64,000 nt of DNA from contig OZ241917.1 of assembly GCA_965203805.1 (NCBI GenBank), forward strand, positions 1,472,001-1,536,000. Reading direction: 5' to 3'. Below are positions 1 through 64,000 of this stretch, one piece after another (within the stretch, counting starts at the first letter, position 1; every line of letters begins with the position of its first letter). A program made the translations under genes and the position numbers. This DNA is from Candidatus Latescibacterota bacterium (GTDB taxonomy: Bacteria > Latescibacterota > UBA2968 > GCA-2709665). A model generated the notes under the pieces. The model saw nothing but the letters and a program-made list of their open reading frames with translations, was not told where the DNA came from and did no database searches.

Positions 1-223
1 CTGCTCCCGCATATAGTGGGTTTTTTCTGTTTCGTTCGAATTTCTCGATCTTTCTTCTTGTTCTCCATCTCCTTATTCCCGCAATAAAGCCGATACCCTT
101 TTCATTGAGTTCGTTTTTCAGCTTTTGATGTACATGTCCGATATCTTCGTATTTTCTTACCTGTTTTGGATATAGGTCCAGCAGTTGTTTTTCACTGTCC
201 GGCCTGCCGTAGATTAACGCCAT
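1..223 (-). CDS. 5' part of a hypothetical protein, possibly NERD-domain; continues beyond window start
   Basis: Manual translation from ATG at 223: MALIYGRPDSEKQLLDLYPKQ...RNRKNPLYAGA, open to the window edge. The ending resembles the GAxGE start of NERD domains. Confidence 0.4.
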   Translation of the reverse strand, partial: MALIYGRPDSEKQLLDLYPKQVRKYEDIGHVHQKLKNELNEKGIGFIAGIRRWRTRRKIEKFERNRKNPLYAGA

Positions 224-483
224 TGGACAAACTCCAAATTTGCTTAATCCCTTTTTAACCACGTCGATTCACACCCGGTCGTCGTGTGGCTTCTACCGTC
301 CCGTCCCTTTTGAATCTAACTCTTTCTCCGATCCGAACTCACAATTGCACCTATCGCGAGTCGCCCGGTCCTCAATCGCTGGAACCTAAAGTAAATCTTC
401 AACGCAACATGTGCGTTCGTAAATAAACGCTGCTTGCATACAGTAGGCGGTCGAAATCCCCCCACCGCATCAGCCGTCGCCGA

Positions 484-565
484 CCCTTCGATACCCTTCG
501 ACAAGCTCAGGGACCGAACTTAGGGATCGGCTCGGCTTCCGCGACTCCCCTCAGTGGGGGAGTGA
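484..565. repeat. REP-like hairpins: nested CCCTTCGACAAGCTCAGG element plus ACTCCCC/GGGGAGT hairpin
   Basis: cccttcgata[cccttcgacaagctcagggaccg]aacttagggatcg; related copies at 28397-28411 (reverse) and 43831-43855. Confidence 0.6.
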
Positions 566-601
566 TCGGACGGTCAAGAGTGCACGCGCGATTACCTCCA
601 T

Positions 602-1192
602 CTAATTGGTCGCGGCTGAACAACGTGAAACAACGATAGGACGTATCTCGACCACACGAAAGTCGGGGCGAGACAGGGTGACCCAGGAAGGCAGACCCAA
701 CCGTTTCCACAGCGCGAACGGTTCCAGTTCGGAGAGCCGGCTCACGAAAAGGCTCAACACCGTGCCATGCGTAACGATGGCGATATTTCTGTGTCGAAAC
801 CGGTCTGAGAGTCCATTCACGGCATTCGAAAACCTGTCGTGCGCTTCGTCCGCCGTCTCCTCGCCAAAAACCAGGTCTGCCGGACCGCAGAAAAAACGCT
901 CGACCGATCGCTCGAATCGATCCTTTTCCAGGAAGCCGACGTTGCCGCGCTCGTGTTCGTGCAATCCTTCGACGATTTCTATCGGGACGTCCAGCGCTTC
1001 GGCCGCGATTTCGGCCGTCTCCACGGCCTTGGGCTCATCGCTGCTTACAACCAGATTGAGATCGTATCCTGCCAATTTCTCGCCAAGCATCCGCGAACGG
1101 ACACGACCTTCGTCCGATAGGCGCCACTTCCTGGCCGGGACGCCAGGATCGACCAGAGGCAACGAGTGCTTCACGAGAACGAGAGCAGACAT
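602..1192 (-). CDS. histidine phosphatase (phosphoglycerate mutase) family protein
   Basis: N-terminal LVKHS (RHG-like), SS..KA.ETA, L.E, IVTHG motifs. Confidence 0.85.
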   Translation of the reverse strand: MSALVLVKHSLPLVDPGVPARKWRLSDEGRVRSRMLGEKLAGYDLNLVVSSDEPKAVETAEIAAEALDVPIEIVEGLHEHERGNVGFLEKDRFERSVERFFCGPADLVFGEETADEAHDRFSNAVNGLSDRFRHRNIAIVTHGTVLSLFVSRLSELEPFALWKRLGLPSWVTLSRPDFRVVEIRPIVVSRCSAATN

Positions 1193-1287
1193 TGTGGGGC
1201 GACGAATCCTCTCAGATCCCGATAAGAGGCCGAGATCCTTGAATCGATACGCGATTTTTCGCTGACATCATGTTGTTAAACGAAGAG

Positions 1288-1563
1288 TTACTTCAAGCTC
1301 AATACCAGTTCCTTTCCCAAGGCCCTGGCCGCTTTTGTCAGCGTCGACAGCCGGACGTCACCAGTCCGGTTTTCCAGGCGGGAAATGGCGATTTTCCTGG
1401 TATGCATCAACCTGGCGAGTTGCTCCTGCGTCAAGCCGGCATCCTCTCGAGCCTGCCGCAGCAAAACGCCGAATTCGAACTCCTTATACCCTTCCTCAAA
1501 CCCCTCCGCGAACTCAGGATCGGACGCTTTCCGACTTGCAATATATCTCTCTACATCGCTCAT
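1288..1563 (-). CDS. XRE-family HTH protein (HigA-like antitoxin), no adjacent toxin
   Basis: DPEFAEGFEEGYKEF...LRQAREDAGLTQEQLA...ISRLEN...TL.KAA.ALG. Confidence 0.85.
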   Translation of the reverse strand: MSDVERYIASRKASDPEFAEGFEEGYKEFEFGVLLRQAREDAGLTQEQLARLMHTRKIAISRLENRTGDVRLSTLTKAARALGKELVLSLK

Positions 1564-1627
1564 GATTCACGCTCCATGTGTTGTATCCGGACACGCGACG
1601 GGTTGCGGCGCGTAACGAATTTTTCGT

Positions 1628-2101
1628 TCATTCGCCCAGGTCAAAGGGTTCATCAGGCGGCTCGTTCCTGGATAGGCTCTCCAGTACAGAATGAAGATCG
1701 CGCGGCCAAAACGTCTTTTCAAACCTGCCGATGTCGTCAATCGACCACCAGCGGAATTCGCGGAAGGCCGATGCCTCGCCGCGCGCGGGATTCGCGTCCA
1801 TGGTCGGTTCGAAGGGTTCAGTCTGAACCCAATAGAAGTATTCGTTCTGGCTGTATGCACGGTTGTCCCACGTGAATTCGATCCGCCGGGTCCATACCAT
1901 TTGTCCCACTGAGAATCTCGTTGCGCCCGTCTCCTCCGCGACCTCCCGGCGAAGCGCATCCTCATCAGATTCACCGGGCTCCAGACCTCCACCTGGCGTA
2001 ACCCAGAACTCATTCCCGGACACGGGTTCCTGAACTCTCATCAGCAAAACCCTCTGGTCCGACGTCATCATCACCGCTCGTACAACCCGTCTCTTGATCA
2101 T
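1628..2101 (-). CDS. NUDIX hydrolase
   Basis: Nudix box PGGGLEPGESDEDALRREVAEETG; probable start MIKRRVVRAV at 2101. Confidence 0.9.
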   Translation of the reverse strand: MIKRRVVRAVMMTSDQRVLLMRVQEPVSGNEFWVTPGGGLEPGESDEDALRREVAEETGATRFSVGQMVWTRRIEFTWDNRAYSQNEYFYWVQTEPFEPTMDANPARGEASAFREFRWWSIDDIGRFEKTFWPRDLHSVLESLSRNEPPDEPFDLGE

Positions 2102-2616
2102 GGATGTGTCCGTTTGGTGAAACAGTATAGACGCCGGATTCGCGTCTGACTGACTCGCGGCGCCCATTTCAAAGCAATATCGCCCTGTGGCATAGCGGAT
2201 TGTCCTGTCTTATCAGACGACTCGCCGGGCCATACGCTCCCATCTTGTCCTGCGATCCGGGATCACTGAAGGAATATGGACTTAATTACGCACAAGATCA
2301 AGTCCCCCCTCCCCCGTTTCTTGATTCTGCATCCAGGGAGGGATATATATAAATTATTGTTATTAAATTGTTTTACTGAAAAACAAAAATGCGGAAAAAA
2401 CAGGCGATTTTCTGTTATGCGATGGCATGCGGGCAGTACGGCGGGAGGGCCTGAAGAATCCGGCAGGCGGCGGGGCATTTGCGGGGACATCGACGAGATG
2501 CTGCGATGGCTTGCGGTTTCGCGCTGATCGTCAAAGCGGCGACGGTCTCCATCCGGTTCCTGGGCCGGATTGGCTTCGGGGAATCTGCCGGGGAACCGCG
2601 AGTGAGGGCGCCCGGT

Positions 2617-3294
2617 TTACGCACCACCCCTCTCTATCAGCCGACCGTCGAGAATACGGACGATCCGTCCGGCGTTCCGGGCGATTTGCGCTTCGTGGGT
2701 GACCAGGATGATGGTGCTGCCGCGGTCATGCAGACCATCAAGGATATCCATGATTTCGGCGCCAGTCTTCGAATCCAGGTTGCCCGTGGGCTCGTCGGCC
2801 AGAATAATCGCCGGGTCATTCACCAGCGCCCGGGCGATCGCGACCCTCTGGCGCTGTCCGCCAGACAGCTCATTGGGCCTGTGATACATGCGGTCTGCAA
2901 GGCCCACTCGCTCGAGTTCCTCGGTGGCTCGCTTCATTCGCTCGGTCGGAGATCTTGCACAGTAAATGAGGGGAAGCGCCACATTGTCCAGGGCAGTCGC
3001 AAGGGGCAGAAGGTTGAAGGTCTGAAACACGAATCCGATTTTGAGATTGCGCGTTTCCGCGAGCCGGTCGTCATCCAGGTCCGCTACGCTCTCTCCGTCC
3101 AGGAGGTAATCGCCGGCAGTCGGGGTGTCCAGGCATCCGATGATGTTCATCAACGTGGACTTCCCCGACCCGGACGGTCCCATTACCGCGATGTATTCGC
3201 CTGCTTCGATCTGCAAGCTCACGTCGTGCAATGCCGGTACGTCCTGAGTGCCCATTTGAAACGTCTTACGAATTTTCCTCAGGTCGATAACCAT
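2617..3294 (-). CDS. ABC transporter ATP-binding protein (MacB/LolD type)
   Basis: Walker [10 protein letters not shown], signature LSGGQRQR, Walker [12 protein letters not shown]; likely start MVIDLRK at 3294. Confidence 0.95.
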
Positions 3295-3475
3295 CGGATC
3301 GTACCCGCCCGCTATCAGTCCGTTGAAAAAGTCGCTCTGCAGGTGAGGCCGAGTCATTGCGGCCGAAGACAAGGCGCGCGACCGACGCGAATCCCTGGAT
3401 TCGGGGAGGGAGCGCAACGCCGTCATTCGGTCACAAGGGCCGGACGTAGCCCGGATGGACTTTTTCAACGGGCTG

Positions 3476-5119
3476 TTAAGGAGAACTCTCCTCATTCAAG
3501 AGACTGCGCTCTTCTTCAAAGTCGTACAGCGTCTGGCGTTTCAAGTCGGCCACCGCGAGTTGATATTGGATGTAGGCATCCAAATAGGCCTGGCGGGATT
3601 GCGTAAGGTCGTCCCGGGTTCGCGTGAGATCCTGCGCGGTAATATCCCCGTTTTCGAATCTCGCCAGGTCGATCTCGTAACTGCGCAACGCAACATCTTC
3701 GCTTTTTCTGAGTACCTGGAGCCTGTCGCGAGCTTCGCGAAGCCTCGCTATCGCACTTCGAATCTGTAGCACGACCTGCACGCGCTCGTCTTCCAGGTCC
3801 AGCATGCGCTGGTCCAGCCGCGTCTGCGCCGATGAAACTCTCGCTCTATTCTGGCGGGAATCCCACAGTGGGACCCGTAGCGTGAACGCCATGCCCAGGT
3901 TACGCGGGCGGCGCCGAAGGTCATTCCAACTGGCGTCGATCAGGTCCGACGTAGACGTGTCTTCAGGCAGGGCATTGGTCAACCCTGTCCGCTCGTACGA
4001 GGCGGAGAATTCACCTCGGACAGATCCGGCTGCTCGGGTCTCCCGGAGGTTGATCTCGGCCAGGCGATGGTCAATCTCGCGCTGCCGAAGTGACGCACTG
4101 TGGCGCAGCCCGTGCGAAATCGCAAGGTCTTCGTCGATCTCAAAGATCTTCAGATTCAGTGAGGGGCGAACGGTCACACTGTCGTCCAGAGACAGGCCAA
4201 GCGCCAGTCTGAGCCGGTCAGCGTTGCGCTTCATGCGGCCATCTGCCTGGAGAAGCTGATTTCGGCTTCGTGAGAGCGCCACTTCCATCTGAAGCGCTTC
4301 CACCTCGGGGATCAGCCCGGCCTCGAATTTTTTCTGTGCGAGGTCATAAGACTGCTTTTGCTGTTCGAGGGCTTCCCGGGCAATTTCAAGGCGACGTTGA
4401 GCGCTGTAGAATTCGTAGAATGCCTGTGTGATATCGTAGATTATGTCGAGTTGGGTGCTGGTGAAGACTCGCTGCTGATTTTCCAGCCGCAACCGGGCGC
4501 GTTCCAGATTGAGCTTAAGCTGGTTTGGCGCAAACAGCGGCTGCCGAAAGCGAACATCGAGCGTGCTGAAAAAGCGCTTGCTGCGATCGGAAAGATCGAG
4601 CTGTTCCTGAAATACCGATTCCCGAAGTTGCCGGAAATTGGACCCGAATGTCAACTCCCCATCTGTCATCAGAAACGGCTGACTGACGGAAACGGCCCCG
4701 AACCATTGGAGCATTCCTATTTTGTTGTAGATGGGCAGCCGATTGGGCACACGAATGGCCTGCACGTTTTCCACGTAATCGGGCGCTTGCAAAGTAAGAT
4801 TCACACGAGCCCGTGTGCTGCGTTTCGCAGCGTCCATTTCGAATCCGGCGCCTTGAAGGTCCAGCCGAAGATGTCGCGCGCGATAACCGTCGTCCAGGGC
4901 CAGCGAAATGGCTTCGTCCAGAGTCAGATCAAGCGTCCGTGCCTGGGCGAGAGAAATCAGCTGGGCGAAGATTGTCAGAATTATCGTAATGAGGCACATA
5001 GGATTCCCCAAATTTCGCATGGTTTCCATTCGAAACGCGCTATTCAGGAGCTCCGCGCCGGCACCGGAATCGCCGGTGGCGAGATGATCGCGGGACAAAG
5101 TCGAACCTGGATGGACCAT
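3476..5119 (-). CDS. TolC-family outer membrane efflux protein (start may be downstream, ~5020)
   Basis: [34 protein letters not shown] repeats; context in the export operon. Confidence 0.85.
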
Positions 5120-5142
5120 GCGAAAGGGCTATTCCTGCCAGG

Positions 5143-6381
5143 TTACTCATACCTGAGCGCATCGATTGGGTTCACCAGGGCGGCGCGCCGGGCAGGAAAC
5201 GTGCCGGACACCACCCCAACCGCGCCGGACAGGCTGAAGGCCAGTACGACGGCCAGGGGCGAGACGATCGTCTCGAATTCCGCAATTGCGTCAATGAATA
5301 CGGCCATGCCGACACCCAGAAGAATGCCAACGAGACCGCCAGCAAGGCTCAGGCCCACGGCCTCAATAAGAAACTGAATCATGATTTCTCGCTGTTTGGC
5401 CCCCATGGCCCTGCGCACTCCGATCTCGCGGGTTCGCTCCAGAACAGTGGCCAGCATGATATTCATGATGCCGATGCCGCCTACGAGAAGCGAAATCGCT
5501 GCAATTGATCCAAGCACCATATTGTAAACATGGCGTTCCCGTTCCTCCTGTTTGAGGAGTTCGAACGGTATGACGAGATCGAAATCGGCGTTTTCGTGAT
5601 GTCTGCGTTGCAAGATCCGTCTGATTACGGCAGCCGCTTCCAACAGCCGCTCCGAGTCTGCCACCTGAACCGTGAGTTGATCGATCTGACTGGCAAGGGC
5701 GTTCTCTTTGCTGAACCGGCGCAGGAAAGCCGTGAGCGGAATGTAGACGTCCTGATTGAGATTGCGTGCGGCCAGCTCGCCCACGGTCTCGGTGAATAGT
5801 GCTTTGTTTGCTATGGTGCCCACCACTTCGAACCACTGGTCGTCGAGCTTGACTTGCATGCCGATGGGCTCTTCTATGGGAAAGAGCGTTCGGGAAACGT
5901 CGGCGCCGAGTACGCATACTCGAACTTCCCGATCGTGCTGATCACGCGTCAGGAATTCGCCCTTGGCGGCGGTGGACTGAAAAATCGACCGAAAAGCATC
6001 GCTCACCCCTACCAGAGTAATTTTAGCCGACTTGTCCCCGGATCTGGCTTCTACGTCCAGTTCGGCCTGTGGCGCCACGTGTACCGCACCGGGTACGATC
6101 CGGCGGATGGCTTCGGCATCGGCCAGCGACAGCCCGTACGAAAATTTGGCGCGCACCTCCTCCAGTTCCTTGTCACTCAGTTTCTTGTCACGGACAATGA
6201 TATTGTTGACGCCCAGCGCCTTGAATTTCTCCAGGGCCTCGCGTTTTGCGCCCTCGCCAACAGCGAGCATGGCAATCACCGCCGCCACCCCGAAGATGAT
6301 CCCGAGCGTCGTTAAAACCGAGCGAAGCCGATGCTGAGACAGACCTTCCAAGCCAATCCGAAGCATGTCGCGGCGATCCAT
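5143..6381 (-). CDS. MacB-family ABC permease
   Basis: RSVLTTLGIIFGVAAVIAM; ISLLVGGIGIMNIMLATVLERTREIGVRRAMGA; PIDALRYE. Confidence 0.95.
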   Translation of the reverse strand: MDRRDMLRIGLEGLSQHRLRSVLTTLGIIFGVAAVIAMLAVGEGAKREALEKFKALGVNNIIVRDKKLSDKELEEVRAKFSYGLSLADAEAIRRIVPGAVHVAPQAELDVEARSGDKSAKITLVGVSDAFRSIFQSTAAKGEFLTRDQHDREVRVCVLGADVSRTLFPIEEPIGMQVKLDDQWFEVVGTIANKALFTETVGELAARNLNQDVYIPLTAFLRRFSKENALASQIDQLTVQVADSERLLEAAAVIRRILQRRHHENADFDLVIPFELLKQEERERHVYNMVLGSIAAISLLVGGIGIMNIMLATVLERTREIGVRRAMGAKQREIMIQFLIEAVGLSLAGGLVGILLGVGMAVFIDAIAEFETIVSPLAVVLAFSLSGAVGVVSGTFPARRAALVNPIDALRYE

Positions 6382-7640
6382 CAGGTCGAGCCCTCCCTGG
6401 CCGACGTGGCAACGCGATCACCTGGCGAGACACCGCCGAAAACAACGACATCCCGGTTGTTGCTCGGACCGAGGCTGACGGGAACTCGTTTCAGTCCCCA
6501 GATCTGCTTAACGTATAGCACGAATTCGCCGTTGTCCCGGTGGATGCAGTTGCTTCGCACAAACAGGACGTCTTCCAGGTCAGCCACCAGGAACTCACAA
6601 CTGACAGTCATGCCGGGACGCAAGAGAGGATCCGATTCCTGCAATAGCACTTCAACGGCAAAAACCTTGCTCTTGTCTTTCTTGTTCTTACGTCGGCTGA
6701 TGCGGCTGATTTCGGAAATATGTCCCGTAAAGACAAACTTGGGGAAGGCGTCCATCCTTATTCGAACCTGTTGTTTCAGCGCTACCTTGTCGATGTCGGT
6801 CTCGCTGACCCATGTCCGGACCTTCATGCGACTCAGGTCCGGGAGGCCGATAATTGGGGTACCTGGCCACAGTTGATCTCCCGCGGCGACTTTTTGACCG
6901 GTCAGCCCATTTTGACGGTATTCTATCAAACCGTAAGCAGGCGCTCTCAAGACAAAGGATTCGAGGGTTCTGCGAGCCATCGCGACTGCCGATTCGATTT
7001 TTCGGATCTTTGCCAGGTGGATTCTAAGATCTTCCGCCTGAACGAGCTCCACGGTTTCAAGTTGCTTGCGCAGTCGCCGCAGAGCAAGACGTTTAATCTG
7101 TTTGTCAAAGGCCTTTAGCTCCTTCTGAGTCACGGACGAGAAGCGTACTCGCTGTTCGTCGATTGCCGCCATGCGTAACGACGATTCGGCCGAACGAATT
7201 CTGCCCTCCAGGTCCTTGCGTTTGCTTGCGTGCTCGACGTGCATCCTGTTAAGGTCGGCCCGGGCAATCGCCAGGTCGGACTCCTTGCGGCCCATGAACT
7301 GGACCACACCGGAAGCCTCAATACTGCCCACGACGTCGCCTTTCTTCGCAAGGGTGCCTTCGGGCTCGAGCTTCGTAATTTTCGGACGGCCGTATTGCCA
7401 GTTGAAATGGGGCATCGGAATGATCGTGTACCGTACGGCCTGCAGTTCTCCCGTTTCAGTCAACGTGGACCGAAAGCGGCCACTCTTAACTCGCGCAAAT
7501 TCAAGGGTTGTATCGCCGCATCCGGATTGGATGAGAAGAGCCAACCCTAATAAAAGACCCTGGCCGAGCGCCCGGGTCTTGTTGACACGGCGGCAAGAAG
7601 GTCGTTTGTCAGTTTCTTGAACGCCTGGAACACGGTTCAT
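6381..7640 (-). CDS. efflux periplasmic adaptor subunit (HlyD/MacA-like) 3
   Basis: LRAPAYG, LPDLSRM, ETDIDKV, LRPGMTV; lipobox-like IQSGC. Confidence 0.9.
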   Translation of the reverse strand: MNRVPGVQETDKRPSCRRVNKTRALGQGLLLGLALLIQSGCGDTTLEFARVKSGRFRSTLTETGELQAVRYTIIPMPHFNWQYGRPKITKLEPEGTLAKKGDVVGSIEASGVVQFMGRKESDLAIARADLNRMHVEHASKRKDLEGRIRSAESSLRMAAIDEQRVRFSSVTQKELKAFDKQIKRLALRRLRKQLETVELVQAEDLRIHLAKIRKIESAVAMARRTLESFVLRAPAYGLIEYRQNGLTGQKVAAGDQLWPGTPIIGLPDLSRMKVRTWVSETDIDKVALKQQVRIRMDAFPKFVFTGHISEISRISRRKNKKDKSKVFAVEVLLQESDPLLRPGMTVSCEFLVADLEDVLFVRSNCIHRDNGEFVLYVKQIWGLKRVPVSLGPSNNRDVVVFGGVSPGDRVATSAREGST

Positions 7641-8926
7641 TTTGGTACATCTTCTCCTGATGCCTGCGATTCCCCGATCACATCCGGATCCGAGAGCGCG
7701 ACTTCGTCGCCTTCCGACAGGCCGTTTACCACGATGACATGTGTGTTGCTTTCCGCACCAAGCGTAACGGGCTGCGCCTCAAAACTCTTACCGTTCCGAC
7801 GGTAGACGATGGGTTTCCCGCTAAGTTCAAATACTGCCGGAAGTGGAACGGACAGCACGTCAGGGATCTTTTCAACAAGCAGCCGACAACTGACGGTCAT
7901 CCCGGGCAGGAGTCTTTTGTCCTGCCCGTCAAGTATTACAACGACGTCGAACACCTTGACCTTGGCTTCCTTCGATTTGTTCCGCGCAAGCATGGCGACT
8001 TCAATTACGCGTCCCGTGAATGTGGTATCGGGAAATGCATCGAGTGTAACCGCTGCCTGTTGTTCGAGCTTTACTTTGGAGATTTCGATCTCGCTTGTTT
8101 GAACTTTCGCCTTCATCTGGCTCAGGTCAGGCAGGCCGATTACTGGCCAACCCGCATAAATCTGATCGTCGACCTGGTATTTGTTGCGAGTGTAGGGGTT
8201 CTTCCGGAGGATCGCGATGCCCGATGCGGGAGCGGTGACTGTGAGCATGGCAAGTGTCATTTCCGCGGCGCCCAGTTTGGCCCTCTCCTGCTGCAATTTC
8301 AGCTGCAGCTTGCTGATTTCTTCTCGGTGGATACTTCTCTTGTTCTCCAATTCCCGGGTAGCCTGGTCCAGCTTGATGGCGGCTTCCTCGAGTCGAAACT
8401 CGTCCTGTTTACGATCGATTTCGGCTTTGTACGCGGCCTGTTTCAGCTTTAGTTGTGCAATCTTGTGATTTATGTGCGATATTTCGAGATCGATCTCAAG
8501 GCCTTCGATCTCGGAGCCGTTATTTGCCCGTGCTTTGCGGAGTTCTGCCTCAGCGATCTCGAGATTGGACCTGGCCTCGTCAGTCGCTTTCTGCACTTCC
8601 CCTTTGTCAAATTGAATGAGCAGATCCCCTTCCTCAACCTGCCTGCCATCTTCAACCAGCTTGACAATCTTGAGGTCGCCGAATCGCCAGTCGATAGGAG
8701 GTGCTGAAACGACCACGGATCGGACGGCTGCGAGTTCTCCGGTAACGGTGATGTTGCTCTCGAATTCCCCCGGCTTTACAATGTACGTTTCCACCGACGG
8801 AGCGACTACGCCTCCGCAGGCCGTTAGTGCTGCAAGACCCAAGAGAGCGAACAGGGAGTTGGGCGTCCACATTAAACGCTCCAGTCCGATTTCATTAGCG
8901 CGGTGGCTGGCGCAGGGCGAGCTCAT
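7637..8926 (-). CDS. efflux periplasmic adaptor subunit 2 (start probably MWTPN ~8872)
   Basis: VTAPASG, LPDLSQM, LLPGMTV, GLSEGDEV; lipobox LTAC. Confidence 0.9.
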   Translation of the reverse strand: MSSPCASHRANEIGLERLMWTPNSLFALLGLAALTACGGVVAPSVETYIVKPGEFESNITVTGELAAVRSVVVSAPPIDWRFGDLKIVKLVEDGRQVEEGDLLIQFDKGEVQKATDEARSNLEIAEAELRKARANNGSEIEGLEIDLEISHINHKIAQLKLKQAAYKAEIDRKQDEFRLEEAAIKLDQATRELENKRSIHREEISKLQLKLQQERAKLGAAEMTLAMLTVTAPASGIAILRKNPYTRNKYQVDDQIYAGWPVIGLPDLSQMKAKVQTSEIEISKVKLEQQAAVTLDAFPDTTFTGRVIEVAMLARNKSKEAKVKVFDVVVILDGQDKRLLPGMTVSCRLLVEKIPDVLSVPLPAVFELSGKPIVYRRNGKSFEAQPVTLGAESNTHVIVVNGLSEGDEVALSDPDVIGESQASGEDVPK

Positions 8927-10184
8927 CTCCAGCCTCCAGGTTACCTTCGATCACTGCATAATCGGAATTCCTGGCTTTCAATTTCACCCGTCGCGATGTA
9001 AATCTCTTCCCTTCTCGTACATGAACCACATACGTGCTGTCCTGTTCGAAAACACAATCAAGCGGCGCAACCAGGGCCTTAGGCACTCTCTCAGCGAAAA
9101 TACGCACGCGCGCGGAAAGCCCGCTTTTGAATGCAGACGTTGTAGAGTCCAGTTCCACGATGACTTCGACCTGTTTCATCCTGGAACCTTTTTTCAAGGG
9201 TACCGCACGTTTCGCTACTCGTGCAACCCTTCCGGTCACCGGTTCCCTTCTCAACGCCGAAATCACAACTTCCGCGTGCTGACCTTCTTTCAATTGTTGC
9301 GCCTGGATTTCGCCAACTTGCACTTTCACTTGCATAACTGACGGATCGGGGATCCGTACGACGGCTTCACCTGGATATTTCGCACCCCCTTCCTGCGGTT
9401 TTACTGCCCGCCATCCTCTCTCATAGATCACAATGCCTGCCGTTGGCGCTCTTATGCTCAACTTTCGGATCGTTTCTTCTGCCTCGTTGAGTTTGCGTTC
9501 AGCCTGCTTGATAAGGATGTCCGCGTGCGCACGCTCCTCTTTCAGGATCTCCGCAATGGATGCAAGCTTCCTGCTGGTTTTTTCGGCCCGCAACTCGTTT
9601 CGTTTCATTTCAAGCCGTTTGATTTCCCTTAGCCGCGGCGCTACGAACATGAGCCTCCCCAACTGAAGCTTTGATACCGCCGCAGCGGCGTTCGCGCTCT
9701 CCCGGTCTGCTTCCAGCATGAATTGCTGGGCCCTCAATTCCGCTTGTTTCTTGTTGGCATCGGCGCGAGCGATTGCGAGCGCGTTAGTTGCGGTCCGATG
9801 GTCGTTTTCGAAAGGCTGGGGATCGAATCTGACGACCACTTCATCCTTCTTAACGGAAGATCCTTCCGGCGTCAGATACGTGATTTCGAGTTGCCGCCAT
9901 TTACGCAGCGTGGGTGCGGTCAGCGTCGTTGCCCGTTTCGCCTCCAATTCGCCGTCGGCCTCAACACTTACAATAAAGGGTTGTTTTGAAAGGGTATAGA
10001 CAAGATGGGGCTGGGCAGACCTGTCGGGAGCACATCCGAACAGAACGACAGACAGTCCGCACAGGATCAGAAAGGCGGGTGAGGTCGGCCGCGGAAACTG
10101 CTGAGTATATGTCCCTGGAGGCGCCATTGTAAAATGGGGAAGACAGGAATACCGGAACGAGGTGGGTGATCTGAGGTCGGACAT
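8895..10184 (-). CDS. efflux periplasmic adaptor subunit 1
   Basis: IRAPTAG, IPDPSVM, FKSGLSA, LEAGDEL; lipobox LFGC. Confidence 0.9.
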   Translation of the reverse strand: MSDLRSPTSFRYSCLPHFTMAPPGTYTQQFPRPTSPAFLILCGLSVVLFGCAPDRSAQPHLVYTLSKQPFIVSVEADGELEAKRATTLTAPTLRKWRQLEITYLTPEGSSVKKDEVVVRFDPQPFENDHRTATNALAIARADANKKQAELRAQQFMLEADRESANAAAAVSKLQLGRLMFVAPRLREIKRLEMKRNELRAEKTSRKLASIAEILKEERAHADILIKQAERKLNEAEETIRKLSIRAPTAGIVIYERGWRAVKPQEGGAKYPGEAVVRIPDPSVMQVKVQVGEIQAQQLKEGQHAEVVISALRREPVTGRVARVAKRAVPLKKGSRMKQVEVIVELDSTTSAFKSGLSARVRIFAERVPKALVAPLDCVFEQDSTYVVHVREGKRFTSRRVKLKARNSDYAVIEGNLEAGDELALRQPPR

Positions 10185-10385
10185 GCACCGTCCCTTGCCA
10201 TGCAGTTAGACGACACAAACCACCGGATAGTTCTGGCACACTTTCGGACTTGCACAGATATCCGGGTCACGAGTACGCCTGCCGTGGCCCGTTTGGGTCC
10301 GGCAGCGTCACCGCTTCCCCGATCGATTCGGGTTCGCAAGACTGACTGGAGATGTCGTGAGCGCGCTTTTGGACGAGGAATCCGT

Positions 10386-12806
10386 CTATTCCTGCCGCAA
10401 GACGTCTGCCGGAATTGCGCGAGCCGCTCTGGCGGCTTGCCAGCCGACGGTCAAAAGAGCGATGCAGAGCGCCAGTGCGCCGGAAAGCGCGAACGTCCAC
10501 CAACCGACGTCGACCCGATAGGCGAAATCCTGGAGCCAGGTATCCGCGGCGAAATGCGCGACGGGCCATGCGATGACGATAGCGATGATCACCAGCTTTA
10601 CGAAGTCTTTGGACAGCAGGGCAACAACGCTGGACGCGGATGCGCCGAGGACTCTGCGGATGCCGATTTCTTTCGTGCGACGCTCGGCGGTGAAGGATGC
10701 GAGCCCGAATAAACCCAGAAAAGCCACAAGGATCGCCAGCCCCGAGAATGCGCCGAAAACCTCCATCAATCGCGTCTCGTTTCGATAAAGTTGGTCGAAG
10801 TCAAAATAGGAATCGAGAAAAGTATAGCTAAAGTGTTGTGAGGGCGCGATCTCAGCCCATTTGTCCCTCAGGAATTGCAGCGTTGGCGGGACAGAACCGG
10901 GGCGCAATTTTGCGACGAGATGACGGGCGTGCCCGACACCCAAGTTATCAAGGTGCAAGCGCAACGCTAATGGTTCGATTTTGTGATGCAGCGACCGAAT
11001 ATGGAAATCCTGTACAATACCCAAGATTTCGCCGGTTGACTTTACGATATCTCCGAAATTCATGTGCACTGTCTGACCGGTGTTTCTCCCGATACCCAAC
11101 AACCGGGCGGCTGATTCATTCAGAATGACACCGTCACTGGATTTGGTGGCGAAAGCAGACGTAAAATTCCGCCCGGCTACTAAGTTAACCCCCAACGTCT
11201 CCAGATAATCCTGATCGATATACCATGTCTTGATTGTTGCCTCTTTACTACCGGTTGCCCCCATTAGCTTATATTTAGATCCGGTCCAAGGGTCTTCCCC
11301 GGGCACGAAAGAGGCAAGTGACACGTTGAGGATATTCGGATTTCGCATCAGTTCGTTTTTTATCGTCTGGTAGCGACCCTCCATGGAATACGTAGCATAT
11401 TTAATTCCTTGTGTATTCAGAATGACCACGTCGCGTGCATCGAATCCCAAATTCTTGGCTCCGAGGAAATGCAACTGTCTCATGACGACGGCTGTTGTGG
11501 CGACCAGACCAATAGAAATCGTAAATTGCAATATCACAAGGCCCTTTCTAAATCCTGCGCTTCTATGTGTAGCAGTCGAAAGGTCCTTCAACATCGAAGA
11601 GGGGCTGATATGCGACAGGAACAAAGCCGGATAGCTCCCCGCCAAAATACCGACAACCAGTGCGGCTGCACCCAGAATACAAAGGTAACGGCCGCCGTAG
11701 GTGATGCTGAGCGACCTGCCGACGGCAGCATTCAGAAATGGAAGAGACATTTCGGTTAGCATGACGGCAACGGTAAATGCAAGAAACGCGACAGTTACAG
11801 CTTCGCCCAGGAATTGCCGGATCAGTTGCCGGCGGTCCGCCCCCACGACTTTGCGCAGACCCACTTCCCGGGCCCGGTTGGCGGAGCGCGCGGTCGCCAG
11901 ATTCATATAGTTCGCGCAGGCAATCACCAGGATGAGAACCCCCACAGAACCAAACAGGTACAATTCATTAATGTCGCGATTGGCGCCCAGTTCGTGCTCG
12001 AGATGGGAATGTAAATGGATATCCGTCAACGACATCAATCGAAATGGTCTGACGGTTCTTGCCGCTCGCGATTCGGAACTTTCATCAGGCTCGTTTGGAG
12101 TAAACTGAAGGGGCAACCAGTCGCGGAGTTTCCCTTCCAATTTCTGGGCCGACGCACTCACGTCCAGGAGGAGATAGGTGTAGACCAACGCCTCCGCCCG
12201 CTCTCCTACGGAATAGTCAGCGTATGAAACGAGTCCCTCGAAGGCAACATGGGAATACCGGGGAATTTCGTCGAGCACGCCGGTTACCTGATAGGTTGTC
12301 GTATCTGATCGACCCGGCATTAGTAATCGCTTGCCTATCGGATCAACATCGCCGAAGTAGCGTCTCCCCATGTCCTGAGAAATTACAATCGCATCGGGCG
12401 ACGCAAGCGCCGTCTTTGGATCTCCCTGAACGAGCGAAAATGAGAATACATCGAAAAAGCTTTGCGTCGCAAACAGCAGTTCTTCTTCGTGGAATTTCCG
12501 ATCCTTGTACGTCAAGAGCATCCTTGAGATTCGCTTGATGCGCACGACGTTTTCAATTTCGGGAAAATCTGTAACGAGCCTCGGTCCGAGATGCGCATTC
12601 GCATACGGCATATTTTTCGATGTTGAAAACCGGTATATTCGGTCGACGTGCTGGTGAAACCGGTCGTAACGCAATTCATTCTCGATCAACAGCCCGATCA
12701 TCAGGCAGCACGCGATCCCCACTGCAAGCCCGGCAATATTGATGGCAGAATAGAGCTTATACCGGCGCATATTGCGAAGGGTAATGAGCAGGTAGTTTCG
12801 GAACAT
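10386..12806 (-). CDS. large duplicated-FtsX/MacB ABC permease (~806 aa)
   Basis: MFRNYL...SAINIAGLAVGIA; IACANYMNLATARS..RAREVGLRKVVGA; ERRTKEIGIRRVLGAS. Confidence 0.92.
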   Translation of the reverse strand: MFRNYLLITLRNMRRYKLYSAINIAGLAVGIACCLMIGLLIENELRYDRFHQHVDRIYRFSTSKNMPYANAHLGPRLVTDFPEIENVVRIKRISRMLLTYKDRKFHEEELLFATQSFFDVFSFSLVQGDPKTALASPDAIVISQDMGRRYFGDVDPIGKRLLMPGRSDTTTYQVTGVLDEIPRYSHVAFEGLVSYADYSVGERAEALVYTYLLLDVSASAQKLEGKLRDWLPLQFTPNEPDESSESRAARTVRPFRLMSLTDIHLHSHLEHELGANRDINELYLFGSVGVLILVIACANYMNLATARSANRAREVGLRKVVGADRRQLIRQFLGEAVTVAFLAFTVAVMLTEMSLPFLNAAVGRSLSITYGGRYLCILGAAALVVGILAGSYPALFLSHISPSSMLKDLSTATHRSAGFRKGLVILQFTISIGLVATTAVVMRQLHFLGAKNLGFDARDVVILNTQGIKYATYSMEGRYQTIKNELMRNPNILNVSLASFVPGEDPWTGSKYKLMGATGSKEATIKTWYIDQDYLETLGVNLVAGRNFTSAFATKSSDGVILNESAARLLGIGRNTGQTVHMNFGDIVKSTGEILGIVQDFHIRSLHHKIEPLALRLHLDNLGVGHARHLVAKLRPGSVPPTLQFLRDKWAEIAPSQHFSYTFLDSYFDFDQLYRNETRLMEVFGAFSGLAILVAFLGLFGLASFTAERRTKEIGIRRVLGASASSVVALLSKDFVKLVIIAIVIAWPVAHFAADTWLQDFAYRVDVGWWTFALSGALALCIALLTVGWQAARAARAIPADVLRQE

Positions 12807-12886
12807 AGCGAAGCTCCAGAATCTAATAAACGAGAGATTGCGGGCGCCCGAGCCATCCAATGACGAATTGTTCCACCGTTGAATGA

Positions 12887-13004
12887 ATCAAAACCCGTGC
12901 CAAGTGTATATGTCACGGTTTACCAGTGATTTATTACAAAAGGGAAATCGCCGAAGCATTCTGGATGTGTTCGTTTTTGGAACAGCAGTGTCCGAAAATG
13001 AACA
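12887..13004 (-). promoter_or_regulatory. sigma54-like -24/-12 promoter with paired upstream enhancer boxes
   Basis: Minus strand TGGCACGGGTTTTGAT (12887-12902); TGT-N11-ACA at 12968-12984 and TGT-N10-ACA at 12989-13004. Confidence 0.65.
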
Positions 13005-13315
13005 TCAAAAACGTGCGGGGAGGAATGACGGAAGAAGGGACTTCTGCTGAACGTGGTAAGGAAATTGACTGCGAGGGCAATGGCGCGAGGAAAACTCCGC
13101 CGGAGAATTCGCCAATGTTTGAGTTAAAGGCGTGAAGCCTTTGATCGAAGAATCAGCAATCGGACAAACCCCTGAGTATTGCAGACGCGTTGACGTCGTC
13201 ACCAAATTGACAGATTCTCTCGACGACATCGTCCGTTGGCTTGACCTGTATCCAGGAATTGACTCATCCAGACATTTGACCAGCGATACCGACGACACAC
13301 GTGGCCTTCCCGACG

Positions 13316-15742
13316 TCATTCCTGCCGCAAGACGTCCGCCGGATTTGTCCGAGCGGCTCTGGCGGCCTGCCAGCTGACGGTCAAGAGAGCGATACCGAGC
13401 GCTAGTGCGCCAGCAAGCGCGAACGTCCACCAACCGACGTCGACCCGATAGGCGAAGTTTTGGAGCCAGGAATCCGCAGCGTAATGCGCAACGGGCCATG
13501 CGATGAGGATAGCGATTATCACCAGCTTCACAAAGTCTTTGGACAGCAGGGCAACAACGCTGAAAGCTGACGCGCCGAGTACTCTGCGAATGCCGATTTT
13601 TTTCGTGCGACGCTCTGCCGTGAAGGATGCGAGCCCGAATAACCCCAGAAAAGCCACGAATATTGCCAGTCCCGAGAATGCACCGAAAACCTTCATCAAG
13701 CGCGTCTCATTTCGATAAAGTTGGTCAAAGTCAAGATACGAGTCCAGTAATCGATAACGAAAGTACCGTGACGGCGCCAATTCGGCGAATTTCTCTCTCA
13801 GAAATGGAAGCGCCGCCAGCACAGCGCCGGGACGTGTTTTTACGACGAGTTCATAGGCATTTATCAAGCCAATTTTGCCAAGATTCGGCCGCAACGCCGT
13901 TGGCTCGACTCTGTGATGCAGCGAACGAATATGGAAGTCCCGTACAATTCCTACTATTGTGCCGGTTGTTATCAGGTCGCCCCAAAGATTCATACGCACC
14001 CTCTGACCTGTGGTCTTTCCGATACCCATTGCTCGGGCAGCCGACTCGTTGAGGATAACTTCATCATTCGTCATGGTAGCGAAATTCAATGTGAGATTCC
14101 TTCCGGCAATGAGGTCGATGCCCATGGTTTCCAGGTAATCCCGATCGACACATGTCGTCTTGAACCCCAGCGGCTTGCTTGCAGGCGAGTCTATCAATGT
14201 AAACTCGTTTGTGATCCAATAATTCTGCCCCGGTAGACTGGACGCAATTGACACATTGAGAATGTTTGGGTTCCGTGTCAGTTCGTCCTTGATAGTTTGG
14301 ATGCGATGCTCGGCGGGCGTTCCGATCGCACTTATTTCCCCTGCGTCCAACACAACCACGTCTCGTTTTTCGAAGCCCAGGTTCTTTTTGTTCATGAAAT
14401 GCAACTGTCGAAGGGCTACAGCAGTTGTGCCAATCAACCCTATAGAAATCGCAAATTGCAATATCACCAGTACCTGTCTAAACTCTGCGCTTCTATGTGT
14501 CCCCGTCGAAAGATCCTTCAACATCGAAGAGGGGCTGAAGTGCGACAGGAACAAAGCCGGATAGCTCCCAGCCAAAATACCGACAACCAGTGCGGCCGCA
14601 CCCAGAATACAAAGGAAACGGCCGCCGTAGGTGATACTGAGCGACCTGCCGACGGCAGCATTCAGAAATGGAAGAAACATCTCGGTTAGCATGACGGAAA
14701 CGGTAAATGCGAGGAAGGTCACAATTACAGCTTCGCCCAGGAATTGCCGGATCAGTTGCCGGCGGTCTGCCCCCACGACTTTGCGCAGACCCACTTCTCG
14801 TCCCCTGTTGACTGAACGGGCGGTCGCCAGATTCATATAGTTCGCGCAGGCTATCAGCAGGACGAGAATTCCGATTGAACCGAGCAGGTACAATTCAATA
14901 ATGTCGCGATTGGGTCCAAGCTCGTGATCCAGCTGGGAATGCAAATGGATATCTTCAAGAGGCGTTAGCCGGAACGGCCTGGTGGTCCTACCTCTCTGAG
15001 ATGCAGATTCACCTTCAGGCGCGTTGGATGTGTACTGATGTGGAAGCCAGTCACGGATCTTGTTCACCAATTCCCGGGCCTTCGCACTTTCGTCCAGGAG
15101 GAGATAGGTGTAGGCGATAGCGGACTCGCGTTCACCCCAGGAATTGGCAGAATAGGGGACCAGCCCTTGGAAGGGAAAGTGGGAATGCCTCGGTACGTTA
15201 TACAGAATGCCTGTGACCTGCACCGCCCTTTCGTCTAAATATCCTGAGTTTATTATCAAAGACTTGCCAATGGCGTCATCTGCGCCGAAGTAGCGTTTTG
15301 CCATCTCCTGGGAGATTACAATCGCATCGGGCGACTCAAGCGCGGTCCCGAGATCGCCCTTAAGAAGCCTGAAAGAGAATACGTTGAAGAAATTGGGGGT
15401 CGCATACAGCAATTCCTCCTCGAGGAATTCGCGGTTCAGATATGCCATTGGCGTCCCTGCGCTAGATACGTGCGCAAGGCGGACGACCTGTTCAATTTCA
15501 GGAAAATCCGCTGCTAGCCTGGGTCCGAGATGCCCGTTTGTGTATGCATTATTCCACGTTGAAAGACGATATATTCTGTCAGCATATCGGTGGAACCGGT
15601 CGTAGCGCAATTCATCCTCGATTAACAGCCCAATCATCAGGCAGCACGCGATTCCTACTGCAAGCCCGGCGATATTGATGGCCGAATAGAGCTTGTAGCG
15701 ACGCATATTGCGAAGGGTGATGAGAAGCACGTTTCGAAACAT
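13316..15742 (-). CDS. large duplicated-FtsX/MacB ABC permease, paralog of 10386-12806
   Basis: Same motifs; near-identical N-terminal, central TM and C-terminal blocks. Confidence 0.92.
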   Translation of the reverse strand: MFRNVLLITLRNMRRYKLYSAINIAGLAVGIACCLMIGLLIEDELRYDRFHRYADRIYRLSTWNNAYTNGHLGPRLAADFPEIEQVVRLAHVSSAGTPMAYLNREFLEEELLYATPNFFNVFSFRLLKGDLGTALESPDAIVISQEMAKRYFGADDAIGKSLIINSGYLDERAVQVTGILYNVPRHSHFPFQGLVPYSANSWGERESAIAYTYLLLDESAKARELVNKIRDWLPHQYTSNAPEGESASQRGRTTRPFRLTPLEDIHLHSQLDHELGPNRDIIELYLLGSIGILVLLIACANYMNLATARSVNRGREVGLRKVVGADRRQLIRQFLGEAVIVTFLAFTVSVMLTEMFLPFLNAAVGRSLSITYGGRFLCILGAAALVVGILAGSYPALFLSHFSPSSMLKDLSTGTHRSAEFRQVLVILQFAISIGLIGTTAVALRQLHFMNKKNLGFEKRDVVVLDAGEISAIGTPAEHRIQTIKDELTRNPNILNVSIASSLPGQNYWITNEFTLIDSPASKPLGFKTTCVDRDYLETMGIDLIAGRNLTLNFATMTNDEVILNESAARAMGIGKTTGQRVRMNLWGDLITTGTIVGIVRDFHIRSLHHRVEPTALRPNLGKIGLINAYELVVKTRPGAVLAALPFLREKFAELAPSRYFRYRLLDSYLDFDQLYRNETRLMKVFGAFSGLAIFVAFLGLFGLASFTAERRTKKIGIRRVLGASAFSVVALLSKDFVKLVIIAILIAWPVAHYAADSWLQNFAYRVDVGWWTFALAGALALGIALLTVSWQAARAARTNPADVLRQE

Positions 15743-15818
15743 GAAGAGCGTCCCTGATGTAAATGCCTAGCACGCAGAGGAATCACATATTCAGTTGACG
15801 ACAGACTATACCAAACAG

Positions 15819-15937
15819 ATCAAAAATCGTACCAAATTTGCATATGCATTTTTTTCAGGAAGTTATATAAAACCGCCAGGAAGCAGGAACCACCGGATAG
15901 TGTTCGTTCTTGATACAGTATTGTTCGAAAACAGACA
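15819..15937 (-). promoter_or_regulatory. sigma54-like promoter with paired enhancer boxes (copy 2)
   Basis: TGGTACGATTTTTGAT (15819-15834); boxes at 15901-15917 and 15922-15937, same geometry as copy 1. Confidence 0.65.
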
Positions 15938-16400
15938 CTGATATGGCTCGGATAGTTTTGGAGAGTCAAATATTCTCGCGCGGGAATCCCGTCAATGGGC
16001 ACTGGTGGATCTAAGGCGCGTGTAAGGCTTGTTCAGGCGATCCGGCTGGAATTGAACCCGATTGGGGCATTTTCGCCTTGCCGCAAAGCCGATCTAATGA
16101 GGACCACGAGCAAGTGAAACCGGTGTATGTTTTCGCTACGCTTTGGAGTATCTGTTCGTGCAACCAGACTAATGGATTGCCGCCGTCAACGTGGACCATG
16201 GAAGCCCCGCCAATTCCCATCATCCTGGCTGGATGGACGCAGCGGCGTGCATGACTGGGAACCCGGGAAGTTCGAGATCGATTCGCAGGCGCCCAACGGA
16301 ATCGGCATTCCCATATATCAAGGTCGCAGCGACCCTTGCTCAGGCGGCTGTGGACGATCAAATTCCCAGAATCGGGAATCCGGATGCTGCGAGCCTTATG

Positions 16401-18509
16401 CTATTGTCCCTCTTTCAAGTATTGATTGAACCAGCCGAGTACGCTCTTGTAATAATCCCTGGTATCCTCAGCCGACCCCTCAGTCAAATGATGGCCTTCA
16501 CGCTTGTATTCTCGCATTTCCACTCGTTTGCCGAGTCGCCTGAGACCGAGGAATATCTCTCGTGCACCTACCGATCCCGGCAAATCGTGGGTTCCACATA
16601 TAACCAACACCGGCGCTTCGACCCGGTCGAAAGCAAAGAGCGGCGAGTTTTCGATATAGGCATCTCGTTTCTCCCAGAGATTTCCACCATTTCGAGCCTG
16701 CCGGCCCTCGCACCAATGCATTCCATTTACATCCACGAGATAAGTGCTGGCCATGTTGATTCCGAACGGCGCGCTGACTACCGCAGCACGGAAGGCCTTC
16801 GTGTGAGTCACCAATGCCATGACACCATAACCACCATAGCTGTGTCCCCAGACACCGATTCGGTTGTTGTCGGCAATACCCATTTCTATGGCTCGATTAA
16901 CCGCGGGTAGAGTGACCCGCACGATCTGATCAATCGGCTTGCTGTCCTCCATAATCGAGTCCGGGTATAGTGCAGCATAGCCGGCGCTGGTGAATAACTG
17001 TGCTTCCGAAAAATGCCGTTTGCCTTTTGATAGAGTATTCCCGGGATAGATCTTAACAATCATGGGCAGACGGCCCTCCGCCGGAGCGTTATTGGGAAGA
17101 AAAAGAGCAGCCTCCTGTACACGACCATTCGCATCCTTGAACTCTATGGTCTTGCGTACCGGTTGAGCCACATCGCAACGCCAGGGATTCGTATCAAATA
17201 GCGTCGTAGCCTCTCCATTGTCGAAAGCGTACGCATGTACCGTTTCTGTGCCAAGCGCGAAAACTGTACGCTGGGACGCGACAAGAGTAAATTCATCCAG
17301 GCTTGAATTCGGCGCGGGACAAACTCTGGTCATCTCGCCTGAAACCGAGTGGATTCGGACGATATAGTTCATGCTATCGCGAGTGTCAGTCGCATGGGCA
17401 AGAATATTGCCCCGATCGTCCCTATGAAGGACTGATTCTCCGTACCGTTGTGCAATCGCATTTATTCTGAGGTGATTGCCAGTCGAATCCTGGGAGAGTT
17501 GGCAGTTCCGACCGTCCTCGATGGACAGGTGATACAGAGTTCCTTTTTGAAGCCACATAATACGGCTGCTGTCATCGGTCCACCACGGCATTTGACGGTT
17601 AGCCAGGTACGAAGTGAATTTTGTAGCCATTTCAGGCTCAGTTGATCCGTCCGCAGGCGCAAGATAGAGGTATAGAGGTTCTCCCTCGTTTCCACCGGTT
17701 ACATAGGAAATCGTCTGGCTATCGGGCGACCACGAGAAACGACATGCATAAGTGTTGACCGGTACGTTCCTGGCGACCGTATAAGGTTCGCGACCGTCAA
17801 GTGGGACGATAATCACATCGGCAATCAGGTGGGGACGATCCACGGGAGATGAAATTTCATTGAGAAACGCGACAGCTTGCCCATCAGGCGCCATACGCAG
17901 GATACGCCGGGTGAGACCGGGCGCCAACTCCTTGACAATGCCTGTTTCGACTTCCAAAACGCCAATACACCTCTCCATTCCGGGCCGTTCAAAAAATGGG
18001 CTCTGCGGATCTGAGGCTGACCGGTCTGGCGTGTAAGATCGCACAATGATGTCGGAGGATGCAGTAGCGTATCGAGCATTCGGGACCAGCGGTACAATGA
18101 TCCGGCGACCGTCGGGAGTCCATTGAGGAACGTTAAAGTTGAAAGTCCAGGGAATCAAGGCGTTGGATACAATTGACACTTCGTGCGTATGCCTGTTCCA
18201 CAATCCTAAGCAGGCGTGAGCATCTTGTTCAACGACGTATGCGGCAAGCGTTTGTCCATCCGGAGACCATCGCCCCGCCCAGCTCATTTGCAGATCGGAA
18301 AACGGCTCGATAGACTCGCCTGTCTCAACGTCGATCAGGACAATGAATGACCCGTTTGCCTGAGTATTGTCGGTATCGTGTGGGACGCGACGCTTCCCCT
18401 GACTGAGCGTTACAGCAAGCAACCCGCCATCAGGTGAGACGTCCCACGGGCAACGATGGGTAAACTGGTTGACGTTCAAAAAATCATCGACAGTAAATGG
18501 CCTCGACAT
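16401..18509 (-). CDS. S9 family peptidase (prolyl oligopeptidase/acylaminoacyl peptidase-like)
   Basis: WSPDG propeller repeats; nucleophile GHSYGG; GTHD; EGHH. Confidence 0.9.
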   Translation of the reverse strand: MSRPFTVDDFLNVNQFTHRCPWDVSPDGGLLAVTLSQGKRRVPHDTDNTQANGSFIVLIDVETGESIEPFSDLQMSWAGRWSPDGQTLAAYVVEQDAHACLGLWNRHTHEVSIVSNALIPWTFNFNVPQWTPDGRRIIVPLVPNARYATASSDIIVRSYTPDRSASDPQSPFFERPGMERCIGVLEVETGIVKELAPGLTRRILRMAPDGQAVAFLNEISSPVDRPHLIADVIIVPLDGREPYTVARNVPVNTYACRFSWSPDSQTISYVTGGNEGEPLYLYLAPADGSTEPEMATKFTSYLANRQMPWWTDDSSRIMWLQKGTLYHLSIEDGRNCQLSQDSTGNHLRINAIAQRYGESVLHRDDRGNILAHATDTRDSMNYIVRIHSVSGEMTRVCPAPNSSLDEFTLVASQRTVFALGTETVHAYAFDNGEATTLFDTNPWRCDVAQPVRKTIEFKDANGRVQEAALFLPNNAPAEGRLPMIVKIYPGNTLSKGKRHFSEAQLFTSAGYAALYPDSIMEDSKPIDQIVRVTLPAVNRAIEMGIADNNRIGVWGHSYGGYGVMALVTHTKAFRAAVVSAPFGINMASTYLVDVNGMHWCEGRQARNGGNLWEKRDAYIENSPLFAFDRVEAPVLVICGTHDLPGSVGAREIFLGLRRLGKRVEMREYKREGHHLTEGSAEDTRDYYKSVLGWFNQYLKEGQ

Positions 18510-18585
18510 ATCTGACTCTCCTGGGGCTGATTGCTGTTGGTACCGGTGAAAGACTACCGGTCATTTGGGTTCTGATGTTACCACA

Positions 18586-18800
18586 TCAGCCGCATGCAAG
18601 TACGTCGCTGAGTATCACCGCCGCCGTGGATATGACGCCATGCCACAGCCTGCGTCCCAATTCTATATTCGCTTTGGACAAATCGCCGATCACGCCGTTG
18701 TCCGAATATTTCGTGAAGTCAAGTCTCGGATCATACCCATGGACTTCTCGGGAATTGTTCTGATCGAACGCATTGTCCTCGTAGCCCACCAAAACGGGAA
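18586..18800 (-). pseudogene. C-terminal remnant of a creatininase-family gene
   Basis: DFTKYSDNGVIGDLSKANIELGRRLW matches the creatininase C-terminal GV.GD...A..E.G pattern; no N-terminal half. Confidence 0.5.
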
Positions 18801-18883
18801 CATACCGCAGGTCCGGAATCAACATGCCGCGAGATTCCGAACACTTGACACATCGATTGACGGATTGCCCCACCGGTGATCTT

Positions 18884-19001
18884 ATCAAAGACCGTGCCAA
18901 GCGTACATGTTACGTTTTATCAGTCAGTTATGGTAAAAACGAAATCGCCGGAGTGCCTGGGAAGTGTCCGTTTATGATACATTAATGTCCGAAAACGCAC
19001 A
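18884..19001 (-). promoter_or_regulatory. sigma54-like promoter with paired enhancer boxes (copy 3)
   Basis: TGGCACGGTCTTTGAT (18884-18899); boxes at 18965-18981 and 18986-19001; aligns without gaps to copy 1. Confidence 0.65.
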
Positions 19002-19304
19002 CTCGGAGGGGGCAGGAGGGCTTTAAGGTTGTGGTTTTTCCGTTACGCGTCAGTTTGCTATCGACGACTTCAGATGATGGGGTTCAACGAGGTTGATAGA
19101 ACGAATCGCGCCGTGTCAAGTGTCGCCAGGTTGCGACTTCAGATGTCACAGACGGAACGCGGTCTACCATGGCAAGGATTCAGCGCCTTAGCCGGAAGAT
19201 AAAGCATTTATCCTGCTCTTGCTTTTAATCCTGTAGTTCCTGGTCGGTTTTGTTTTTATCCTGACTATCCTGTCCATCCATGTAAGTTACGTTTTTTAAA
19301 TGGC

Positions 19305-20408
19305 CTACACCAGCCCGAGGTCCTGATAGATGGCGCTGTTGGTCTCCCGGTTGCGGACCTGGTGAGCGTCTTCTCCCGGTGTGCCGTTGAAGATGCATAC
19401 GACAACCAGGCCCGCATCGGGGTCCACGAAGGCGATCGACGACTGATAACCCGCATTGCCAAACGTACGAGGTGCGGCGTAGCGTCCGAAACCGTAGGGA
19501 ACCGAATCTTTGCCGTAAATGTTCGAGTTGACGTAGAAGCCCAGCCCCATGTCTACAACATGACCCAGGATTTCGTCCCTCAGGCCGGTTCGATGGCGGG
19601 CGGTAATCGCTTCAACGGTCTGGGGACGAAGCAGTTGCTTCCCATTGAACGTGCCTTTCCCAAGCAGCATCTCGTAGAAACGGCCCAACTCCCTCGCCGG
19701 TCCCCGTCCGCTGCCGCCGGGCACACATCGACCGATCGTTCGTTGCAAATCCACGCTGTAGTGTGACGGTTCGGGCACTCCACCGGCGGTATCGTACATC
19801 AGTCCAATCCGGTCCTTCTTTGCCTGGTACGTCGATGAATCCATCGAGAGGCTGCAGTTGGGCATATCGAGCGGTTCGAAAATTTCCTCGTGTACATACC
19901 TGCCGAATGCCCCGCCGCTCTTGCGCGAGACGACCTCGCCGAGCACAAACCAGGCATTCGCCACGTCATATCTCGCCTGCCGCCCCGGGAGCCAGTCGTC
20001 TCGCAGGGGTGCATCGCAGATGGCGGCGACGATTTCATCCCACGAAGATTCAAACCAGGCGACGTCCACGGGGCCGATTCCGCCGGTGTGTGTCAACAGG
20101 TGGCGAAACGTCAGACCCGATTTCCCGCCGGCCCCGAAGTCCGGCAGGTGGAGGCAGACGGGATCGTCGATTTCGATCCGTCCCCTCTCCCACATCTGAG
20201 CGACGGCAACCGCGGTGACACCCTTCGTCAACGACATCCATACGGTCATCGTATCGGTGGTCATCAACCTGGATGTCGTTGCCTTCCCGATGGCCGCGTC
20301 TGCAACGACATTTCCCTCCATAGACACGTAGAGCTGCGCACCCAAATGGAGGCCTTCCCTGACGCCTTCATGAAGAAGATCAACGGTCCGTGTCAGCGGT
20401 CCATTCAT
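19305..20408 (-). CDS. serine hydrolase, beta-lactamase/class C-like family
   Basis: SxxK motif SLTK, LLTHTGG, PG...Y, IFEPLDM. Confidence 0.9.
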   Translation of the reverse strand: MNGPLTRTVDLLHEGVREGLHLGAQLYVSMEGNVVADAAIGKATTSRLMTTDTMTVWMSLTKGVTAVAVAQMWERGRIEIDDPVCLHLPDFGAGGKSGLTFRHLLTHTGGIGPVDVAWFESSWDEIVAAICDAPLRDDWLPGRQARYDVANAWFVLGEVVSRKSGGAFGRYVHEEIFEPLDMPNCSLSMDSSTYQAKKDRIGLMYDTAGGVPEPSHYSVDLQRTIGRCVPGGSGRGPARELGRFYEMLLGKGTFNGKQLLRPQTVEAITARHRTGLRDEILGHVVDMGLGFYVNSNIYGKDSVPYGFGRYAAPRTFGNAGYQSSIAFVDPDAGLVVVCIFNGTPGEDAHQVRNRETNSAIYQDLGLV

Positions 20409-20478
20409 CGGCTATCCTGTTTTCCATCGCTTCGGATCCGGCCGGAAACGAACCCGTCGCGGCGCGACGAGGGCAGGA

Positions 20479-20544
20479 CCTGCCTGCAGCGCCTGTCTGC
20501 GTGCGTGCCACACGCACAGGCAGGCAGGGCACTGCGCAGGCAGG
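20479..20544. repeat. nested CCTGCCTG..CAGGCAGG hairpin elements
   Basis: Outer element 20479-20544 is interrupted by a 33-nt inner element at 20492-20524. Confidence 0.85.
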
Positions 20545-20591
20545 TGCCATCGCTCCCAGGGAAAGAGGGGAGACGGGAGACGACCGGCCCC

Positions 20592-22514
20592 TTACGCCGA
20601 CGCATCCGGCGACGTGCGGTGCAGGTCCGGGTCTTCCACCGCCTCGTAGACCACCCCGCCCTCGACGTTGCGCGGCATCGGCGCGCCGGTGAGGTAACAG
20701 ATCGTGGGCGCCACGTCGATGACGCGCACCTGGCGCTCGAGCGGTCCCGCCGACCGGACGCCCGCGCCGGCGGCGATGAAGGTCGAGTGCTGGCCGGCCA
20801 TACCGAAGGCCACCGAGGGCAACTGCTTGCCATGGGCGCCGTCGAACTCCGGGCGCAGCGCATACACCACGTCGCCCACACGGTCCGACCACAGGTTCAC
20901 CATCTCCGCATCCTCCCGGGTAAGGGCGAGGGCGAAGGTCCGCCGCCCCGTCTCCGGATCCTCGTAATCGTACAGCGCCTGGATGATATCCTTGCAGACC
21001 GCGTCGTAGTCCGCGGGATCGACGATGCCGCCAGGCTCCCTCCCCTTCAGGTTCACGAAGACGTGCACGAGACCCACGTCCGCCGCCCGGGTGCGCGTCC
21101 AGTCGATGCGCCGGTCGGGGCCGTCGCCCACGTACTTCAGGAAACCGGCCTGCTCCAGCACCGAGGCGACGTTGACGACGGTGTGCTGCTGCGAGGTGCC
21201 GCCGTGGTCGGAGACCACGAAGAAAGCCGTATCGTCCCCGGCCAGCCGGCGCAGACGGCCGATCCAGCGGTCGATGGAGGCGTAGGTGCGCTCCACCCCC
21301 TCGCGGCAGCGCCGCTGCACCTCCGGCGGAGCCCCGGAGTGAGGATCGGCAGCGCGCAGGAAGAAGTGGCTCGTATAGTCCGAGGCGTGCGTCTCCGTCA
21401 TCAGCAGGTCCCAGTCCCTCGAGCCGACGAGGTATTCGGCCACGTCGGCCAGGCGCTGGTGGTGGAACTCGAGCAGTTCGAAATACGTGTTGTCGTCGAT
21501 CAGGCCCAGGGCGTCGCGGCCCGGGTTCTGCAGGAAGTTGCCCACGCGCCGGTCTATTTCGCCGGCTACGGAGGCGGGCTTCGTGTACCCGTCGGGCGGC
21601 CAGATCTGGGGAATGAACAGCTCGAAGGCATCGGCATCGGGCGTCAGCGTTATCAGCTTCGCCCGCACGTACCCACTCACCTTCCCGCCGTCGATCTCGA
21701 ACGGGTCCAGCCACCAGTCGCTCCACTCCCCCACCCCCAGGTCTGCGATCGGCCGGGCGGCGTCCTTCGACCGGCACAGGCGCGCCCGGTCGTAGCCGTT
21801 GGCGCCGCTGGCGTAGATCAGGGCGTGCAGCGTTACCGGAACGCCGTCACTCCCCCGGTTCATCCCCTCGCGGCCCCTCGCCAGAGGCTGGATGGTGAGC
21901 ACGGTCTCTTTCGCCGGCAGCCCAGAATCGGGCGTTCCGGTCCAGCCCCGGGCATCAACCAGATTCACGGGATCGAACTCGCGCACCCCCTGCAGGGCGC
22001 TCGGGTCCAGGGTCTCAGGATCGCGCTGGGCCTCGAGCCGCCTCGGCGCCCACTTGCCGCCCACGAAGAGGTGATAGCCCGCCACCTGGTGGTGGTTGGA
22101 AACGCCGGGGCCCGTGCCTTCCACCTGGATACCCGAACGCACCGTCGGCGGCCACGACATCTCCCACTTCACCAGGAGCGGCGTCTTCCCGCCGCGCTCA
22201 AAGGCGTTCCAGATGTACTCCGATCGCGACAGGGAGGTATCGATGCCCCAGAGGGTGCGGTCCAGCGGCTGGCCCACGTGGCGGATGTTGAAATCCAGGA
22301 TCCCGTGGGTGCCGGGCCACGAGCCGGTGGACAGGGCCGTCCAGCCCGGCGGCGTGAGCGTCGGGAAGACGCCCACCATGGGCCGCCACACACCCGCCTC
22401 CATCAGCGCGCGCACGTTGGGCATGTGGCCGGCGTCGGCCATGTTCTTCACCAGTTCCATGCTGGCGCCGTCCATTCCGGCGACGATGGCGCGTCTCGCG
22501 GGTGCCGTACTCAT
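20592..22514 (-). CDS. alkaline phosphatase superfamily / type I phosphodiesterase-nucleotide pyrophosphatase
   Basis: GMDGA, PTLTPPGWTALSTG..P..HGI, VVSDHG, DVAPTI. Confidence 0.9.
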   Translation of the reverse strand: MSTAPARRAIVAGMDGASMELVKNMADAGHMPNVRALMEAGVWRPMVGVFPTLTPPGWTALSTGSWPGTHGILDFNIRHVGQPLDRTLWGIDTSLSRSEYIWNAFERGGKTPLLVKWEMSWPPTVRSGIQVEGTGPGVSNHHQVAGYHLFVGGKWAPRRLEAQRDPETLDPSALQGVREFDPVNLVDARGWTGTPDSGLPAKETVLTIQPLARGREGMNRGSDGVPVTLHALIYASGANGYDRARLCRSKDAARPIADLGVGEWSDWWLDPFEIDGGKVSGYVRAKLITLTPDADAFELFIPQIWPPDGYTKPASVAGEIDRRVGNFLQNPGRDALGLIDDNTYFELLEFHHQRLADVAEYLVGSRDWDLLMTETHASDYTSHFFLRAADPHSGAPPEVQRRCREGVERTYASIDRWIGRLRRLAGDDTAFFVVSDHGGTSQQHTVVNVASVLEQAGFLKYVGDGPDRRIDWTRTRAADVGLVHVFVNLKGREPGGIVDPADYDAVCKDIIQALYDYEDPETGRRTFALALTREDAEMVNLWSDRVGDVVYALRPEFDGAHGKQLPSVAFGMAGQHSTFIAAGAGVRSAGPLERQVRVIDVAPTICYLTGAPMPRNVEGGVVYEAVEDPDLHRTSPDASA

Positions 22515-22569
22515 GGGATCTCTCCTGATGTATGAGTGAAAGAGCGAGCGGCGGAGCGGTTGGAACTCC

Positions 22570-23640
22570 CTATGGAAGACGAGGGATGACCTCTTTCGCC
22601 ATCAGCTCCATCGAACGCTTCATTATTGGCTTGTCATCCCAGTCGTGGCCGATCATCAGCACTGTGCCGAAACCGCCGGTAACGTCGTACAGTTCCTGCA
22701 GGCGCCGGGTCACCGTGTCGGGACTGCCGACGATGGCAATCTCGTCCATGATGTACGAGCGGCTGACGTCCGCATCGGACATTACCGGGTTCATCTTGGG
22801 AAGGTCGAGCATGCTGGCTGCTTGGAGCATACCGCGGAGGTAAACCAACGAATCGGCGAATGCGCCGTTGAAAGCGTGCTCGCGAGCCTGGGCATCGGTC
22901 TCGCCCACGAAGATGCTGCGTGAAATCCGCCAGTCGCTCCGTTCCGGTTTGCGCCGCCCCGCTTCCGCGGCCCCGTCACAGATCATCTCCCAATGCCGTT
23001 TGACCTTGTGCGGCGGCGCCATATTGATGCTGATCGGCAGGAACCCGCGCCTGCCGGCTGTGGTGGCCGCCATCGATTCTTCCTTCACAATGCTCATGGC
23101 GATGGGCGGATGGGGCTTCTGATACGGTTTCAATACCTCGCCCAACCCGAGTTCCGGGACCTTCTCCGCCATGGCGACGTTCCAGAAGTCCCCGTCGAAC
23201 TCGAACGGGCCGTCCTCGGTCCAGAGTTTCAGGACGATATCCATCGCCTCGAGATTCATCAACCCCTGGGTGCGCGGGTCCGGTAAATCGAACAGCGGCC
23301 AGTCGGTCGGTACGCCCCCCTGTCCGAAGCCAACGTTGATGCGCCCCCGGGACAGGTGATCGAGGTAAGCGAGGCGGACCGCCACGTTCGCCGGATGATG
23401 CTGCGTCATGATCGTGACGCCCGTGCCCAGGCGGATCCTCTCCGTCTGCGGCAGGACGTGAGCGATGAAGACGTCGTTGGCGGGAATCGGTTCCCACATC
23501 GCGGTATGGTGCTGGCCGATCCAGGCCTCGGCGAATCCGAGTTCCTCGGCCCACAGCACGCACTCGATATCTTCTTCGAACGTCTGCGTGCGGTCCTTCT
23601 GCGGCGGATGCAGCGGCATCATGAATGTCCCGAGTTTCAT
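22570..23640 (-). CDS. LLM-class flavin-dependent oxidoreductase (luciferase-like monooxygenase)
   Basis: MKLGTFMMPLHP, AEELGFAEAWIGQHH, IRLGTGV, LDHLSRGR, VGSPDTV. Confidence 0.92.
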   Translation of the reverse strand: MKLGTFMMPLHPPQKDRTQTFEEDIECVLWAEELGFAEAWIGQHHTAMWEPIPANDVFIAHVLPQTERIRLGTGVTIMTQHHPANVAVRLAYLDHLSRGRINVGFGQGGVPTDWPLFDLPDPRTQGLMNLEAMDIVLKLWTEDGPFEFDGDFWNVAMAEKVPELGLGEVLKPYQKPHPPIAMSIVKEESMAATTAGRRGFLPISINMAPPHKVKRHWEMICDGAAEAGRRKPERSDWRISRSIFVGETDAQAREHAFNGAFADSLVYLRGMLQAASMLDLPKMNPVMSDADVSRSYIMDEIAIVGSPDTVTRRLQELYDVTGGFGTVLMIGHDWDDKPIMKRSMELMAKEVIPRLP

Positions 23641-23846
23641 TTTCGGTTCTCCCGAACAGTTTGAATCAACCTCAATTGGAAAATGGAAAACCGCTGAATT
23701 GGCCACAAAAAACGCAAAAGACACAAAAGGTACCGGTGCGAAACAGCATGTGTCATAACGCCGTGACCCTGCAGGGTCTCTCTTGTCATCCAGATAGACG
23801 TCCTGTTACAGGATAGCTGTTTTTGTGCCATTCACTGTTACCCGGC

Positions 23847-24803
23847 TTACCGTTTGTCCACTTCGCCCGTGTCATCTCCCGGTCTTCTGAGACTCTCGAA
23901 AACCGCGGCGGACAGGATGATCAGGCCGCCGATGATTTCCCTGTCTGACGGGATGGCGGCCAGCAGAATGATCGCGATGATCACGCCGTAGACGGTTTCC
24001 AGCGCGAGCGTGACGCCGACAACTTTACCGGAAAGGTGCCGCTGGCTGTTGACGAACAGAATCCTTGCGAATCCCGTCAGCACGACCCCAAGCGCCACCA
24101 CGAGCAGGAGATCCCTTGTTCCCGGTATTTCGAACAGGGTTTCGTTGTAGATCATGAATGGGAGGAGGAGCAGGCCCGCGATTCCCATTTCATAGGCTGA
24201 AATATCCCAGCTATTGTACCTGTCGATGATCCGTTTCTTGCGCATCAGGATGAAAAGCGGGAGCATCGCGCCGGAGGCCACGCCGTACAGGACCCCCTGA
24301 AAATTCGCATCGGACGGATCGAATCCGGGCGCCAGACAGTAGACCCCGATCAACACCGCAACCGCACTGGCGAAGTCAACAGCCCGCAGTCTGACGTTGA
24401 AGAACATACTTTCGAGAAACACCATCAGTACCGGGTAGGTGTACGTCGTCACCAGGCCGATTGCAACCGTCGAGACTTTGATCGACTGGAAGAAGAGCAC
24501 CCAGTGGACGGAAAGCAGGACGGCGATCGCCCCAAACGTCGCGAGGTCGTTCCAACTCTTGATGGGGCTGCGGCTCTTCAGACGCCTGGCGATGACGAAA
24601 ATGACGATCGCCGCCAGAGACGTCCGCCAGAATACGATCTCGTATGGACCGAGCTCGACCGCTTTTCCAAGCGGGCCGATGAATCCGTACAGGAGCGTCG
24701 CAACGTGCACCTCAATCAGCGCACGCGACCTATGGGTCATCCGTCGGCCCTGCCTCGACGATGATTCCCTGGAAATACCGGTCATCAAATGCTCCGAAGA
24801 CAA
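23847..24803 (-). CDS. DMT/EamA family transporter
   Basis: About 10 hydrophobic segments; HWVLFFQSIKVSTVA, LETVYG. Confidence 0.88.
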   Translation of the reverse strand: MSSEHLMTGISRESSSRQGRRMTHRSRALIEVHVATLLYGFIGPLGKAVELGPYEIVFWRTSLAAIVIFVIARRLKSRSPIKSWNDLATFGAIAVLLSVHWVLFFQSIKVSTVAIGLVTTYTYPVLMVFLESMFFNVRLRAVDFASAVAVLIGVYCLAPGFDPSDANFQGVLYGVASGAMLPLFILMRKKRIIDRYNSWDISAYEMGIAGLLLLPFMIYNETLFEIPGTRDLLLVVALGVVLTGFARILFVNSQRHLSGKVVGVTLALETVYGVIIAIILLAAIPSDREIIGGLIILSAAVFESLRRPGDDTGEVDKR

Positions 24804-24833
24804 CCGGGCGGTCGTGTCCTTGCATATCGTCGT

Positions 24834-25286
24834 TCAGGCGGGACTCCCCTTCTTCAACGTGAACCTGACCTCATCGTAGCCGTCCTTCAACTCAACGTTC
24901 CCCCTTTTCCAGCCGAGATGCTCATAGAAGCCCTCGGCGCGGGTGTTCGTTTCGGTTTCCAACCAGATCTCGCGAGCTCCATTTTCCCACAGCCATTCAA
25001 CCGCGGCGTCCATCAGTCTCCGGCCGATCCCGCGGCCTTCGTATGACGGACGAACGAATAGCGCCCAGATCGACCCGGAAGCGGCATTCGCGATACAAAA
25101 ACCGACAGTCCGGTCGACCGCCTCCGCGACCCAGCACCTGGCGTCGGTCCGCATCAAGGTGGCGGCGCGCTCAGGCGTGATCCCGGACGCCTCCAGTTCA
25201 GCAGCCGTCATCGCGTTTTCCGTCGTCGCCGTGCGAATCTCAAAGGTAGCGGGAATATCGCCTGGATCGGCCTCGCGGATGATAAT
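24834..25286 (-). CDS. GNAT N-acetyltransferase; no in-frame ATG at the expected start (ATT start or 5' frameshift)
   Basis: In-frame IIREADPGDIPATFEIRTATTENAM upstream of the listed Met; LFVRPSYEGRGIGRRL; AEGFY..LGW. Confidence 0.8.
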   Translation of the reverse strand: MIIREADPGDIPATFEIRTATTENAMTAAELEASGITPERAATLMRTDARCWVAEAVDRTVGFCIANAASGSIWALFVRPSYEGRGIGRRLMDAAVEWLWENGAREIWLETETNTRAEGFYEHLGWKRGNVELKDGYDEVRFTLKKGSPA

Positions 25287-25552
25287 CGCATTCGTGGTCC
25301 TGTCGATGTTCCTGTTTGGAATACCCCTTTGCCTCCATTAGACTCCTTCCACACAGGCCTTCACGACACCAACACTTCCTCCCCATAATCCTGCAGCATA
25401 CTGGCATTCAGTTCGCCCGGTTTCCATTCTTCCTGCCTGCCGATCTCTTCAGCATGGCTTCCCTGCAATACCAGCGAAATCCTTGACTTCGATGAGGTTT
25501 TTGTTGTACCTTTAACTGTCACGTTTGGATCAGTCCGACAAGGAGAACCACG

Positions 25553-25777
25553 ATGTCAGATCCGTCTGTTCTGAATGAGTTGGAAAAAAACACCAGTCGT
25601 CTGACGCTCGATGAGCAGCTGCAGCTTATTGAGAGGGTGAGTCACCGGATACGAGCTGACGTCGTGGCGAAAACTGATTTAGATGCTGAACTAAGTAAGA
25701 TGGCGGCTGATCCTGAGATTCAAAAGGAACTTCGGGAAATCGAGTTTGAATTCTCGGCAAGAAACTGGACGGCCTGA
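25553..25777 (+). CDS. small antitoxin-like protein, no downstream toxin
   Basis: LTLDEQLQLIERV...MAADPEIQKELREIEFEF, with an AAGGAG RBS; resembles small proteins that precede MazF-type toxins. Confidence 0.5.
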   Translation: MSDPSVLNELEKNTSRLTLDEQLQLIERVSHRIRADVVAKTDLDAELSKMAADPEIQKELREIEFEFSARNWTA

Positions 25778-25848
25778 ATGTCATACGGCCATTTAACGTG
25801 AACGGTTCGCCTCTTTTCTGCACGTCTTCCTTCCCGCTGATCCCCCAT

Positions 25849-26508
25849 TCAGCTGTATATCCCGATCGTCAGTCTCCGCAACTTCGCCGAGGCTTCCCCT
25901 TCCGCTAGCAGGGCCGTCCGGACTATGGGGGTCAATACCTGGTCTGCCGGAAAACCGTCAGGACCGCATGAAACGTAGGAATACCCCAGGTGCGCCTGGG
26001 CGGTCCCTGTTTCGCTGTTTGCGATAACCGCCAGGTCCACGTCCTCGATCACCGTCCCGTCGCCGGAAATCTGCCCGTCGCCGCCTTCGGCGAAGAGGAC
26101 CCTCTCACCATCCGAGTTTCCGTCCCGCAGCAGAAGCCGCACGCGGCCCTCCTCCGCCACGCCGGCATCGCCCGGAACCGCGTCCAGTTGAATTCCCTCG
26201 GCGCCGTCTGTCGCGGATATGAGGCCCAGGCTGAACTCCGCCGCTCCCTTTACGGTCACCCCAACCGCTTCTAACTCCAGCACCTTCACCACGGACGTGC
26301 TCAGCGGGGCTCCCCGAAGGGTCACGCCGTCGCCGGCCCTTCCCCTGGCGACCATCGCATAGTGGCTCCCGTAGAGGTCCGTGTAATCGGCCGTGGACGC
26401 CGTGGACGATCCGGTTAGCGTTTCATTCAGCCAGCCGGGGAGGCCGTGGGTGAAGTTGACCTCCTCGACCTCCACGTGATACGTCGTTCGCAGCAATCGT
26501 CGGTTCAT
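25849..26508 (-). CDS. hypothetical protein (beta-rich)
   Basis: 219-aa ORF with GC3-rich codons and GGAGAG RBS; no family recognised. Confidence 0.65.
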   Translation of the reverse strand: MNRRLLRTTYHVEVEEVNFTHGLPGWLNETLTGSSTASTADYTDLYGSHYAMVARGRAGDGVTLRGAPLSTSVVKVLELEAVGVTVKGAAEFSLGLISATDGAEGIQLDAVPGDAGVAEEGRVRLLLRDGNSDGERVLFAEGGDGQISGDGTVIEDVDLAVIANSETGTAQAHLGYSYVSCGPDGFPADQVLTPIVRTALLAEGEASAKLRRLTIGIYS

Positions 26509-26563
26509 GGTTTCTCTCCCGCCAAGCTATTGTCCTGATTCGTAATGCCCTGTTTTCAGATAC

Positions 26564-27475
26564 CTACTTCCACTCGATGACCGCCGCGTTGATCCCGCCA
26601 CACAAGAGATAGAGCTTGTCCTCGTGAAACACCGGAAACGGCCAGTGTCCGGAATCCAGGATGCACCCCATATCCTCGTAGGGTCCCGTCACGTCGAAGC
26701 CCTCGGAAAGCGCGCCGGAGAGCCCTCGATCATCGTTGAAGAGCATCAGCCAGCGGCCCCATAACCGGACGAGGATCGACGCGAACGGCCCCCGGCTGCC
26801 CGGCATATTCCCCAAAAGCGGTTTCTTCGACAGCCGCCAGTGGATCCCGTCGTCGCTCAACGCCAGGCCGGCCACGGTCGTCACGCCGTCCGCCTGCGCG
26901 TTCCACCCGAGCCCGTTCCCCTGGAACGTCCCGATGAACATGGGACCGTCCTTCACCACCCGGACGTAGCTCACGCTTTGACCGTACCAGTGGTTCTTGC
27001 GGTTAGGATGCGTCGTCATGATCGGGAACACCTTCTGCTCGAAATGCACGCCGTCGCTCGACGTTGCCAGCGCCGTCGGCTGCCTGCCGATCCGGTGCAC
27101 GCCATGGAAGTACATGTAGACCTCGCCGTTATGCATGGCGGCCGACGGAGATGAAATGTGCTTCGTGAACGACGTCGCCGAGAGTTCGAGTACGGCCGTC
27201 CGCCACGTCCAGGGTCCGAGCGGATGTCCGGCCGTCGCCAGCCAGATTTCGGAGCCGTCGTGCGTCGCAACGTAGGCATAGTAAGCGTCGATCGGGTTCG
27301 GAAGTACGTCCGCCGTCGGTAGCACCGAGATGTACGTCGCGTCCTGCCCCGCGAACTCCTGATCGTCTGTCGCCGTCAGGACCGGATTCCCCTCGTAATG
27401 CACCGCCTTCGGAAGGTGGAACGACATCTGTCCCGCCGCGGCCGCCGCCGTGAACTGTGATGGAAAGGTCTTCAT
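26564..27475 (-). CDS. five-bladed beta-propeller glycoside hydrolase-like protein (GH43/32/68 clan)
   Basis: GNPVL, LATA.HPLGPW, HISSP, YMYFHG, LATSSDG.HF, LALSDDG.HW. Confidence 0.7.
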   Translation of the reverse strand: MKTFPSQFTAAAAAGQMSFHLPKAVHYEGNPVLTATDDQEFAGQDATYISVLPTADVLPNPIDAYYAYVATHDGSEIWLATAGHPLGPWTWRTAVLELSATSFTKHISSPSAAMHNGEVYMYFHGVHRIGRQPTALATSSDGVHFEQKVFPIMTTHPNRKNHWYGQSVSYVRVVKDGPMFIGTFQGNGLGWNAQADGVTTVAGLALSDDGIHWRLSKKPLLGNMPGSRGPFASILVRLWGRWLMLFNDDRGLSGALSEGFDVTGPYEDMGCILDSGHWPFPVFHEDKLYLLCGGINAAVIEWK

Positions 27476-27507
27476 AGGATCTCCCTTACTGTATACGTTG
27501 TATACGT

Positions 27508-28161
27508 CTACCTGCCGGCGATGGCATCCGATCGAAGGGCGTCGACCAGATCGTGAAATGTATCGTAGATCTCACAGTCCGCACCGGCGAATCGTGATCC
27601 GTCCTGGTGACCCTGCAAAACGACAAGCGGACGGCATCCCACGGCGCAGGCGACCGCCACGTCGTGGTCCGTGTCGCCTATAAAGAGCGTCGCGGACGGA
27701 TCGAGATCGAAATCCTCAATCAGGTCGCGACATCTCCGGGCTTTCGACGCAGCCAATCGATCGGAAAGCCCGTACACGCCTTTGAATCGACCGTGAATCC
27801 CGTGCATGCGCACCCACGCAACGACCATTTCCTCCTGGGCAGCCGACAACACGAACTGATCGATGCCATGTTTCTCCAGGTACACCAACGCCTCCTCGAT
27901 TCCCGGATTCAGTGAACACGATCCGACACCGGATTGGTACACGCTGTGGAATTCATCAGAAATGTCGGCTTGCTTTTCTCTGTCCTAATCGAATCCGAGG
28001 CTGCGATAGTATTCAGATACGGGAAACCGGAAAATCCGTCTGTGCGCCGCTTTGTCAATTGCCGGCAGATTCCTCCTGCGCAACACTTGGCTTATCGAGT
28101 CGGCCGCCAGTTCCACGTCGTCCAGAATGGTTCCGTTAAAGTCCCAAATGACTGATTTCAT
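27508..28161 (-). pseudogene. HAD-family hydrolase interrupted by an in-frame TAG (27985-27987)
   Basis: MKSVIWDFNGTILDD...LGFD*DREKQAD...LSA...FIGDTDHD; both halves share one frame. Confidence 0.85.
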
Positions 28162-28414
28162 GTCACTTTCGCAAACTCTCGCGCCCCGGAAAAACACATT
28201 TGCTCATTGAACATAATCCCCGCCAGCCAACCGCTCCAACGGGGATTTGTAAACCAAGCAGAAAACTTCGCAATTAGCCGACTGTAGAATTCGGTACCGG
28301 CTATTCGTCTTCATTCTTTAGCCCGGGCTCCCTGTGCCCTGCGCTGCAGCAGGCCGCTTCAACCTTTCTGACCGCTGTGTACGGGCAGTTTAATCGGAGC
28401 TTGTCGAAGGGGGG

Positions 28415-28588
28415 CTACTTGCAAGACTCGTCGGTAGATTTCTTCGGGGCAATTCCCCGGTCTGAACGCAGATGGTCGACGAACTCGCCAAAGCGCTTCC
28501 GCCCAGGTCCCACCTTCCTCACCCGCAGGTTCTTCAGATCGTACTCGGCCCGCAATTCATCCTTCATCGGCACCCTATCCTTTTTCAA
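28415..28588 (-). pseudogene. truncated BrnA-like antitoxin with a trace of a toxin 3' end
   Basis: MKDELRAEYDLKNLRVRKVGPGRKRFG, then diverges; an overlapping RKRDSFEKG* resembles a BrnT C-terminus. Confidence 0.5.
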
Positions 28589-28667
28589 ATGAGTCTCTCT
28601 TTCGCAGGTTCTTCGTTATTCCACTGAACACACGTTCGACGCGATTCCGTCTCAAAACGAGAAGCCA

Positions 28668-28844
28668 TCATCCGGCAGCTTTGGGCTTCTTCCCAACGCC
28701 GTGCTTCGGATACGTAAGCCTTCCTTTATGTCTTTTCTCTTTTTCGCGTAGTCGCTCTACAATTTGACGAATGTCGTGGTTGCATTCTTTTGCGATCTGT
28801 CGTCGAACTGCGTGAATTCCCTCAACGATAGGGTCCTTCCACAT
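28668..28844 (-). CDS. small protein downstream of PIN toxin (putative antitoxin); missing from the ORF track
   Basis: MWKDPIVEGIHAVRRQIAKECNHDIRQIVERLREKEK..., starting 2 nt after the PIN stop. Confidence 0.75.
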   Translation of the reverse strand: MWKDPIVEGIHAVRRQIAKECNHDIRQIVERLREKEKRHKGRLTYPKHGVGKKPKAAG

Positions 28845-28846
28845 AA

Positions 28847-29338
28847 TTATTCTCCTTCAGGGACTTCCAGGAGTTCCTCTGGTGTCACAATGACTGGCGT
28901 CAATCGACCCAAAGATAGGTTAACTGTCTGAAGCCGTTGAATGACCACACCGTTTGCAAGGTGCTTGCAGTTCCACGTCAGCAGATACGCCATCTCGTAG
29001 ACAGCCGCGTAAGCCAGATGTACCGCATCTAGTGGCGCCACTGACGCGAGGCCCAGCCGACTCTCGTATTCCACTGCCAGGTCTGCAACGTCGTCTGTCG
29101 ACGCCAGAATGGATAGCCCGTCTACGAAACTCCGCCGTCGAGTAACTGCATCAGGATCACCGGCGCTGATTTCTTCCAGGACCGCCTCAGATATGTACAT
29201 ATCAAATCTTTCGCGCGCCTGGTACCACCAATCGTGGGTAATCTGCTGGTGTGCCGCTACAATCAAATCCCGGCTGGGGCGAGCAGCCAGGTAACTTGGA
29301 ATTGTCGATTCGAGATACAGAGAAGATTTTTCAATCAA
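28847..29338 (-). CDS. PIN-domain (VapC-like) protein
   Basis: LYLESTIPSYL, SEAVLEE, DAVHLAYA, LLTWNCKHLAN, IVTPEEL. Confidence 0.9.
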   Translation of the reverse strand: MIEKSSLYLESTIPSYLAARPSRDLIVAAHQQITHDWWYQARERFDMYISEAVLEEISAGDPDAVTRRRSFVDGLSILASTDDVADLAVEYESRLGLASVAPLDAVHLAYAAVYEMAYLLTWNCKHLANGVVIQRLQTVNLSLGRLTPVIVTPEELLEVPEGE

Positions 29339-29576
29339 AGTACGCTCTCAATTACCTTGCAGAATCCTCGATTCATATAGAACCTCCGCATCCGTGTGCA
29401 CAACGCCAATATAGATTATTGGCTCACCAGGAGCAAGGTTTTCGGTGGTTCCGAAGTTGAAATCTACAGGAATGTCGCCCGGCCGACGATGCCCGAACCA
29501 AACGGTTCCGCGGGTACGCGATTGGTCTTGAAGGGCGTCGACGATGAGAGATGCAATGGTACCTGCGAATGAGAAA

Positions 29577-30872
29577 TCATCTCGCTCGAATCATCAGTTT
29601 GCCGAGAACCTTCAGACCCTTCTCAAGAATCGGATCCTCATCCGCGTGCAGGGTTTTCGTCAGCGTCTCGACGAGTACGGACGGGATATACGCGCTCCTG
29701 GACGTTCCGGCGAACTCCCGAGAGGCCGGGTCACCCGTCAGCGTGCCGTTGAAGACCCTCTGTTTGGTGCATTGGAACCCGATTCCGGTATGGGGCATCC
29801 GCATCGTATAGACGGAACCCTCCAGCCCGGCCATTCTCGTTCCCACAACCGCCGCTCTGCCCAAAGCATCCAGGCTGATTGCCAACCCCTCCCCGGCGCT
29901 TCCCGTCCACCGGTTCACCAGGATGACGACCGGCCCTTTATATTGCCATGCACCTCCCGGTTCGACCCGGCTAAGAAATGGGCGTCCGCGTCGAGGCACG
30001 GTTCGCTGGTAGACACGTTCCCGGTCGATCAAGCGTCCGATAATTCCCTCAACGATCCCCGTATTGCCGCCGCCGACTCCGCGAAGATCGAGGATCAATC
30101 CGCCGGTGTCGCGCAATGCGTCCAGCGCGGCGTCGAAAAGCTCCAGGAGTCGACGGCCCGCCAGGTCGCCGTTGATGATCACGTAGCCGATGCGCGGATC
30201 GATGATACGAAATTCGAGTATTGTCCGGTGTTGTGAATCGTATGCGGCATCGAACGCTTCGGGCAGGATGGAGACGCGCTTCGTCTCGCCCTGGTATCTG
30301 ACTTCGATCATCCTCGTCCGATTCCGATGTCCCGCGAGCACCTTTCTCAGCGTCCAGCCGTTTATTTCGCCATCGACCTGGGCGAATGACCCGCCCGTCC
30401 GCTTTCGGACGGCGTCTTCTATCGGCAGGCCGTTGAAACCAAGGATTTCCATCCCGGGACAAAGACCCGCGGCTTGCGCGGGAAAGCCCGGCCTGACGCC
30501 TGTTATGATCGCCTTCCCGTCCTTCCATTCAGCCCATATGTCCGTCCGCGACGGGACGATGTTCGGAGAAGATGCCGTATGCGTGTTCAGATGAATATGG
30601 TCGTCGTACAGTTCCTCCAGAACCGTCTCCATCAACGCGACAAATTCCGACATCGTGGCCACTGACCGGACTTGCGGCCTGTAGATGGTCCTGACCCGCT
30701 CCCAATCTGTCTGCTTCTCGTCGAAATACGCATAGTCCGCCCTGAACGTCTCCCACAGAAAGTCGAAGTCCTCTTCGTATTGCTCCGCGGTCAGGTTGCC
30801 CTGCGCGAACGCCATGGAACATCTGAGGAAATTGAGCGTCACGACCGCGCAGAGGATCAACACAACGAGCAT
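29577..30872 (-). CDS. S41 family peptidase with PDZ-like region
   Basis: Signal peptide; L.D.H; ILDLRG.GGG; T.SAGE; VVGT..AG. Confidence 0.88.
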   Translation of the reverse strand: MLVVLILCAVVTLNFLRCSMAFAQGNLTAEQYEEDFDFLWETFRADYAYFDEKQTDWERVRTIYRPQVRSVATMSEFVALMETVLEELYDDHIHLNTHTASSPNIVPSRTDIWAEWKDGKAIITGVRPGFPAQAAGLCPGMEILGFNGLPIEDAVRKRTGGSFAQVDGEINGWTLRKVLAGHRNRTRMIEVRYQGETKRVSILPEAFDAAYDSQHRTILEFRIIDPRIGYVIINGDLAGRRLLELFDAALDALRDTGGLILDLRGVGGGNTGIVEGIIGRLIDRERVYQRTVPRRGRPFLSRVEPGGAWQYKGPVVILVNRWTGSAGEGLAISLDALGRAAVVGTRMAGLEGSVYTMRMPHTGIGFQCTKQRVFNGTLTGDPASREFAGTSRSAYIPSVLVETLTKTLHADEDPILEKGLKVLGKLMIRAR

Positions 30873-31184
30873 CGGTTGCTGCCTTTTGGTCAGGTTATTG
30901 GGCGGGGCTGAGCGCCCACAAGGGACGCCCCTGCGAGGCGTAGGGCGCCGACTCAGAGATGTGGCCGCTTGATCAGGTAGAGCAAACTGTCAGTTTGCCG
31001 CACAGTCGCATGGCCGTGGTCTGTGACGTACAAAGCGAACTTAAAGCCTTTATTAACAATCAATAGATTTTCCCATAGGTCCACAGACACCGGGTAATAA
31101 AAGACGCCTAAGAGAGCTATGTGTCCGTGAAAACCAGGTTCTGTTTACCAAGTTCGATGAATTGCCGATACCTGAACGGACGCA

Positions 31185-31931
31185 CTATATGACATTGTTA
31201 ATTGCGTCGGGCAATTCGGACAGCGAGCCGATTGTAAGGTCGAATCGATCCGATCCACTTCCCCCGATCTTGACCGTCTTTGCGCCAAGCTTCCTGGCGG
31301 CCAGAAGGGGGGCCTCGTCATCGTCTACAACAACTGACGCTTCCGGTCGGGCCCCGACTTCACTGAGAATCCGCGCGTGGAAGGCGCCGTGCCCCTTTTC
31401 AAAGCCGACCAGATCAGACCCGAACGGTGTGCCAATCCGTTCGCGGACACCGATGCGCGCCAGCACGGTTTCGATCACCCAGGATGGATTGCCGGATGCC
31501 GTATGGATTTCGAAATCGTCGGCCAGGGACCTGATGGCTGCCGCGGATCCCGGAAAGACTGCGTTGGTATTCAGATACACGTGGGTGAGTGCACGCTCGG
31601 CAGCGTCAACACGTTCCTCGAATGTGCAGGGCGCTTCTACCCCCACTTCGTCACACAGTTGCTGCACCCACTCCGCGTGGAGGCGGTCCCACCACCGGGA
31701 CAGATTGAGCCCTCGCAATCCCGGAGCCTTCCTGTACTCTTCACTTCCACGATTCCAGACCTTCAACCATATTCGTTCCTGATGTTCAGCCCAGACACTG
31801 GCGTCTCCACCCAATAATTCGCTGAACCGGGTTCCTGCCAACCTGCTGCTTTCTGATTCCCACATCGCGTTGTCGAGAATCACGCCGTCCAGATCCAGAA
31901 AAAGGAACTTCCGTTCGCTTTCGTCCATCAC
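31185..31931 (-). CDS. HAD-family hydrolase
   Basis: FLDLDGVILD motif I, TASGN, K, VVDDD motif IV. Confidence 0.85.
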   Translation of the reverse strand: MMDESERKFLFLDLDGVILDNAMWESESSRLAGTRFSELLGGDASVWAEHQERIWLKVWNRGSEEYRKAPGLRGLNLSRWWDRLHAEWVQQLCDEVGVEAPCTFEERVDAAERALTHVYLNTNAVFPGSAAAIRSLADDFEIHTASGNPSWVIETVLARIGVRERIGTPFGSDLVGFEKGHGAFHARILSEVGARPEASVVVDDDEAPLLAARKLGAKTVKIGGSGSDRFDLTIGSLSELPDAINNVI

Positions 31932-32026
31932 ATCTCTCGTCTAAGAAGCGACTTGAAAAACAACAGAAACTACAAAACACGCGAAAAAAACGAAAAAACG
32001 TGGCTGAAATCAATCGCCACAATGGT

Positions 32027-32078
32027 CCTGCCTGCAGCGCAGGGGCACTGCGCAGGCAGGCGTATTCGCGCAGGCAGG
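32027..32078. repeat. CCTGCCTG..CAGGCAGG hairpin (34 nt) followed by the right arm of another copy
   Basis: cctgcctg-cagcgc-aggg-gcactg-cg-caggcagg, then cgtattcg-cg-caggcagg. Confidence 0.85.
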
Positions 32079-32101
32079 CGCAAAACACATGCGGCCGACC
32101 A

Positions 32102-32623
32102 TCAAGTCTGGTAGGAATAGACGACACCGGCGTCAGTGAGAACCCCGGATAACTCGGGCACCGACGGAACCCAGATGAGTTGCATGCGCCATCGTCGGAT
32201 AATCTCAGGCATCGCATACGATTCCGAGCCGATGGCTTCGACCGGGTGTCTCGAGACATATTCGTTACTGGGAACCTTGAAGAAATGGCGTTCTTCGAAA
32301 ACATACACGTTGGCCTCAAACGCCATTATCTGCCCTTTGTCTTCACTGTTTACGAAGATAAAACAGCTCTTGGCCGGATCAGTCTCGTGCCCCAGGGAAT
32401 CAAGCTTGTGCCTGGAGCATTCAGAGTTCCTGACTCTTATTCGATGAATCCCGGGAAACAGGTGGATTGATATCTCGTCGAAATCGCCAACATAGAGCAG
32501 GCGATCCGGGATATAGCCTGGTTTGGACCTCTTGGTGCTGCTGCTGAAATCCCGGGTCCGGTAGAATCTCGTCGGATGAAACACATTGCTATCCCGTCGA
32601 GGCGTCACTTTGTATAAGAGCAA
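32102..32623 (-). CDS. hypothetical protein
   Basis: 173-aa ORF with a TTG start and plausible composition; no family recognised. Confidence 0.55.
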   Translation of the reverse strand: MLLYKVTPRRDSNVFHPTRFYRTRDFSSSTKRSKPGYIPDRLLYVGDFDEISIHLFPGIHRIRVRNSECSRHKLDSLGHETDPAKSCFIFVNSEDKGQIMAFEANVYVFEERHFFKVPSNEYVSRHPVEAIGSESYAMPEIIRRWRMQLIWVPSVPELSGVLTDAGVVYSYQT

Positions 32624-32789
32624 ATTTGCGACTCCTCGCTTGCGAGAGAATCACACCCGGGACGCAATCTCCCATTCGAAGGGAAAAGCCGAATTTATCG
32701 CGAATTCGACAGGGCTTCCAGGAGATGAATTCAGAACGCGCGGACGGTAGTGAGATTAGCTCAATATTCAATGGGAACAGCAAAACGAG

Positions 32790-33335
32790 TTAGTTCAAAA
32801 GCACTGTGCCCGGGACCCGGAGAATCTCGCACGCTTCGAACGCGCCTTCCTCGAATCTCAACCTGATCCCTTCACAGTAATTGCACGAAGGCCCCCACCG
32901 CTCGTGGTCCGCGTCGGGCAGGCAGCCGACCGCACTGGCTTCGATAACCCCCCCGTGCGAGATGAACAGCGCCTGGCCGCCGTCCGGGAGCGACCTGGCG
33001 ACGTTGAGGTGGAAATCAGCCAGCGTTTTGGCGAAGTTCGCAACGGCGCCGGCCGGATGTTGATGGATATATGTGGAAAATCCGGCGAATCCTACGTCGA
33101 AGGAGATCTCCGCGTCGGACGGCATGGATGCGAGCAGTTCGACCTGGCGGTCGACCGCAAACCCCATGGCGATAGCCGTTTCGAATGCGCGAGGGACCGG
33201 ACTGGTATAGACCCTGTCGAACGCCGGCATTCCCTCCCCGACGCGCCTGGCGAGGGCGACACCGGCCTGCGAGAGATGTTGTCCGGGCTTTGTCCGCATC
33301 GTGTGTCGTCGATGTTCGATGAATCTGGCTGCCAT
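32790..33335 (-). CDS. histidine phosphatase family protein
   Basis: IEHRRHT, YTSPVPRAFETA, FISHGG. Confidence 0.85.
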   Translation of the reverse strand: MAARFIEHRRHTMRTKPGQHLSQAGVALARRVGEGMPAFDRVYTSPVPRAFETAIAMGFAVDRQVELLASMPSDAEISFDVGFAGFSTYIHQHPAGAVANFAKTLADFHLNVARSLPDGGQALFISHGGVIEASAVGCLPDADHERWGPSCNYCEGIRLRFEEGAFEACEILRVPGTVLLN

Positions 33336-33372
33336 TCGCTCATCCATCAATGAATTTATGGCGTTGGCGTCC

Positions 33373-34242
33373 TCAGCCTGCATTGCGGAAGAACGCCATC
33401 AGGTCCTCGCGCACCCGCCCGCTTCCGTGGACGACACTGTGGGGTTTGTCAGGATACACACGGAATTCGGCGGGTGGGATCTTCGATGCCAGGTCCTTGC
33501 CCCACTCCACGGGCACTTCCCGGTCCCTGGCGCCGTGAACCACAAGGGTTGGCGCATCTATCCGTCCGCATTCGTCAGTCAGGTCCCTTTCAAGGTACGC
33601 GTTAATTGACCGCAACTGAATCCCGTACCATTCGACACGTTCCTGCACGCTGGACTTCGCGACGAGCGCTTTCACTCGTCCTTCGTATTCCGCCAGCGTT
33701 CCCCGCTCTTCCATCTCGTCCCGTTCCCACAGCACATCCAGGGACAACTCGACACCTTCCGGGCGGTTGTTCCACGCGGCGCCAGCGCCGTCCCTATTAA
33801 GGATTTCCATCTGTCTTTTGACAATCCGGGTCACCGGATCGTCATCCGGCCAGAGATGCGCGGCCGTTCCGGCCAGTGCAAGTGTTCTGATCCGCTCCGG
33901 ATAGCGCGCAGCAAACAGAATTGCAATCGGCCCCCCCGCGGAGGAACCGATCAGGTGTGCGTTCTCGATCTGGAGGTAGTCCAGAAGTTTGACTAAGTCG
34001 CGCGTCTGATTCTCGAGATCATAGCCCGAATCCGGGCGCGACGACAGCCAGCAGCCCCGCCGGTCGTACATCACATACCGGAATTCAGACGCGAAGTCCA
34101 TCTCCCACCCCCACGCACCGCTCGCATCCGCGCGGAGATGCATGTCAATCGAAGGAAATCCCCCGTGTACGAACACGATGACATCGCCCTCGCCCCGAAC
34201 GTCGTAGAACATCGTGAAACCGTTTATGGTAGCGTATGGCAT
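33373..34242 (-). CDS. alpha/beta hydrolase (copy A)
   Basis: FVHGG, DRRGC, GSSAGG, HGARD, PH. Confidence 0.9.
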   Translation of the reverse strand: MPYATINGFTMFYDVRGEGDVIVFVHGGFPSIDMHLRADASGAWGWEMDFASEFRYVMYDRRGCWLSSRPDSGYDLENQTRDLVKLLDYLQIENAHLIGSSAGGPIAILFAARYPERIRTLALAGTAAHLWPDDDPVTRIVKRQMEILNRDGAGAAWNNRPEGVELSLDVLWERDEMEERGTLAEYEGRVKALVAKSSVQERVEWYGIQLRSINAYLERDLTDECGRIDAPTLVVHGARDREVPVEWGKDLASKIPPAEFRVYPDKPHSVVHGSGRVREDLMAFFRNAG

Positions 34243-34263
34243 CGGCCTATCCTGGTGAGACCT

Positions 34264-34390
34264 CTACGCTCTTCCTGCTTTCAGGCTCTCTATTATCTTA
34301 CGGTCTGTCTCGAATGCCATGTCCGCCGGCGGATGCTCCAGGGGGAACAGCCCGACCTCGGCCGCGTCGTTACCAGCCACATCGTCGCCA
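34264..34390 (-). pseudogene. 3' remnant of a NUDIX hydrolase gene
   Basis: Manual translation AGNDAAEVGLFPLEHPPADMAFETDRKIIESLK* matches NUDIX C-termini (AGDDA..V.WF.L..LP.LAF). Confidence 0.6.
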
Positions 34391-34721
34391 TATAACAACG
34401 CGAGGGAGCACATCATATACGCAGGTACGAATCACGTGTCAAGGTCATTTCCCCGAATGCGCCGCCATATTTGCGGCTGCTTTCCGGCTTCCGGTCACTT
34501 GACGAAGCCGGCCGTTTCTCGTATAATACCAAACGGATCCCCGTAAGTTCTGTATTCTTCCGGAGACGGCAAGTCGGACTACATCTGCAATGGCGGATAA
34601 CCGCCGCGGCGGATTGGCGTTTCGCCAACACGCCGACGATCCCGCAATACGTCTCCAGCACCGGTGGATGCTCACGCGAGAATCGTGGCGCAGTGAGATT
34701 CCGGTAAACGGGAGGACATTG

Positions 34722-35987
34722 ATGTTCATTATAATGAAGATGAAAACATCCTTTCACTGGATTGTGACGGCGGCGCTTTTTGCCGTGTTCCTGTCCGGTT
34801 GTGGAAAAGAAGACCCCGTTGCGCCAGAGGAAGAGCACTATGAAGCCGAAGGCCTGGTCCTCATCGACTCCGGCCAGCGGTTCTTCCGTTATTTCCAGGG
34901 CAGGATCGACTCAGGAGACGACCGGGCGGAAATCCTGTCGGTCGCTCACGGCGAAGTGACCAGCAAGTGGAACATCCGCTTCCTGGACAAGGACGGAAAC
35001 GAAATGGCGCCCCCCACCGGCGAGGGCTTCAGTTTCACGTGGGAGATTGCGGACACGTCGATCGTGGAGGTCGTCCAGGACGAGGGGGAAGCGGGCAAAT
35101 TCGTCTTCGCCCTGCGCGGCCTCGAAACTGGCGAAACCACCATCAGGCTTCAGATTTCGCACGAAGGACACGTCGACTTCACCACGGTATCGCTCCCGGT
35201 GTACGTGATAGAAGAGAACTGGTCCCATTTCATAGCGGAAGGGCTTGTCATCATCGAATCCGGCGTTCGATTCTTCCGCTATTTCCAGGGCGAGATCGAC
35301 TCTGGCGAAGGTCGGGTATCGGAACTCACGGCCCCAATTGGCCTGACGCCTCACTGGCGCATCATGTTTCTGGACGAACACGGCGAAGAAAAAGACGCGC
35401 CGGACGATTCGACATTCACGCTCGGCTGGACCATTGCCAACCCCGACGTTCTCGAAGTCGTTCAGGACGAGGGCGACGAAGGTTCATTCGAGTTTCACCT
35501 GCGCGGCTTGCAGGAGGGCGAAACCACGATTGTATTTGAAGTCTGGCACGAAGGGCACATTGACTACCGCACACGACCCATTCCCGTACATGTGGAGTCA
35601 CAGGAGGGCCAGCACGGCGAACCCGTGGGCGTTCGGCTTAAGGAAGAAGACAGCGGCGAGTTGCTTACACAGGCGCCCGTTAAGGGAGAGGGCGAAGCCA
35701 CCGAGGCCCTGACCGTTGCCGTAGGCGACACCACCGACCACGTCGCGACGTTCTTCTTTGACGAAGACGACGTTGAATTCCAGCCGGAAGCGCCCGACCA
35801 CACGCTGGGCATCGCGGTGGCCGACACCTCACTGCTGGCCATCGATCCGCCTGTAGCGCCCGAATACTGGGCGTTCAGGCTTATCGGCAAAAAGGCCGGC
35901 ACGACCACCATAACGCTCTCCATTATCCACGACGGAGAGGCCGAAGACGAATTCGCGCCCATTTCGGTGGCGATCACGGCGCCGTAG
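34722..35987 (+). CDS. acidic, His-motif lipoprotein with tandem Ig-like repeats (putative metal-binding surface protein)
   Basis: GGAGG RBS; lipobox LSGC; two ~130-aa repeats (AEGLV.I.SG.RFFRYFQG.IDSG ... HEGH.D) and a third partial repeat. Confidence 0.8.
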   Translation: MFIIMKMKTSFHWIVTAALFAVFLSGCGKEDPVAPEEEHYEAEGLVLIDSGQRFFRYFQGRIDSGDDRAEILSVAHGEVTSKWNIRFLDKDGNEMAPPTGEGFSFTWEIADTSIVEVVQDEGEAGKFVFALRGLETGETTIRLQISHEGHVDFTTVSLPVYVIEENWSHFIAEGLVIIESGVRFFRYFQGEIDSGEGRVSELTAPIGLTPHWRIMFLDEHGEEKDAPDDSTFTLGWTIANPDVLEVVQDEGDEGSFEFHLRGLQEGETTIVFEVWHEGHIDYRTRPIPVHVESQEGQHGEPVGVRLKEEDSGELLTQAPVKGEGEATEALTVAVGDTTDHVATFFFDEDDVEFQPEAPDHTLGIAVADTSLLAIDPPVAPEYWAFRLIGKKAGTTTITLSIIHDGEAEDEFAPISVAITAP

Positions 35988-36874
35988 CGGAAAGCGCGGC
36001 GGGAGGGTTGTTCTCGCCCTCCCGCCATCTGCAACGCGGAAGCACATTGCTGTTGACTGACTTGCACAGGATAGAGCTTCCGCCCGGACTGTCCGCCTGA
36101 TCCCAAAGGCTGGCAGGGCGACCTAACAATTCAAATCCGTCTGGCCCAGCAAGTCCGGGCTCCGGTACGGCATCAACAGAGCCCATGCCGGTACGATGTC
36201 CTTTGGCACGAAAGTGACGGGTTCGGAAGTTGCGTTTCCAGTAAAATCGTGGCTGTATCCAGGTTTGTTTTGCGCTCATCTGGAGACCGCAGGATGCTTT
36301 TTCCCTCCGGACGGATTCATCCGATTGTTCTTTTCGTGCAGGCGATATTCGCGGCCTACCTGGCGATATTTCTGCTTGCCGCCTTCCCCGAACACGATCA
36401 CGATCAACAATGTACTGTCTGCGCCTAGTTCAACAGCCTGAGCATCAGTCTGCCGGCAGTACTGGCGTTGCAACTCTGCTTTTTGTATTTAAGGCAGAGT
36501 TCTTCTTCGTTCCGCTCCCTGCGTTCTTCCCTCCTTCTGCCACAAGGACGCGCGCCTCGTGTGTCCTGATCCATCCTCACGTGTCTTCAAGACACATCCT
36601 CAGTACTTCTAATTGATCGTTCCAGATCAGCCCGGGATCGAGTCCGCGTATTCAGAAATGTGACCAGATTGTGCACGTCGGTACGTTCTCCGGGCCGCGT
36701 ATCACGCATTCCTGCCCCTCTCCGGGTCAGGCTACATCCGCAAAGGCGGCTTACCGGCCCGGCCATCTGGCATTTGGCCGGCATTCCGGCAAATTCGCAG
36801 TTCGTCCAACGCGTCGGCGGATGCTCACGCGAGATTCGGGGCGAATTGAGATTCCGGTACACAGGAGAACACAA

Positions 36875-38082
36875 ATGTTCAGCACGTTAAAAAGAAAAAC
36901 AACCAGTCAACGGATCGGAGCAACGGCGAATTTTGCCGTGTTCCTGTCCGTTCGTGGAAAGGAAGACCCCAACCCGGACGACGGATCCAGCCGCCGTTCC
37001 GCCATCCGGTTGCCCATTATCCTTACGGCGCTCGCATTGCTGCCTCTGGGCCTTCTGGCGGGTATCGGCTCGGCAAATCAGGCCGTGTTGATCGAAGGGT
37101 ATGTCTTCGACGGCGAGACCGGGCTGCCCATCGGGAACGTAAACGTCCAGCCCGAAGATCACGCCGTGGGCGCGTCTACGGACGAAAGAGGCCGGTTCGT
37201 GCTTCACCTGTCACCGGGTGTTCATCGGCTGTCACTTACCCACGTCGGCTATCAGGAAACCCGCCACGAACTGAACCTCTCAGGTGCGAACCATCCCGTT
37301 GTCTATCTGGAACTGGCGCGGCTCGACCTCAAGCTGGACCCCATCGACGTTGTGGCCGAACGCGCTGAAACCTGATTTGAAGAGCTGCATGAGGCCACCC
37401 GGGTGCTTTCGGGCGACGAACTCAGGAAGAAATACAGCATCACGTTGGCCGAGACCATGAAGAACGAACTCGGCGTTGCCATCCGCAGCATGGGTCCGGC
37501 GCCGGCCCGCCCCGTCATCCGCGGGCTCAGCGGCGACCGTGTACAGATCAACGTCGACGGCATTCAGTCTCAGGATCTTTCCGCAACGTCGGCTGATCAT
37601 GCGGTAACCGTCGAGACTTCAACGCGGAACGCCTGGAAATCATCCGCGGACCCCGCACGCTGCTGCACACGTCCACTGCCGACGGCGGCGTCATCAACGT
37701 CGTCAAGCACAAGATTCCCGAAATACGACCGGGGCGCTTCATCGGGAGCGTCGGCGCCTACGGGGAAACAGCGAACCGGGGATATTTCTCGTCCGCCGCC
37801 CTCACCGCCCCCGTTGGGCCGCTCGCGATACACGGTGAGTCCACCTACCGGGATACCCGCGACATCCGGACCCCGGTCGGCCGGCTTGCCAACACGCCCA
37901 TCAACACCCGCACATATGCCCTCGGCACGTCCTACACGGGCGACCGGGGATACGTCGGCGGCTCCTTCGATCAATTCGAGACTCAGTACGGCATTCCCGG
38001 TGGATTCATCGGCGCGCATCCCAACGGCGCGGACCTCGATATCATACGCCGGGTCTTCGAAGGGCAGGCTGTCTATCGGTTC
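36875..38082 (+). pseudogene. TonB-dependent receptor (ZnuD-like plug), inactivated and truncated
   Basis: Carboxypeptidase-regulatory-like N-domain; in-frame TGA at 37373-37375; GPAPARPVIRGLSGDRV...DLSATSADHAV; frameshift near 37615 before AERLEIIRGP; cut at ~38082 by the duplicated block. Confidence 0.85.
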
Positions 38083-38300
38083 GACGGCATGGATGCGAGC
38101 AGTTCGACCTGACGGTCGACCGCAAACCCCATGGCGATAGCTGTTTCGAATGCGCGAGGGACCGGACTGGTATAGACCCTGTCGAACGCCGGCATTCCCT
38201 CCCCGACGCGCCTGGCGAGGGCGACACCGGCCTGCGAGAGATGTTGTCCGGGCTTTGTCCGCATCGTGTGCCTTCGATGTTCGATGAATCTGGCAGCCAT
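38083..38300 (-). pseudogene. 5' half of duplicated histidine phosphatase gene
   Basis: Near-identical to 33118-33335; stops after LASMPS at the junction with the TonB pseudogene. Confidence 0.85.
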
Positions 38301-38336
38301 TCGTTCATCCCTAAGCGGGTTTTGTGGTTGGCGTCG

Positions 38337-39206
38337 TCAGCCTGCATTGCGGAAAAACGCCATCAGGTCCTCGCGCACCCGCCCGCTTCCGTGGACGACG
38401 CTGTGGGGTCTGTCAGGATACACACGGAATTCGGCGCATGGGATCTTCGATGCCAGGTCCTTGCCCCACTCCACGGGCACTTCCCGGTCCCTGGCGCCGT
38501 GGACCACAAGGGTTGGCGCATCTATCCGTCCGCATTCGTCAGTCAGGTCCCTTTCAAGGTACGCGTCAATTGACCGCAACTGAATCCCGTACCATACCGC
38601 GCGCTCCTGAACGCTGGATTTCGCCACAAGCGCTTTCACTCGCTCTTCGTATTCCGCCAGCGTTCCCCGCTCTTCCATCTCGTCCCGTTCCCACAGCACA
38701 TCCAGGGACAACTCGACACCTTCCGGGCGGTTGTTCCACGCGGCGCCAGCGCCGTCCCTATTAAGGATTTCCAACTGTCTTTTGACAATCCGGGTCACCG
38801 GATCGTCATCCGGCCAGAGATGCGCGGCCATACCTGCCAGTGCAAGTGTTCTGACCCGCTCCGGATAGCGCACAGCAGACAGAATTGCAATCGGACCCCC
38901 TGCGGAAGACCCGATCACGTGCGCCTTTTCCACCGAAAGGTGGTCCAGCAATGCGACCAGGTCGCGCACCTGATTGTCCAAATCATAGCCCGACTCCGGG
39001 CGCGAAGACAGCCAGCAGCCTCGCCGGTCGTACATCACATACCGGAATTCAGACGCGAAGTCCATCTCCCACCCCCAAGCACCGCTCGAATCGGCGCGGA
39101 GATGCATATCGAGCGAAGGAAATCCTCCGTGTACGAACACGATGACATCGCCCTCGCCGCGCACGTCGTAAAACATACGAAAGCCGTTAATAGATGCATA
39201 TGGCAT
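38337..39206 (-). CDS. alpha/beta hydrolase (copy B)
   Basis: Same length as copy A and highly similar. Confidence 0.9.
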   Translation of the reverse strand: MPYASINGFRMFYDVRGEGDVIVFVHGGFPSLDMHLRADSSGAWGWEMDFASEFRYVMYDRRGCWLSSRPESGYDLDNQVRDLVALLDHLSVEKAHVIGSSAGGPIAILSAVRYPERVRTLALAGMAAHLWPDDDPVTRIVKRQLEILNRDGAGAAWNNRPEGVELSLDVLWERDEMEERGTLAEYEERVKALVAKSSVQERAVWYGIQLRSIDAYLERDLTDECGRIDAPTLVVHGARDREVPVEWGKDLASKIPCAEFRVYPDRPHSVVHGSGRVREDLMAFFRNAG

Positions 39207-40709
39207 GATTACATCTCAGCCTGCCTTGCAAAGCTGACTCTCGTATAACGGGGTTGGCGATACCACAACGAGAGCGGGAGGTGCGCGACAGGGCTACGAC
39301 CGAACGAGCGGAGCCGGTGCACGCCGTTTTGTCAGAAGTTTCTCAGGATGGCACAGCCGACATTTTTTGGCGACGGCGCAGGAAGCGCTGTCACCTTGAT
39401 TGTCCTCTCACCAATAACGAGAATCTACCCGATTTGTACACCCGCCGTCAATTAAATACGCGACTGGCATAGAGTGCGGAAAAGAGATGCTGCAATTGGA
39501 ATCCAGTAAACGGAGATTGGGATATCCGACGGATTAGCTACTTCTGGCTCTCGATCCGCGATCAAAAATGGACGAATTCACAACGGGAAGTTTTACTCTC
39601 GATTACCTTTGGACTTTCTTGGAGGACGCTGCAGATTGTTCGGCTCTACGCGTTCGATTATCGGATCTTGGCTTGTGGTTCGGTTAGCGTCACGATCCCT
39701 CTTGTGCCGTCCACCTCAACTTGGCAACCGTCGACGAACATCTCTAAAATCGAAGGGACGACGTTTACTACAGGCACGCCGCACTCCCGTGCAATCTGGC
39801 TGATATGATTCATCCACATATCCGGGGCGTCCGGTACGATGAGGCCACGCACCCGCAGCAGCACAGAGAACAGAAGCGGCACATGCCAGTTGGTCGATTG
39901 GATCGGCTTCACGAGAACCACCACGTCCCCACTACCAGCGACGTCGTCTCCTTCTTCCAGTGTCTCGATTCGGCGTACGATACCCGTGGTGCGGCCTGGA
40001 CCTGCAGGGCGTCCTCTTATCGCGCTCCCAGCATCTTTTTCGGCTGCATCTGCGTCGGCAGCAACGCGGGTTTTCGGCGAGGATTCTTCCTCCGGTGGCC
40101 TTCCAATGAAGGCCGGCGCAACAAGGCGGTTGGAGTGTTCGTATTCAAGACGCCGTTTCTGCAACAGCCGTCGTCCTGTCGCGATGTCGCCTGTCGCGCC
40201 CATAACTTTCAAATCGTCCACGGTGAAGTACAAGACGTCGTCTATGTCATCGATCAGGCCGGCAGCCAGCAGCACGCCCTGCAAGCTTCGGAAGAGACGC
40301 TTTAACCTCCTGGTCGGAACGTCCGACCGGAGAACACGATGATTCAAAGCCGGTCCCCAGAAAAGAGCCCAGTCGTGAAGCCGCTCAAAACGCGCCAATT
40401 CGGTACGTTGCGAAGCCAAAGTCTCGCGGACCACGGTCACAACTAGCTCGCGCCGCCGGGTTGTCTGTCCTAAAATCCGGCCCACGGATGGGGCTCCTTT
40501 GATTGCATTTCGAACAAGCCTCAGGATATCACACGTGGGGTCGCGGAGAATTTCACAAGGAAACCCGAACTTCCACGGCGGCACCAGGCAAAAGCGCTCG
40601 CAGAAGTCTTCAAGTGCGGCAGCAAACGGGACTTGCATCTCTTTTTTTTGCATGGCACCGATAAACTCGTCCATACTTAGACTCTCGAATCGCTCGCGTT
40701 CTGATTCAA

Positions 40710-42019
40710 GGAAGCTCTGATTAAGTTACCTATTGGCACGCCATGCAGAAAGTCGTAGAATTGGAGCGTGAGCCGTCGTGTTGTGATTTCTGATGGATCG
40801 ACATAGAACGAGGGGCCCAGGGATGAAACAAATGAGTTTTTCGGATCTGGCGTACAGGACGAAGAAGAAGCAGACGCGCAGGGAACGTTTTCTGAAAGAG
40901 ATGGATGCGGTGTTGCCGTGGGAGATACTGCTTAAATCGATTGAGAGGAAGTATCCGAAACCTGGCAACGGTCGCCTGCCTGCCGAGTCGGCGCAGGCAG
41001 GTCGTCCGATCGGTGCGGAGGTGATGCTGCGTATCTACTTTATGCAACAATGGTATGGATTGAGCGATCCGGGAATGGAAGACAGTCTCTACGACGTGGA
41101 GTCGATGCGTCCCTGCCTGCTGCAGGCAGGGCTTTGCGGGTGTGAACATCAACGGCGTACCTGATGAGACGACGATCTGCAAATTCCGTCACTTTCTGGA
41201 GCACCATGGGTTGACGGAAGCGTTGTTTCGGCAAACGAAGCGCTACTTGTCCAGGCGGGGATTGATCGTGAACGAAGGCACGATCGTGGATGCCACGATC
41301 ATTCACGCGCCTTCTTCGACGAAGAACAAGGATCGGAAACGGGATCCTGAAATGGCCAGCACGAAGAAGGGCAACACGTGGCATTTCGGCATGAAGGCGC
41401 ACGTGGGCGCGGATGTGAAGGGACGGGTGCACAGTGTGGTGACCACCCCCGCTTCGGTGCATGATTCGCAGGCGATGGATGCCTGTCTGCACGGAAAAGA
41501 AAAGACCATCTACGGCGACAAGGCCTATGCGGATCAGACGCGAAAAGAACGGGCCGAAGCCAACGACGTGGAATGGCGAGTGCTTCGCAAGGCCCGCCGG
41601 GGCAAGCGGCTCAACTGCGCGGATGTTTCGTTCAACAAGAAGAGCAATCGCACGCGCGCACGGGTCCCTGCCTGTGCGTGCTGTCTCACGCACGCAGACA
41701 GGGAACATCCCTTTGGGATCATCAAACACCTGTGGGGCTACCGAAAGGTCAGGTATCGCGGTCTGGCGAAGAATACGGCGCATCTGTTCACCTTGTTTGC
41801 CTTGGCTAACTTCCATATGGCACGTCAGGAACTGGCTACTACATAGGCACCCGTGCCTCCAATTCGGACGCTGGCGGCCAAAATGGCCGGCACCGAGCGC
41901 ATCCGGGGCCGGAATCACCCGTGCAAACCCGAAAGATGACGACCCTCTCAACATAAACAGCCTCCGAAACGACCCATAAGTTACAACTTGCTCATTCCCT
42001 CTGGTTGATCAGAGGTTCC
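40710..42019 (+). mobile_element. IS5-family insertion sequence (1310 bp) with 4-bp TSD TCAA
   Basis: TIRs GGAAGCTCTGATTAA / GGAACCTCTGATCAA; TCAA at 40706-40709 and 42020-42023. Confidence 0.95.
40823..41846 (+). pseudogene. IS5 transposase disrupted by three hairpin insertions (27, 19, 36 nt)
   Basis: TRRERFL, PDETTI..FRH, IVDATII, WHFGMKAH, YGDKAY, EHPF, KVRYRGL. Removing the 82 inserted nt gives an intact 313-aa ORF. Confidence 0.93.
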
Positions 42020-43830
42020 TCAAGCAGTTTCGCCATCTTCTCCGCTTCTGCCATCAATACGTGGGGCAAATAGGGATCCAACGCGGGGTGATGGCCAAGC
42101 GTCAGGTCGTTGACATCGACATTGGGCGTATGTTTGTCCACAAAGTCATTCAACAGGTTCCGGCAGTGATGGGCCAGAAACTGAGAAGGTCCCGAAGTGT
42201 CACCGAGGAGGCTCCACGCCTCCTCCCGTACCCACAGGATTGCGTCAATTGCTCGTTCTAGCGTTCTTTCCTCGTTCTCCAGGCGGACTGCCTTTGTTTC
42301 TACAGCGGTAATCCTCGTGTTCATGCTGTGCAAGAGTTCGGACCGCATTTGAGGTTCGTATTCGACGAGATACTGTTCCAGCTCTTCGGGAGGCATATGT
42401 GGCCATGGGTCTTTTCCCTGAACCAGATAGCGATGTCCGTGAAAGTCCATCTCGGCAACGTACTTTCGGTGGCAAGGCGTCTTGACGGGTCCCACCTCAA
42501 GTGAGCGACTGTACCTCTCTGTAATCAGCTTATCACGGTAGAACGGCAGGGTTACCGTCACATCATCCCTTTTGAATGGGAAATTCCATTTCTTGGGGGA
42601 CCGCCACGTCATATCCGCCAAGTGCGGTGGCAGGTGATGTGGAAAGAAGGCCGGCATTGCCGTGATTGGCCTTACCTGTACGACGTAGATGCTTTCCCCT
42701 ACGACCACCCACTCAACGTCGACACGTGTATCAAAGACCCGGTCGATCTGCAGACCTACCTGAGCGATTTGTCTCGCAATATGGTCGCTCAGTGACGGTT
42801 CGCGCTGCTGATCTGAAGGGATGTCAATATTGTCAATGCCGCTGACACCCGGGATCAAGGCGTTTTTCTTCGTCGAAATGTCTCGACCCATGATATCTCC
42901 CGTATTCCATTCAAACAGGAAACGGTCAACTGGAATTTGGCCGGTAGACGTCATCAGATCGCGAGCCAGACCGAAGGACGACTCCAAAACGAACCGCCAC
43001 GGATTTCCCGTCAGTGGGTCTGCGGTGAACAGTACGCCGGCGCTATCGGCTGGTAGGAGTGACTGAACGAGGACGGCCATAGCGTCCGGCTCAGGCTCAA
43101 TGCCCATTTTCCGTTCGTATTCGAGTGCGAGTGGCACCCAGGCAGCACACCAGCACTTTTTAATCGCATGCAGAAGTTCATCGAGCGCTCGGATGCCAAG
43201 GAAACTCTCATAAACGCCCGCAAAGCTCGCACGGACCGAGTCCTCGTTATTGGTTGAAGAACGCACGGCCAATCCATAGGGAGCATTTGCAAATAGCCCT
43301 TCGGCAAACGGCGCAATCGCGTCGATTAAGGGTCGTGGGAATGAAGCTGCCAGTAGTCTTGGTAGAAATGCCTGATAATTCACAACACGTGCAGAATGTG
43401 TCAGACCCCTGGAACACTGAATGAGTCTTCGTACATGATTAGAAAGGTCGGATCGTGCAAGAAACAGGTTAAGTGCGTTCCGGGTGATTATAAATCCTGG
43501 AGGCACGTGGAATCCGTGTTCAATGGTCTTGCCAAGATTTGCCGATTTTGCGCCGACTAAGGAAGATTTCAGCCCAGGTTGAAGTTGGATGACCAGCTTA
43601 CCCGAATGAGAATTTCGAGGCATATTTTCGCACCGTTCCTTTCCACCGCCCTGACACAAAAAAGGATGCGCACAGGACGACATAATCGTGAGGTAAGTTT
43701 ATCTCACGGGTTATATCAGCCTATCCGCACCCTTGAGATCATCAAAAGTGCTATGGACGGCAGGATTTTATTGTTGGTGTAATATAGGAAAAACGCCCCG
43801 GCACGTCAAATGTAGTACAGGGCGTTGTTA

Positions 43831-43992
43831 CCCTTCGACAAGCTCAGGACAGGCTCACAGTACTGACTCGGTACCGATCTACATAAGTCGGCGTCCATTT
43901 TGTATTCGTAGGGGTGACCCTTGTGGTCGCCCTGGTGTAAGGCAAACAGGCAACATCCTTCGACATCAACCTGACTCTTCGCTGTCGAAGGA
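43831..43992. repeat. cluster of REP-like hairpins
   Basis: cccttcgacaagctcaggacaggct; gtaggggtgacccttgtggtcgccc; tccttcgaca...tgtcgaagga. Confidence 0.55.
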
Positions 43993-44025
43993 CGGTATAA
44001 TGTCTCCCCTCCCCTGAACGCCTCG

Positions 44026-44946
44026 TCAAACGTTCTCCTCGTTGGTTCCCGAAAATATCCTTTGTGCTTCCCGTGGCAGCTCGCAGACATGCACCAGGAA
44101 GGCCATCGCTCGTTCGACGTTTTCCGCCGGAAACCGGTATCGATAGTGATTTCCGACGGCCCTCGCGGCCCTGCTGAACAACCTTTGGATCGCGAACAGC
44201 GACTCCCGAACGTCGTCATAATCGGATCCGGCGTATGTGCGCTCGAACTCACGCCAGTCCTCGGGCTCGAGGTGCTTCTCCAGATCCCTGCCTTCGCTTC
44301 CCAGCGATCTCTCAAACCCCTTCGTGACGCCAATGTACCAACCGAGCATCAGGACGAGATCCTGCCGCAGGCGTTCGACGTGGCACTTCAGGAGGGGAAG
44401 CTTTCGTCGCCACAAAGTCTTCGGGATATGCGAGCCGAGCGTGAAGCAGAACGTGTTGCAGCAGTCGTCGTACCACTTCTGCGTCGGTTCCGTGATGAAA
44501 TGGCTTCGTTCACTGGGATTCGGGAGATCGGCAGTGAGACCGTCCTTGTCCAGCAGAACCCGGGTGAGGCTGTCGAATGGGCGCCTCTCCAGCATGTCGA
44601 CATGCAAGAACGCCATATCGGTTCGATTGCCGTCGGTAAACTGGACGTTGTAGGTATAGCGACCGTCTCGTAGCCCGGGTCGGTAGACCTGATCCTCTAC
44701 TTTCTCTACCAGCAACGGTACTCCAAAGTGCGGAACGACGCGACTCTCTTCTCTGTAGGGTTCGACATCGGTGACGAAGAATGCAATATCGTAGTCCTGG
44801 AAGATGTCCCTCTGGGCGTTCGGGTTGGCACGAGACCCATTCATCACAACCGCACGAATGCGGTCGTCGGACCGGGCGAATTCGACAATCAGCGCCAGCA
44901 CTTCCTCTTCGGTTTGCGTCCTCAAGTGATCCTCTTCACGTCTCAA
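44026..44946 (-). CDS. aminoglycoside 6-adenylyltransferase-like protein (AadK/ANT(6) family)
   Basis: RIRAVVMNGSRANPNA..D.FQDYDI, QFTDGNR.D, VLLDKD, L.K.L..E.W...TY. Confidence 0.85.
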   Translation of the reverse strand: MRREEDHLRTQTEEEVLALIVEFARSDDRIRAVVMNGSRANPNAQRDIFQDYDIAFFVTDVEPYREESRVVPHFGVPLLVEKVEDQVYRPGLRDGRYTYNVQFTDGNRTDMAFLHVDMLERRPFDSLTRVLLDKDGLTADLPNPSERSHFITEPTQKWYDDCCNTFCFTLGSHIPKTLWRRKLPLLKCHVERLRQDLVLMLGWYIGVTKGFERSLGSEGRDLEKHLEPEDWREFERTYAGSDYDDVRESLFAIQRLFSRAARAVGNHYRYRFPAENVERAMAFLVHVCELPREAQRIFSGTNEENV

Positions 44947-45088
44947 AACTGAGACTATCCGGCGCGGAATTCTGTACCGACCATCGTCAGTCCAGTATCA
45001 GTGGACAGACAGAATCCCGCTAGGGGTACTGGAAGTCGCACAGATTGTCTCACGTTGAAATGGCCAAGACTTCTTTTCAGCCTACATC

Positions 45089-45160
45089 CCGTGGGATGGA
45101 GAAGCACAATTGCCGTGGGATGGAGAAGCACAATTGCCGTGGGATGGAGAAGCACAATTG
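45089..45160. repeat. perfect tandem repeat, 3 x 24 bp
   Basis: ccgtgggatggagaagcacaattg x3, with no spacers. Confidence 0.95.
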
Positions 45161-45184
45161 CGCACAAAATCGGGTTCTACGCAC

Positions 45185-46093
45185 TTATCCCGTCCCCACA
45201 AGAACGAGCCCTACGAATAACACGGCGACGCCGATGTACTTAGGAACATATGCAGGTTCTTTAAGAATGAGTATACCCAAAACTGTCCCCATGGGAACGC
45301 TAATTTGCCGAAATGCAACGACATAGCTCACGTTTGAGACAAAGGCGAGACTGATAAGGACCAGGGTATAAGTGGCAAACATGCCGGCCCCCGCCAGTAG
45401 GGCTCGGGATGCCCGCGTTTCCAGAATTTCCCTTACAGCCTTGCGACCACGATGTCGAAATAGAAACCACATCCCCAGCCAGAGAGAGGTCGTAAGGCCC
45501 TCGAAGAAAGCGTATAACATCGCGGCCTGCCACGCTTCAATGGGGAGGGCGGAAGGTTCTCTCAGGCGTCGCAAAGCTTCGTCATCGATGATCGTATAGC
45601 CCGCCGTTGCGAAGGCGGCCGACAATGCAAACAATACAGATGAATTCAGGTAGTTGCCAATTCGAAAATCGCCAAAGCTCTTCATGGGCAGTACAAACAT
45701 CCCAACCACTACCAGCACAATCCCACAGATGCATTGTGCGCTGACTTGGTCCGATCGCTTTAGGAGAATTGTGACAATTATGACCACGATGATTGGAGAG
45801 GACCGCGCGATGGGATAGAGTATGGAAAGGTCTCCCCGACGGTAGGCGTTGGCCAATCCGAGCATATAGAGGGCCTGAACAAAACCTGTTGCGGCAAGCA
45901 GCAGCCATACTGAGGTAGGGAACACTGGAATTGCGGAACCGAATGGAATAAGTGTAGGCATCAAACACAGAAAACCAAACGTGTTGGCCAACAGAAAGAA
46001 AGCAGCGGACGGATGTTCCCGCTTGCCCAGCAAGTTCCAGCCTACGTGAGTTAAGGCCGAGATGAGAATCAGGATGACGGCGGTGAGGGTCAA
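45185..46093 (-). CDS. EamA/DMT family transporter
   Basis: SALTHVGWNLLGK, AYRRGDLS.LYPIARS, YT.ID, VAFRQ.S. Confidence 0.9.
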   Translation of the reverse strand: MTLTAVILILISALTHVGWNLLGKREHPSAAFFLLANTFGFLCLMPTLIPFGSAIPVFPTSVWLLLAATGFVQALYMLGLANAYRRGDLSILYPIARSSPIIVVIIVTILLKRSDQVSAQCICGIVLVVVGMFVLPMKSFGDFRIGNYLNSSVLFALSAAFATAGYTIIDDEALRRLREPSALPIEAWQAAMLYAFFEGLTTSLWLGMWFLFRHRGRKAVREILETRASRALLAGAGMFATYTLVLISLAFVSNVSYVVAFRQISVPMGTVLGILILKEPAYVPKYIGVAVLFVGLVLVGTG

Positions 46094-46177
46094 GGCTATA
46101 TTTCTCAGATTCTACGGGGGGTGTCTTCGTGGAGAATACCCTCATTTGGCAGATAGACTCGACGGCTACCAAATCTT

Positions 46178-48024
46178 GAGTCCACTCCGAAAAGTCGCAT
46201 TTACTTAACCAGGAAAAAGTACTAAATTCGAGGTGTAAACAGGTTGCACTGATTCAGACTGATGTTTGAACACAAAGCAGCGAGGGACCTATGTTTAGAA
46301 GGAGTGCTCCTTCAAGTGCGCCGGATCTGTTTAGCAGTATTGAGTCGCATTTCACAGGTCGGAAGCGGAACCGTCTAAATGATCCGTTGTGCTGGCATAA
46401 TCTGTTTTACGAGCACATCACGTCAAAGGTGGATGAGGATAACTTCCGTGAGGTGTATGCCCCTGGCGTAGGGCGTCCCAATGCGCCGATTCGTCAGTTG
46501 GTGTCGATGATGATCATCAAGGAGGGTTTTGGGTGGAGCGATGCCCAACTTTTCGATCAATGTCGGTTCAACATCCTGGTGATGGGGGCATTGGGGTTGG
46601 TGAATCTTACGGATGAAGTGCCTGTCGAGTCCACGTATTATCTGTTCAAGCAGGCGTTGTATGCGTATCACCTGAAGACCGGTCGCGATCTGATCGGCGA
46701 GACCTTTGTCAGGGTAACAAAGACGCAGGCCAAGGCCTTTGGTGTGTTGGGTCAGCAAATTCGAATGGACAGCCTGCCTGCGCCGAGTTCTGTTCGGCAG
46801 GCAGGTAAGTTGATCGGCTCGAACATTGCGCTTTGTTGTCGGTTGCAGTTGGTGGTGGGTTGCGTACAAGGGTTCTGGAGGTCGTTGGACAAGGCCCAAA
46901 AGGGACGATCATCGGCAACGGATCAGCAGGTTTTGGAGGCTCTGATCCAGGGGAAGCCCCATCAGGTTGTCTACCGTCTCACCAGCGCTGAAAAAGGCGA
47001 GAAGCTACAGGAATTGGGGCTGTTGTTGAGCAGGCTACAAGCGACCTATACCGAGAAAGACAGCGACCAGTACGATCTGATCGTGCGTGTTTTTGGGGAC
47101 CACTATACGGTTTCATCTTCCCCCAAGGAGGTGCTGCCCAAGCCGCATGAAGCGATCTGTTCATCCTCGTTGCAGTCTGCCCATGATGAAGAGGCGGCCT
47201 TTCGTAAGAAAGGGAAGGACAAGGTGAAAGGGTATAGTGTCAACCTCACCGAGACCTGTGATGAGGAGGGCCTCAATTTGATCACGGACGTTGACGTCAA
47301 ACCCGCGACGCGTCCCGACAATGCGTTTGTCCAAGGCGCCATACAGCGGACGCAACAGGTGGTGGACGACGTCGTCGAAGTGTCAATGGATGGGGCCTAT
47401 CATGATCGATCCAACGCCGAGTATGCCGACGAAAACAACAAGCAATTCTATTACAGTGGCCTGCAAGGAAAGCCAGGGCGTTTCAGCTATGAACGCACAA
47501 CAGACGGTGTCAAGGTCACCGATCAACAAACCGGAGAGGTTCACATCGCCCAAGAATACAAACCGGGAAAATACAAAATCACCATCGATGGCAAACCCCG
47601 ATACTTTAAGGAACAACATATCGACAGTTACCTCAATCGCAAACAGATTGAAGCCCTGCCTGACCCCATCAGAAACCGACGCAATAACGTCGAAGCCAGC
47701 ATCTTTCAGTTGAGCTATTACACCAAGGATGGCAAGACGCGCTATCGCGGAGAAAGGCCACACCAACGGTGGGCCTGGTGTCGTGGCCTATGGATCAATC
47801 TGGTTCGGATCAAGAACTACCTCGCTACACCCCCGATGCTCACCGCATAAGTGGGGCTTTCTTGCAAAAAACTCCATACCATAGGCCCTGAGCACCTTCG
47901 TAGCTTGCCCCAAAGTCGATATGCCGCACCTACAACGTTTTATCGTCCACACACGCTAAATCACAATACCCAACCTTGACCACTTGCACCAGACTCTGAT
48001 AACCCCCGTTTTCGGAGGGGACTC
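46178..48024 (+). mobile_element. insertion sequence (IS1182/ISNCY-like DDE), 1847 bp, 6-bp TSD AATCTT
   Basis: 16-bp TIRs GAGTCCACTCCGAAAA / GAGTCCCCTCCGAAAA; AATCTT at 46172-46177 and 48025-48030. Confidence 0.9.
46291..47850 (+). CDS. DDE transposase with an in-frame 33-nt hairpin insertion at the first catalytic Asp motif
   Basis: GRPNAP..W.D, RMDS[LPAPSSVRQAG]KLIGSNI, DGAY, R.RNNVEASI, KTRYRG. Confidence 0.85.
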   Translation: MFRRSAPSSAPDLFSSIESHFTGRKRNRLNDPLCWHNLFYEHITSKVDEDNFREVYAPGVGRPNAPIRQLVSMMIIKEGFGWSDAQLFDQCRFNILVMGALGLVNLTDEVPVESTYYLFKQALYAYHLKTGRDLIGETFVRVTKTQAKAFGVLGQQIRMDSLPAPSSVRQAGKLIGSNIALCCRLQLVVGCVQGFWRSLDKAQKGRSSATDQQVLEALIQGKPHQVVYRLTSAEKGEKLQELGLLLSRLQATYTEKDSDQYDLIVRVFGDHYTVSSSPKEVLPKPHEAICSSSLQSAHDEEAAFRKKGKDKVKGYSVNLTETCDEEGLNLITDVDVKPATRPDNAFVQGAIQRTQQVVDDVVEVSMDGAYHDRSNAEYADENNKQFYYSGLQGKPGRFSYERTTDGVKVTDQQTGEVHIAQEYKPGKYKITIDGKPRYFKEQHIDSYLNRKQIEALPDPIRNRRNNVEASIFQLSYYTKDGKTRYRGERPHQRWAWCRGLWINLVRIKNYLATPPMLTA

Positions 48025-48271
48025 AATCTTACATTGACAAACAAATACCCCTACGTGTCAATCTTTACGTGTCAATCTTATAGTATGACAATTCCTCTTT
48101 GAAAATAGAGAACAACGGAGAGTGCGAACGGGTATAGAACGATGTTTGATGTATCAGGTCGCGCAAAGGCCTCCAATAGAGCCTTGGTTCCTTTCACGAT
48201 GGAACTCCTGCAACCCTCAAAACGGATCAAATCCGGTCTGCCGACTGGACATGATTGGATGCAACTCCGGG

Positions 48272-49282
48272 TTACAATGCGATGGCATCGGATACGAACT
48301 GGCTGAAAGTATCCCGCAAGGCGTGCTGCGACTCCGGCAGTTCAGGCCGCCATTGACGGGCGGCCATCCAACCCTGGGCGATTCTCGTTGCGGCAATCAG
48401 GTCGGGACCCTCAAGGCTCGCGAGTCCGGCTGCCTGGCGCTTGACGGCCATTCTCCGGACGAGGTCCCGGTGGCCCGGCCGATTCCGGTCTCCTGAATTC
48501 AGGACCTGGAGGTACGCCGGGTCCAGAATCCACGGCCGGCGAATCGGGTGGACGTCAATCAGGACCGCGCGGTCGCCCGCGGGAGGCGGCTCTCTCATCA
48601 AACCGTTGCACATGTGAAAGTCATCGAAGCAGGTTTCCGATCCGCATTTTTCGAAGACGAAATCCCAGTGGTCCTCGACTCTCGATAGCAGCACGTCGAC
48701 GGGTCCGGGACATTGCCAGCGAATTGCGCCCTCGAGCCAGCCGGCAACTTCCCCTTGTGTAGTTACATACAACTCAGGGTCGTCGATAGAATCCGCCTGC
48801 TGATAGAACCGGACCCCCGCGTCGAGCATCAGTTCGAACTCCCTGCCGTTCCAGGAATTGCCCAGGGGCCCGAACGGAATGGCTTCCAATGCGATCCAGT
48901 GGACGTCGATATCCCCCAGGCGGGATCCCGCGGCATAGACCGCCGGTGTGAGATCGGGCGCGAGGCGATGGAGTTCCCGGCACCAGAAATTCTCGCGCGC
49001 GCTGGTGCCGACCTTGACAATGACGACAAGGCCCGTTTCCCGGTGCAGACCCCGGAGATGGACCGCGATCAGCCCGTATTCCTGGACGAAGAGCTCGATA
49101 TCGCGCGCGATCGACGTGATTGCTTCCGTCCGGTTCACGACGTGGAGAATCGTACGCAAAACCTCGTCTTCGCGCGAGACCCGTCCGTTACCATCAAAGA
49201 TCCCCACAGCCGAATTTCCCCTTCCTCCTGTCTCGCAGTTCCGAATCGCATCGTACGTTGAAGGAAACACGTTTCGGCACAT
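48272..49282 (-). CDS. protein-kinase-like / aminoglycoside phosphotransferase-fold protein (degenerate)
   Basis: VIVKV, P.V.A.G, W.ALE..P, FDDFHMCNGL (HGDxxxxN-like), VLID. Confidence 0.55.
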   Translation of the reverse strand: MCRNVFPSTYDAIRNCETGGRGNSAVGIFDGNGRVSREDEVLRTILHVVNRTEAITSIARDIELFVQEYGLIAVHLRGLHRETGLVVIVKVGTSARENFWCRELHRLAPDLTPAVYAAGSRLGDIDVHWIALEAIPFGPLGNSWNGREFELMLDAGVRFYQQADSIDDPELYVTTQGEVAGWLEGAIRWQCPGPVDVLLSRVEDHWDFVFEKCGSETCFDDFHMCNGLMREPPPAGDRAVLIDVHPIRRPWILDPAYLQVLNSGDRNRPGHRDLVRRMAVKRQAAGLASLEGPDLIAATRIAQGWMAARQWRPELPESQHALRDTFSQFVSDAIAL

Positions 49283-49291
49283 CCTCGGTGT

Positions 49292-49639
49292 TCAATCCTC
49301 GAATACCTCCGCCGACAGATCAAAGCTGGGTGTATGGAACAGCAACAGAGTCGACTTCACTGGCGTATCATTCCTGTATCCGAATACCGTACCCTTTGGC
49401 ACCAGGCAGAAGTCTCCCCTTTCCAGATGGTGTTCTCGGGAACCCAATGTGAAACGTACTTCTCCCTCGATCACGAAGTAGTATTTGTCCGAGCGGGTTG
49501 ACCGTGCATTGCGATGGTGAATTCCGGGAGGAATCTCGACCGTGGCCAGTGACGAACCGCGATCATGGCGTGGCGTGTAGTCTCGGATTTCAAGACCTTC
49601 AAGTGTGACTTCTCTTGCAGCCTCAGATTTGACGATCAT
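49292..49639 (-). CDS. cupin domain protein
   Basis: VEIPPG, YFVIEG, L..GD..LVPKG. Confidence 0.85.
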   Translation of the reverse strand: MIVKSEAAREVTLEGLEIRDYTPRHDRGSSLATVEIPPGIHHRNARSTRSDKYYFVIEGEVRFTLGSREHHLERGDFCLVPKGTVFGYRNDTPVKSTLLLFHTPSFDLSAEVFED

Positions 49640-49967
49640 CTATAGTTCCTATATGTCGATCGATTGCTGTTTTTCGATAGATTCAGCGGAGTATTATGCG
49701 ACAGCACTCAAGGAATCGTGGAGTCTGATTGGTCTGGATGATGTTGCAGGGTTCGCAGGGGTATGGGTTCATTTCAATCGACCGGAAACGCGAGCATTGG
49801 TGCTGCTCTTGGCTTTTTTGTGCATCAGGATTTGATCCTGTTCTTGGTTTCTAATCCTGCTTAATCCTTTCAATCCTGTTAATCCTGATCCGTTTTGGTT
49901 CTTTTCCTGTCCATCCATGCAAGATTGGGTTTTTGAATTATGGACGCCACGGTCGTCCGCGTATCGA

Positions 49968-51059
49968 TCAGAAGTGGTCCGGTGCCCAGAAGATGACCTC
50001 GCGGCGGGGGAACCACTCGTCGAGTCGGCGAACTTCCTCGGCCGACAGCGAGATGCCGCGGGCGCGGATGATGGGCGCCAGATCGCTGCCGGACGCCTCG
50101 CCAAAGAGAAGCCGGCACATCAGATCGGCAGGCAGCCCGCGTGCCAGCGCCGCCGCGTCGGGTGCGGCCCTTGCGACCAGCGAACCGAGGTCGAAGGGCA
50201 GTACCATCATCGAGTTGTCGCCCGTGATTTCCAGGTCCGCGTCTGCGGCTGCGACCAGTGCGTCGACAAAGGGGTGGCTGTGCGGGATCGCTCCGCCTAT
50301 TCGCGTCACGCCGGCCTCCGCGCACGCGTCAAGCACGAATTGCACAAGAGCATCCAGGGCCGGTCCGTTATCGTAAGCGACCTCATGCACCACGGCGCTG
50401 TTGTCGTCCGCTACCCAGTTGATGTATCCACACAATCCTTCCGGGCCTCGGATGACGGTCGTGGGCAGGACACCCCGCACGCGGGAGGGCGCGTAGTCCC
50501 AGTATGGACGCGGACGCAACATGCTGCCGCTGCGACCGGCGTTGTGGCGCTCATAGAGCGCAACCGTCTCCTCCAGGTCACGCGTCTCGTCGAAGGGTAG
50601 CATCTCCAGCGCGGACCGACCCGGCTTCGGGGCGCCGCGCAACTCGGCCCGAAAACCCGTCAGCGGCACGCAGCACCAGCCGAGACGCAGGTAGAAGCGT
50701 GCCGGGATCGCTGAGAACAGCAGGCCCAGGTCGTAACCATCGTCGCGCATGTACTCTGCGGCATGCGCCATCAACCGCGTCGCGATGCCGCGCTCCCGAT
50801 AGTCGGGATGCGTGGTGACACCGCCAATGCCGCCCATCCGGACGGGTGTGGCCCCCAGATGGACCCGGCGGTCCCAGATCCGCAGCGTCGAGACAATCCG
50901 ACCTCCCACGACAACAACCGGCGTCTGCGACGGACGCCAGGTCGGATCGCCCTTGATGTAGCCCGTGTAGCGCTCCCGGCCCGCGGGATTGTGCACGGCG
51001 CAGAGCAGGTCCAGGAGTTCGTCGAGCTCCGACTCGTGAATGGGGCGAATCGTTTCCAT
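49968..51059 (-). CDS. GNAT acetyltransferase, Eis-like
   Basis: MGGIGGVTTHPDYRERGIA, FY.RLGW, second GNAT-like lobe R....W. Confidence 0.85.
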   Translation of the reverse strand: METIRPIHESELDELLDLLCAVHNPAGRERYTGYIKGDPTWRPSQTPVVVVGGRIVSTLRIWDRRVHLGATPVRMGGIGGVTTHPDYRERGIATRLMAHAAEYMRDDGYDLGLLFSAIPARFYLRLGWCCVPLTGFRAELRGAPKPGRSALEMLPFDETRDLEETVALYERHNAGRSGSMLRPRPYWDYAPSRVRGVLPTTVIRGPEGLCGYINWVADDNSAVVHEVAYDNGPALDALVQFVLDACAEAGVTRIGGAIPHSHPFVDALVAAADADLEITGDNSMMVLPFDLGSLVARAAPDAAALARGLPADLMCRLLFGEASGSDLAPIIRARGISLSAEEVRRLDEWFPRREVIFWAPDHF

Positions 51060-51110
51060 GGGAACTGTGATAGAAATGCCGGTGAAGTTCAGCAGCGGGG
51101 GGCGCTGCCG

Positions 51111-51977
51111 TCACCTGGCGATTGTCAGCGACAATCCGTCAAATGCAATTCGGTATCCGTTTGCCGCGGCAAACCGGTCGAGTTGATCGTGTTCCAGGTA
51201 TCCTTCGTGAGAAATGTGGGTCGCATAGGCCTGCGCGCCGTTCTTGAGAAGGCCGTTTCGGCGAAACCGGTCGACATGGTCAATGACGTCGACGGATGCC
51301 AGATGATCCGGCGGACTTGCGTCGATCCCGACGCCGTACGTGTGATCGAGGACCAGCAGATCGAACCGTGTGCCGGCAGACAGCAGATGCTCCCATACCT
51401 GCTCCGATAGGACCGAGGTATCGGTGCCGTAAAATATGGCATGGGTGTCTTGTTCGATCGCGTAGAGGAGTGCCCCCTTAACGGATCCGTGGCTTGCAGG
51501 ATACCCTGTAATCGAATATCTGCCGACCGCGTGTTTCCTGAACGGCTCCAGGATTACCGTGTCGATCCTCAGGACAAGCTGCGTCTGTCGATCGAAGATG
51601 CTGCCGTACTCGCATCTCCGGTCAAGGTCCTCGTCGATCGACCTCAGCGTATCGATTGAACCAGCCAGAATCATATCCTTCGCGACCTGAGTCCCGTAAT
51701 CCGAGTGCCTGGACATCAGAAATTCGGGATCGTAGTGGTCCTCGTGGGCGTGCGTCATGAGGCACACGTCGATACCCGTGAGGCAAACGTCATGGTCGAA
51801 TGACGCGCTGACGACGTCTGAACCGATATCCACCAGCGAATCGTCGTTCACGATCATGGACGACCGCCTGCGCAGGTTCTTTCCCCCTGCCCGCCTCGCA
51901 CCCGTGCACGCCTGGCACACGCAGAAGGGACTTGGCGCCGCAGGTGCGGCCGATGTCCCGAGGAATGTGACTTGCAT
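51111..51977 (-). CDS. MBL-fold metallohydrolase (PhnP-like)
   Basis: FLGTSAA...C.C..C, THAHEDH, YGTDT, THISH. Confidence 0.88.
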   Translation of the reverse strand: MQVTFLGTSAAPAAPSPFCVCQACTGARRAGGKNLRRRSSMIVNDDSLVDIGSDVVSASFDHDVCLTGIDVCLMTHAHEDHYDPEFLMSRHSDYGTQVAKDMILAGSIDTLRSIDEDLDRRCEYGSIFDRQTQLVLRIDTVILEPFRKHAVGRYSITGYPASHGSVKGALLYAIEQDTHAIFYGTDTSVLSEQVWEHLLSAGTRFDLLVLDHTYGVGIDASPPDHLASVDVIDHVDRFRRNGLLKNGAQAYATHISHEGYLEHDQLDRFAAANGYRIAFDGLSLTIAR

Positions 51978-52011
51978 CGGTTATCCGGTCTCCATTGTGG
52001 AGCATCGCGAA

Positions 52012-52914
52012 TCACCCCAGATGCTCCGTCCTGAGTTCCCGTGACCACTCGAAGTAATCGTACAGCCGCACCAGTTCGAATTCATCGACGATATCGGCTG
52101 CCGTTCGCTCTTCAGACTCGCTGTAGATCACCGACGTACCCACCTCCCCGGTGATCACAATGCGCACGGCCTCGCCGTATTTCCGGTGTATATCGTCGAA
52201 CCTGGCCCGATTCTTGTCGAGATGCACCACTTCGAAGTCCAGATTGATGCGGGCGGAGGCCCAGCTTCTGTAGTTATTGCTCGTGTCCAGGGTGGTCCCC
52301 TGCGGATCGATGATGGTGCAGGGCGTCCCCCTGTACACCGAGCCCACGAAGTAGGCCTGCACGTCCAATGCCCAGAAGTTCTGCACCAGACCGCCGTGGT
52401 ACATGGAACTGAAGAGCAGCAATTTGGGCTTAAGCTTCTTGTACTGGTCCCGCAATTCACCGAAGTTCAGATCGAAACAGATCACCCCGCCCACCGGCCC
52501 GAATTCGGTCCGGATCAGGGTCGCGCCGGGACCCGGCCGGGTGCCGTGATCGAACTCCGGATAGACCGGAATGTATTTGCGGTAGATGCCGGCCAGTTCT
52601 CCCCGCCTGTCGAGCAACCCGAGGACATTGAAAACCGCCTCGCTCTTGGTCTCTTTCTGATGCACCGGCACGGTGATATAGCAGTTGTATTCCCGCGCCA
52701 GACCAGCTAGAAGCTGTGTCGTCGGCCCTTCCGGCACCTGCTCGTCGCAGGTGCGGCAAATGGTCTCGGGAAGGACGATCAGATCGGGCGTGGTGGCCCG
52801 CGCGACCTGTCCCACCAGGTCCTTCAGGTCCTTGTGGGTCTGCGCCATCACCTTCTCGTCATCACCGCTGATCGGCGCGTAGGAAACGCTCGATACGACA
52901 ATGTAATCGCTCAT
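52012..52914 (-). CDS. carbon-nitrogen hydrolase (nitrilase superfamily)
   Basis: E-K-C triad: LPE, YRK, ICFDLNF. Confidence 0.9.
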   Translation of the reverse strand: MSDYIVVSSVSYAPISGDDEKVMAQTHKDLKDLVGQVARATTPDLIVLPETICRTCDEQVPEGPTTQLLAGLAREYNCYITVPVHQKETKSEAVFNVLGLLDRRGELAGIYRKYIPVYPEFDHGTRPGPGATLIRTEFGPVGGVICFDLNFGELRDQYKKLKPKLLLFSSMYHGGLVQNFWALDVQAYFVGSVYRGTPCTIIDPQGTTLDTSNNYRSWASARINLDFEVVHLDKNRARFDDIHRKYGEAVRIVITGEVGTSVIYSESEERTAADIVDEFELVRLYDYFEWSRELRTEHLG

Positions 52915-53005
52915 GGGATTTCCTTTCGAAAGTCGGTTTCTGTGGCCGCAGTGCCATGCTCCAGCAAGGGTATCCATGTCCGGACTGCTCAACAGACAAG
53001 CTCGA

Positions 53006-53371
53006 TCACCCTTCCGCGGGAGCATCACGTTTGCCGACCCAGACTTTGTTGCCGTCGGGATCGCGAACTCGAAATTCCGTCATGTCGTAAAATGTCACGC
53101 CGATAGGTTCGGGGTCGAAACCAGCGGCGATCAGGCGATCTCGTATTGACTCGATATCGGACGTATAGTAGTAAACGACAGTGGATGCGTTCGATTCCTT
53201 GCGAATTGACCGGTCGATCATCACCTGGCAGCCGTGGTCGCCTTCCAGGATGGCGTGGCCCCAATCGTCCCTGCGTCGTATGATCTGCAGACCCAATCCC
53301 TTCGCATAGAAGTCCAAAGCTCGATCCAGGTCGGTTATTGGAACCATCGAGGTGATGCGATGAATGCTCAA
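53006..53371 (-). CDS. VOC / glyoxalase family protein
   Basis: DLDRALDFY..GLG, EFRVRDPDGN. Confidence 0.9.
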   Translation of the reverse strand: MSIHRITSMVPITDLDRALDFYAKGLGLQIIRRRDDWGHAILEGDHGCQVMIDRSIRKESNASTVVYYYTSDIESIRDRLIAAGFDPEPIGVTFYDMTEFRVRDPDGNKVWVGKRDAPAEG

Positions 53372-53466
53372 GGTTTGCCTCCCAGCTGAAATCTGAACTC
53401 GGCAACGGCGTCCACGTCCTGTTCGGTGAACTCCCTCAGAAGCAGGCGTTTAGTCAGCTTCTCCAT
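53368..53466 (-). pseudogene. N-terminal remnant of a RimJ/RimL-type GNAT
   Basis: MEKLTKRLLLREFTEQDVDAV then stop; typical T.RL.LR start. Confidence 0.6.
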
Positions 53467-53543
53467 TTCAATGGACCCGTTCGTGATTTGCCGTCCGTCG
53501 TCGGTTCCGCAGATCGGCGGCTGTGAAATACCAACTCTTTATG

Positions 53544-53999
53544 TCATTTCGAAACGGGTCGGACCCCGGTCCGAACAGGCTCATCAACCAGTGCTGAATT
53601 CGGCCAGCCGGCGTATTTGGGTATACCATCGTGTAGATCGAGTACGGCCTCGTCGCAGTGTATATGACAGTTTGCTTCGTGGACGTAGCCCGATTCGGCA
53701 AGAATCATGGCATACACCACCGTTCTGTCATTCTCAAGCCGGTTCAGCAGTCCGGACCCGCAATGCCGGCACTAGTGTCGATTGCTCCGTCTACCCCGAT
53801 AGATGTCCATCAATTCTTCACCCTTTGTGACGTGTACAGCCTCATTGGGCCAGGAGGCGTAGGCGTTGACCGGCGCCGCGTGCCACGTCCTGCAATTCTC
53901 GCAATGGCAGTATCCGGTCGTGGCAGGCGGACCCGTTACCTGGATTCTGACTCGACCGCACAGGCAACTCCCTTCGTACTCTTCGGGATAGGTTGACAT
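53544..53999 (-). pseudogene. GFA (CENP-V/glutathione-dependent formaldehyde-activating) family gene with an in-frame TAG (53772-53774)
   Basis: GSCLCG, CHCENCR, NRH*CRHCGS...HIH...DGIPKY; TAG sits where W/F is expected. Confidence 0.85.
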
Positions 54000-54314
54000 T
54001 CCTGCACTCCTCAGTCGCAGGTAGCATTTCAGTCGTTGGCATAAAAACGACATGGCGGTGACTTAACTCGTCCGTAATACACCGACAGCCCTCTTCGCGT
54101 CAAGCAATAGAGGGCCGTTATCAAAGTCGCGCCATCGCCTTGTCTTGCAATTATCTACACCGACGTCTTCGGGGGAAAACCTCCTTAGGAGCGAAGCCGT
54201 TTGACCCGGGGCATCTCTTTCGTCTGAAGTTGTGGCAGTGATAGATGTTGATCCGAAGATGCGGTAGGAATTCGAGGCGTGACTTGAAAGGCGGAAGGGG
54301 GAAAGGTGGGCAGT

Positions 54315-54587
54315 CTATTCCGAGGCGTTTATCCTGGCTTCGTTTTTGGCGATACGCTCACCGAAGGAATCCAGGCGGCTGTCGATTTTATCAAGGCGGT
54401 CGTCGATTTCCTTAAAACGTACGTCGATTTCCTTAAAACGGTCGTTCAATGTATCTTCGAGCCTGTCAATTCGTTGCGTAAGTCTGTTTTCGAGGTTGGA
54501 GGTAAGCGTCCACATGGCGCCTATTAAAAGAAACAGGAAGGTGGCCATGCGGATGTTATCAGCGCAGAAAAAAGATTTCGCGTTCAT
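54315..54587 (-). CDS. small membrane-anchored heptad-repeat coiled-coil protein
   Basis: Hydrophobic N-terminal segment; RFKEIDV/RFKEIDD/RLDKIDS 21-nt repeats. Confidence 0.65.
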   Translation of the reverse strand: MNAKSFFCADNIRMATFLFLLIGAMWTLTSNLENRLTQRIDRLEDTLNDRFKEIDVRFKEIDDRLDKIDSRLDSFGERIAKNEARINASE

Positions 54588-54885
54588 AGCGTACTTTCCC
54601 AGAATACTCTTGGCTTTACCTATCTGGAAAAGTATGCGGATTTGCTTAACTTGTCAAGGGTCAATATTTAACTGATCGGTGGAAGGATTACTCGCGAAAG
54701 TTGGAGGCAGTTCGGGTGCTGAAAGCGTAACCAAACGGAACAGAATGGAAGACGCTGGCAGATGAACTGAAGTCGACAGAACTCCAGGTCCGAGACCGTA
54801 TCGGGGATTCGGAAAGCCGGGATGTTACCACCCGGCAGAATTCGGTGACAGCGCATCAACTGGCCGAGCTTCGCCGGTTCAAGGC

Positions 54886-55404
54886 TCAAGCATTCGCGAC
54901 GACGCGCCGAAAGCGGATTTGGCGCCCGCCATCCCGGGCGCCTCCGTCACGTCTCCAACCCGTGGCCTCGTAGAAAGCGATCCCCTGCTCGTAGCCTTCG
55001 ACGGTCCACACAACTGCCTCATCGTAGCCGTCCGCAGCCAGATAACGAAGAGCGAGAGACATCAATGCTTTCCCAATACCTGTGCGCCAGTGCAGCGGAC
55101 ATATTGCGATCGTATCCAGTTCGCCAAGGCGCGGATCTACCGGATTCCGGCTGGGTCCGATCCCCACGAACCCTGCAATGGAACCCGTACATTCGGCAAC
55201 CCACCAACGATGAGGGACAGGTTGTGCAAGATCGTGCCGCCACCGTTCAGTAAGCTCCGGCGTCACGATCCTATCGGCCCGGGACAGAAGCGCGCCAAAT
55301 CCAGCGTTCCACGAGTCGATGTAGATCCGCGTTATAGTCTCGGCGTCAACAGGGGTAGCCGATCGGATCGTCGGAGGTGATAATATCCTGTCCAAACAGC
55401 CCAT
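54886..55404 (-). CDS. GNAT N-acetyltransferase
   Basis: IRSAT..D, GEL..I...P.HWR.GIG, FYEA.GW..DG. Confidence 0.88.
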   Translation of the reverse strand: MGCLDRILSPPTIRSATPVDAETITRIYIDSWNAGFGALLSRADRIVTPELTERWRHDLAQPVPHRWWVAECTGSIAGFVGIGPSRNPVDPRLGELDTIAICPLHWRTGIGKALMSLALRYLAADGYDEAVVWTVEGYEQGIAFYEATGWRRDGGARDGGRQIRFRRVVANA

Positions 55405-55449
55405 CCATGATTATTCAGGCTATTGAATGAGTTCGCCCAGCATACCCAA

Positions 55450-55902
55450 TCATTCCATTCGGATGAATTCGAACTCACCCCCGTTCGTGCGGTTCATATA
55501 GCGTTCGACTTCCCTGAAACCGACGCGTTCGTAAACCTTAATCGCCCGCTGGTTGAATGCCGCGACGCGAAGTTGAATGGTCTTCGGCGAGAACCGGGTT
55601 TGCGCGAAATCCAGTCCCGCACGAACAAAATGCTCCCCCAGTCCCTTCCCCGTCAGATCCGGATGAAGACCCAGACCGAAATCCACGACGCCGTCTGAGT
55701 CTTGATACGCAAAAAACCCCATCAATTCGCCAGCGTCATCCCGGACGGCAAACATGGAGTCGCCCCGAAGCGCGGGATCCAGAAGTCCGGCCAGGTCCTC
55801 GGCGTCCGCTTCCGCATCATAGAACGCATATTCGCCCTGGTAATGCCACGAAGCGATCGTTTCAGCGTCCGATTGACTCAGAGGTTCGATATCAAAGCGC
55901 AT
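55450..55902 (-). CDS. GNAT N-acetyltransferase (RimJ-like)
   Basis: W.Y...Y.FYD, GLGLHPDLTGKGLG, VAAFNQRAIKVYERVGF. Confidence 0.88.
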   Translation of the reverse strand: MRFDIEPLSQSDAETIASWHYQGEYAFYDAEADAEDLAGLLDPALRGDSMFAVRDDAGELMGFFAYQDSDGVVDFGLGLHPDLTGKGLGEHFVRAGLDFAQTRFSPKTIQLRVAAFNQRAIKVYERVGFREVERYMNRTNGGEFEFIRME

Positions 55903-57304
55903 CGGCCAACTCCCGCAGCACATCCACTGCCATGAGTACGTCCTCCCGCCGGCAATCGAACTGCCCGACCTGGAAGCGGATGACGAACCGCCCGTCGTGG
56001 ATCGTATGTGTCAGGTAGATCCGACCGTCGTCGTTCACCGCACGGAGCAGGCGCTCGGTGGCCTCGTCGGCATTCCCGCCATCAGGCGCGAACTGGAACG
56101 TGAAGAGCGACAGGCGGCATTCCGTGGTCAGGCGGAAGCCTTCCAGCGATGCGATTGCGGCGGCGGCTTCCCCTGCCCAGGCGACGTGGTTCCGGATCCG
56201 CTGTCGCAGGTCATCGAGACCGTGGGCGCGCAGCAGAAACCAGAGTTTGAGGGCGCGGAACCGGCGTCCGAGAGGGATCGTCCACTCACTGTAATTGGTG
56301 ATTTCCGACTGGCCGAGCGTCTCGAGGTATTCGGGGCGGATACCCAGGGTCCGGACCTGCGGTTCCGGGTCCGCGAGGAACTGGATGGAACAATCGAACT
56401 GGGCGCCGAGCCATTTGTGGGGATTGAAGACAATGCTGTCGGCGCGCTCGACGCCCTCCCACAGCCCCCGAAGTTCGGGGCAGATCATCGCGGAACCGGC
56501 CCACGCCGCGTCCACGTGGACGTAGAGATCATGCTCTTGCGCGACGTCGATGGCCGGGGCCAGACGGTCCGACGCGCCGATTGACGTGCCGCCGATGCAG
56601 AGGACGACGCCGGACGGCAAAAAGCCCGCCTTGAAGTCGGCGTCGACCGCGGCCCCAAGCGCCTGGGAATCGAGCGCGCCGGAACCGTCGGTCGGGACCT
56701 TGACGAGATTCCGCTGGCCGATCCCGGCGATCCGGATCGACTTGTCGATGGACGAATGGGTCTCCGGCGACGCGTAGATCCGCAGCTTTTTCTCACCCGC
56801 CATTCCGGTGTCGATCCCGCGCCAACCCAGCGCGCGCTCGCGCATCGTCAGAACGGCGCAGAGGTTGGCCGACGTTGCGGTGTCCTGAATGACCCCCTGG
56901 AACCCCTCCGGCAACCCCAGGGCCTGGCGCATCCAGTCGACCATCCGCGTCTCGATCTCAGTTGCCGCGGGCGAGGTCTGCCAGAGCATGCATTGGGCCG
57001 CCATCACCGCCGTCAGGTTCTCGGCGATCATCGAAACCGGCGCCGCGTTCGCCGCGAAATAGGCGAAGAAGCGGCGGTGCTGCCAGTGCGTCATCCCGTC
57101 CGGCACAATTCGCTCGAAGTCTGCGAAGATCGTCTCCATGTCTTCTGGCGCTTCAGGCGGCGCAGCGGGCAGCATCGCGGCGATCTCACCCGGCTCGCTC
57201 TGCGCCCGAACGGGCCGCTCGTCGAGCGTATCCAGGTACTCAGCACCCCATCGGGCGGCCCGCTCGGCCCATCGATAGTAGTCTTCTCGCTTCATAGCCA
57301 ACAA
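55892..57304 (-). CDS. aromatic L-amino-acid decarboxylase (PLP, group II)
   Basis: THWQH..FFAYF, SPAATE.E, HVDAAWAG, PLP-Lys FNPHKW, PLGRRFRALKLW. Confidence 0.93.
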   Translation of the reverse strand: MLAMKREDYYRWAERAARWGAEYLDTLDERPVRAQSEPGEIAAMLPAAPPEAPEDMETIFADFERIVPDGMTHWQHRRFFAYFAANAAPVSMIAENLTAVMAAQCMLWQTSPAATEIETRMVDWMRQALGLPEGFQGVIQDTATSANLCAVLTMRERALGWRGIDTGMAGEKKLRIYASPETHSSIDKSIRIAGIGQRNLVKVPTDGSGALDSQALGAAVDADFKAGFLPSGVVLCIGGTSIGASDRLAPAIDVAQEHDLYVHVDAAWAGSAMICPELRGLWEGVERADSIVFNPHKWLGAQFDCSIQFLADPEPQVRTLGIRPEYLETLGQSEITNYSEWTIPLGRRFRALKLWFLLRAHGLDDLRQRIRNHVAWAGEAAAAIASLEGFRLTTECRLSLFTFQFAPDGGNADEATERLLRAVNDDGRIYLTHTIHDGRFVIRFQVGQFDCRREDVLMAVDVLRELADAL

Positions 57305-57627
57305 TATAACACAATCGCTTCAAAACCACTAAAGTTCGTGATTCCAACAGAGAAATCGGATCGAACCGGGCGCGAAAACGCCAAACAGGGGTTTCGCGGA
57401 CACCGATTGGACCGCTCCGCAGCGTCATTGGCATAGGACTTGAAACCGGGGTGCGAATTCTATAGCTTGGTGCCAGGCCGGTAGAGGAAAAACCTGAAAG
57501 CGGGGAGACGTAAGACGTGAGCCGGCAGATGACATCCTTGCCCGATTGGTTCTACCTTTATGCTTCCGGCAAGAAATGAATTCTCACACGGCAGGCAATC
57601 TCTCACGTGACTCACCGCCTCTAGGAG

Positions 57628-57726
57628 ACCTACCCCCTTTCCCCCTTCCTGAAGGAAGGGGGAATTGTGATCCACTCGCGGTCTCCTGGTTTTCTCCCCC
57701 TTTCCTTTAGGAGAGGGGGAGAGGTC
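57628..57726. repeat. pair of GC-rich REP-like hairpins
   Basis: cccccttcc-tgaa-ggaaggggg and ctccccctttcc...ggagagggggag. Confidence 0.5.
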
Positions 57727-57962
57727 TGCGCCCATTGTGGTCCTGCCACTTCACGGCGTTGACGTCAACTGATTGGGTCTTAGATTCAAGCGGATTGCTG
57801 AAAGCCGACAGCTGATCGCTGCTTTTCGACTGGCGGGGGTATAGATTCCGCCAAAATCGCCAATAGATATCTCCAGGCCATATCGATATCCCGTGAACGC
57901 GGTGTGATCATCTCCCGTCTCCCTTCTTCCGTCTTACCGCTCTTTGTCTAAAGGATTTTTGT

Positions 57963-59237
57963 ATGGATACCCTTCCGCTGCCCGCCCTTCCCGTACTCGC
58001 GGATTACGTGAAACGCGCCGAGGATCTCGTCGGGGCCGTTCAGTCGGATGACACGAACGCTGTTCAGGAGTTCTGCAACGGTTGGCTCGAGGAGATTGTC
58101 CCCGTGTCTGGACCCGACCTGACGGACTTTGTGCGGGGCAGCTGGGAACGGGCTATCGGCGAAGTCAAAAATTGTGCCAGTGACATGTCGGCGACGGTCG
58201 GAGATGAGAGCGACCGGTTTTCGATTGCGGACGCTCAGTCGCTCATCGCAGGGGCGCATAGTTTCGAGAGTTGGGTCTCATTTGTCGACTTCATCGAGCA
58301 CGACACTCGCCAGACGCCCGACGGCGCCGAGTTCGAGGTCGCGGCCGACGCCGTGGTCGATGGAGACCTCGCCAGACTCGCATCGCTCCTGCGCGGGAAT
58401 CCGGCCCTGGCCCACGCCAGATCGGCGCGGATTCACCGGGCGACGCTGCTGTATTGCCTCGCCGCCAACGGCATTGAGGACTTCCGCCAGAGGTCGCCCG
58501 CCAATGCGCCGGAGATCGCGCGGCTTCTGCTGGATGCCGGCGCCGAGGTGGATGCCCTGTGCGGGCCGGGCGATTCGGGAGACACCCCCATGCTGGCGCT
58601 GGTGACCAGCGTTCATCCTCACTGCAGGGGTGTGGCGACCGAGCTGATTGAGATATTCGTGCAGGCGGGTTCAAAGGTGGATGGTGTGAACGGAGACGGC
58701 GCGCCGGTACGTCTGGCGCTCAAGTTCGGATATCCCGAATCGGCGGCCGCCCTGGTGCGTCTCGGGGCGGAGGTGAAAACCGCAGCGATGGCCGCAGGAC
58801 TGGGCCGCTTGGACCTGACGAAGGAATTCGTGAACAAGCGTGGCGCATCTGAGGCCGATCTGGCGGTCGCGTTTGAAGATGCCTGCCGGTTCGGACGGAC
58901 GGAGATCGCCGAATACCTTCTGTCACGGGGCGCCAACGTGGACGGACAGGGAACCTGGGACATGACGGGCCTGATGTGGGCCGCTTCGCAGGGTCATCTC
59001 GACACCATGTCACTGATCCTGGATCGCGGCCCGTCCCTCGAATTGAGGAACGAGTTCGGCGGCACCGCGATGGGCACGACCCTGCACTTCGCGATCAATT
59101 CGCCGAACCCCGGGGCGGACTATCCGGCCGTGATCGACATGCTGCTTGACGCGGGATTGGAGTTTGAAGGAACCAGGAAGGGAACGGGGCAGGATGATAT
59201 TGACGCCGTGCTTCGCAGGCACGGTCGGATCGACTGA
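57963..59237 (+). CDS. ankyrin-repeat protein
   Basis: LLLDAGAEVD, YLLSRGANVD, TGLMWAA..GH; N-terminal DAQ..IA..H.F.SW. Confidence 0.88.
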   Translation: MDTLPLPALPVLADYVKRAEDLVGAVQSDDTNAVQEFCNGWLEEIVPVSGPDLTDFVRGSWERAIGEVKNCASDMSATVGDESDRFSIADAQSLIAGAHSFESWVSFVDFIEHDTRQTPDGAEFEVAADAVVDGDLARLASLLRGNPALAHARSARIHRATLLYCLAANGIEDFRQRSPANAPEIARLLLDAGAEVDALCGPGDSGDTPMLALVTSVHPHCRGVATELIEIFVQAGSKVDGVNGDGAPVRLALKFGYPESAAALVRLGAEVKTAAMAAGLGRLDLTKEFVNKRGASEADLAVAFEDACRFGRTEIAEYLLSRGANVDGQGTWDMTGLMWAASQGHLDTMSLILDRGPSLELRNEFGGTAMGTTLHFAINSPNPGADYPAVIDMLLDAGLEFEGTRKGTGQDDIDAVLRRHGRID

Positions 59238-59318
59238 ACCGGCAATCCGTCGATCGGCACCACAAAAACAATGCGCTGCCATCGAGGCGGCGCCTATCTG
59301 ACATTGGGAACGATTTGC

Positions 59319-59347
59319 TTGACAATACGCGCGTAGTACTTTATGCT
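59319..59347 (+). promoter_or_regulatory. sigma70 promoter for the ATPase/SNF2 operon
   Basis: TTGACA-17 nt-TATGCT, about 140 nt upstream of 59487. Confidence 0.6.
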
Positions 59348-59486
59348 GAATGAACCTCGCCGCCACTGGGCGATTTCGGCTATTTTCATGAAGGGGAACA
59401 AGAAGAAATTCCGGTAATAACTGTGTCTACGCCACCATTGATCATGTCGCCGATTCGACAGATCTTTCGAACGCGGGAAATAAACA

Positions 59487-60287
59487 ATGGACAATATCGG
59501 ACAAGCATTCGACGACTCCGAGAATGCGGCTGAAGCAGCCCGCCAATCCGCCACCAAACTGGTGAATTTGACCAGACGCCTGCAAAAAGCAGCCAAAGAG
59601 GGTAACGTCGGCGCTATCAAGAAGACGCGAGTCGGACTCAACGTGGCACTTGAGAACCTGACGCAGGCGGTGGCGGACGCCATCCAATCCTGGCCCTATG
59701 AAGATGATGAATTGGTAGAATATCTCAAGGGTGGCTATACACAAGAATTGCGTCGCGTCGCGTCGGAAAAGGGACTGGAAATCCATTTGCGGGACGAACA
59801 GTTGATCTCACACCCTTCCATCGTGCGAATATTACCCGAGGATGGGGCGATCCGAATTGACAACAAGAAGGTCTCGACCATAAAACCTTCCTACCTGTCC
59901 GATCTGCTGATCGCAAACCAGAACAAGGGCAGCCGCTTCTCGGCTAAACGGTTTCTGGAAGCCCTGTACAGGGTTTACCTGGAGCTTGTGAAGGAAGATG
60001 CTTCGGACAGACTCATGAAGGGCGATTCCGGGCGGGTGGTACTCCTGGCAAGAATCTACAGGTTGTTCACGTCGCTGCCAGGTAGCGGGCGAGATTACGC
60101 AAAAATTGACTTTGCACGTGACCTTTACCAGTTGGAAACAAGCGGTGTTACAGAAACGACTTCAGGCGCCAGAGTATTTTTTCACGCATCCACCGGCACT
60201 CGGGGCGCAAGTAACGTATTCACTTTTGTGGGTCCACAGGGCCAGGACATCAAGTACTTCGGCATTCGATTTGCGAAGGATGACTGA
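59487..60287 (+). CDS. hypothetical protein, first gene of the ATPase/SNF2 operon
   Basis: 266 aa; coiled N-terminus; C-terminal Y....FARDLY.L; TGATG overlap with the next gene. Confidence 0.8.
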   Translation: MDNIGQAFDDSENAAEAARQSATKLVNLTRRLQKAAKEGNVGAIKKTRVGLNVALENLTQAVADAIQSWPYEDDELVEYLKGGYTQELRRVASEKGLEIHLRDEQLISHPSIVRILPEDGAIRIDNKKVSTIKPSYLSDLLIANQNKGSRFSAKRFLEALYRVYLELVKEDASDRLMKGDSGRVVLLARIYRLFTSLPGSGRDYAKIDFARDLYQLETSGVTETTSGARVFFHASTGTRGASNVFTFVGPQGQDIKYFGIRFAKDD

Positions 60288-61270
60288 TGCAAAACGAAAT
60301 TTCCATCTCTTTCAAGGACTGGCTTCAGGTCATTAACGAAGAGTACCTTTCGTCGTTTGTCCGCGGTGGCGGCGCGTCGATCAAGTTTGCGGTTCCATCA
60401 GACGAGGGTTCAAAGGCTGGTATGTACGCAGAAATGGAGGCCAGTTGCCACGAGTCGGACTATCTTTTCATTAAGCTGAACGCAGAGACGATGCGGGCGC
60501 ACATGCCGCAGGACTTCTTCTTCAGGATCGCCAGCCAGGTCGATTGGCGGCGGCTGGCTCGTCGTATGATCCTGAAGCTGGCCGTGGAGCAGGGCTACCG
60601 GATTGACAGTATACGTCCCGGCGAGGACGGCAACGTCTTCGACGCCATCGCGACGGTCAATGGTCTCGAATCGGAGTTCGTTCTCGGAAACCTGAGGTTG
60701 ATGATACAGAACAGTGTCTACAAGAACACGAGGATGGCGAGAGATTTCCGGGTGTGCATGAGCCATCTTTGCATGGAAGAGAACAACCGCGGCGGGTACA
60801 CCGGCGAGGCGCTATTGGATTGGCTGACCGGCGAAAACACGCGAATCAGCGGCGTCCGTCCCTTTTCCATCTACACCAGCATAAATCGCAACACGGCCAG
60901 ATACTTCATCGAATCGGCCTTCTACTGGATTCATTACGTGGGGCACTCCGGAACGCTCGTGTTGTTTGACAACGCCCGCGTCACGGTGGCGAGAAACCCG
61001 AAGGACGGACTGCGCTACTACACCAGAGCCATGGCGATGGAACACTACGAGTTACTACGTGAATTTATCGACGGCGCTGACCGTTTGACGAGCACGATGC
61101 TGGTCGTCGTCACCAACAGCGATTTCCTCGACGACAGTGGCGATCGCGGGTCCAGAGGCTACGGGATATACGAGGCCCTGCGCACGCGGGTGATGGACGA
61201 CGTTCGAGATAGGAACCGGGTAAATCCGGTCGCATCCCTGGTGCGGCTGACATCGGAAGGTGGCAGGTAG
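60287..61270 (+). CDS. BrxD/DUF2791-like P-loop protein with degenerate Walker A
   Basis: EYL..FV..GG..IKF, WLTG, G.LVLFD, YELLREFID, YEALRTR; no GxxxxGK[ST]. Confidence 0.65.
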   Translation: MQNEISISFKDWLQVINEEYLSSFVRGGGASIKFAVPSDEGSKAGMYAEMEASCHESDYLFIKLNAETMRAHMPQDFFFRIASQVDWRRLARRMILKLAVEQGYRIDSIRPGEDGNVFDAIATVNGLESEFVLGNLRLMIQNSVYKNTRMARDFRVCMSHLCMEENNRGGYTGEALLDWLTGENTRISGVRPFSIYTSINRNTARYFIESAFYWIHYVGHSGTLVLFDNARVTVARNPKDGLRYYTRAMAMEHYELLREFIDGADRLTSTMLVVVTNSDFLDDSGDRGSRGYGIYEALRTRVMDDVRDRNRVNPVASLVRLTSEGGR

Positions 61271-62538
61271 TGGCAGTTTGCGCCGATAAACACAAATTCG
61301 CCTCCAGGCGGGCCCTGGAGGCTCTCCGAAACGGCGTGCCTAACAGGGACGCCGTGAAGCTATTGGGCTGCAACCAGCCGGAAGCCGAAGGACAATTCGA
61401 AGGTATGTTGACCGGAGCTGCGGAAGGCGGCGACCACTCGTCCGGCACTTTGGGAATGCTGGTCTCGGGCGATTTCGGCGCCGGCAAGTCTCACCTGCTT
61501 ACTCACCTGGAAGATCGCGCACTTTCGCAGGGTTTCGTCTGCAGCAAGGTAGCCATAAGCAAAGAGACGCCGCTATACGACCTGGGCAAGGTATTTAAGT
61601 CGGCCGTGGATAGCGCCCAGATGCCCGATCGCACCGGCCGGTTGATGGAGGAACTGGGCCAGGCGCTGAAGCCCGACTCACAAGAATACGCCGACTTCTT
61701 CAAGTGGGCAAACGACACCGGCAACAATGGGCTGAGCCAGATGTTTCCGGCCAGCCTGCTGGTTCACGAACGATCGCGTGATCTCGAGTTGAACAGCGAA
61801 ATCGAGAATTTCTGGGCGGGCGACAGAATCTACATCTCCCGCGTCAAGAATGGCCTCAGACAGATAGGGCAGAAGCAGAGTTACTCCTTCCGAGCGCCCA
61901 AAGCCGCCGAACTGCCGCCCCAGCGTCTCCGTTTCGCCGTCCAGCTGATCAGGGCGGCAGGTTACAGGGGCTGGGTGGTGCTGCTGGACGAGATCGAACT
62001 CATCGGTTCGTACTCACTCCTGCAGCGTGGAAGGTCTTACGCCGAGCTGGCTCGCTGGCTGGGACAGGCTGCATTCGGGTCGTACCCCGGGCTGAGAACC
62101 GTGGGTTCCGTCACTGGCGACTTTGCTTCCGCGATCATCATGGACGGAAAAAAAGACCGGGACTACGTAGTGCCAAAATTGGAAAGTAAGGATCGTTACG
62201 AAAGTTTGAAGGCAGACGCCGATACCGGCATGAGATTGCTCGTGCGGGGATGTTCGCCATTGAATGACCCAACGGACGATGACGTTCAGCTGACAATGGA
62301 GAATCTACGGAGACTCTACGCCGACGCCTACGGCTGGGATGCTCCGCAGGTGCCAATGAGGGCCGGCGGCGCCGGGTATCAGAACCGGATGCGCTACAAA
62401 GTCCGTGCCGCCATCAATGAATGGGATCTGATGCGGCGCTATCCTGACTACCAACCCAACACCGAGGGCGAGGAGTTCCGACACTTCTATGCAGAGAACG
62501 CCGACCTCGAACGAGAGTCCCGGGACGACACTGATTAG
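61270..62538 (+). CDS. BrxD/DUF2791-like ATP-binding protein
   Basis: RRALEALRNGVP, Walker A GDFGAGKSH, SKETP, Walker B VVLLDEIE. Confidence 0.8.
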   Translation: MAVCADKHKFASRRALEALRNGVPNRDAVKLLGCNQPEAEGQFEGMLTGAAEGGDHSSGTLGMLVSGDFGAGKSHLLTHLEDRALSQGFVCSKVAISKETPLYDLGKVFKSAVDSAQMPDRTGRLMEELGQALKPDSQEYADFFKWANDTGNNGLSQMFPASLLVHERSRDLELNSEIENFWAGDRIYISRVKNGLRQIGQKQSYSFRAPKAAELPPQRLRFAVQLIRAAGYRGWVVLLDEIELIGSYSLLQRGRSYAELARWLGQAAFGSYPGLRTVGSVTGDFASAIIMDGKKDRDYVVPKLESKDRYESLKADADTGMRLLVRGCSPLNDPTDDDVQLTMENLRRLYADAYGWDAPQVPMRAGGAGYQNRMRYKVRAAINEWDLMRRYPDYQPNTEGEEFRHFYAENADLERESRDDTD

Positions 62539-62555
62539 AAGGCGACCATCCCTCC

Positions 62556-64000
62556 TTGCCGGGGTATACCGAATTGCGGGAACTTTTCGATGAAATAAAA
62601 CCGGTGAATGCGTGTCCCGGCACGGTGGCATGGCTGCGGTTCATCGAAGAAAAGGGCGGCAAGAGCATACGTGCGGCGCTATTCCAAACGAACGCACAGG
62701 GTGAACCTCTGGACTTCTGCTTCACCCGAAGGGTTTGGTCGGATTCTGACGGACAACCCGCGATCGATAAGCCGCAATTCTTGCAATCGCTGGCAAAATC
62801 ACTACTCAAAGCTGTCACCCATGTGCCAACGCTGATTCTCGCTCGGGCTGATGAACTACCTCATGGAGCTATCAACGAAGAATTAAAGGTACAGGGACCC
62901 TTTTGCCGTATAGCAACATCAGGTGTTCCGTCCAATGGCAAATCGGACGACCAGCATATTAAAGGCTTAGAATTGCTTTGGGTCGCGGAAAAGCCCAATC
63001 CGGATACGGAAGCGGGCCAACTTCTCCTGGAGATACTGGACCGCGACAATCCCGCTGAACCTTTCGAACGGGCGACTGCAGGACTGGACGTGGCCTTCCG
63101 CGACGACCGAGTTCATGCTGTCACCGACATTCCTGGTTTGGCCTTTGTAGTCAGCTTGTCTTCATTGCCCGAACGTCCCGAGTATCCCACCCGCGATTCC
63201 CCCCCAATTCGTGGGAACGTCCATAAGGCAAATTCAGGCCCGAAATCCGACGTAACTCTGGCCGAACGCCTGTGGGCCGTTCTTGCCAAACCGCCGGAAC
63301 CCTTACGGACGATCCCGCTGCATTGGGCAGGTGACTTGATGCCCTTTCAGCGGCAGGGCGTTGGTGCATTGTTGAAGAACCGCCGGCTGCTGCTGGCTGA
63401 CGATATGGGTCTGGGCAAAACCGTACAAGCGCTCACAGCCTTACGGATTCTCCGGGCGCGGCGCGAAATCAAATCTTGCTTGATCGCGGCGCCTGCAAGC
63501 GTGCTGAACCAGTGGCGGCGAGAAATCGAAAAGTGGGCGCCTGAGCTTTCCGCCATCATCATCCGGGGTTCGGCATCGGACCGCCGCTGGCAGTGGAATG
63601 CCGAGAAAGAAATATCGCTTGTCAGTTATGATACCCTGAGGTCTGACTTCAGCACCCAATCTCTGTTGGGTCTCAAAAACTGGGACGTGGTCGTAGCAGA
63701 CGAGGCTCAGAGGATCAAGAACCGCAACGATACGAGCGAAGCCCTGAAGGGGTTGAAAAGAAATCGCTCCTGGGCTCTGACCGGCACACCTTTGGAGAAT
63801 CGCGAAGAGGAGTTGGCCTCGATACTGGAGTTCGTTGACTATGACCTCACCGGAGTGGCCAGGCGTTACCGCCCAGGGGCGGAATTGCGGAGGCGACACC
63901 GCGAGTTGCAGGTTCGACGGAAAAAAGCGGAGGTCTTGAAGGACCTTCCAGCCAAGCAGGTCAAGAAGGTCGATATCGAATTGGGACCCCGCCAACGCGA
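62556..64000 (+). CDS. SNF2-family helicase with a ~250-aa unrecognised N-terminal extension; 3' end beyond window; missing from the ORF track
   Basis: Manual translation is open from TTG 62556: LMPFQRQGV, LLADDMGLGKTVQA, PASVLNQW..E, VADEAQRIKN, ALTGTPLEN. Confidence 0.9.
   Translation, partial: MPGYTELRELFDEIKPVNACPGTVAWLRFIEEKGGKSIRAALFQTNAQGEPLDFCFTRRVWSDSDGQPAIDKPQFLQSLAKSLLKAVTHVPTLILARADELPHGAINEELKVQGPFCRIATSGVPSNGKSDDQHIKGLELLWVAEKPNPDTEAGQLLLEILDRDNPAEPFERATAGLDVAFRDDRVHAVTDIPGLAFVVSLSSLPERPEYPTRDSPPIRGNVHKANSGPKSDVTLAERLWAVLAKPPEPLRTIPLHWAGDLMPFQRQGVGALLKNRRLLLADDMGLGKTVQALTALRILRARREIKSCLIAAPASVLNQWRREIEKWAPELSAIIIRGSASDRRWQWNAEKEISLVSYDTLRSDFSTQSLLGLKNWDVVVADEAQRIKNRNDTSEALKGLKRNRSWALTGTPLENREEELASILEFVDYDLTGVARRYRPGAELRRRHRELQVRRKKAEVLKDLPAKQVKKVDIELGPRQR

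What the first reader, a model, noticed from the sequence alone, without database searches (positions are those of the whole stretch)
40975..41702. Three tiny CCTGCCTG...CAGGCAGG hairpins inserted into conserved motifs of one IS5 transposase
Seen: inserts at 40975-41001 (27 nt, in GR|RP), 41112-41130 (19 nt, in MR|RFAG, frameshifting) and 41667-41702 (36 nt, between V and E of RV|EHPF). Deleting them exactly restores a clean 313-aa IS5 transposase, with no target-site duplication. With orientation normalised, the longer copies share CCTGCCTG-stem-loop-stem'-CG-CAG(G/A)CAGG, i.e. a fixed 8-bp terminal stem and a fixed 2-nt CG bulge around variable inner stems. The 19-mer is the minimal core. 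Knowledge: the E of RxxVEH is the last DDE catalytic residue, and bulged hairpins moved without TSD are typical of HUH/RAYT-type REP biology. Inference: a non-autonomous micro-element family, mobilised in trans, that accumulates in and disables transposases. It could be an anti-IS mechanism or a hyperparasite of IS elements. Four intragenic copies fall in ~2.6 kb of transposase CDS and I saw none in the other CDSs.
Basis: partly seen in the sequence, partly recalled or inferred. Interest (0 to 1): 0.88.

Follow-up and report, generated by a model that had tools for sequence, protein, structure and literature searches.

The report
Tiny mobile hairpins inside transposase genes
Three 19-36-base hairpins that interrupt one transposase gene belong to a genome-wide family of very small, precisely inserting palindromic DNA elements that sit mostly between genes and land in jumping genes mainly because damage is tolerated there.

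Summary
Three hairpins (27, 19 and 36 nt) lie at the stated coordinates in an IS5-family transposase. Homologous IS copies in other genomes and metagenomes have exact empty sites with no target duplication.

The hairpins belong to a family of about 231 loci in this 5.87-Mb genome, with feet CCTG(C/T)CTG...CAG(G/A)CAGG. It is the most abundant hairpin family there. In the 168 phylum genomes searched, ten or more copies occur only in one bacterial family plus one neighbouring genome, at 0-190 copies per genome. Many filled/empty pairs show precise, TSD-free, often nested insertion, with a strong G^C preference.

The anti-IS reading is weak. About 73% of loci lie outside predicted CDS. Density in IS-like repeats is only about 3x that of single-copy non-coding DNA. 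The triple-hairpin IS exists as five identical copies, each with its own TSD.

No mobilising enzyme was found. The genome's RAYT is flanked by a different palindrome.

Verdict: a REP-like nano-element family lacking the GTAG tag and REPtron linkage. It is a new variant of a known kind. Presence and absence of the 36-mer at one site needs at least two precise events.

The parts
40710..42019 (+). IS5-family insertion sequence, 1310 bp. It runs from IRL GGAAGCTCTGATTAAG to IRR ...GATCAGAGGTTCC. It is one of 5 copies in the genome that are 99.9-100% identical.
40706..40709 (.). Left copy of the 4-bp target-site duplication TCAA made by the IS. The right copy is at 42020-42023.
42020..42023 (.). 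Right copy of the IS target-site duplication TCAA.
40823..41164 (+). N-terminal piece of the transposase (frame A, DUF772). It runs through hairpins 1 and 2 and stops at 41162-41164.
41142..41846 (+). C-terminal piece of the transposase (frame B = A+1, DDE_Tnp_1). Frame B is open from about 41061. This piece contains hairpin 3.
40975..41001 (+). Hairpin 1, 27 nt, in frame. Structure: 8-bp foot, CG bulge on the 3' side, inner stem CCG/CGG. It is inserted at GGTCG^TCGTCC.
41112..41130 (+). Hairpin 2, 19 nt, the minimal unit (8-bp foot plus 3-nt loop). It shifts the frame by +1. It is inserted at GCGTC^GCTTTG.
41667..41702 (+). Hairpin 3, 36 nt, in frame, inserted at GGGTC^GAACA between V and E of RVEHPF. 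The same 36-mer also occurs at 3 other loci in this genome and in many copies in relatives.
46773..46805 (+). 33-nt hairpin of the same family, in frame, inside an IS1182-like transposase ORF (46270-47847).
20479..20544 (+). 66-nt composite. A 33-mer (20492-20524) is nested inside another 33-mer, and the whole sits in the loop of a CGAGGGCAGGA^TGCC.TCG palindrome. The orthologous palindrome is uninterrupted in congener G001.
32027..32060 (+). 34-nt hairpin of the family at an apparently intergenic locus. The orthologous locus in G001 carries a rearranged version.

Best explanation
The three inserts are members of a lineage-restricted family of REP-like nano-elements. Single units are 19-37 nt and nested composites reach 66 nt. 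Each is a self-complementary hairpin with a fixed 8-bp foot CCTG(C/T)CTG / CAG(G/A)CAGG, often a 2-nt CG bulge, and a variable inner stem-loop that defines subfamilies.

Shown: whole units are inserted precisely with no target-site duplication. They prefer a G^C dinucleotide and a minor GTC^G class. They often land in or beside other palindromes and inside each other. Most copies are intergenic.

Inferred: they land in IS transposase genes, this IS5 element included, chiefly because insertions there are tolerated. Once inside an IS they are copied passively when the IS moves. I infer that an enzyme supplied in trans moves them, acting on the folded single strand. An HUH/Y1 (RAYT-like) nuclease-ligase is the most likely type. 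No cognate gene was identified.

For this IS, the five identical triple-hairpin copies arose in one of two ways. Either a broken copy was mobilised in trans by a since-lost intact copy, or the hairpins spread among existing copies by gene conversion or site-specific re-insertion.

The confidence of 0.7 applies to the mobile REP-like family and the tolerance reading. The HUH-type enzyme step alone I put at about 0.35-0.4.
For: Abundance and distribution:
- 277 pattern hits, merged into 231 loci.
- this is the top family in an unbiased scan for 9-bp-stem hairpins.
- 180 matches in G000 against 0 for the reversed control, and 0-190 matches among 15 congeners.
- among 168 genomes of the phylum, 10 or more copies occur only in family f1 plus one f2 genome.

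Precise insertion:
- 341 filled/empty paralogue alignments with exact gaps and no TSD.
- exact empty sites for all three IS5 hairpins.
- empty orthologous site in G001.
- G^C junction in 78 of 129 de-duplicated events, against about 9% expected.
- nested insertions recur at fixed positions. For example, 10 of 11 copies of one 30-mer sit after CCTGCCTGCG.

Location:
- 62 of 231 loci fall in predicted CDS, against 82% of random positions.
- the CDS hosts are mainly transposases (IS5, two DDE_Tnp_1_4 families, IS21-like, IS1182-like, IS630-like). Most non-IS cases lie upstream of the first Pfam domain.

Hitch-hiking and recurrence:
- 5 IS copies, each with its own TSD, all filled at all three sites (15 of 15).
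- hairpin 3 is present in WIN and L115 but absent from their closest relatives. These are the X4 contig (9 differences) and L118 (95.8% identical to L115). At least 2 precise events are therefore needed at one site.

Trans-mobilisation is plausible:
- in the DDE_Tnp_1_4 family, hairpin-bearing diverged copies coexist with 4 hairpin-free copies that give identical alignment statistics.

Single-strand hint:
- bulge orientation against local GC skew in 61 non-repeat elements, Fisher p=0.036.
Against: No cognate enzyme was found.
- The only NCBIfam-grade RAYT (L099, 104 bits against a cut-off of 80) and its orthologues in G001, G008, G011 and G013 are flanked by CGAGGGCA..TGCCCTCG palindromes, not by these hairpins.
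- High-copy G015 and G016 lack a close orthologue of that RAYT.
- The elements lack the GT[AG]G or CGTC tag of canonical REPs.
- The IS200-like gene in G015 has different end hairpins.

Other weaknesses:
- The symmetric G^C target is not what a one-sided HUH target rule predicts.
- IS-like repeats carry about 3x the density of single-copy non-coding DNA, so some true preference for IS DNA is not excluded.
- No intact paralogue of this transposase exists in the genome to act in trans.
- The strand-bias test is weak and disappears when replichores are defined from the skew extremes (p=0.60).
- The gene calls come from my own crude dicodon gene finder, which gave 82% coding density.
Confidence: 0.7

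Rival explanations
1. First reader's model. The hairpins actively target transposase genes and work as an anti-IS device or an obligate hyperparasite of IS elements that disables them.
For: - 106 of 231 loci lie in the 3.5% of the genome that is repeated.
- I count 15-17 independent insertion sites in six Pfam/NCBIfam-confirmed transposase families, against very few inside other genes.
- Hairpin 2 breaks the frame. Hairpin 3 sits immediately before the E of R(3)E(6)K (sequence; the motif's role is recalled, not tested).
- The same 36-mer sits at the same site in two IS lineages.
Against: - 169 of 231 loci are outside predicted CDS.
- 57 of 74 repeats of >=1 kb carry none.
- The density excess over single-copy non-coding DNA is only about 3x, and it is inflated by IS copying, since 15 of 33 loci come from this one IS.
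- Much of the repeated-DNA excess is short non-IS repeats.
- The triple-hairpin IS reached 5 copies.
- The hairpin-bearing copies of DDE_Tnp_1_4 family A show nested gains on copies at different loci.
Confidence: 0.12
2. Site-specific, reversible elements. Each subfamily re-inserts at, or excises from, particular sites. The five IS copies were invaded after transposition, by homing or gene conversion, and precise excision can restore the gene.
For: - The presence/absence pattern of hairpin 3 needs at least 2 precise events at one nucleotide position.
- A metagenome holds the IS with hairpin 2 present but hairpins 1 and 3 absent (run X5).
- All three IS5 sites can be read as GTC^G.
- Different subfamilies recur at the same target motifs.
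- All 15 of 15 sites are filled in the five copies.
Against: - The other three copies of the 36-mer sit in unrelated flanks.
- No copy with a partial set of hairpins exists in this genome.
- Five identical copies are explained equally well by a burst from one master copy.
- Excision was not observed directly. The RNA and DNA contigs that were laid came from populations whose DNA is already empty.
Confidence: 0.15
3. The elements are miniature derivatives (MITEs) of a DDE-type IS, moved by a classical cut-and-paste transposase that recognises the CCTGCCTG inverted ends.
For: The terminal 8-bp inverted repeats are perfect. Many DDE transposases are present in the genome.
Against: - No target-site duplication appears at any of the filled/empty pairs examined.
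- No longer element with these ends encodes a transposase. Of 5 long-range pairs, the only clean one brackets an ORF that reads like a Gfo/Idh/MocA oxidoreductase (my reading of the translation; not scanned).
Confidence: 0.03
4. No dedicated transposase exists. Host structure-specific nucleases and ligase cut out the extruded hairpins and ligate them into nicks, for example at replication forks. That would yield whole-hairpin, TSD-free insertions with loose target choice.
For: - The inserted unit always runs from the first to the last paired base of the foot.
- No cognate enzyme was found.
- Insertions favour loops and feet of other palindromes.
Against: - Copy number varies from 0 to 190 among congeners that share core machinery. 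That fits a dispensable, lineage-specific factor better.
- Subfamily sequences are 97-100% conserved across genera, which suggests specific recognition.
- This is an inference with no precedent known to me.
Confidence: 0.1
5. Artefact or native sequence. The hairpins are assembly errors, or the encoded peptides are a natural part of this transposase lineage.
For: None found.
Against: - The same elements occur in independent assemblies (G001, G007, G015, G016).
- They also occur in contigs of unrelated metagenome runs, including hairpin 2 in a contig 100% identical over 465 nt.
- 9 of 10 aligned homologues lack all three inserts.
Confidence: 0.01

Closest known systems
REP / BIME / REPIN elements with RAYT (TnpA-REP) transposases
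   Same: Both are 20-40-nt GC-rich imperfect palindromes in high copy. Both are mostly extragenic and have several subfamilies per genome. Both show hairpin-bulge-hairpin architecture. REP copies are occasionally found inside genes, and REP insertions within tnpA-REP genes have been reported (passages read in PMC3733652 and PMC6006769). For REPs the bulge and foot matter for enzyme recognition (passages in PMC8266576).
   Different: These elements have no GT[AG]G or CGTC tag, and both feet are identical. The genome's RAYT is flanked by another palindrome family, not by these. Here there is direct filled/empty evidence for single hairpins as the inserted unit, whereas the REPIN work found excision of doublets only (passages in PMC3116915). 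Nested insertion is common.
IS200/IS605-family single-strand 'peel and paste' transposition and its miniature derivatives (PATEs)
   Same: No target-site duplication, exact boundaries, hairpin ends, and precise excision that restores the donor site. This rests on recalled knowledge plus background passages in PMC6006769 and PMC8266576.
   Different: Those elements insert 3' of a fixed tetra- or pentanucleotide on one strand and carry two different end hairpins. Here a single symmetric hairpin of 19-37 nt is the whole element, and the target is a symmetric G^C. No IS200-type TnpA was found in G000.
Small dispersed repeats (SDR) of heterocyst-forming cyanobacteria (Elhai et al. 2008, Genome Res 18:1484)
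   Same: Very small (about 20-30 nt) mobile repeats that insert into one another and into other repeats. This description is recalled. I saw only the citation, in the reference list of PMC3116915.
   Different: Different phylum and different sequences. I could not read the paper (not held), so TSD status, targets and occurrence in transposase genes could not be compared.
Rickettsia palindromic elements (RPE) inserted in frame in protein-coding genes
   Same: Palindromic repeats found inside ORFs, often in frame (passage in PMC3733652).
   Different: RPEs are several-fold longer (recalled) and sit in functional host genes. Here the CDS insertions are concentrated in transposases and include frameshifting units.

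Membership tests
REP / REPIN-RAYT system | Short GC-rich palindromes (about 20-40 nt) in high copy number | tested here: met
   231 loci. Folding z-scores from -2.5 to -4.4. Top hairpin family in the genome.
REP / REPIN-RAYT system | Predominantly extragenic location | tested here: met
   169 of 231 loci lie outside predicted CDS, against 18% non-coding genome (crude gene finder).
REP / REPIN-RAYT system | Conserved GT[AG]G (or CGTC) tetranucleotide at one foot of the hairpin | tested here: not met
   Flank logo of 129 events shows only G at -1 and C at +1. The feet are symmetric, CCTGYCTG / CAGRCAGG.
REP / REPIN-RAYT system | A cognate RAYT gene flanked by the repeats (REPtron) | tested here: not met
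   RAYT L099 (NCBIfam REP_Tyr_transpos, 104 bits) and its 4 orthologues are flanked by CGAGGGCA..TGCCCTCG palindromes. Only 1 of 5 has a CCTG hairpin nearby.
REP / REPIN-RAYT system | Inverted doublets (REPINs) as the replicative unit | tested here: inconclusive
   Single hairpins are the inserted unit in the filled/empty pairs. Composites are nested rather than inverted doublets.
IS200/IS605-type single-strand transposon derivative | Insertion without TSD and with exact ends | tested here: met
IS200/IS605-type single-strand transposon derivative | Insertion 3' of one conserved tetra- or pentanucleotide on one strand, with strand bias relative to replication | tested here: inconclusive
   The target is a symmetric G^C in 78 of 129 events. 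Orientation against local GC skew gives p=0.036, but p=0.60 by replichore.
IS200/IS605-type single-strand transposon derivative | A TnpA (Y1 HUH) whose own element ends match the repeats | tested here: not met
   G000 has only two RAYT-like Y1 matches. The IS200-like gene of G015 has other end hairpins.
DDE-type MITE | Terminal inverted repeats plus a target-site duplication | tested here: not met
   No TSD at any filled/empty pair. No autonomous partner found.
IS5 family (the host element) | DDE_Tnp_1 transposase with N-terminal DUF772, terminal inverted repeats, and a short TSD | tested here: met
   Pfam hits. NCBIfam transpos_IS5_4 at 236 bits against a cut-off of 140. Inverted repeats and 4-bp TSDs at 4 of 5 copies; the fifth is ambiguous between 4 and 5 bp.

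The most novel reading that the evidence does not exclude
A bare 19-36-nt hairpin may be a complete mobile unit that both inserts and excises with single-nucleotide precision and returns to the same site in separate IS lineages. It would then act as a reversible switch on, or a homing parasite of, transposase genes. A further possibility is that the frameshifting 19-mer is bypassed during expression. Frame B is open across it, and a CUU_U slippery site follows the AGGCAGGG arm. That would let the five triple-hairpin IS copies remain self-mobile.
Probability: 0.12. Interest if true: 0.85.

Novelty: new variant of a known kind. Interest (0 to 1): 0.58.

Why it matters
How REP-like palindromes spread is still poorly understood (abstract and passages of PMC8266576).

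This family offers unusually clean natural evidence on that question:
- single hairpins as small as 19 nt caught as the inserted unit;
- exact empty sites in paralogues, orthologues and metagenomes;
- a measurable target preference (G^C);
- nesting rules;
- a site that requires recurrent precise events.

The family has no GTAG tag and no REPtron, so it may depend on an enzyme or rule not yet described.

It also shows that IS elements can carry such hairpins as passengers, with 3 insertion events becoming 15 loci. Broken-looking IS copies can still multiply. Both points matter for annotating transposase pseudogenes in symbiont genomes.

Tried and rejected
RNA-level excision. I laid contigs of two RNA and two DNA runs. 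RNA contigs lack hairpin 3, but the DNA of the same sample (X4) also lacks it, so the test says nothing about splicing.

Autonomous partner. I scanned for CCTGYCTG...CAGRCAGG pairs 120-6000 bp apart with extended inverted repeats. Five pairs were found and none is a transposon. The clean 2.1-kb pair brackets an ORF that I read as an oxidoreductase from its translation, without scanning it.

HUH link.
- Y1_Tnp search in 31 genomes.
- RAYT flanks in 5 genomes.
- RAYT-like paralogues of G016, which are flanked by another canonical-looking REP, GTGGGG-CAGACATTCCTGTCTG-CC.
- IS200-like loci.

None is flanked by the hairpins. I noted that the halves of that third REP (CCTGTCTGCC / GGCAGACAGG) equal the ends of many elements ('inside-out' relation). 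Hairpins also sit at GGTGGGG^CAGACA in about 10 of its 32 copies. I could not turn this into a tested mechanism.

GIY-YIG and tyrosine recombinases.
- 2 GIY-YIG matches. One was scanned and is UvrC. The other is a 629-aa ORF that was not scanned.
- 3 Phage_integrase matches. The one scanned is XerC/D-like.
- None was seen flanked by hairpins.

Serine-recombinase-style GC crossover model. Rejected because C^G sites, including two of the three IS5 sites, do not fit it.

Local templating of the inner sequence from the flanks. Rejected because identical units occur at unrelated loci and in other genomes.

Replication polarity. The 31-mer subfamily flips orientation at about 3.337 Mb, but that is not a GC-skew extreme.

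Literature. None listed small hairpins in Latescibacterota or hairpins accumulating in IS transposases. This covers only the held library. Supplementary files were not opened and may list intragenic REPs relevant to the comparison.

Elhai et al. 2008 is not held.
Full report
**Observation.** The window holds a 1310-bp IS5-family element at 40710-42019, with inverted ends and a TCAA duplication. Its transposase matches DUF772 and DDE_Tnp_1 in Pfam. It matches NCBIfam transpos_IS5_4 at 236 bits against a cut-off of 140.
- 40975-41001, 27 nt;
- 41112-41130, 19 nt;
- 41667-41702, 36 nt.

The three sequences fold as DNA hairpins, with z-scores of -2.5 to -2.8.

**They are insertions.** I aligned the window IS with eleven homologous loci from other genomes. 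Nine of the ten that align at the sites have exact 27-, 19- and 36-nt gaps and no duplicated flank. L003 lacks inserts 1 and 2 but carries the identical 36-mer at site 3. L017 does not align there (repeated with G-handle loci). In a coral-metagenome DNA run, a 1286-nt contig of the same IS has 9 substitutions and lacks all three inserts. In a sponge-metagenome run the IS lacks inserts 1 and 3 but holds insert 2, in a contig identical to the window over 465 nt. With the hairpins removed in silico, the ORF is 324 aa from the upstream ATG, or 313 aa from MKQ. This matches the intact L001 protein.

**A genome-wide family.**
- The whole genome is 5,865,457 bp in one contig, 59% GC.
- It has 277 overlapping pattern hits, which merge into 231 loci.
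- Lengths peak at 33, 31, 30 and 27 nt.
- Many subfamilies are defined by the inner sequence.
- A few hits are chance non-hairpins, for example at 1693540 and 3455127.
- In an unbiased scan for hairpins with 9-bp stems, this family ranks first.
- A CG directly inside one foot, followed by an inner stem of at least 3 bp, was scored in 107 of 277 hits. The bulge is therefore common, not universal.

**Distribution among genomes.** Among 31 relatives the strict pattern gives:

| Genome | Matches |
|---|---|
| G001 | 190 |
| G000 | 180 |
| G015 | 140 |
| G016 | 132 |
| G011 | 75 |
| all others | 0-34 |

Thirteen of these genomes have none, and the reversed-pattern control gives 0-1. Over 168 genomes of the phylum, counts of 10 or more occur only in family f1 and one f2 genome. 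G002, a congener, holds a locus identical to L001, whose public title is a Candidatus Latescibacterota MAG. The runs that hold the IS are labelled coral or sponge metagenomes.

**Mobility and anatomy of insertion.** I blasted each locus with 200-bp flanks against the genome. This gave 341 alignments in which a paralogous sequence has an exact gap in place of the hairpin. In every case I read:
- the inserted unit runs from the first C of CCTG to the last G of CAGG;
- nothing is duplicated.

A single-copy example lies in the window. The 66-nt composite at 20479-20544 is one 33-mer nested in another. It sits in the loop of a CGAGGGCAGGA^TGCC.TCG palindrome that is uninterrupted at the orthologous site of congener G001.

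After de-duplicating by flanks, 129 events remain:
- G at -1 in 72%;
- C at +1 in 74%;
- G^C in 78 of 129, against about 9% expected.

A minor class is GTC^G. It includes the repeat that carries the 31-mer subfamily and all three IS5 sites, the first after a permitted 1-nt shift.

Insertions recur at fixed positions in other members of the family. For example, 10 of 11 copies of one 30-mer follow CCTGCCTGCG. They also recur at the feet or loops of other palindromes.

**Where they sit.** My dicodon gene finder, run on the hairpin-deleted genome, called 4164 genes at 82% coding density. It places 62 of 231 loci in CDS, against 82% of random positions. The 62 loci fall in 45 genes of 34 clusters.

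Pfam and NCBIfam scans of 20 representative loci (19 host ORFs and the RAYT L099) identify these transposase hosts:
- two DDE_Tnp_1_4 families;
- an IS21-like family;
- an IS1182-like family (window 46270-47847, hairpin at 46773-46805);
- two IS630-like ORFs.

In most non-IS hosts the hairpin lies upstream of the first domain match, so it is probably in the 5' intergenic region. These hosts are:
- DnaE;
- an OEP protein;
- DUF169;
- a HAD hydrolase;
- a GFO oxidoreductase;
- an APH-like protein;
- an AP_endonuc_2 protein.

Clear internal, in-frame cases are a DUF1156 methylase and an unnamed 563-aa ORF.

From I count 15-17 independent insertion sites in six confirmed transposase families. A further 3-4 lie in a six-copy ORF with no family match.

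Densities:

| Category | Loci | Size | Loci per kb |
|---|---|---|---|
| Repeats >=1 kb, outside one special region | 33 | 116 kb | 0.285 |
| Single-copy non-coding DNA | 96 | 963 kb | 0.10 |
| Single-copy CDS | 29 | 4.69 Mb | 0.006 |

Fifteen of the 33 loci in the first row are this IS five times over, and 57 of those 74 repeats have no hairpin. The main pattern is REP-like. The excess in IS DNA is modest and compatible with tolerance.

**The five copies.** The IS occurs five times at 99.9-100% identity, each 1310 bp with all three hairpins. Each copy sits at a different site with its own duplication: tcaa, ttga, ttaa, gtac, and tcat or ctcat. A tblastn search with the intact L001 transposase finds only these five copies. 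There are two possible histories:
- a copy with a broken frame multiplied, mobilised in trans by a copy now lost, or by some bypass;
- the hairpins spread through pre-existing copies.

Precedent for trans help exists in DDE_Tnp_1_4 family A. There, four hairpin-free copies give identical alignment statistics. They coexist with four diverged copies whose hairpins (21, 19, 33 and 21 nt) are nested as if gained step by step while the lineage kept producing new copies.

Frame B is open from about 41061 and frame A stops at 41162. A +1 shift inside the hairpin region would therefore fuse the two pieces, and a CUU_U site follows the AGGCAGGG arm. This is only a possibility.

**Recurrent precise events.**
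- In a tree of the IS copies, the window copy groups with L115/L003 (support 1.0) apart from L116/L001/L117. L118 and L119 were left out as partial or divergent.
- L115 carries hairpin 3. L118 is 95.8% identical to L115 and 86.8% to the window copy, and it is empty at that site.
- The window copy carries hairpin 3, while the near-identical X4 contig is empty.
- Whatever the order of events, at least two precise events happened at the same nucleotide position. They were either two insertions of the same 36-mer or two exact excisions.
- No flanking direct repeat exists that could give slippage deletion (sequence).
- The 36-mer shows 0 differences in 36 nt between the window and L115, while the 50 flanking nt show 5. 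This does not date the insertion, because standalone copies of the 36-mer are 97-100% identical across five other genomes.

**Search for the enzyme.** A Y1_Tnp search found two matches in G000.
- One is a 203-aa protein that passes NCBIfam REP_Tyr_transpos, at 104 bits against a cut-off of 80. It and its orthologues in G001, G008, G011 and G013 (76-92% identity) are flanked on both sides by CGAGGGCA-N3/4-TGCCCTCG palindromes. Only the G000 gene has a CCTG hairpin nearby.
- The other is a RAYT-like domain embedded in frame in a 1252-aa DUF1156 methylase ORF. A 27-nt hairpin lies just upstream of the domain.

G016 has RAYT-like paralogues flanked by a GTGG-tagged palindrome, GGCAGACATTCCTGTCTGCC. 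G000 has 32 copies of that palindrome but no such gene. The two halves of this palindrome equal the ends of many hairpins, which suggests relatedness. That is inference.

Other candidates:
- IS200-like loci have other end hairpins.
- Of the two GIY-YIG matches, one is UvrC and the other was not scanned.
- The scanned tyrosine recombinase is XerC/D-like.
- No longer element with these termini encodes a transposase.

Bulge orientation correlates weakly with local GC skew. For 61 non-repeat elements the Fisher test gives p=0.036, but p=0.60 by replichore.

**Comparison with known systems.** Passages read in PMC3733652, PMC6006769, PMC3116915 and PMC8266576 establish these points:
- REPs are 20-40-nt palindromes.
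- They are usually tagged by GTAG or CGTC.
- They are often of hairpin-bulge-hairpin form and mostly extragenic.
- They are occasionally found inside genes, including inside tnpA-REP genes.
- Each family is linked to a flanked RAYT.
- Their dissemination mechanism is still unclear.

The present family shares the size, structure, abundance and location. It fails two defining tests, the tag and the REPtron. It behaves like IS200/IS605-type single-strand elements in having exact ends and no TSD, but it lacks their one-sided target and their two distinct ends. The cyanobacterial small dispersed repeats are the closest in size. I know them only from recall and a citation.

**Verdict.** The mobile micro-element reading is supported. 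The anti-IS or targeting reading is not supported beyond a modest, confounded enrichment. The enzyme is unknown. I file the family as a new variant of REP-like elements.

This report was written partly from my notebook for outputs that are no longer in view.

Noticed in passing
G000:C1:4532990-4534700 (outside the window). A copy of the palindrome lies at window 20468-20552.: A REPtron. A single-copy RAYT gene (4533506-4534114) is flanked on both sides by pairs of CGAGGGCA-N4-TGCCCTCG palindromes about 120 nt apart. The arrangement is conserved in four congeners.
   Followed up: partly
G000:C1:4546926-4550681: A 1252-aa ORF combines DUF1156, a D12-type methylase motif and a complete RAYT-like HUH domain in frame (residues about 250-445). 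A 27-nt CCTG hairpin sits just before the domain. Similar long ORFs with a Y1_Tnp match occur in G008, G011 and G016.
   Followed up: partly
G000:C1:3240000-3475000: 57 of the 231 hairpin loci lie in this 235-kb stretch. Most are one 31-mer subfamily embedded in a longer repeat (GCAGACCTCTCCCC^GACCCTCTCC...). Its orientation flips at about 3.337 Mb, which is not a GC-skew extreme. The stretch holds core genes (xerC/D-like, uvrC, hisG/D/C).
   Followed up: partly
window 3316-3479 (G000:C1:1475316-1475479) and about 20 other genomic sites: A repeat family of about 165 bp (...ACGGCGTTGC^GCTCCCTCCCC...) at 70-82% identity. Several copies carry a 33-nt hairpin at the same internal site.
   Followed up: no
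G000, 32 sites, e.g. 540516 and 4003258: A third REP-like family, (GA)GGGTGGGG-CAGACATTCCTGTCTG-CC, with a GTGG tag. CCTG hairpins sit exactly between the tag and the stem in about 10 copies. The same palindrome flanks RAYT-like paralogues in G016 (L105, L106), both of which share a frame break.
   Followed up: partly
G000, e.g. 1559991, 1568509, 3107980, 5145375, 5769666: Two different hairpin subfamilies are inserted at the same conserved motif, TTATCCTGTNCATCCTG^TCCATCCATGT, at several otherwise unrelated loci. The nature of the motif was not examined.
   Followed up: no
G000:C1:1369844-1369876 compared with 434584-434735: In one IS copy, the roughly 100 nt between a 33-mer site and a 19-mer site are missing. 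A single hairpin joins the outer flanks, as if two hairpins had recombined.
   Followed up: no
G000 as a whole: The tool lists the genome at 99.8% completeness but 9.3% contamination, although it is a single contig. Cumulative GC skew is flat between about 2.6 and 4.4 Mb.
   Followed up: no

Follow-up and report, generated by a model that had tools for sequence, protein, structure and literature searches.

A 33-nt palindromic insert beside a probable catalytic aspartate of an IS1182-like transposase and its family of small, probably mobile repeats

How does a short hairpin come to lie in frame beside what is probably the first catalytic aspartate of a transposase, and does this position reveal anything about how such hairpins find or keep their places? 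The question is raised by a block of 33 nt within an insertion sequence of the window, which here means the whole 64-kb stretch of DNA that was analysed. It is likely that the block is a copy of a family of tiny mobile repeats, palindromic and non-coding, of the REP/SDR/RPE-like kind, which persist in dispensable DNA. The locus comprises the following features.

46178..48024, plus strand: host insertion sequence 'IS2', 1847 bp, with the ends GAGTCC...GGACTC
46291..47850, plus strand: transposase ORF of IS2, 519 aa, with an N-terminal DUF772 and invariant D160, D367 and E468
46773..46805, plus strand: 33-nt palindromic mini-element, read through as LPAPSSVRQAG and inserted between G and T

The boundaries of IS2 are those proposed in the first-pass annotation, with terminal repeats that match at ~16/17 positions and a 6-bp target duplication, AATCTT, at 46172-46177 and 48025-48030. 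The transposase is a DUF772 protein of an IS1182-like kind: DUF772 is recognised with 38 bits, above its own cut-off, while the IS1182 model NF033551 scores 81 bits and thus stays below its cut-off of 270. In an alignment of 35 proteins, D160, D367 and E468 are invariant, as is the run R158-M159-D160-S161, and the three acidic residues are the probable DDE triad. The designation of D160 as first catalytic Asp is based on conservation, predicted topology and weak fold matches to DDE enzymes (best E 2e-3) rather than on experiment. Foldseek returned no match for the transposase at E <= 0.001, and the sequence search for a homologue of solved structure gave a single, spurious match (E 0.25).

The letters at 46773-46805 read GAC AG/CCTGCCTGCGCCGAGTTCTGTTCGGCAGGCAGG/T AAG within the 519-aa ORF, with slashes marking the borders of the insert, exactly as first annotated. 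The element is built from 8-bp arms, CCTGCCTG and CAGGCAGG, a CG bulge, an inner stem of CCGA and TCGG, and a 7-nt loop. As single-stranded DNA, its fold reaches -11.4 kcal/mol with a z of -4.4. It enters between codons 161 and 162, adding 11 residues one position past the invariant Asp of R-M-D-S. In the predicted model, the insert is the stretch of lowest confidence (residues 163-177, pLDDT below 50), right after the strand 156-163 that bears D160. The 11-residue loop probably impairs the transposase. Rfam yielded 0 matches at gathering score across the 64-kb window.

Comparison with empty counterparts confirms that the block is a genuine and exact insertion of 33 nt. The sequence ATGGACA/GTAAGTT, with exactly the 33 nt absent, is found in seven paralogous IS copies (~80% identity) and in a degenerate one, and the ten IS copies from four related genomes are likewise all empty at the equivalent site. 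In one of these ten, an 8-nt deletion begins at the insertion point. At the protein level, the first-pass annotation had expected an 11-aa insertion relative to homologues and had considered that loops of variable length might explain it. All 34 aligned homologues lack the insert, none of them varies in length at the site, and the modal length of the homologues is 508 aa, which equals 519 minus 11. Contigs from the organism's own runs X1-X3, which cannot show rare variants, contain no hairpin-less form of 46773.

The insert belongs to a family of palindromes of 19-37 nt with the general form CCTGCCTG...CAGGCAGG, found at 189 loci with perfect arms and at roughly 300 if degenerate arms are included. 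The pattern CCTGCCTG-N(2-30)-CAGGCAGG occurs five times in the window, while 0.00 occurrences are expected from 100 shuffles. Genome-wide, 222 pattern matches (N up to 60) form the 189 loci, and the simple elements among them comprise 49 distinct sequences, each present in at most 29 copies. The length distribution has peaks at 33, 31, 27 and 19 nt. The architecture is stem-bulge-stem-loop, in which the arms of 8-9 bp are constant, a one-sided CG bulge is usual, and the inner stem-loop is variable. In an unbiased census, the family stem is the top 8-mer hairpin seed and the most over-represented hairpin stem of the 5.87-Mb genome. Members nest in one another and in other repeats, as two further loci of the window illustrate.

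20479..20544, no strand: intergenic composite cluster of family members
32027..32078, no strand: 34-nt family member, followed closely on its downstream side by a further copy of an arm

The orthologous spacers of the 20479 cluster measure ~5 nt (G013) and ~33 nt (G002) compared to 178-206 nt here, the segment with the hairpins being absent from them or much reduced. The number of copies per genome ranges from 0 to 190 among 31 relatives. For the subfamily of the window insert, 75 of the 80 loci among the matches listed come from five MAGs with one phylum label, and the family is restricted to one lineage. Literature searches with the stem sequence gave only unrelated primer matches, and those combining the phylum name with 'palindromic' gave CRISPR mentions only.

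A second insertion sequence of the window carries three related hairpins.

40710..42019, plus strand: IS5-type element 'IS1', 1310 bp, with the 4-bp duplication TCAA
40975..41001, plus strand: 27-nt family member, in frame, at GNGR/RPIG in the DUF772 domain of IS1
41112..41130, plus strand: 19-nt minimal family member, frameshifting, at ESMR/RFAG, dividing the IS1 transposase between two ORFs
41667..41702, plus strand: 36-nt related hairpin with the arms CCTGCCTG and CAGACAGG, in frame, at RARV/EHPFGIIK in IS1

The first-pass annotation had assigned the inserts at 46773 and 40975 to one stem and to two unrelated IS families, and both assignments hold. The reverse complement of the 46773 insert shows the same arms and the same CCGA and TCGG inner stem, and the IS1182-like DUF772 protein of IS2 differs in type from the IS1 transposase, an IS5-type DDE_Tnp_1 protein. 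IS1 is present in five genomic copies of 99.9-100% identity, each with three hairpins. Relatives of IS1 display the corresponding empty states. In X4, the one small-share run used, contigs lack exactly the 27-nt and the 36-nt blocks: the 27 nt of the 40975 block are absent from a contig, and a contig of this run skips 41667-41702. P0142, which comprises 54 member sequences in public data, lacks both blocks and, like P0141, forms a single ORF without the 19-mer of 41112; the 36-nt hairpin is present in P0141. P0142 thereby represents the intact, hairpin-free form of IS1. A trans helper was sought by tblastn of the genome, which found only the five hairpin-bearing copies and no other IS5-type paralogue, and five relatives yielded no IS1 at E <= 1e-30.

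The manner of insertion can be read from the filled and empty pairs. Gap-free empty paralogous sites are available for 61 of the 189 loci; they show exact insertion without target duplication. In same-genus genomes, inserts are absent from orthologous spacers and from a gene for an OEP lipoprotein. Of 160 simple elements, 81 are flanked by G^C, and where an empty paralogue confirms an oriented site, G occupies position -1 in 28/30 and C position +1 in 27/30. In other genomes, G^C surrounds 65 of 81 elements. No extended target motif beyond G^C emerged, and the flanks contain no tetranucleotide tag. The search for an autonomous parent with the same arms was unsuccessful, as long-range arm pairs show no excess (53 observed, 42 expected) and the one candidate, of 3.1 kb, codes for an oligopeptide ABC transporter.

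The empty sites show that the whole palindrome is the unit and that it is pasted exactly and without duplication, mostly between G and C or T. Its targets include further family copies, other repeats, IS elements and, now and then, a cellular gene, and it is retained where the DNA is dispensable, namely in intergenic spacers and, in either frame, in IS genes. One 33-nt copy entered the IS1182-like transposase gene, where it is predicted to be translated as a loop after the probable first catalytic Asp. Its position at D160 probably reflects a hot spot at the DNA level rather than recognition of catalytic motifs. Mobilisation would take place in trans, with the element folded as single-stranded DNA, and the best guess for the enzyme is a transposase of the HUH/Y1 type.

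A specific candidate is the resident RAYT, with the family as its cognate REP, mobilised via HUH single-strand cut-and-paste. The genome encodes a RAYT (NF047646, 104 bits, cut-off 80), and a hairpin one base off the window insert lies a few bases past its stop codon. This RAYT, of 203 aa, is one of two Y1 proteins, the other being a methylase-like protein of 1235 aa with a Y1 domain. HUH enzymes of IS200/IS605 elements and RAYTs use hairpin substrates and insert without target duplication, and the behaviour of the family is compatible with this chemistry. Furthermore, the six genomes with an orthologous RAYT match (~97-105 bits), which are related and hence not independent, hold 16-190 hairpins each. 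However, the adjacency was rejected as proof of a cognate pair, as it is not conserved: a CCTGCCTG hairpin lies beside the RAYT in G000 only, and the RAYT loci retrieved from relatives have no such neighbour. In both G000 and G001, the RAYT instead sits in arrays of another palindrome, CGAGGGCA-TCCC-TGCCCTCG, some copies of which are preceded by GTAG and which is expected to be the cognate REP. In addition, G015 holds 140 hairpins with only a 47-bit RAYT match, while G017 and G018 have RAYT matches above the cut-off and no hairpins. Moreover, the element ends lack a GTAG or CGTC tag, and there is no orientation bias towards a replication strand (85 vs 72 for all elements, 29 vs 21 for bulge-oriented elements). 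The RAYT is considered an unlikely candidate.

The four proteins with an insert at site 161 are not monophyletic, and their tree needs four gains or losses; the empty P0001 is the sister of the filled sibling, and the supports that separate filled from empty rows are 96-100. The absence of monophyly indicates that the site was either hit repeatedly or precisely emptied. Such recurrent occupation is unlike the prediction of simple random landing. Alternatively, the site may have been hit once, long ago, so that exchange between IS copies and between hairpins, by recombination or gene conversion, would have produced the present scatter of 33-nt forms, 30-nt forms and empty close relatives. Multicopy IS elements recombine readily, the DNA flanks of the site are highly conserved, and the four filled copies share the orientation and frame of the element. 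In other host repeats, too, different subfamilies share one site and orientation. A single ancient hit is nonetheless rather improbable, given that the interiors of the 33-nt and 30-nt forms represent distinct subfamilies, each of which is also found at other genomic loci and in a different genus, and that the branch supports are high. In addition, the ORFs of the two IS2 copies with hairpins are intact and have a dN/dS of 0.45 between them, which suggests function for most of their divergence and weighs against an inactivation of the enzyme by the insert.

At the other extreme, the hairpins might be ultra-small mobile elements with a mechanism of their own, site- and orientation-specific, duplication-free, precisely reversible and driven by a non-RAYT enzyme. 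Hot spots, including those beside catalytic residues of transposases, would then be repeatedly filled and vacated, and the hairpins would reversibly switch off or restrain the activity of IS elements in this lineage. This reading is regarded as doubtful.

The first-pass annotation had gone in a different direction and proposed that the hairpins are aimed at catalytic motifs or selected as silencers that tame an IS while leaving its ORF open. Several positions seem to favour this. The window insert lies one residue after D160, a sibling IS2 copy has a second insert ~5 residues before E457 of the consensus (E468 of the window protein), and the 36-nt hairpin of IS1, its third, directly precedes E267. 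An IS630-like copy carries a hairpin 7 residues after the Asp of what we take to be its DN..H motif, and mid-gene hosts are mostly transposases (11 of 16 host ORFs). The description 'again at a catalytic motif' stands for 46773, one residue after an invariant Asp, but not for the 40975 insert, which lies in the N-terminal 'GRP' motif of DUF772 and not at a catalytic residue. In the IS2 family, hairpin-type peptides occur at ~10 positions, and in the IS1 family at 4; among these ~14 sites, 3 fall within 7 residues of a conserved D/D/E, compared to ~1.5 expected, and 11 lie far away. Two are directly adjacent to a conserved catalytic residue (S161/K in IS2 and V/E267 in IS1), with ~0.4 expected and P ~0.06 in a post hoc test. 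These numbers leave room for a slight bias towards catalytic residues, while the sole conserved feature of the target remains G^C/T.

The distribution of the family across the genome also speaks against an aim at active sites. With a home-made gene model and IS-like mask, both approximations, 158 of the 189 loci lie outside predicted genes and only 31 inside, although genes cover 82% of the genome; 136 loci are intergenic. By the same approximations, hairpin density per Mb is 244 in IS-like repeats, 135 in intergenic DNA and 4.2 in cellular coding DNA. Since the density in IS-like repeats is of the same order as that in intergenic DNA, survival in dispensable DNA suffices to explain the pattern. 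Selection for knock-outs with an open ORF is not supported by the inserts in IS genes, about half of which are 19-20 nt long and shift the frame, including the 19-mer at 41112 in the five-copy IS1. IS1 reached five identical copies despite its three hairpins, and the site is empty in all ten IS2-family copies of hairpin-rich relatives. Targeting of, or selection at, catalytic motifs is thus judged very unlikely. The original proposal is only partly supported: nothing shows an aim at catalytic sites, and copies fall mostly in dispensable DNA.

It is hardly credible that processing of the RNA, or translation itself, removes or skips the hairpins and so renders them harmless to host genes: the success of the frameshifted IS1 at 99.9-100% identity in a genome without another IS5-type paralogue would fit this idea, but the hairpin-free P0142 form could have acted in trans before its loss, many predicted full-length proteins contain hairpin peptides, and all five inserts in non-transposase ORFs have lengths of 3n (90 of 189, 48%, family-wide), which is expected only if these inserts are translated. 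Indeed, copies in cellular ORFs are confined to tolerant margins and to multiples of three, as in the OEP lipoprotein gene, where the insert adds about 20 residues. Small same-strand ORFs separated by the 31-nt subfamily had prompted the idea of an integron with attC sites. This was rejected because the hairpin-dense region has XerD (361 bits) as its recombinase and the 'cassettes' are the housekeeping genes for L9, S6, L25, Pth, IspE, PPase and UvrC.

Several known kinds of small repeats resemble the family. As described in excerpts of Di Nocera et al. (2013, PMC3733652), REPs are GC-rich imperfect palindromes of 20-40 bp with high copy number and mostly extragenic location, and GTAG or CGTC end tags define their superfamilies. 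[quoted passage not shown] The present family likewise consists of short imperfect palindromes in high copy (189 loci), mainly extragenic (158/189), clustered and sometimes located in ORFs. It differs from REPs in the absence of a GTAG or CGTC end tag, in a resident RAYT that is flanked by another palindrome, in the combination of constant arms with highly variable interiors, and in exact empty sites, which reveal that nothing but the palindrome is inserted, at G^C. Unlike REPs as described in those excerpts of PMC3733652, many copies lie inside IS transposase genes. Rickettsia palindromic elements (RPEs) are presented there as palindromic repeats in frame inside ORFs, whose proteins are likely still functional (PMC3733652). 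As with RPEs and intragenic REPs, inserts of the family appear to be read through in otherwise intact ORFs (the window ORF and the OEP lipoprotein gene) and are absent in homologues, judging from the sequences. RPE-1, however, is much longer (~100-150 bp) and its hosts are obligate intracellular, whereas IS genes house most of the intragenic copies found here, with a frameshift in half of these cases.

The small dispersed repeats (SDRs) of cyanobacteria, reportedly described by Elhai et al. in 2008, are mobile repeats of ~20-30 nt that enter other repeats and each other, prefer palindromic targets and are lineage-restricted; they are not known to have an enzyme of their own. The present family, which is also tiny, mobile, nested in repeats, lineage-restricted and inclined to a palindromic target, resembles these SDRs, but occurs in another phylum and has another sequence. 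MITEs are non-autonomous elements of 70-300 bp with terminal inverted repeats and target duplications. With them the family shares inverted-repeat arms and a presumed mobilisation in trans, but it measures only 19-37 nt, leaves no duplication at the 61 gap-free empty sites, and no longer parent with the same ends was found. The Neisseria dRS3 repeat combines constant short inverted arms with a variable core and is known as a target of other elements, not as an inserting unit. The family has the same division into arms and core, but is itself what inserts. A preference for palindromic targets has been suggested for one SDR in particular, as SDR5 may insert at the HIP1 palindrome (according to the part of PMC5861425 that deals with it).

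The hairpin family is thus a further member of the REP/SDR/RPE-like repeats, which are already known as a type. For annotation, it illustrates that in-frame palindromic repeats pass unnoticed, as in a transposase with an 11-residue loop by its active-site Asp or an outer-membrane lipoprotein with ~20 extra residues. The adjacency to the catalytic residue is real, yet the data do not demonstrate targeting of catalytic motifs, which tempers an attractive idea. For the biology of mobile elements, the family combines many exact filled and empty pairs with nesting and with a site that was occupied recurrently, in a phylum that has received little study and with no obvious enzyme. The pairs, the nesting and the recurrent site make it a usable system for investigating how REP/SDR-like elements move.

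The block at window positions 46773-46805, CCTGCCTGCGCCGAGTTCTGTTCGGCAGGCAGG, is a palindromic hairpin of 33 nt sharing its stem with a genome-wide family, the CCTGCCTG hairpins. It lies in a transposase gene of an insertion sequence (IS), referred to as IS2:

Window 46178-48024: host IS2, with terminal repeats matching at about 16 of 17 positions and a 6-bp duplication, AATCTT
Window 46291-47850: transposase ORF of 519 aa, enclosing the 33-nt insert

Both the block within the ORF and the well-preserved IS ends had been described in the first-pass annotation, and both are borne out. The ORF starts with a DUF772 transposase domain; its top NCBIfam match is the IS1182 family, at 81 bits far under the cut-off of 270. 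Folded as single-stranded DNA, the block reaches -11.4 kcal/mol (z = -4.4), which none of 200 shuffles equalled. At window 47655-47662, native A-L-P codons of the transposase spell CCTGCCTG by coincidence. The sibling, a second hairpin-filled IS2 copy of the source genome, has a composite hairpin of a 45-nt type about 20 nt downstream of these codons, immediately before RNNVE. Elsewhere in the window, at about 44955-45330, a short peptide appears three times in ORF translations of both strands (e.g., HPTAIVLL x3), which indicates that a DNA unit of about 24 nt is tandemly repeated downstream of a 302-aa membrane-protein ORF.

The 33-nt block is an insertion. The source genome (5,865,457 bp, single contig) contains nine other copies of IS2, namely seven at about 80% identity, a degenerate one and the sibling at 92.6%. 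Comparison with these paralogues, as the first-pass annotation had proposed, revealed an empty site, ATGGACA/GTAAGTT, in those seven and in the degenerate copy, with precisely 33 nt absent. The site is also empty in 10 of 10 IS2-family copies taken from four related genomes. The modal length of the best matches among 1601 homologues is 508 aa, corresponding to 519 minus 11. A loop of naturally variable length, named beforehand as the competing explanation, was looked for: R-M-D-S is invariant in a 35-sequence alignment, and none of 34 homologues varies in length there. One IS2-family copy of a related genome (L150, G011:C2:533110-536477) carries an 8-nt deletion whose start coincides with the G^T insertion point; an imprecise loss of the hairpin may have left it as a scar, but this is a single case.

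The window contains five occurrences of the stem pattern (0 expected) and the genome 222, merging to 189 loci. A further 107-131 arms with a partner at up to 2 mismatches represent degenerate members. The stem tops an unbiased census covering every 8-mer hairpin seed of the genome. The 160 simple elements comprise 49 distinct sequences with at most 29 copies apiece, and commonly consist of arms of 8-9 bp, a mostly one-sided CG bulge, an inner stem and a loop of 4-7 nt. Four copies are one-base variants of the window's insert. Across 31 related genomes, family copy number varies between 0 and 190. When species-representative genomes were scanned for the insert's subfamily, 95 stretches were recovered; five MAGs labelled Candidatus Latescibacterota account for 75 of the 80 listed.

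Two further hairpin stem families, both having C-rich 5' arms, are also over-represented in the source genome, namely CCCTCTCC/GGAGAGGG (about 80 seeds) and CCCCCTTC/GAAGGGGG (about 70 seeds). In the core chromosome at about 3.30-3.47 Mb (L044, L045), mosaic units of about 150 bp fill the spacers between housekeeping genes, each pairing a member of the 31-nt CCTGCCTG subfamily with a hairpin of the CCCTCTCC...GGAGAGGG type. There, coding density falls to 51-72%.

For 61 of the 189 loci, a paralogous empty site aligns without gaps across the junction; therefore, the palindrome alone is inserted, with no target duplication. At oriented sites with a verified empty paralogue, the base before the element is G in 28 of 30 cases and the base after it is C in 27 of 30; in other genomes, 65 of 81 elements have G^C flanks. 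Elements are nested within one another and within other dispersed repeats. Insertion is also lineage-specific and recent: the window's cluster at 20479 is absent from same-genus orthologues, as is a nested double hairpin, about 58 nt long and in frame, in an OEP-family outer-membrane lipoprotein gene (G000:C1:2599319-2599523, L011). The latter, of the same 33-mer subfamily as the window's insert, directly follows the lipobox Cys and is missing from the orthologues of the same-genus genomes G001 and G008.

Such a hairpin would move as a folded single strand, through a trans-acting enzyme. That the resident RAYT serves this role is unlikely, even though the genome encodes a bona fide one (104 bits, cut-off 80) with a family member directly 3' of its stop codon. 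This RAYT (G000:C1:4533506-4534117; L001/L018) is embedded in arrays of another palindrome, CGAGGGCA-TCCC-TGCCCTCG, an arrangement repeated in G001; GTAG precedes some copies in the arrays, and the layout is REPtron-like. The CCTGCCTG hairpin occurs at none of the RAYT loci retrieved from relatives, co-occurrence of the two across genomes is imperfect, and the family has no strand bias. A second, RAYT-like Y1_Tnp domain lies within a 1235-aa ORF (G000:C1:4546977-4550684; L031:978-4685), together with DUF1156 and a D12-class adenine methyltransferase signature. Similar RAYT matches inside open frames of 1200-1441 aa were seen in the related genomes G008, G011 and G016.

According to a home-made gene model, in which 3889 genes cover 82% of the genome, only 31 of the 189 loci fall within predicted genes, many of them at the very start of the 5' end.

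Density of hairpin loci by type of DNA
IS-like repeats: 33 loci in 135 kb, 244 per Mb (raised by IS copy number)
Intergenic DNA: 136 loci in 1.01 Mb, 135 per Mb
Cellular coding DNA: 20 loci in 4.72 Mb, 4.2 per Mb

Transposases make up 11 of 16 host ORFs examined, one of them (L008) under the Pfam cut-off. A 43-nt locus at 3621228 lies inside a possible cellular ORF. Insert length is a multiple of three in all five non-transposase hosts, compared with 90 of the 189 loci overall. In the three with a Pfam match, the insert lies at the N- or C-terminal margin; the other two may not be genuine genes. Within IS genes, inserts measure 19-20 nt and cause a frameshift in about half of the cases. This distribution is as expected from broad insertion combined with purifying selection against damaging copies.

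Position 161 of the IS2 family is filled in four proteins: the window copy (33 nt), the sibling (30 nt), P0005 and P0010. The sibling's insert belongs to a different subfamily, present elsewhere and in another genus. The four are not monophyletic, and the tree requires four changes; P0001, empty at this site, groups with the sibling as its sister (99% support). The two filled copies of the source genome have a pairwise dN/dS of 0.45, close to the 0.36 against an insert-free lineage. Recent separate hits or precise loss fit these data better than a single old knock-out, with recombination among IS copies as an alternative source of the scatter.

A neighbouring element is laden with three hairpins:

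Window 40710-42019: IS1, an IS5-type element, with further copies in the source genome near 1308652, 2630961, 3679997 and 5651643

Its inserts measure 27 nt, 19 nt (frameshifting) and 36 nt, the last immediately before a conserved E. The five copies are 99.9-100% identical and occupy different sites, and a separate 4-bp duplication accompanies each. No other IS1 paralogue, intact or not, was found in the source genome, nor IS1 in five relatives searched. Contigs from one metagenome run lack precisely the 27-nt and 36-nt blocks, and public data include a natural hairpin-free, single-ORF form of 313 aa (P0142). The simplest reading is that IS1 may have been mobilised in trans by an intact form later lost.

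In the IS2 transposase, D160, D367 and E468 are invariant in the 35-sequence alignment. In the AlphaFold model (mean pLDDT 78), D160 is at the end of strand 156-163, D367 comes after a strand and E468 lies within a helix; inserted residues 163-177 are the lowest-confidence stretch. Foldseek returned no match at E <= 0.001, and the best weak matches are all DDE enzymes. From these residues, the predicted topology and the weak fold matches, it is a reasonable inference that the insert adjoins the putative first catalytic Asp. Among 135 aligned IS2-family proteins, consensus positions 86, 106, 161, 196, 254, 294, 312, 440 and 495/496 bear hairpin-type peptides, and the sibling has a further one at about 452; in the IS5-type family the positions are 51, about 88, 238 and 266, where P0142 confirms each insertion point. 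Of these 14 sites, three are at most 7 residues from a conserved D/D/E (about 1.5 expected), and two are immediately beside one (about 0.4 expected; P of about 0.06 by our own post hoc arithmetic). The 40975 insert, described in the first-pass annotation as another strike on a catalytic motif, sits instead in the GRP motif of DUF772 and at no catalytic residue. Given these counts and this position, targeting is therefore unsupported, and a weak bias towards catalytic residues is conceivable. Thus, the original observation stands and its interpretation in part, without the aim at catalytic motifs: the window's insert is an ordinary family member, with no evidence for a system directed at such motifs.

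REPs lying wholly within ORFs and coding for extra residues are described, as are Rickettsia RPEs (PMC3733652), and insertion at the HIP1 palindrome is cited for SDR5 of Nostocaceae (PMC5861425). A literature search of limited extent found no description of the CCTGCCTG hairpins. Unlike REPs, they have neither a GTAG/CGTC tag nor a cognate RAYT flanked by their copies, and they do not show the features of MITEs. In their behaviour they resemble in-ORF REPs, Rickettsia RPEs and SDR5, and apparently form a REP/SDR-like family undescribed so far.
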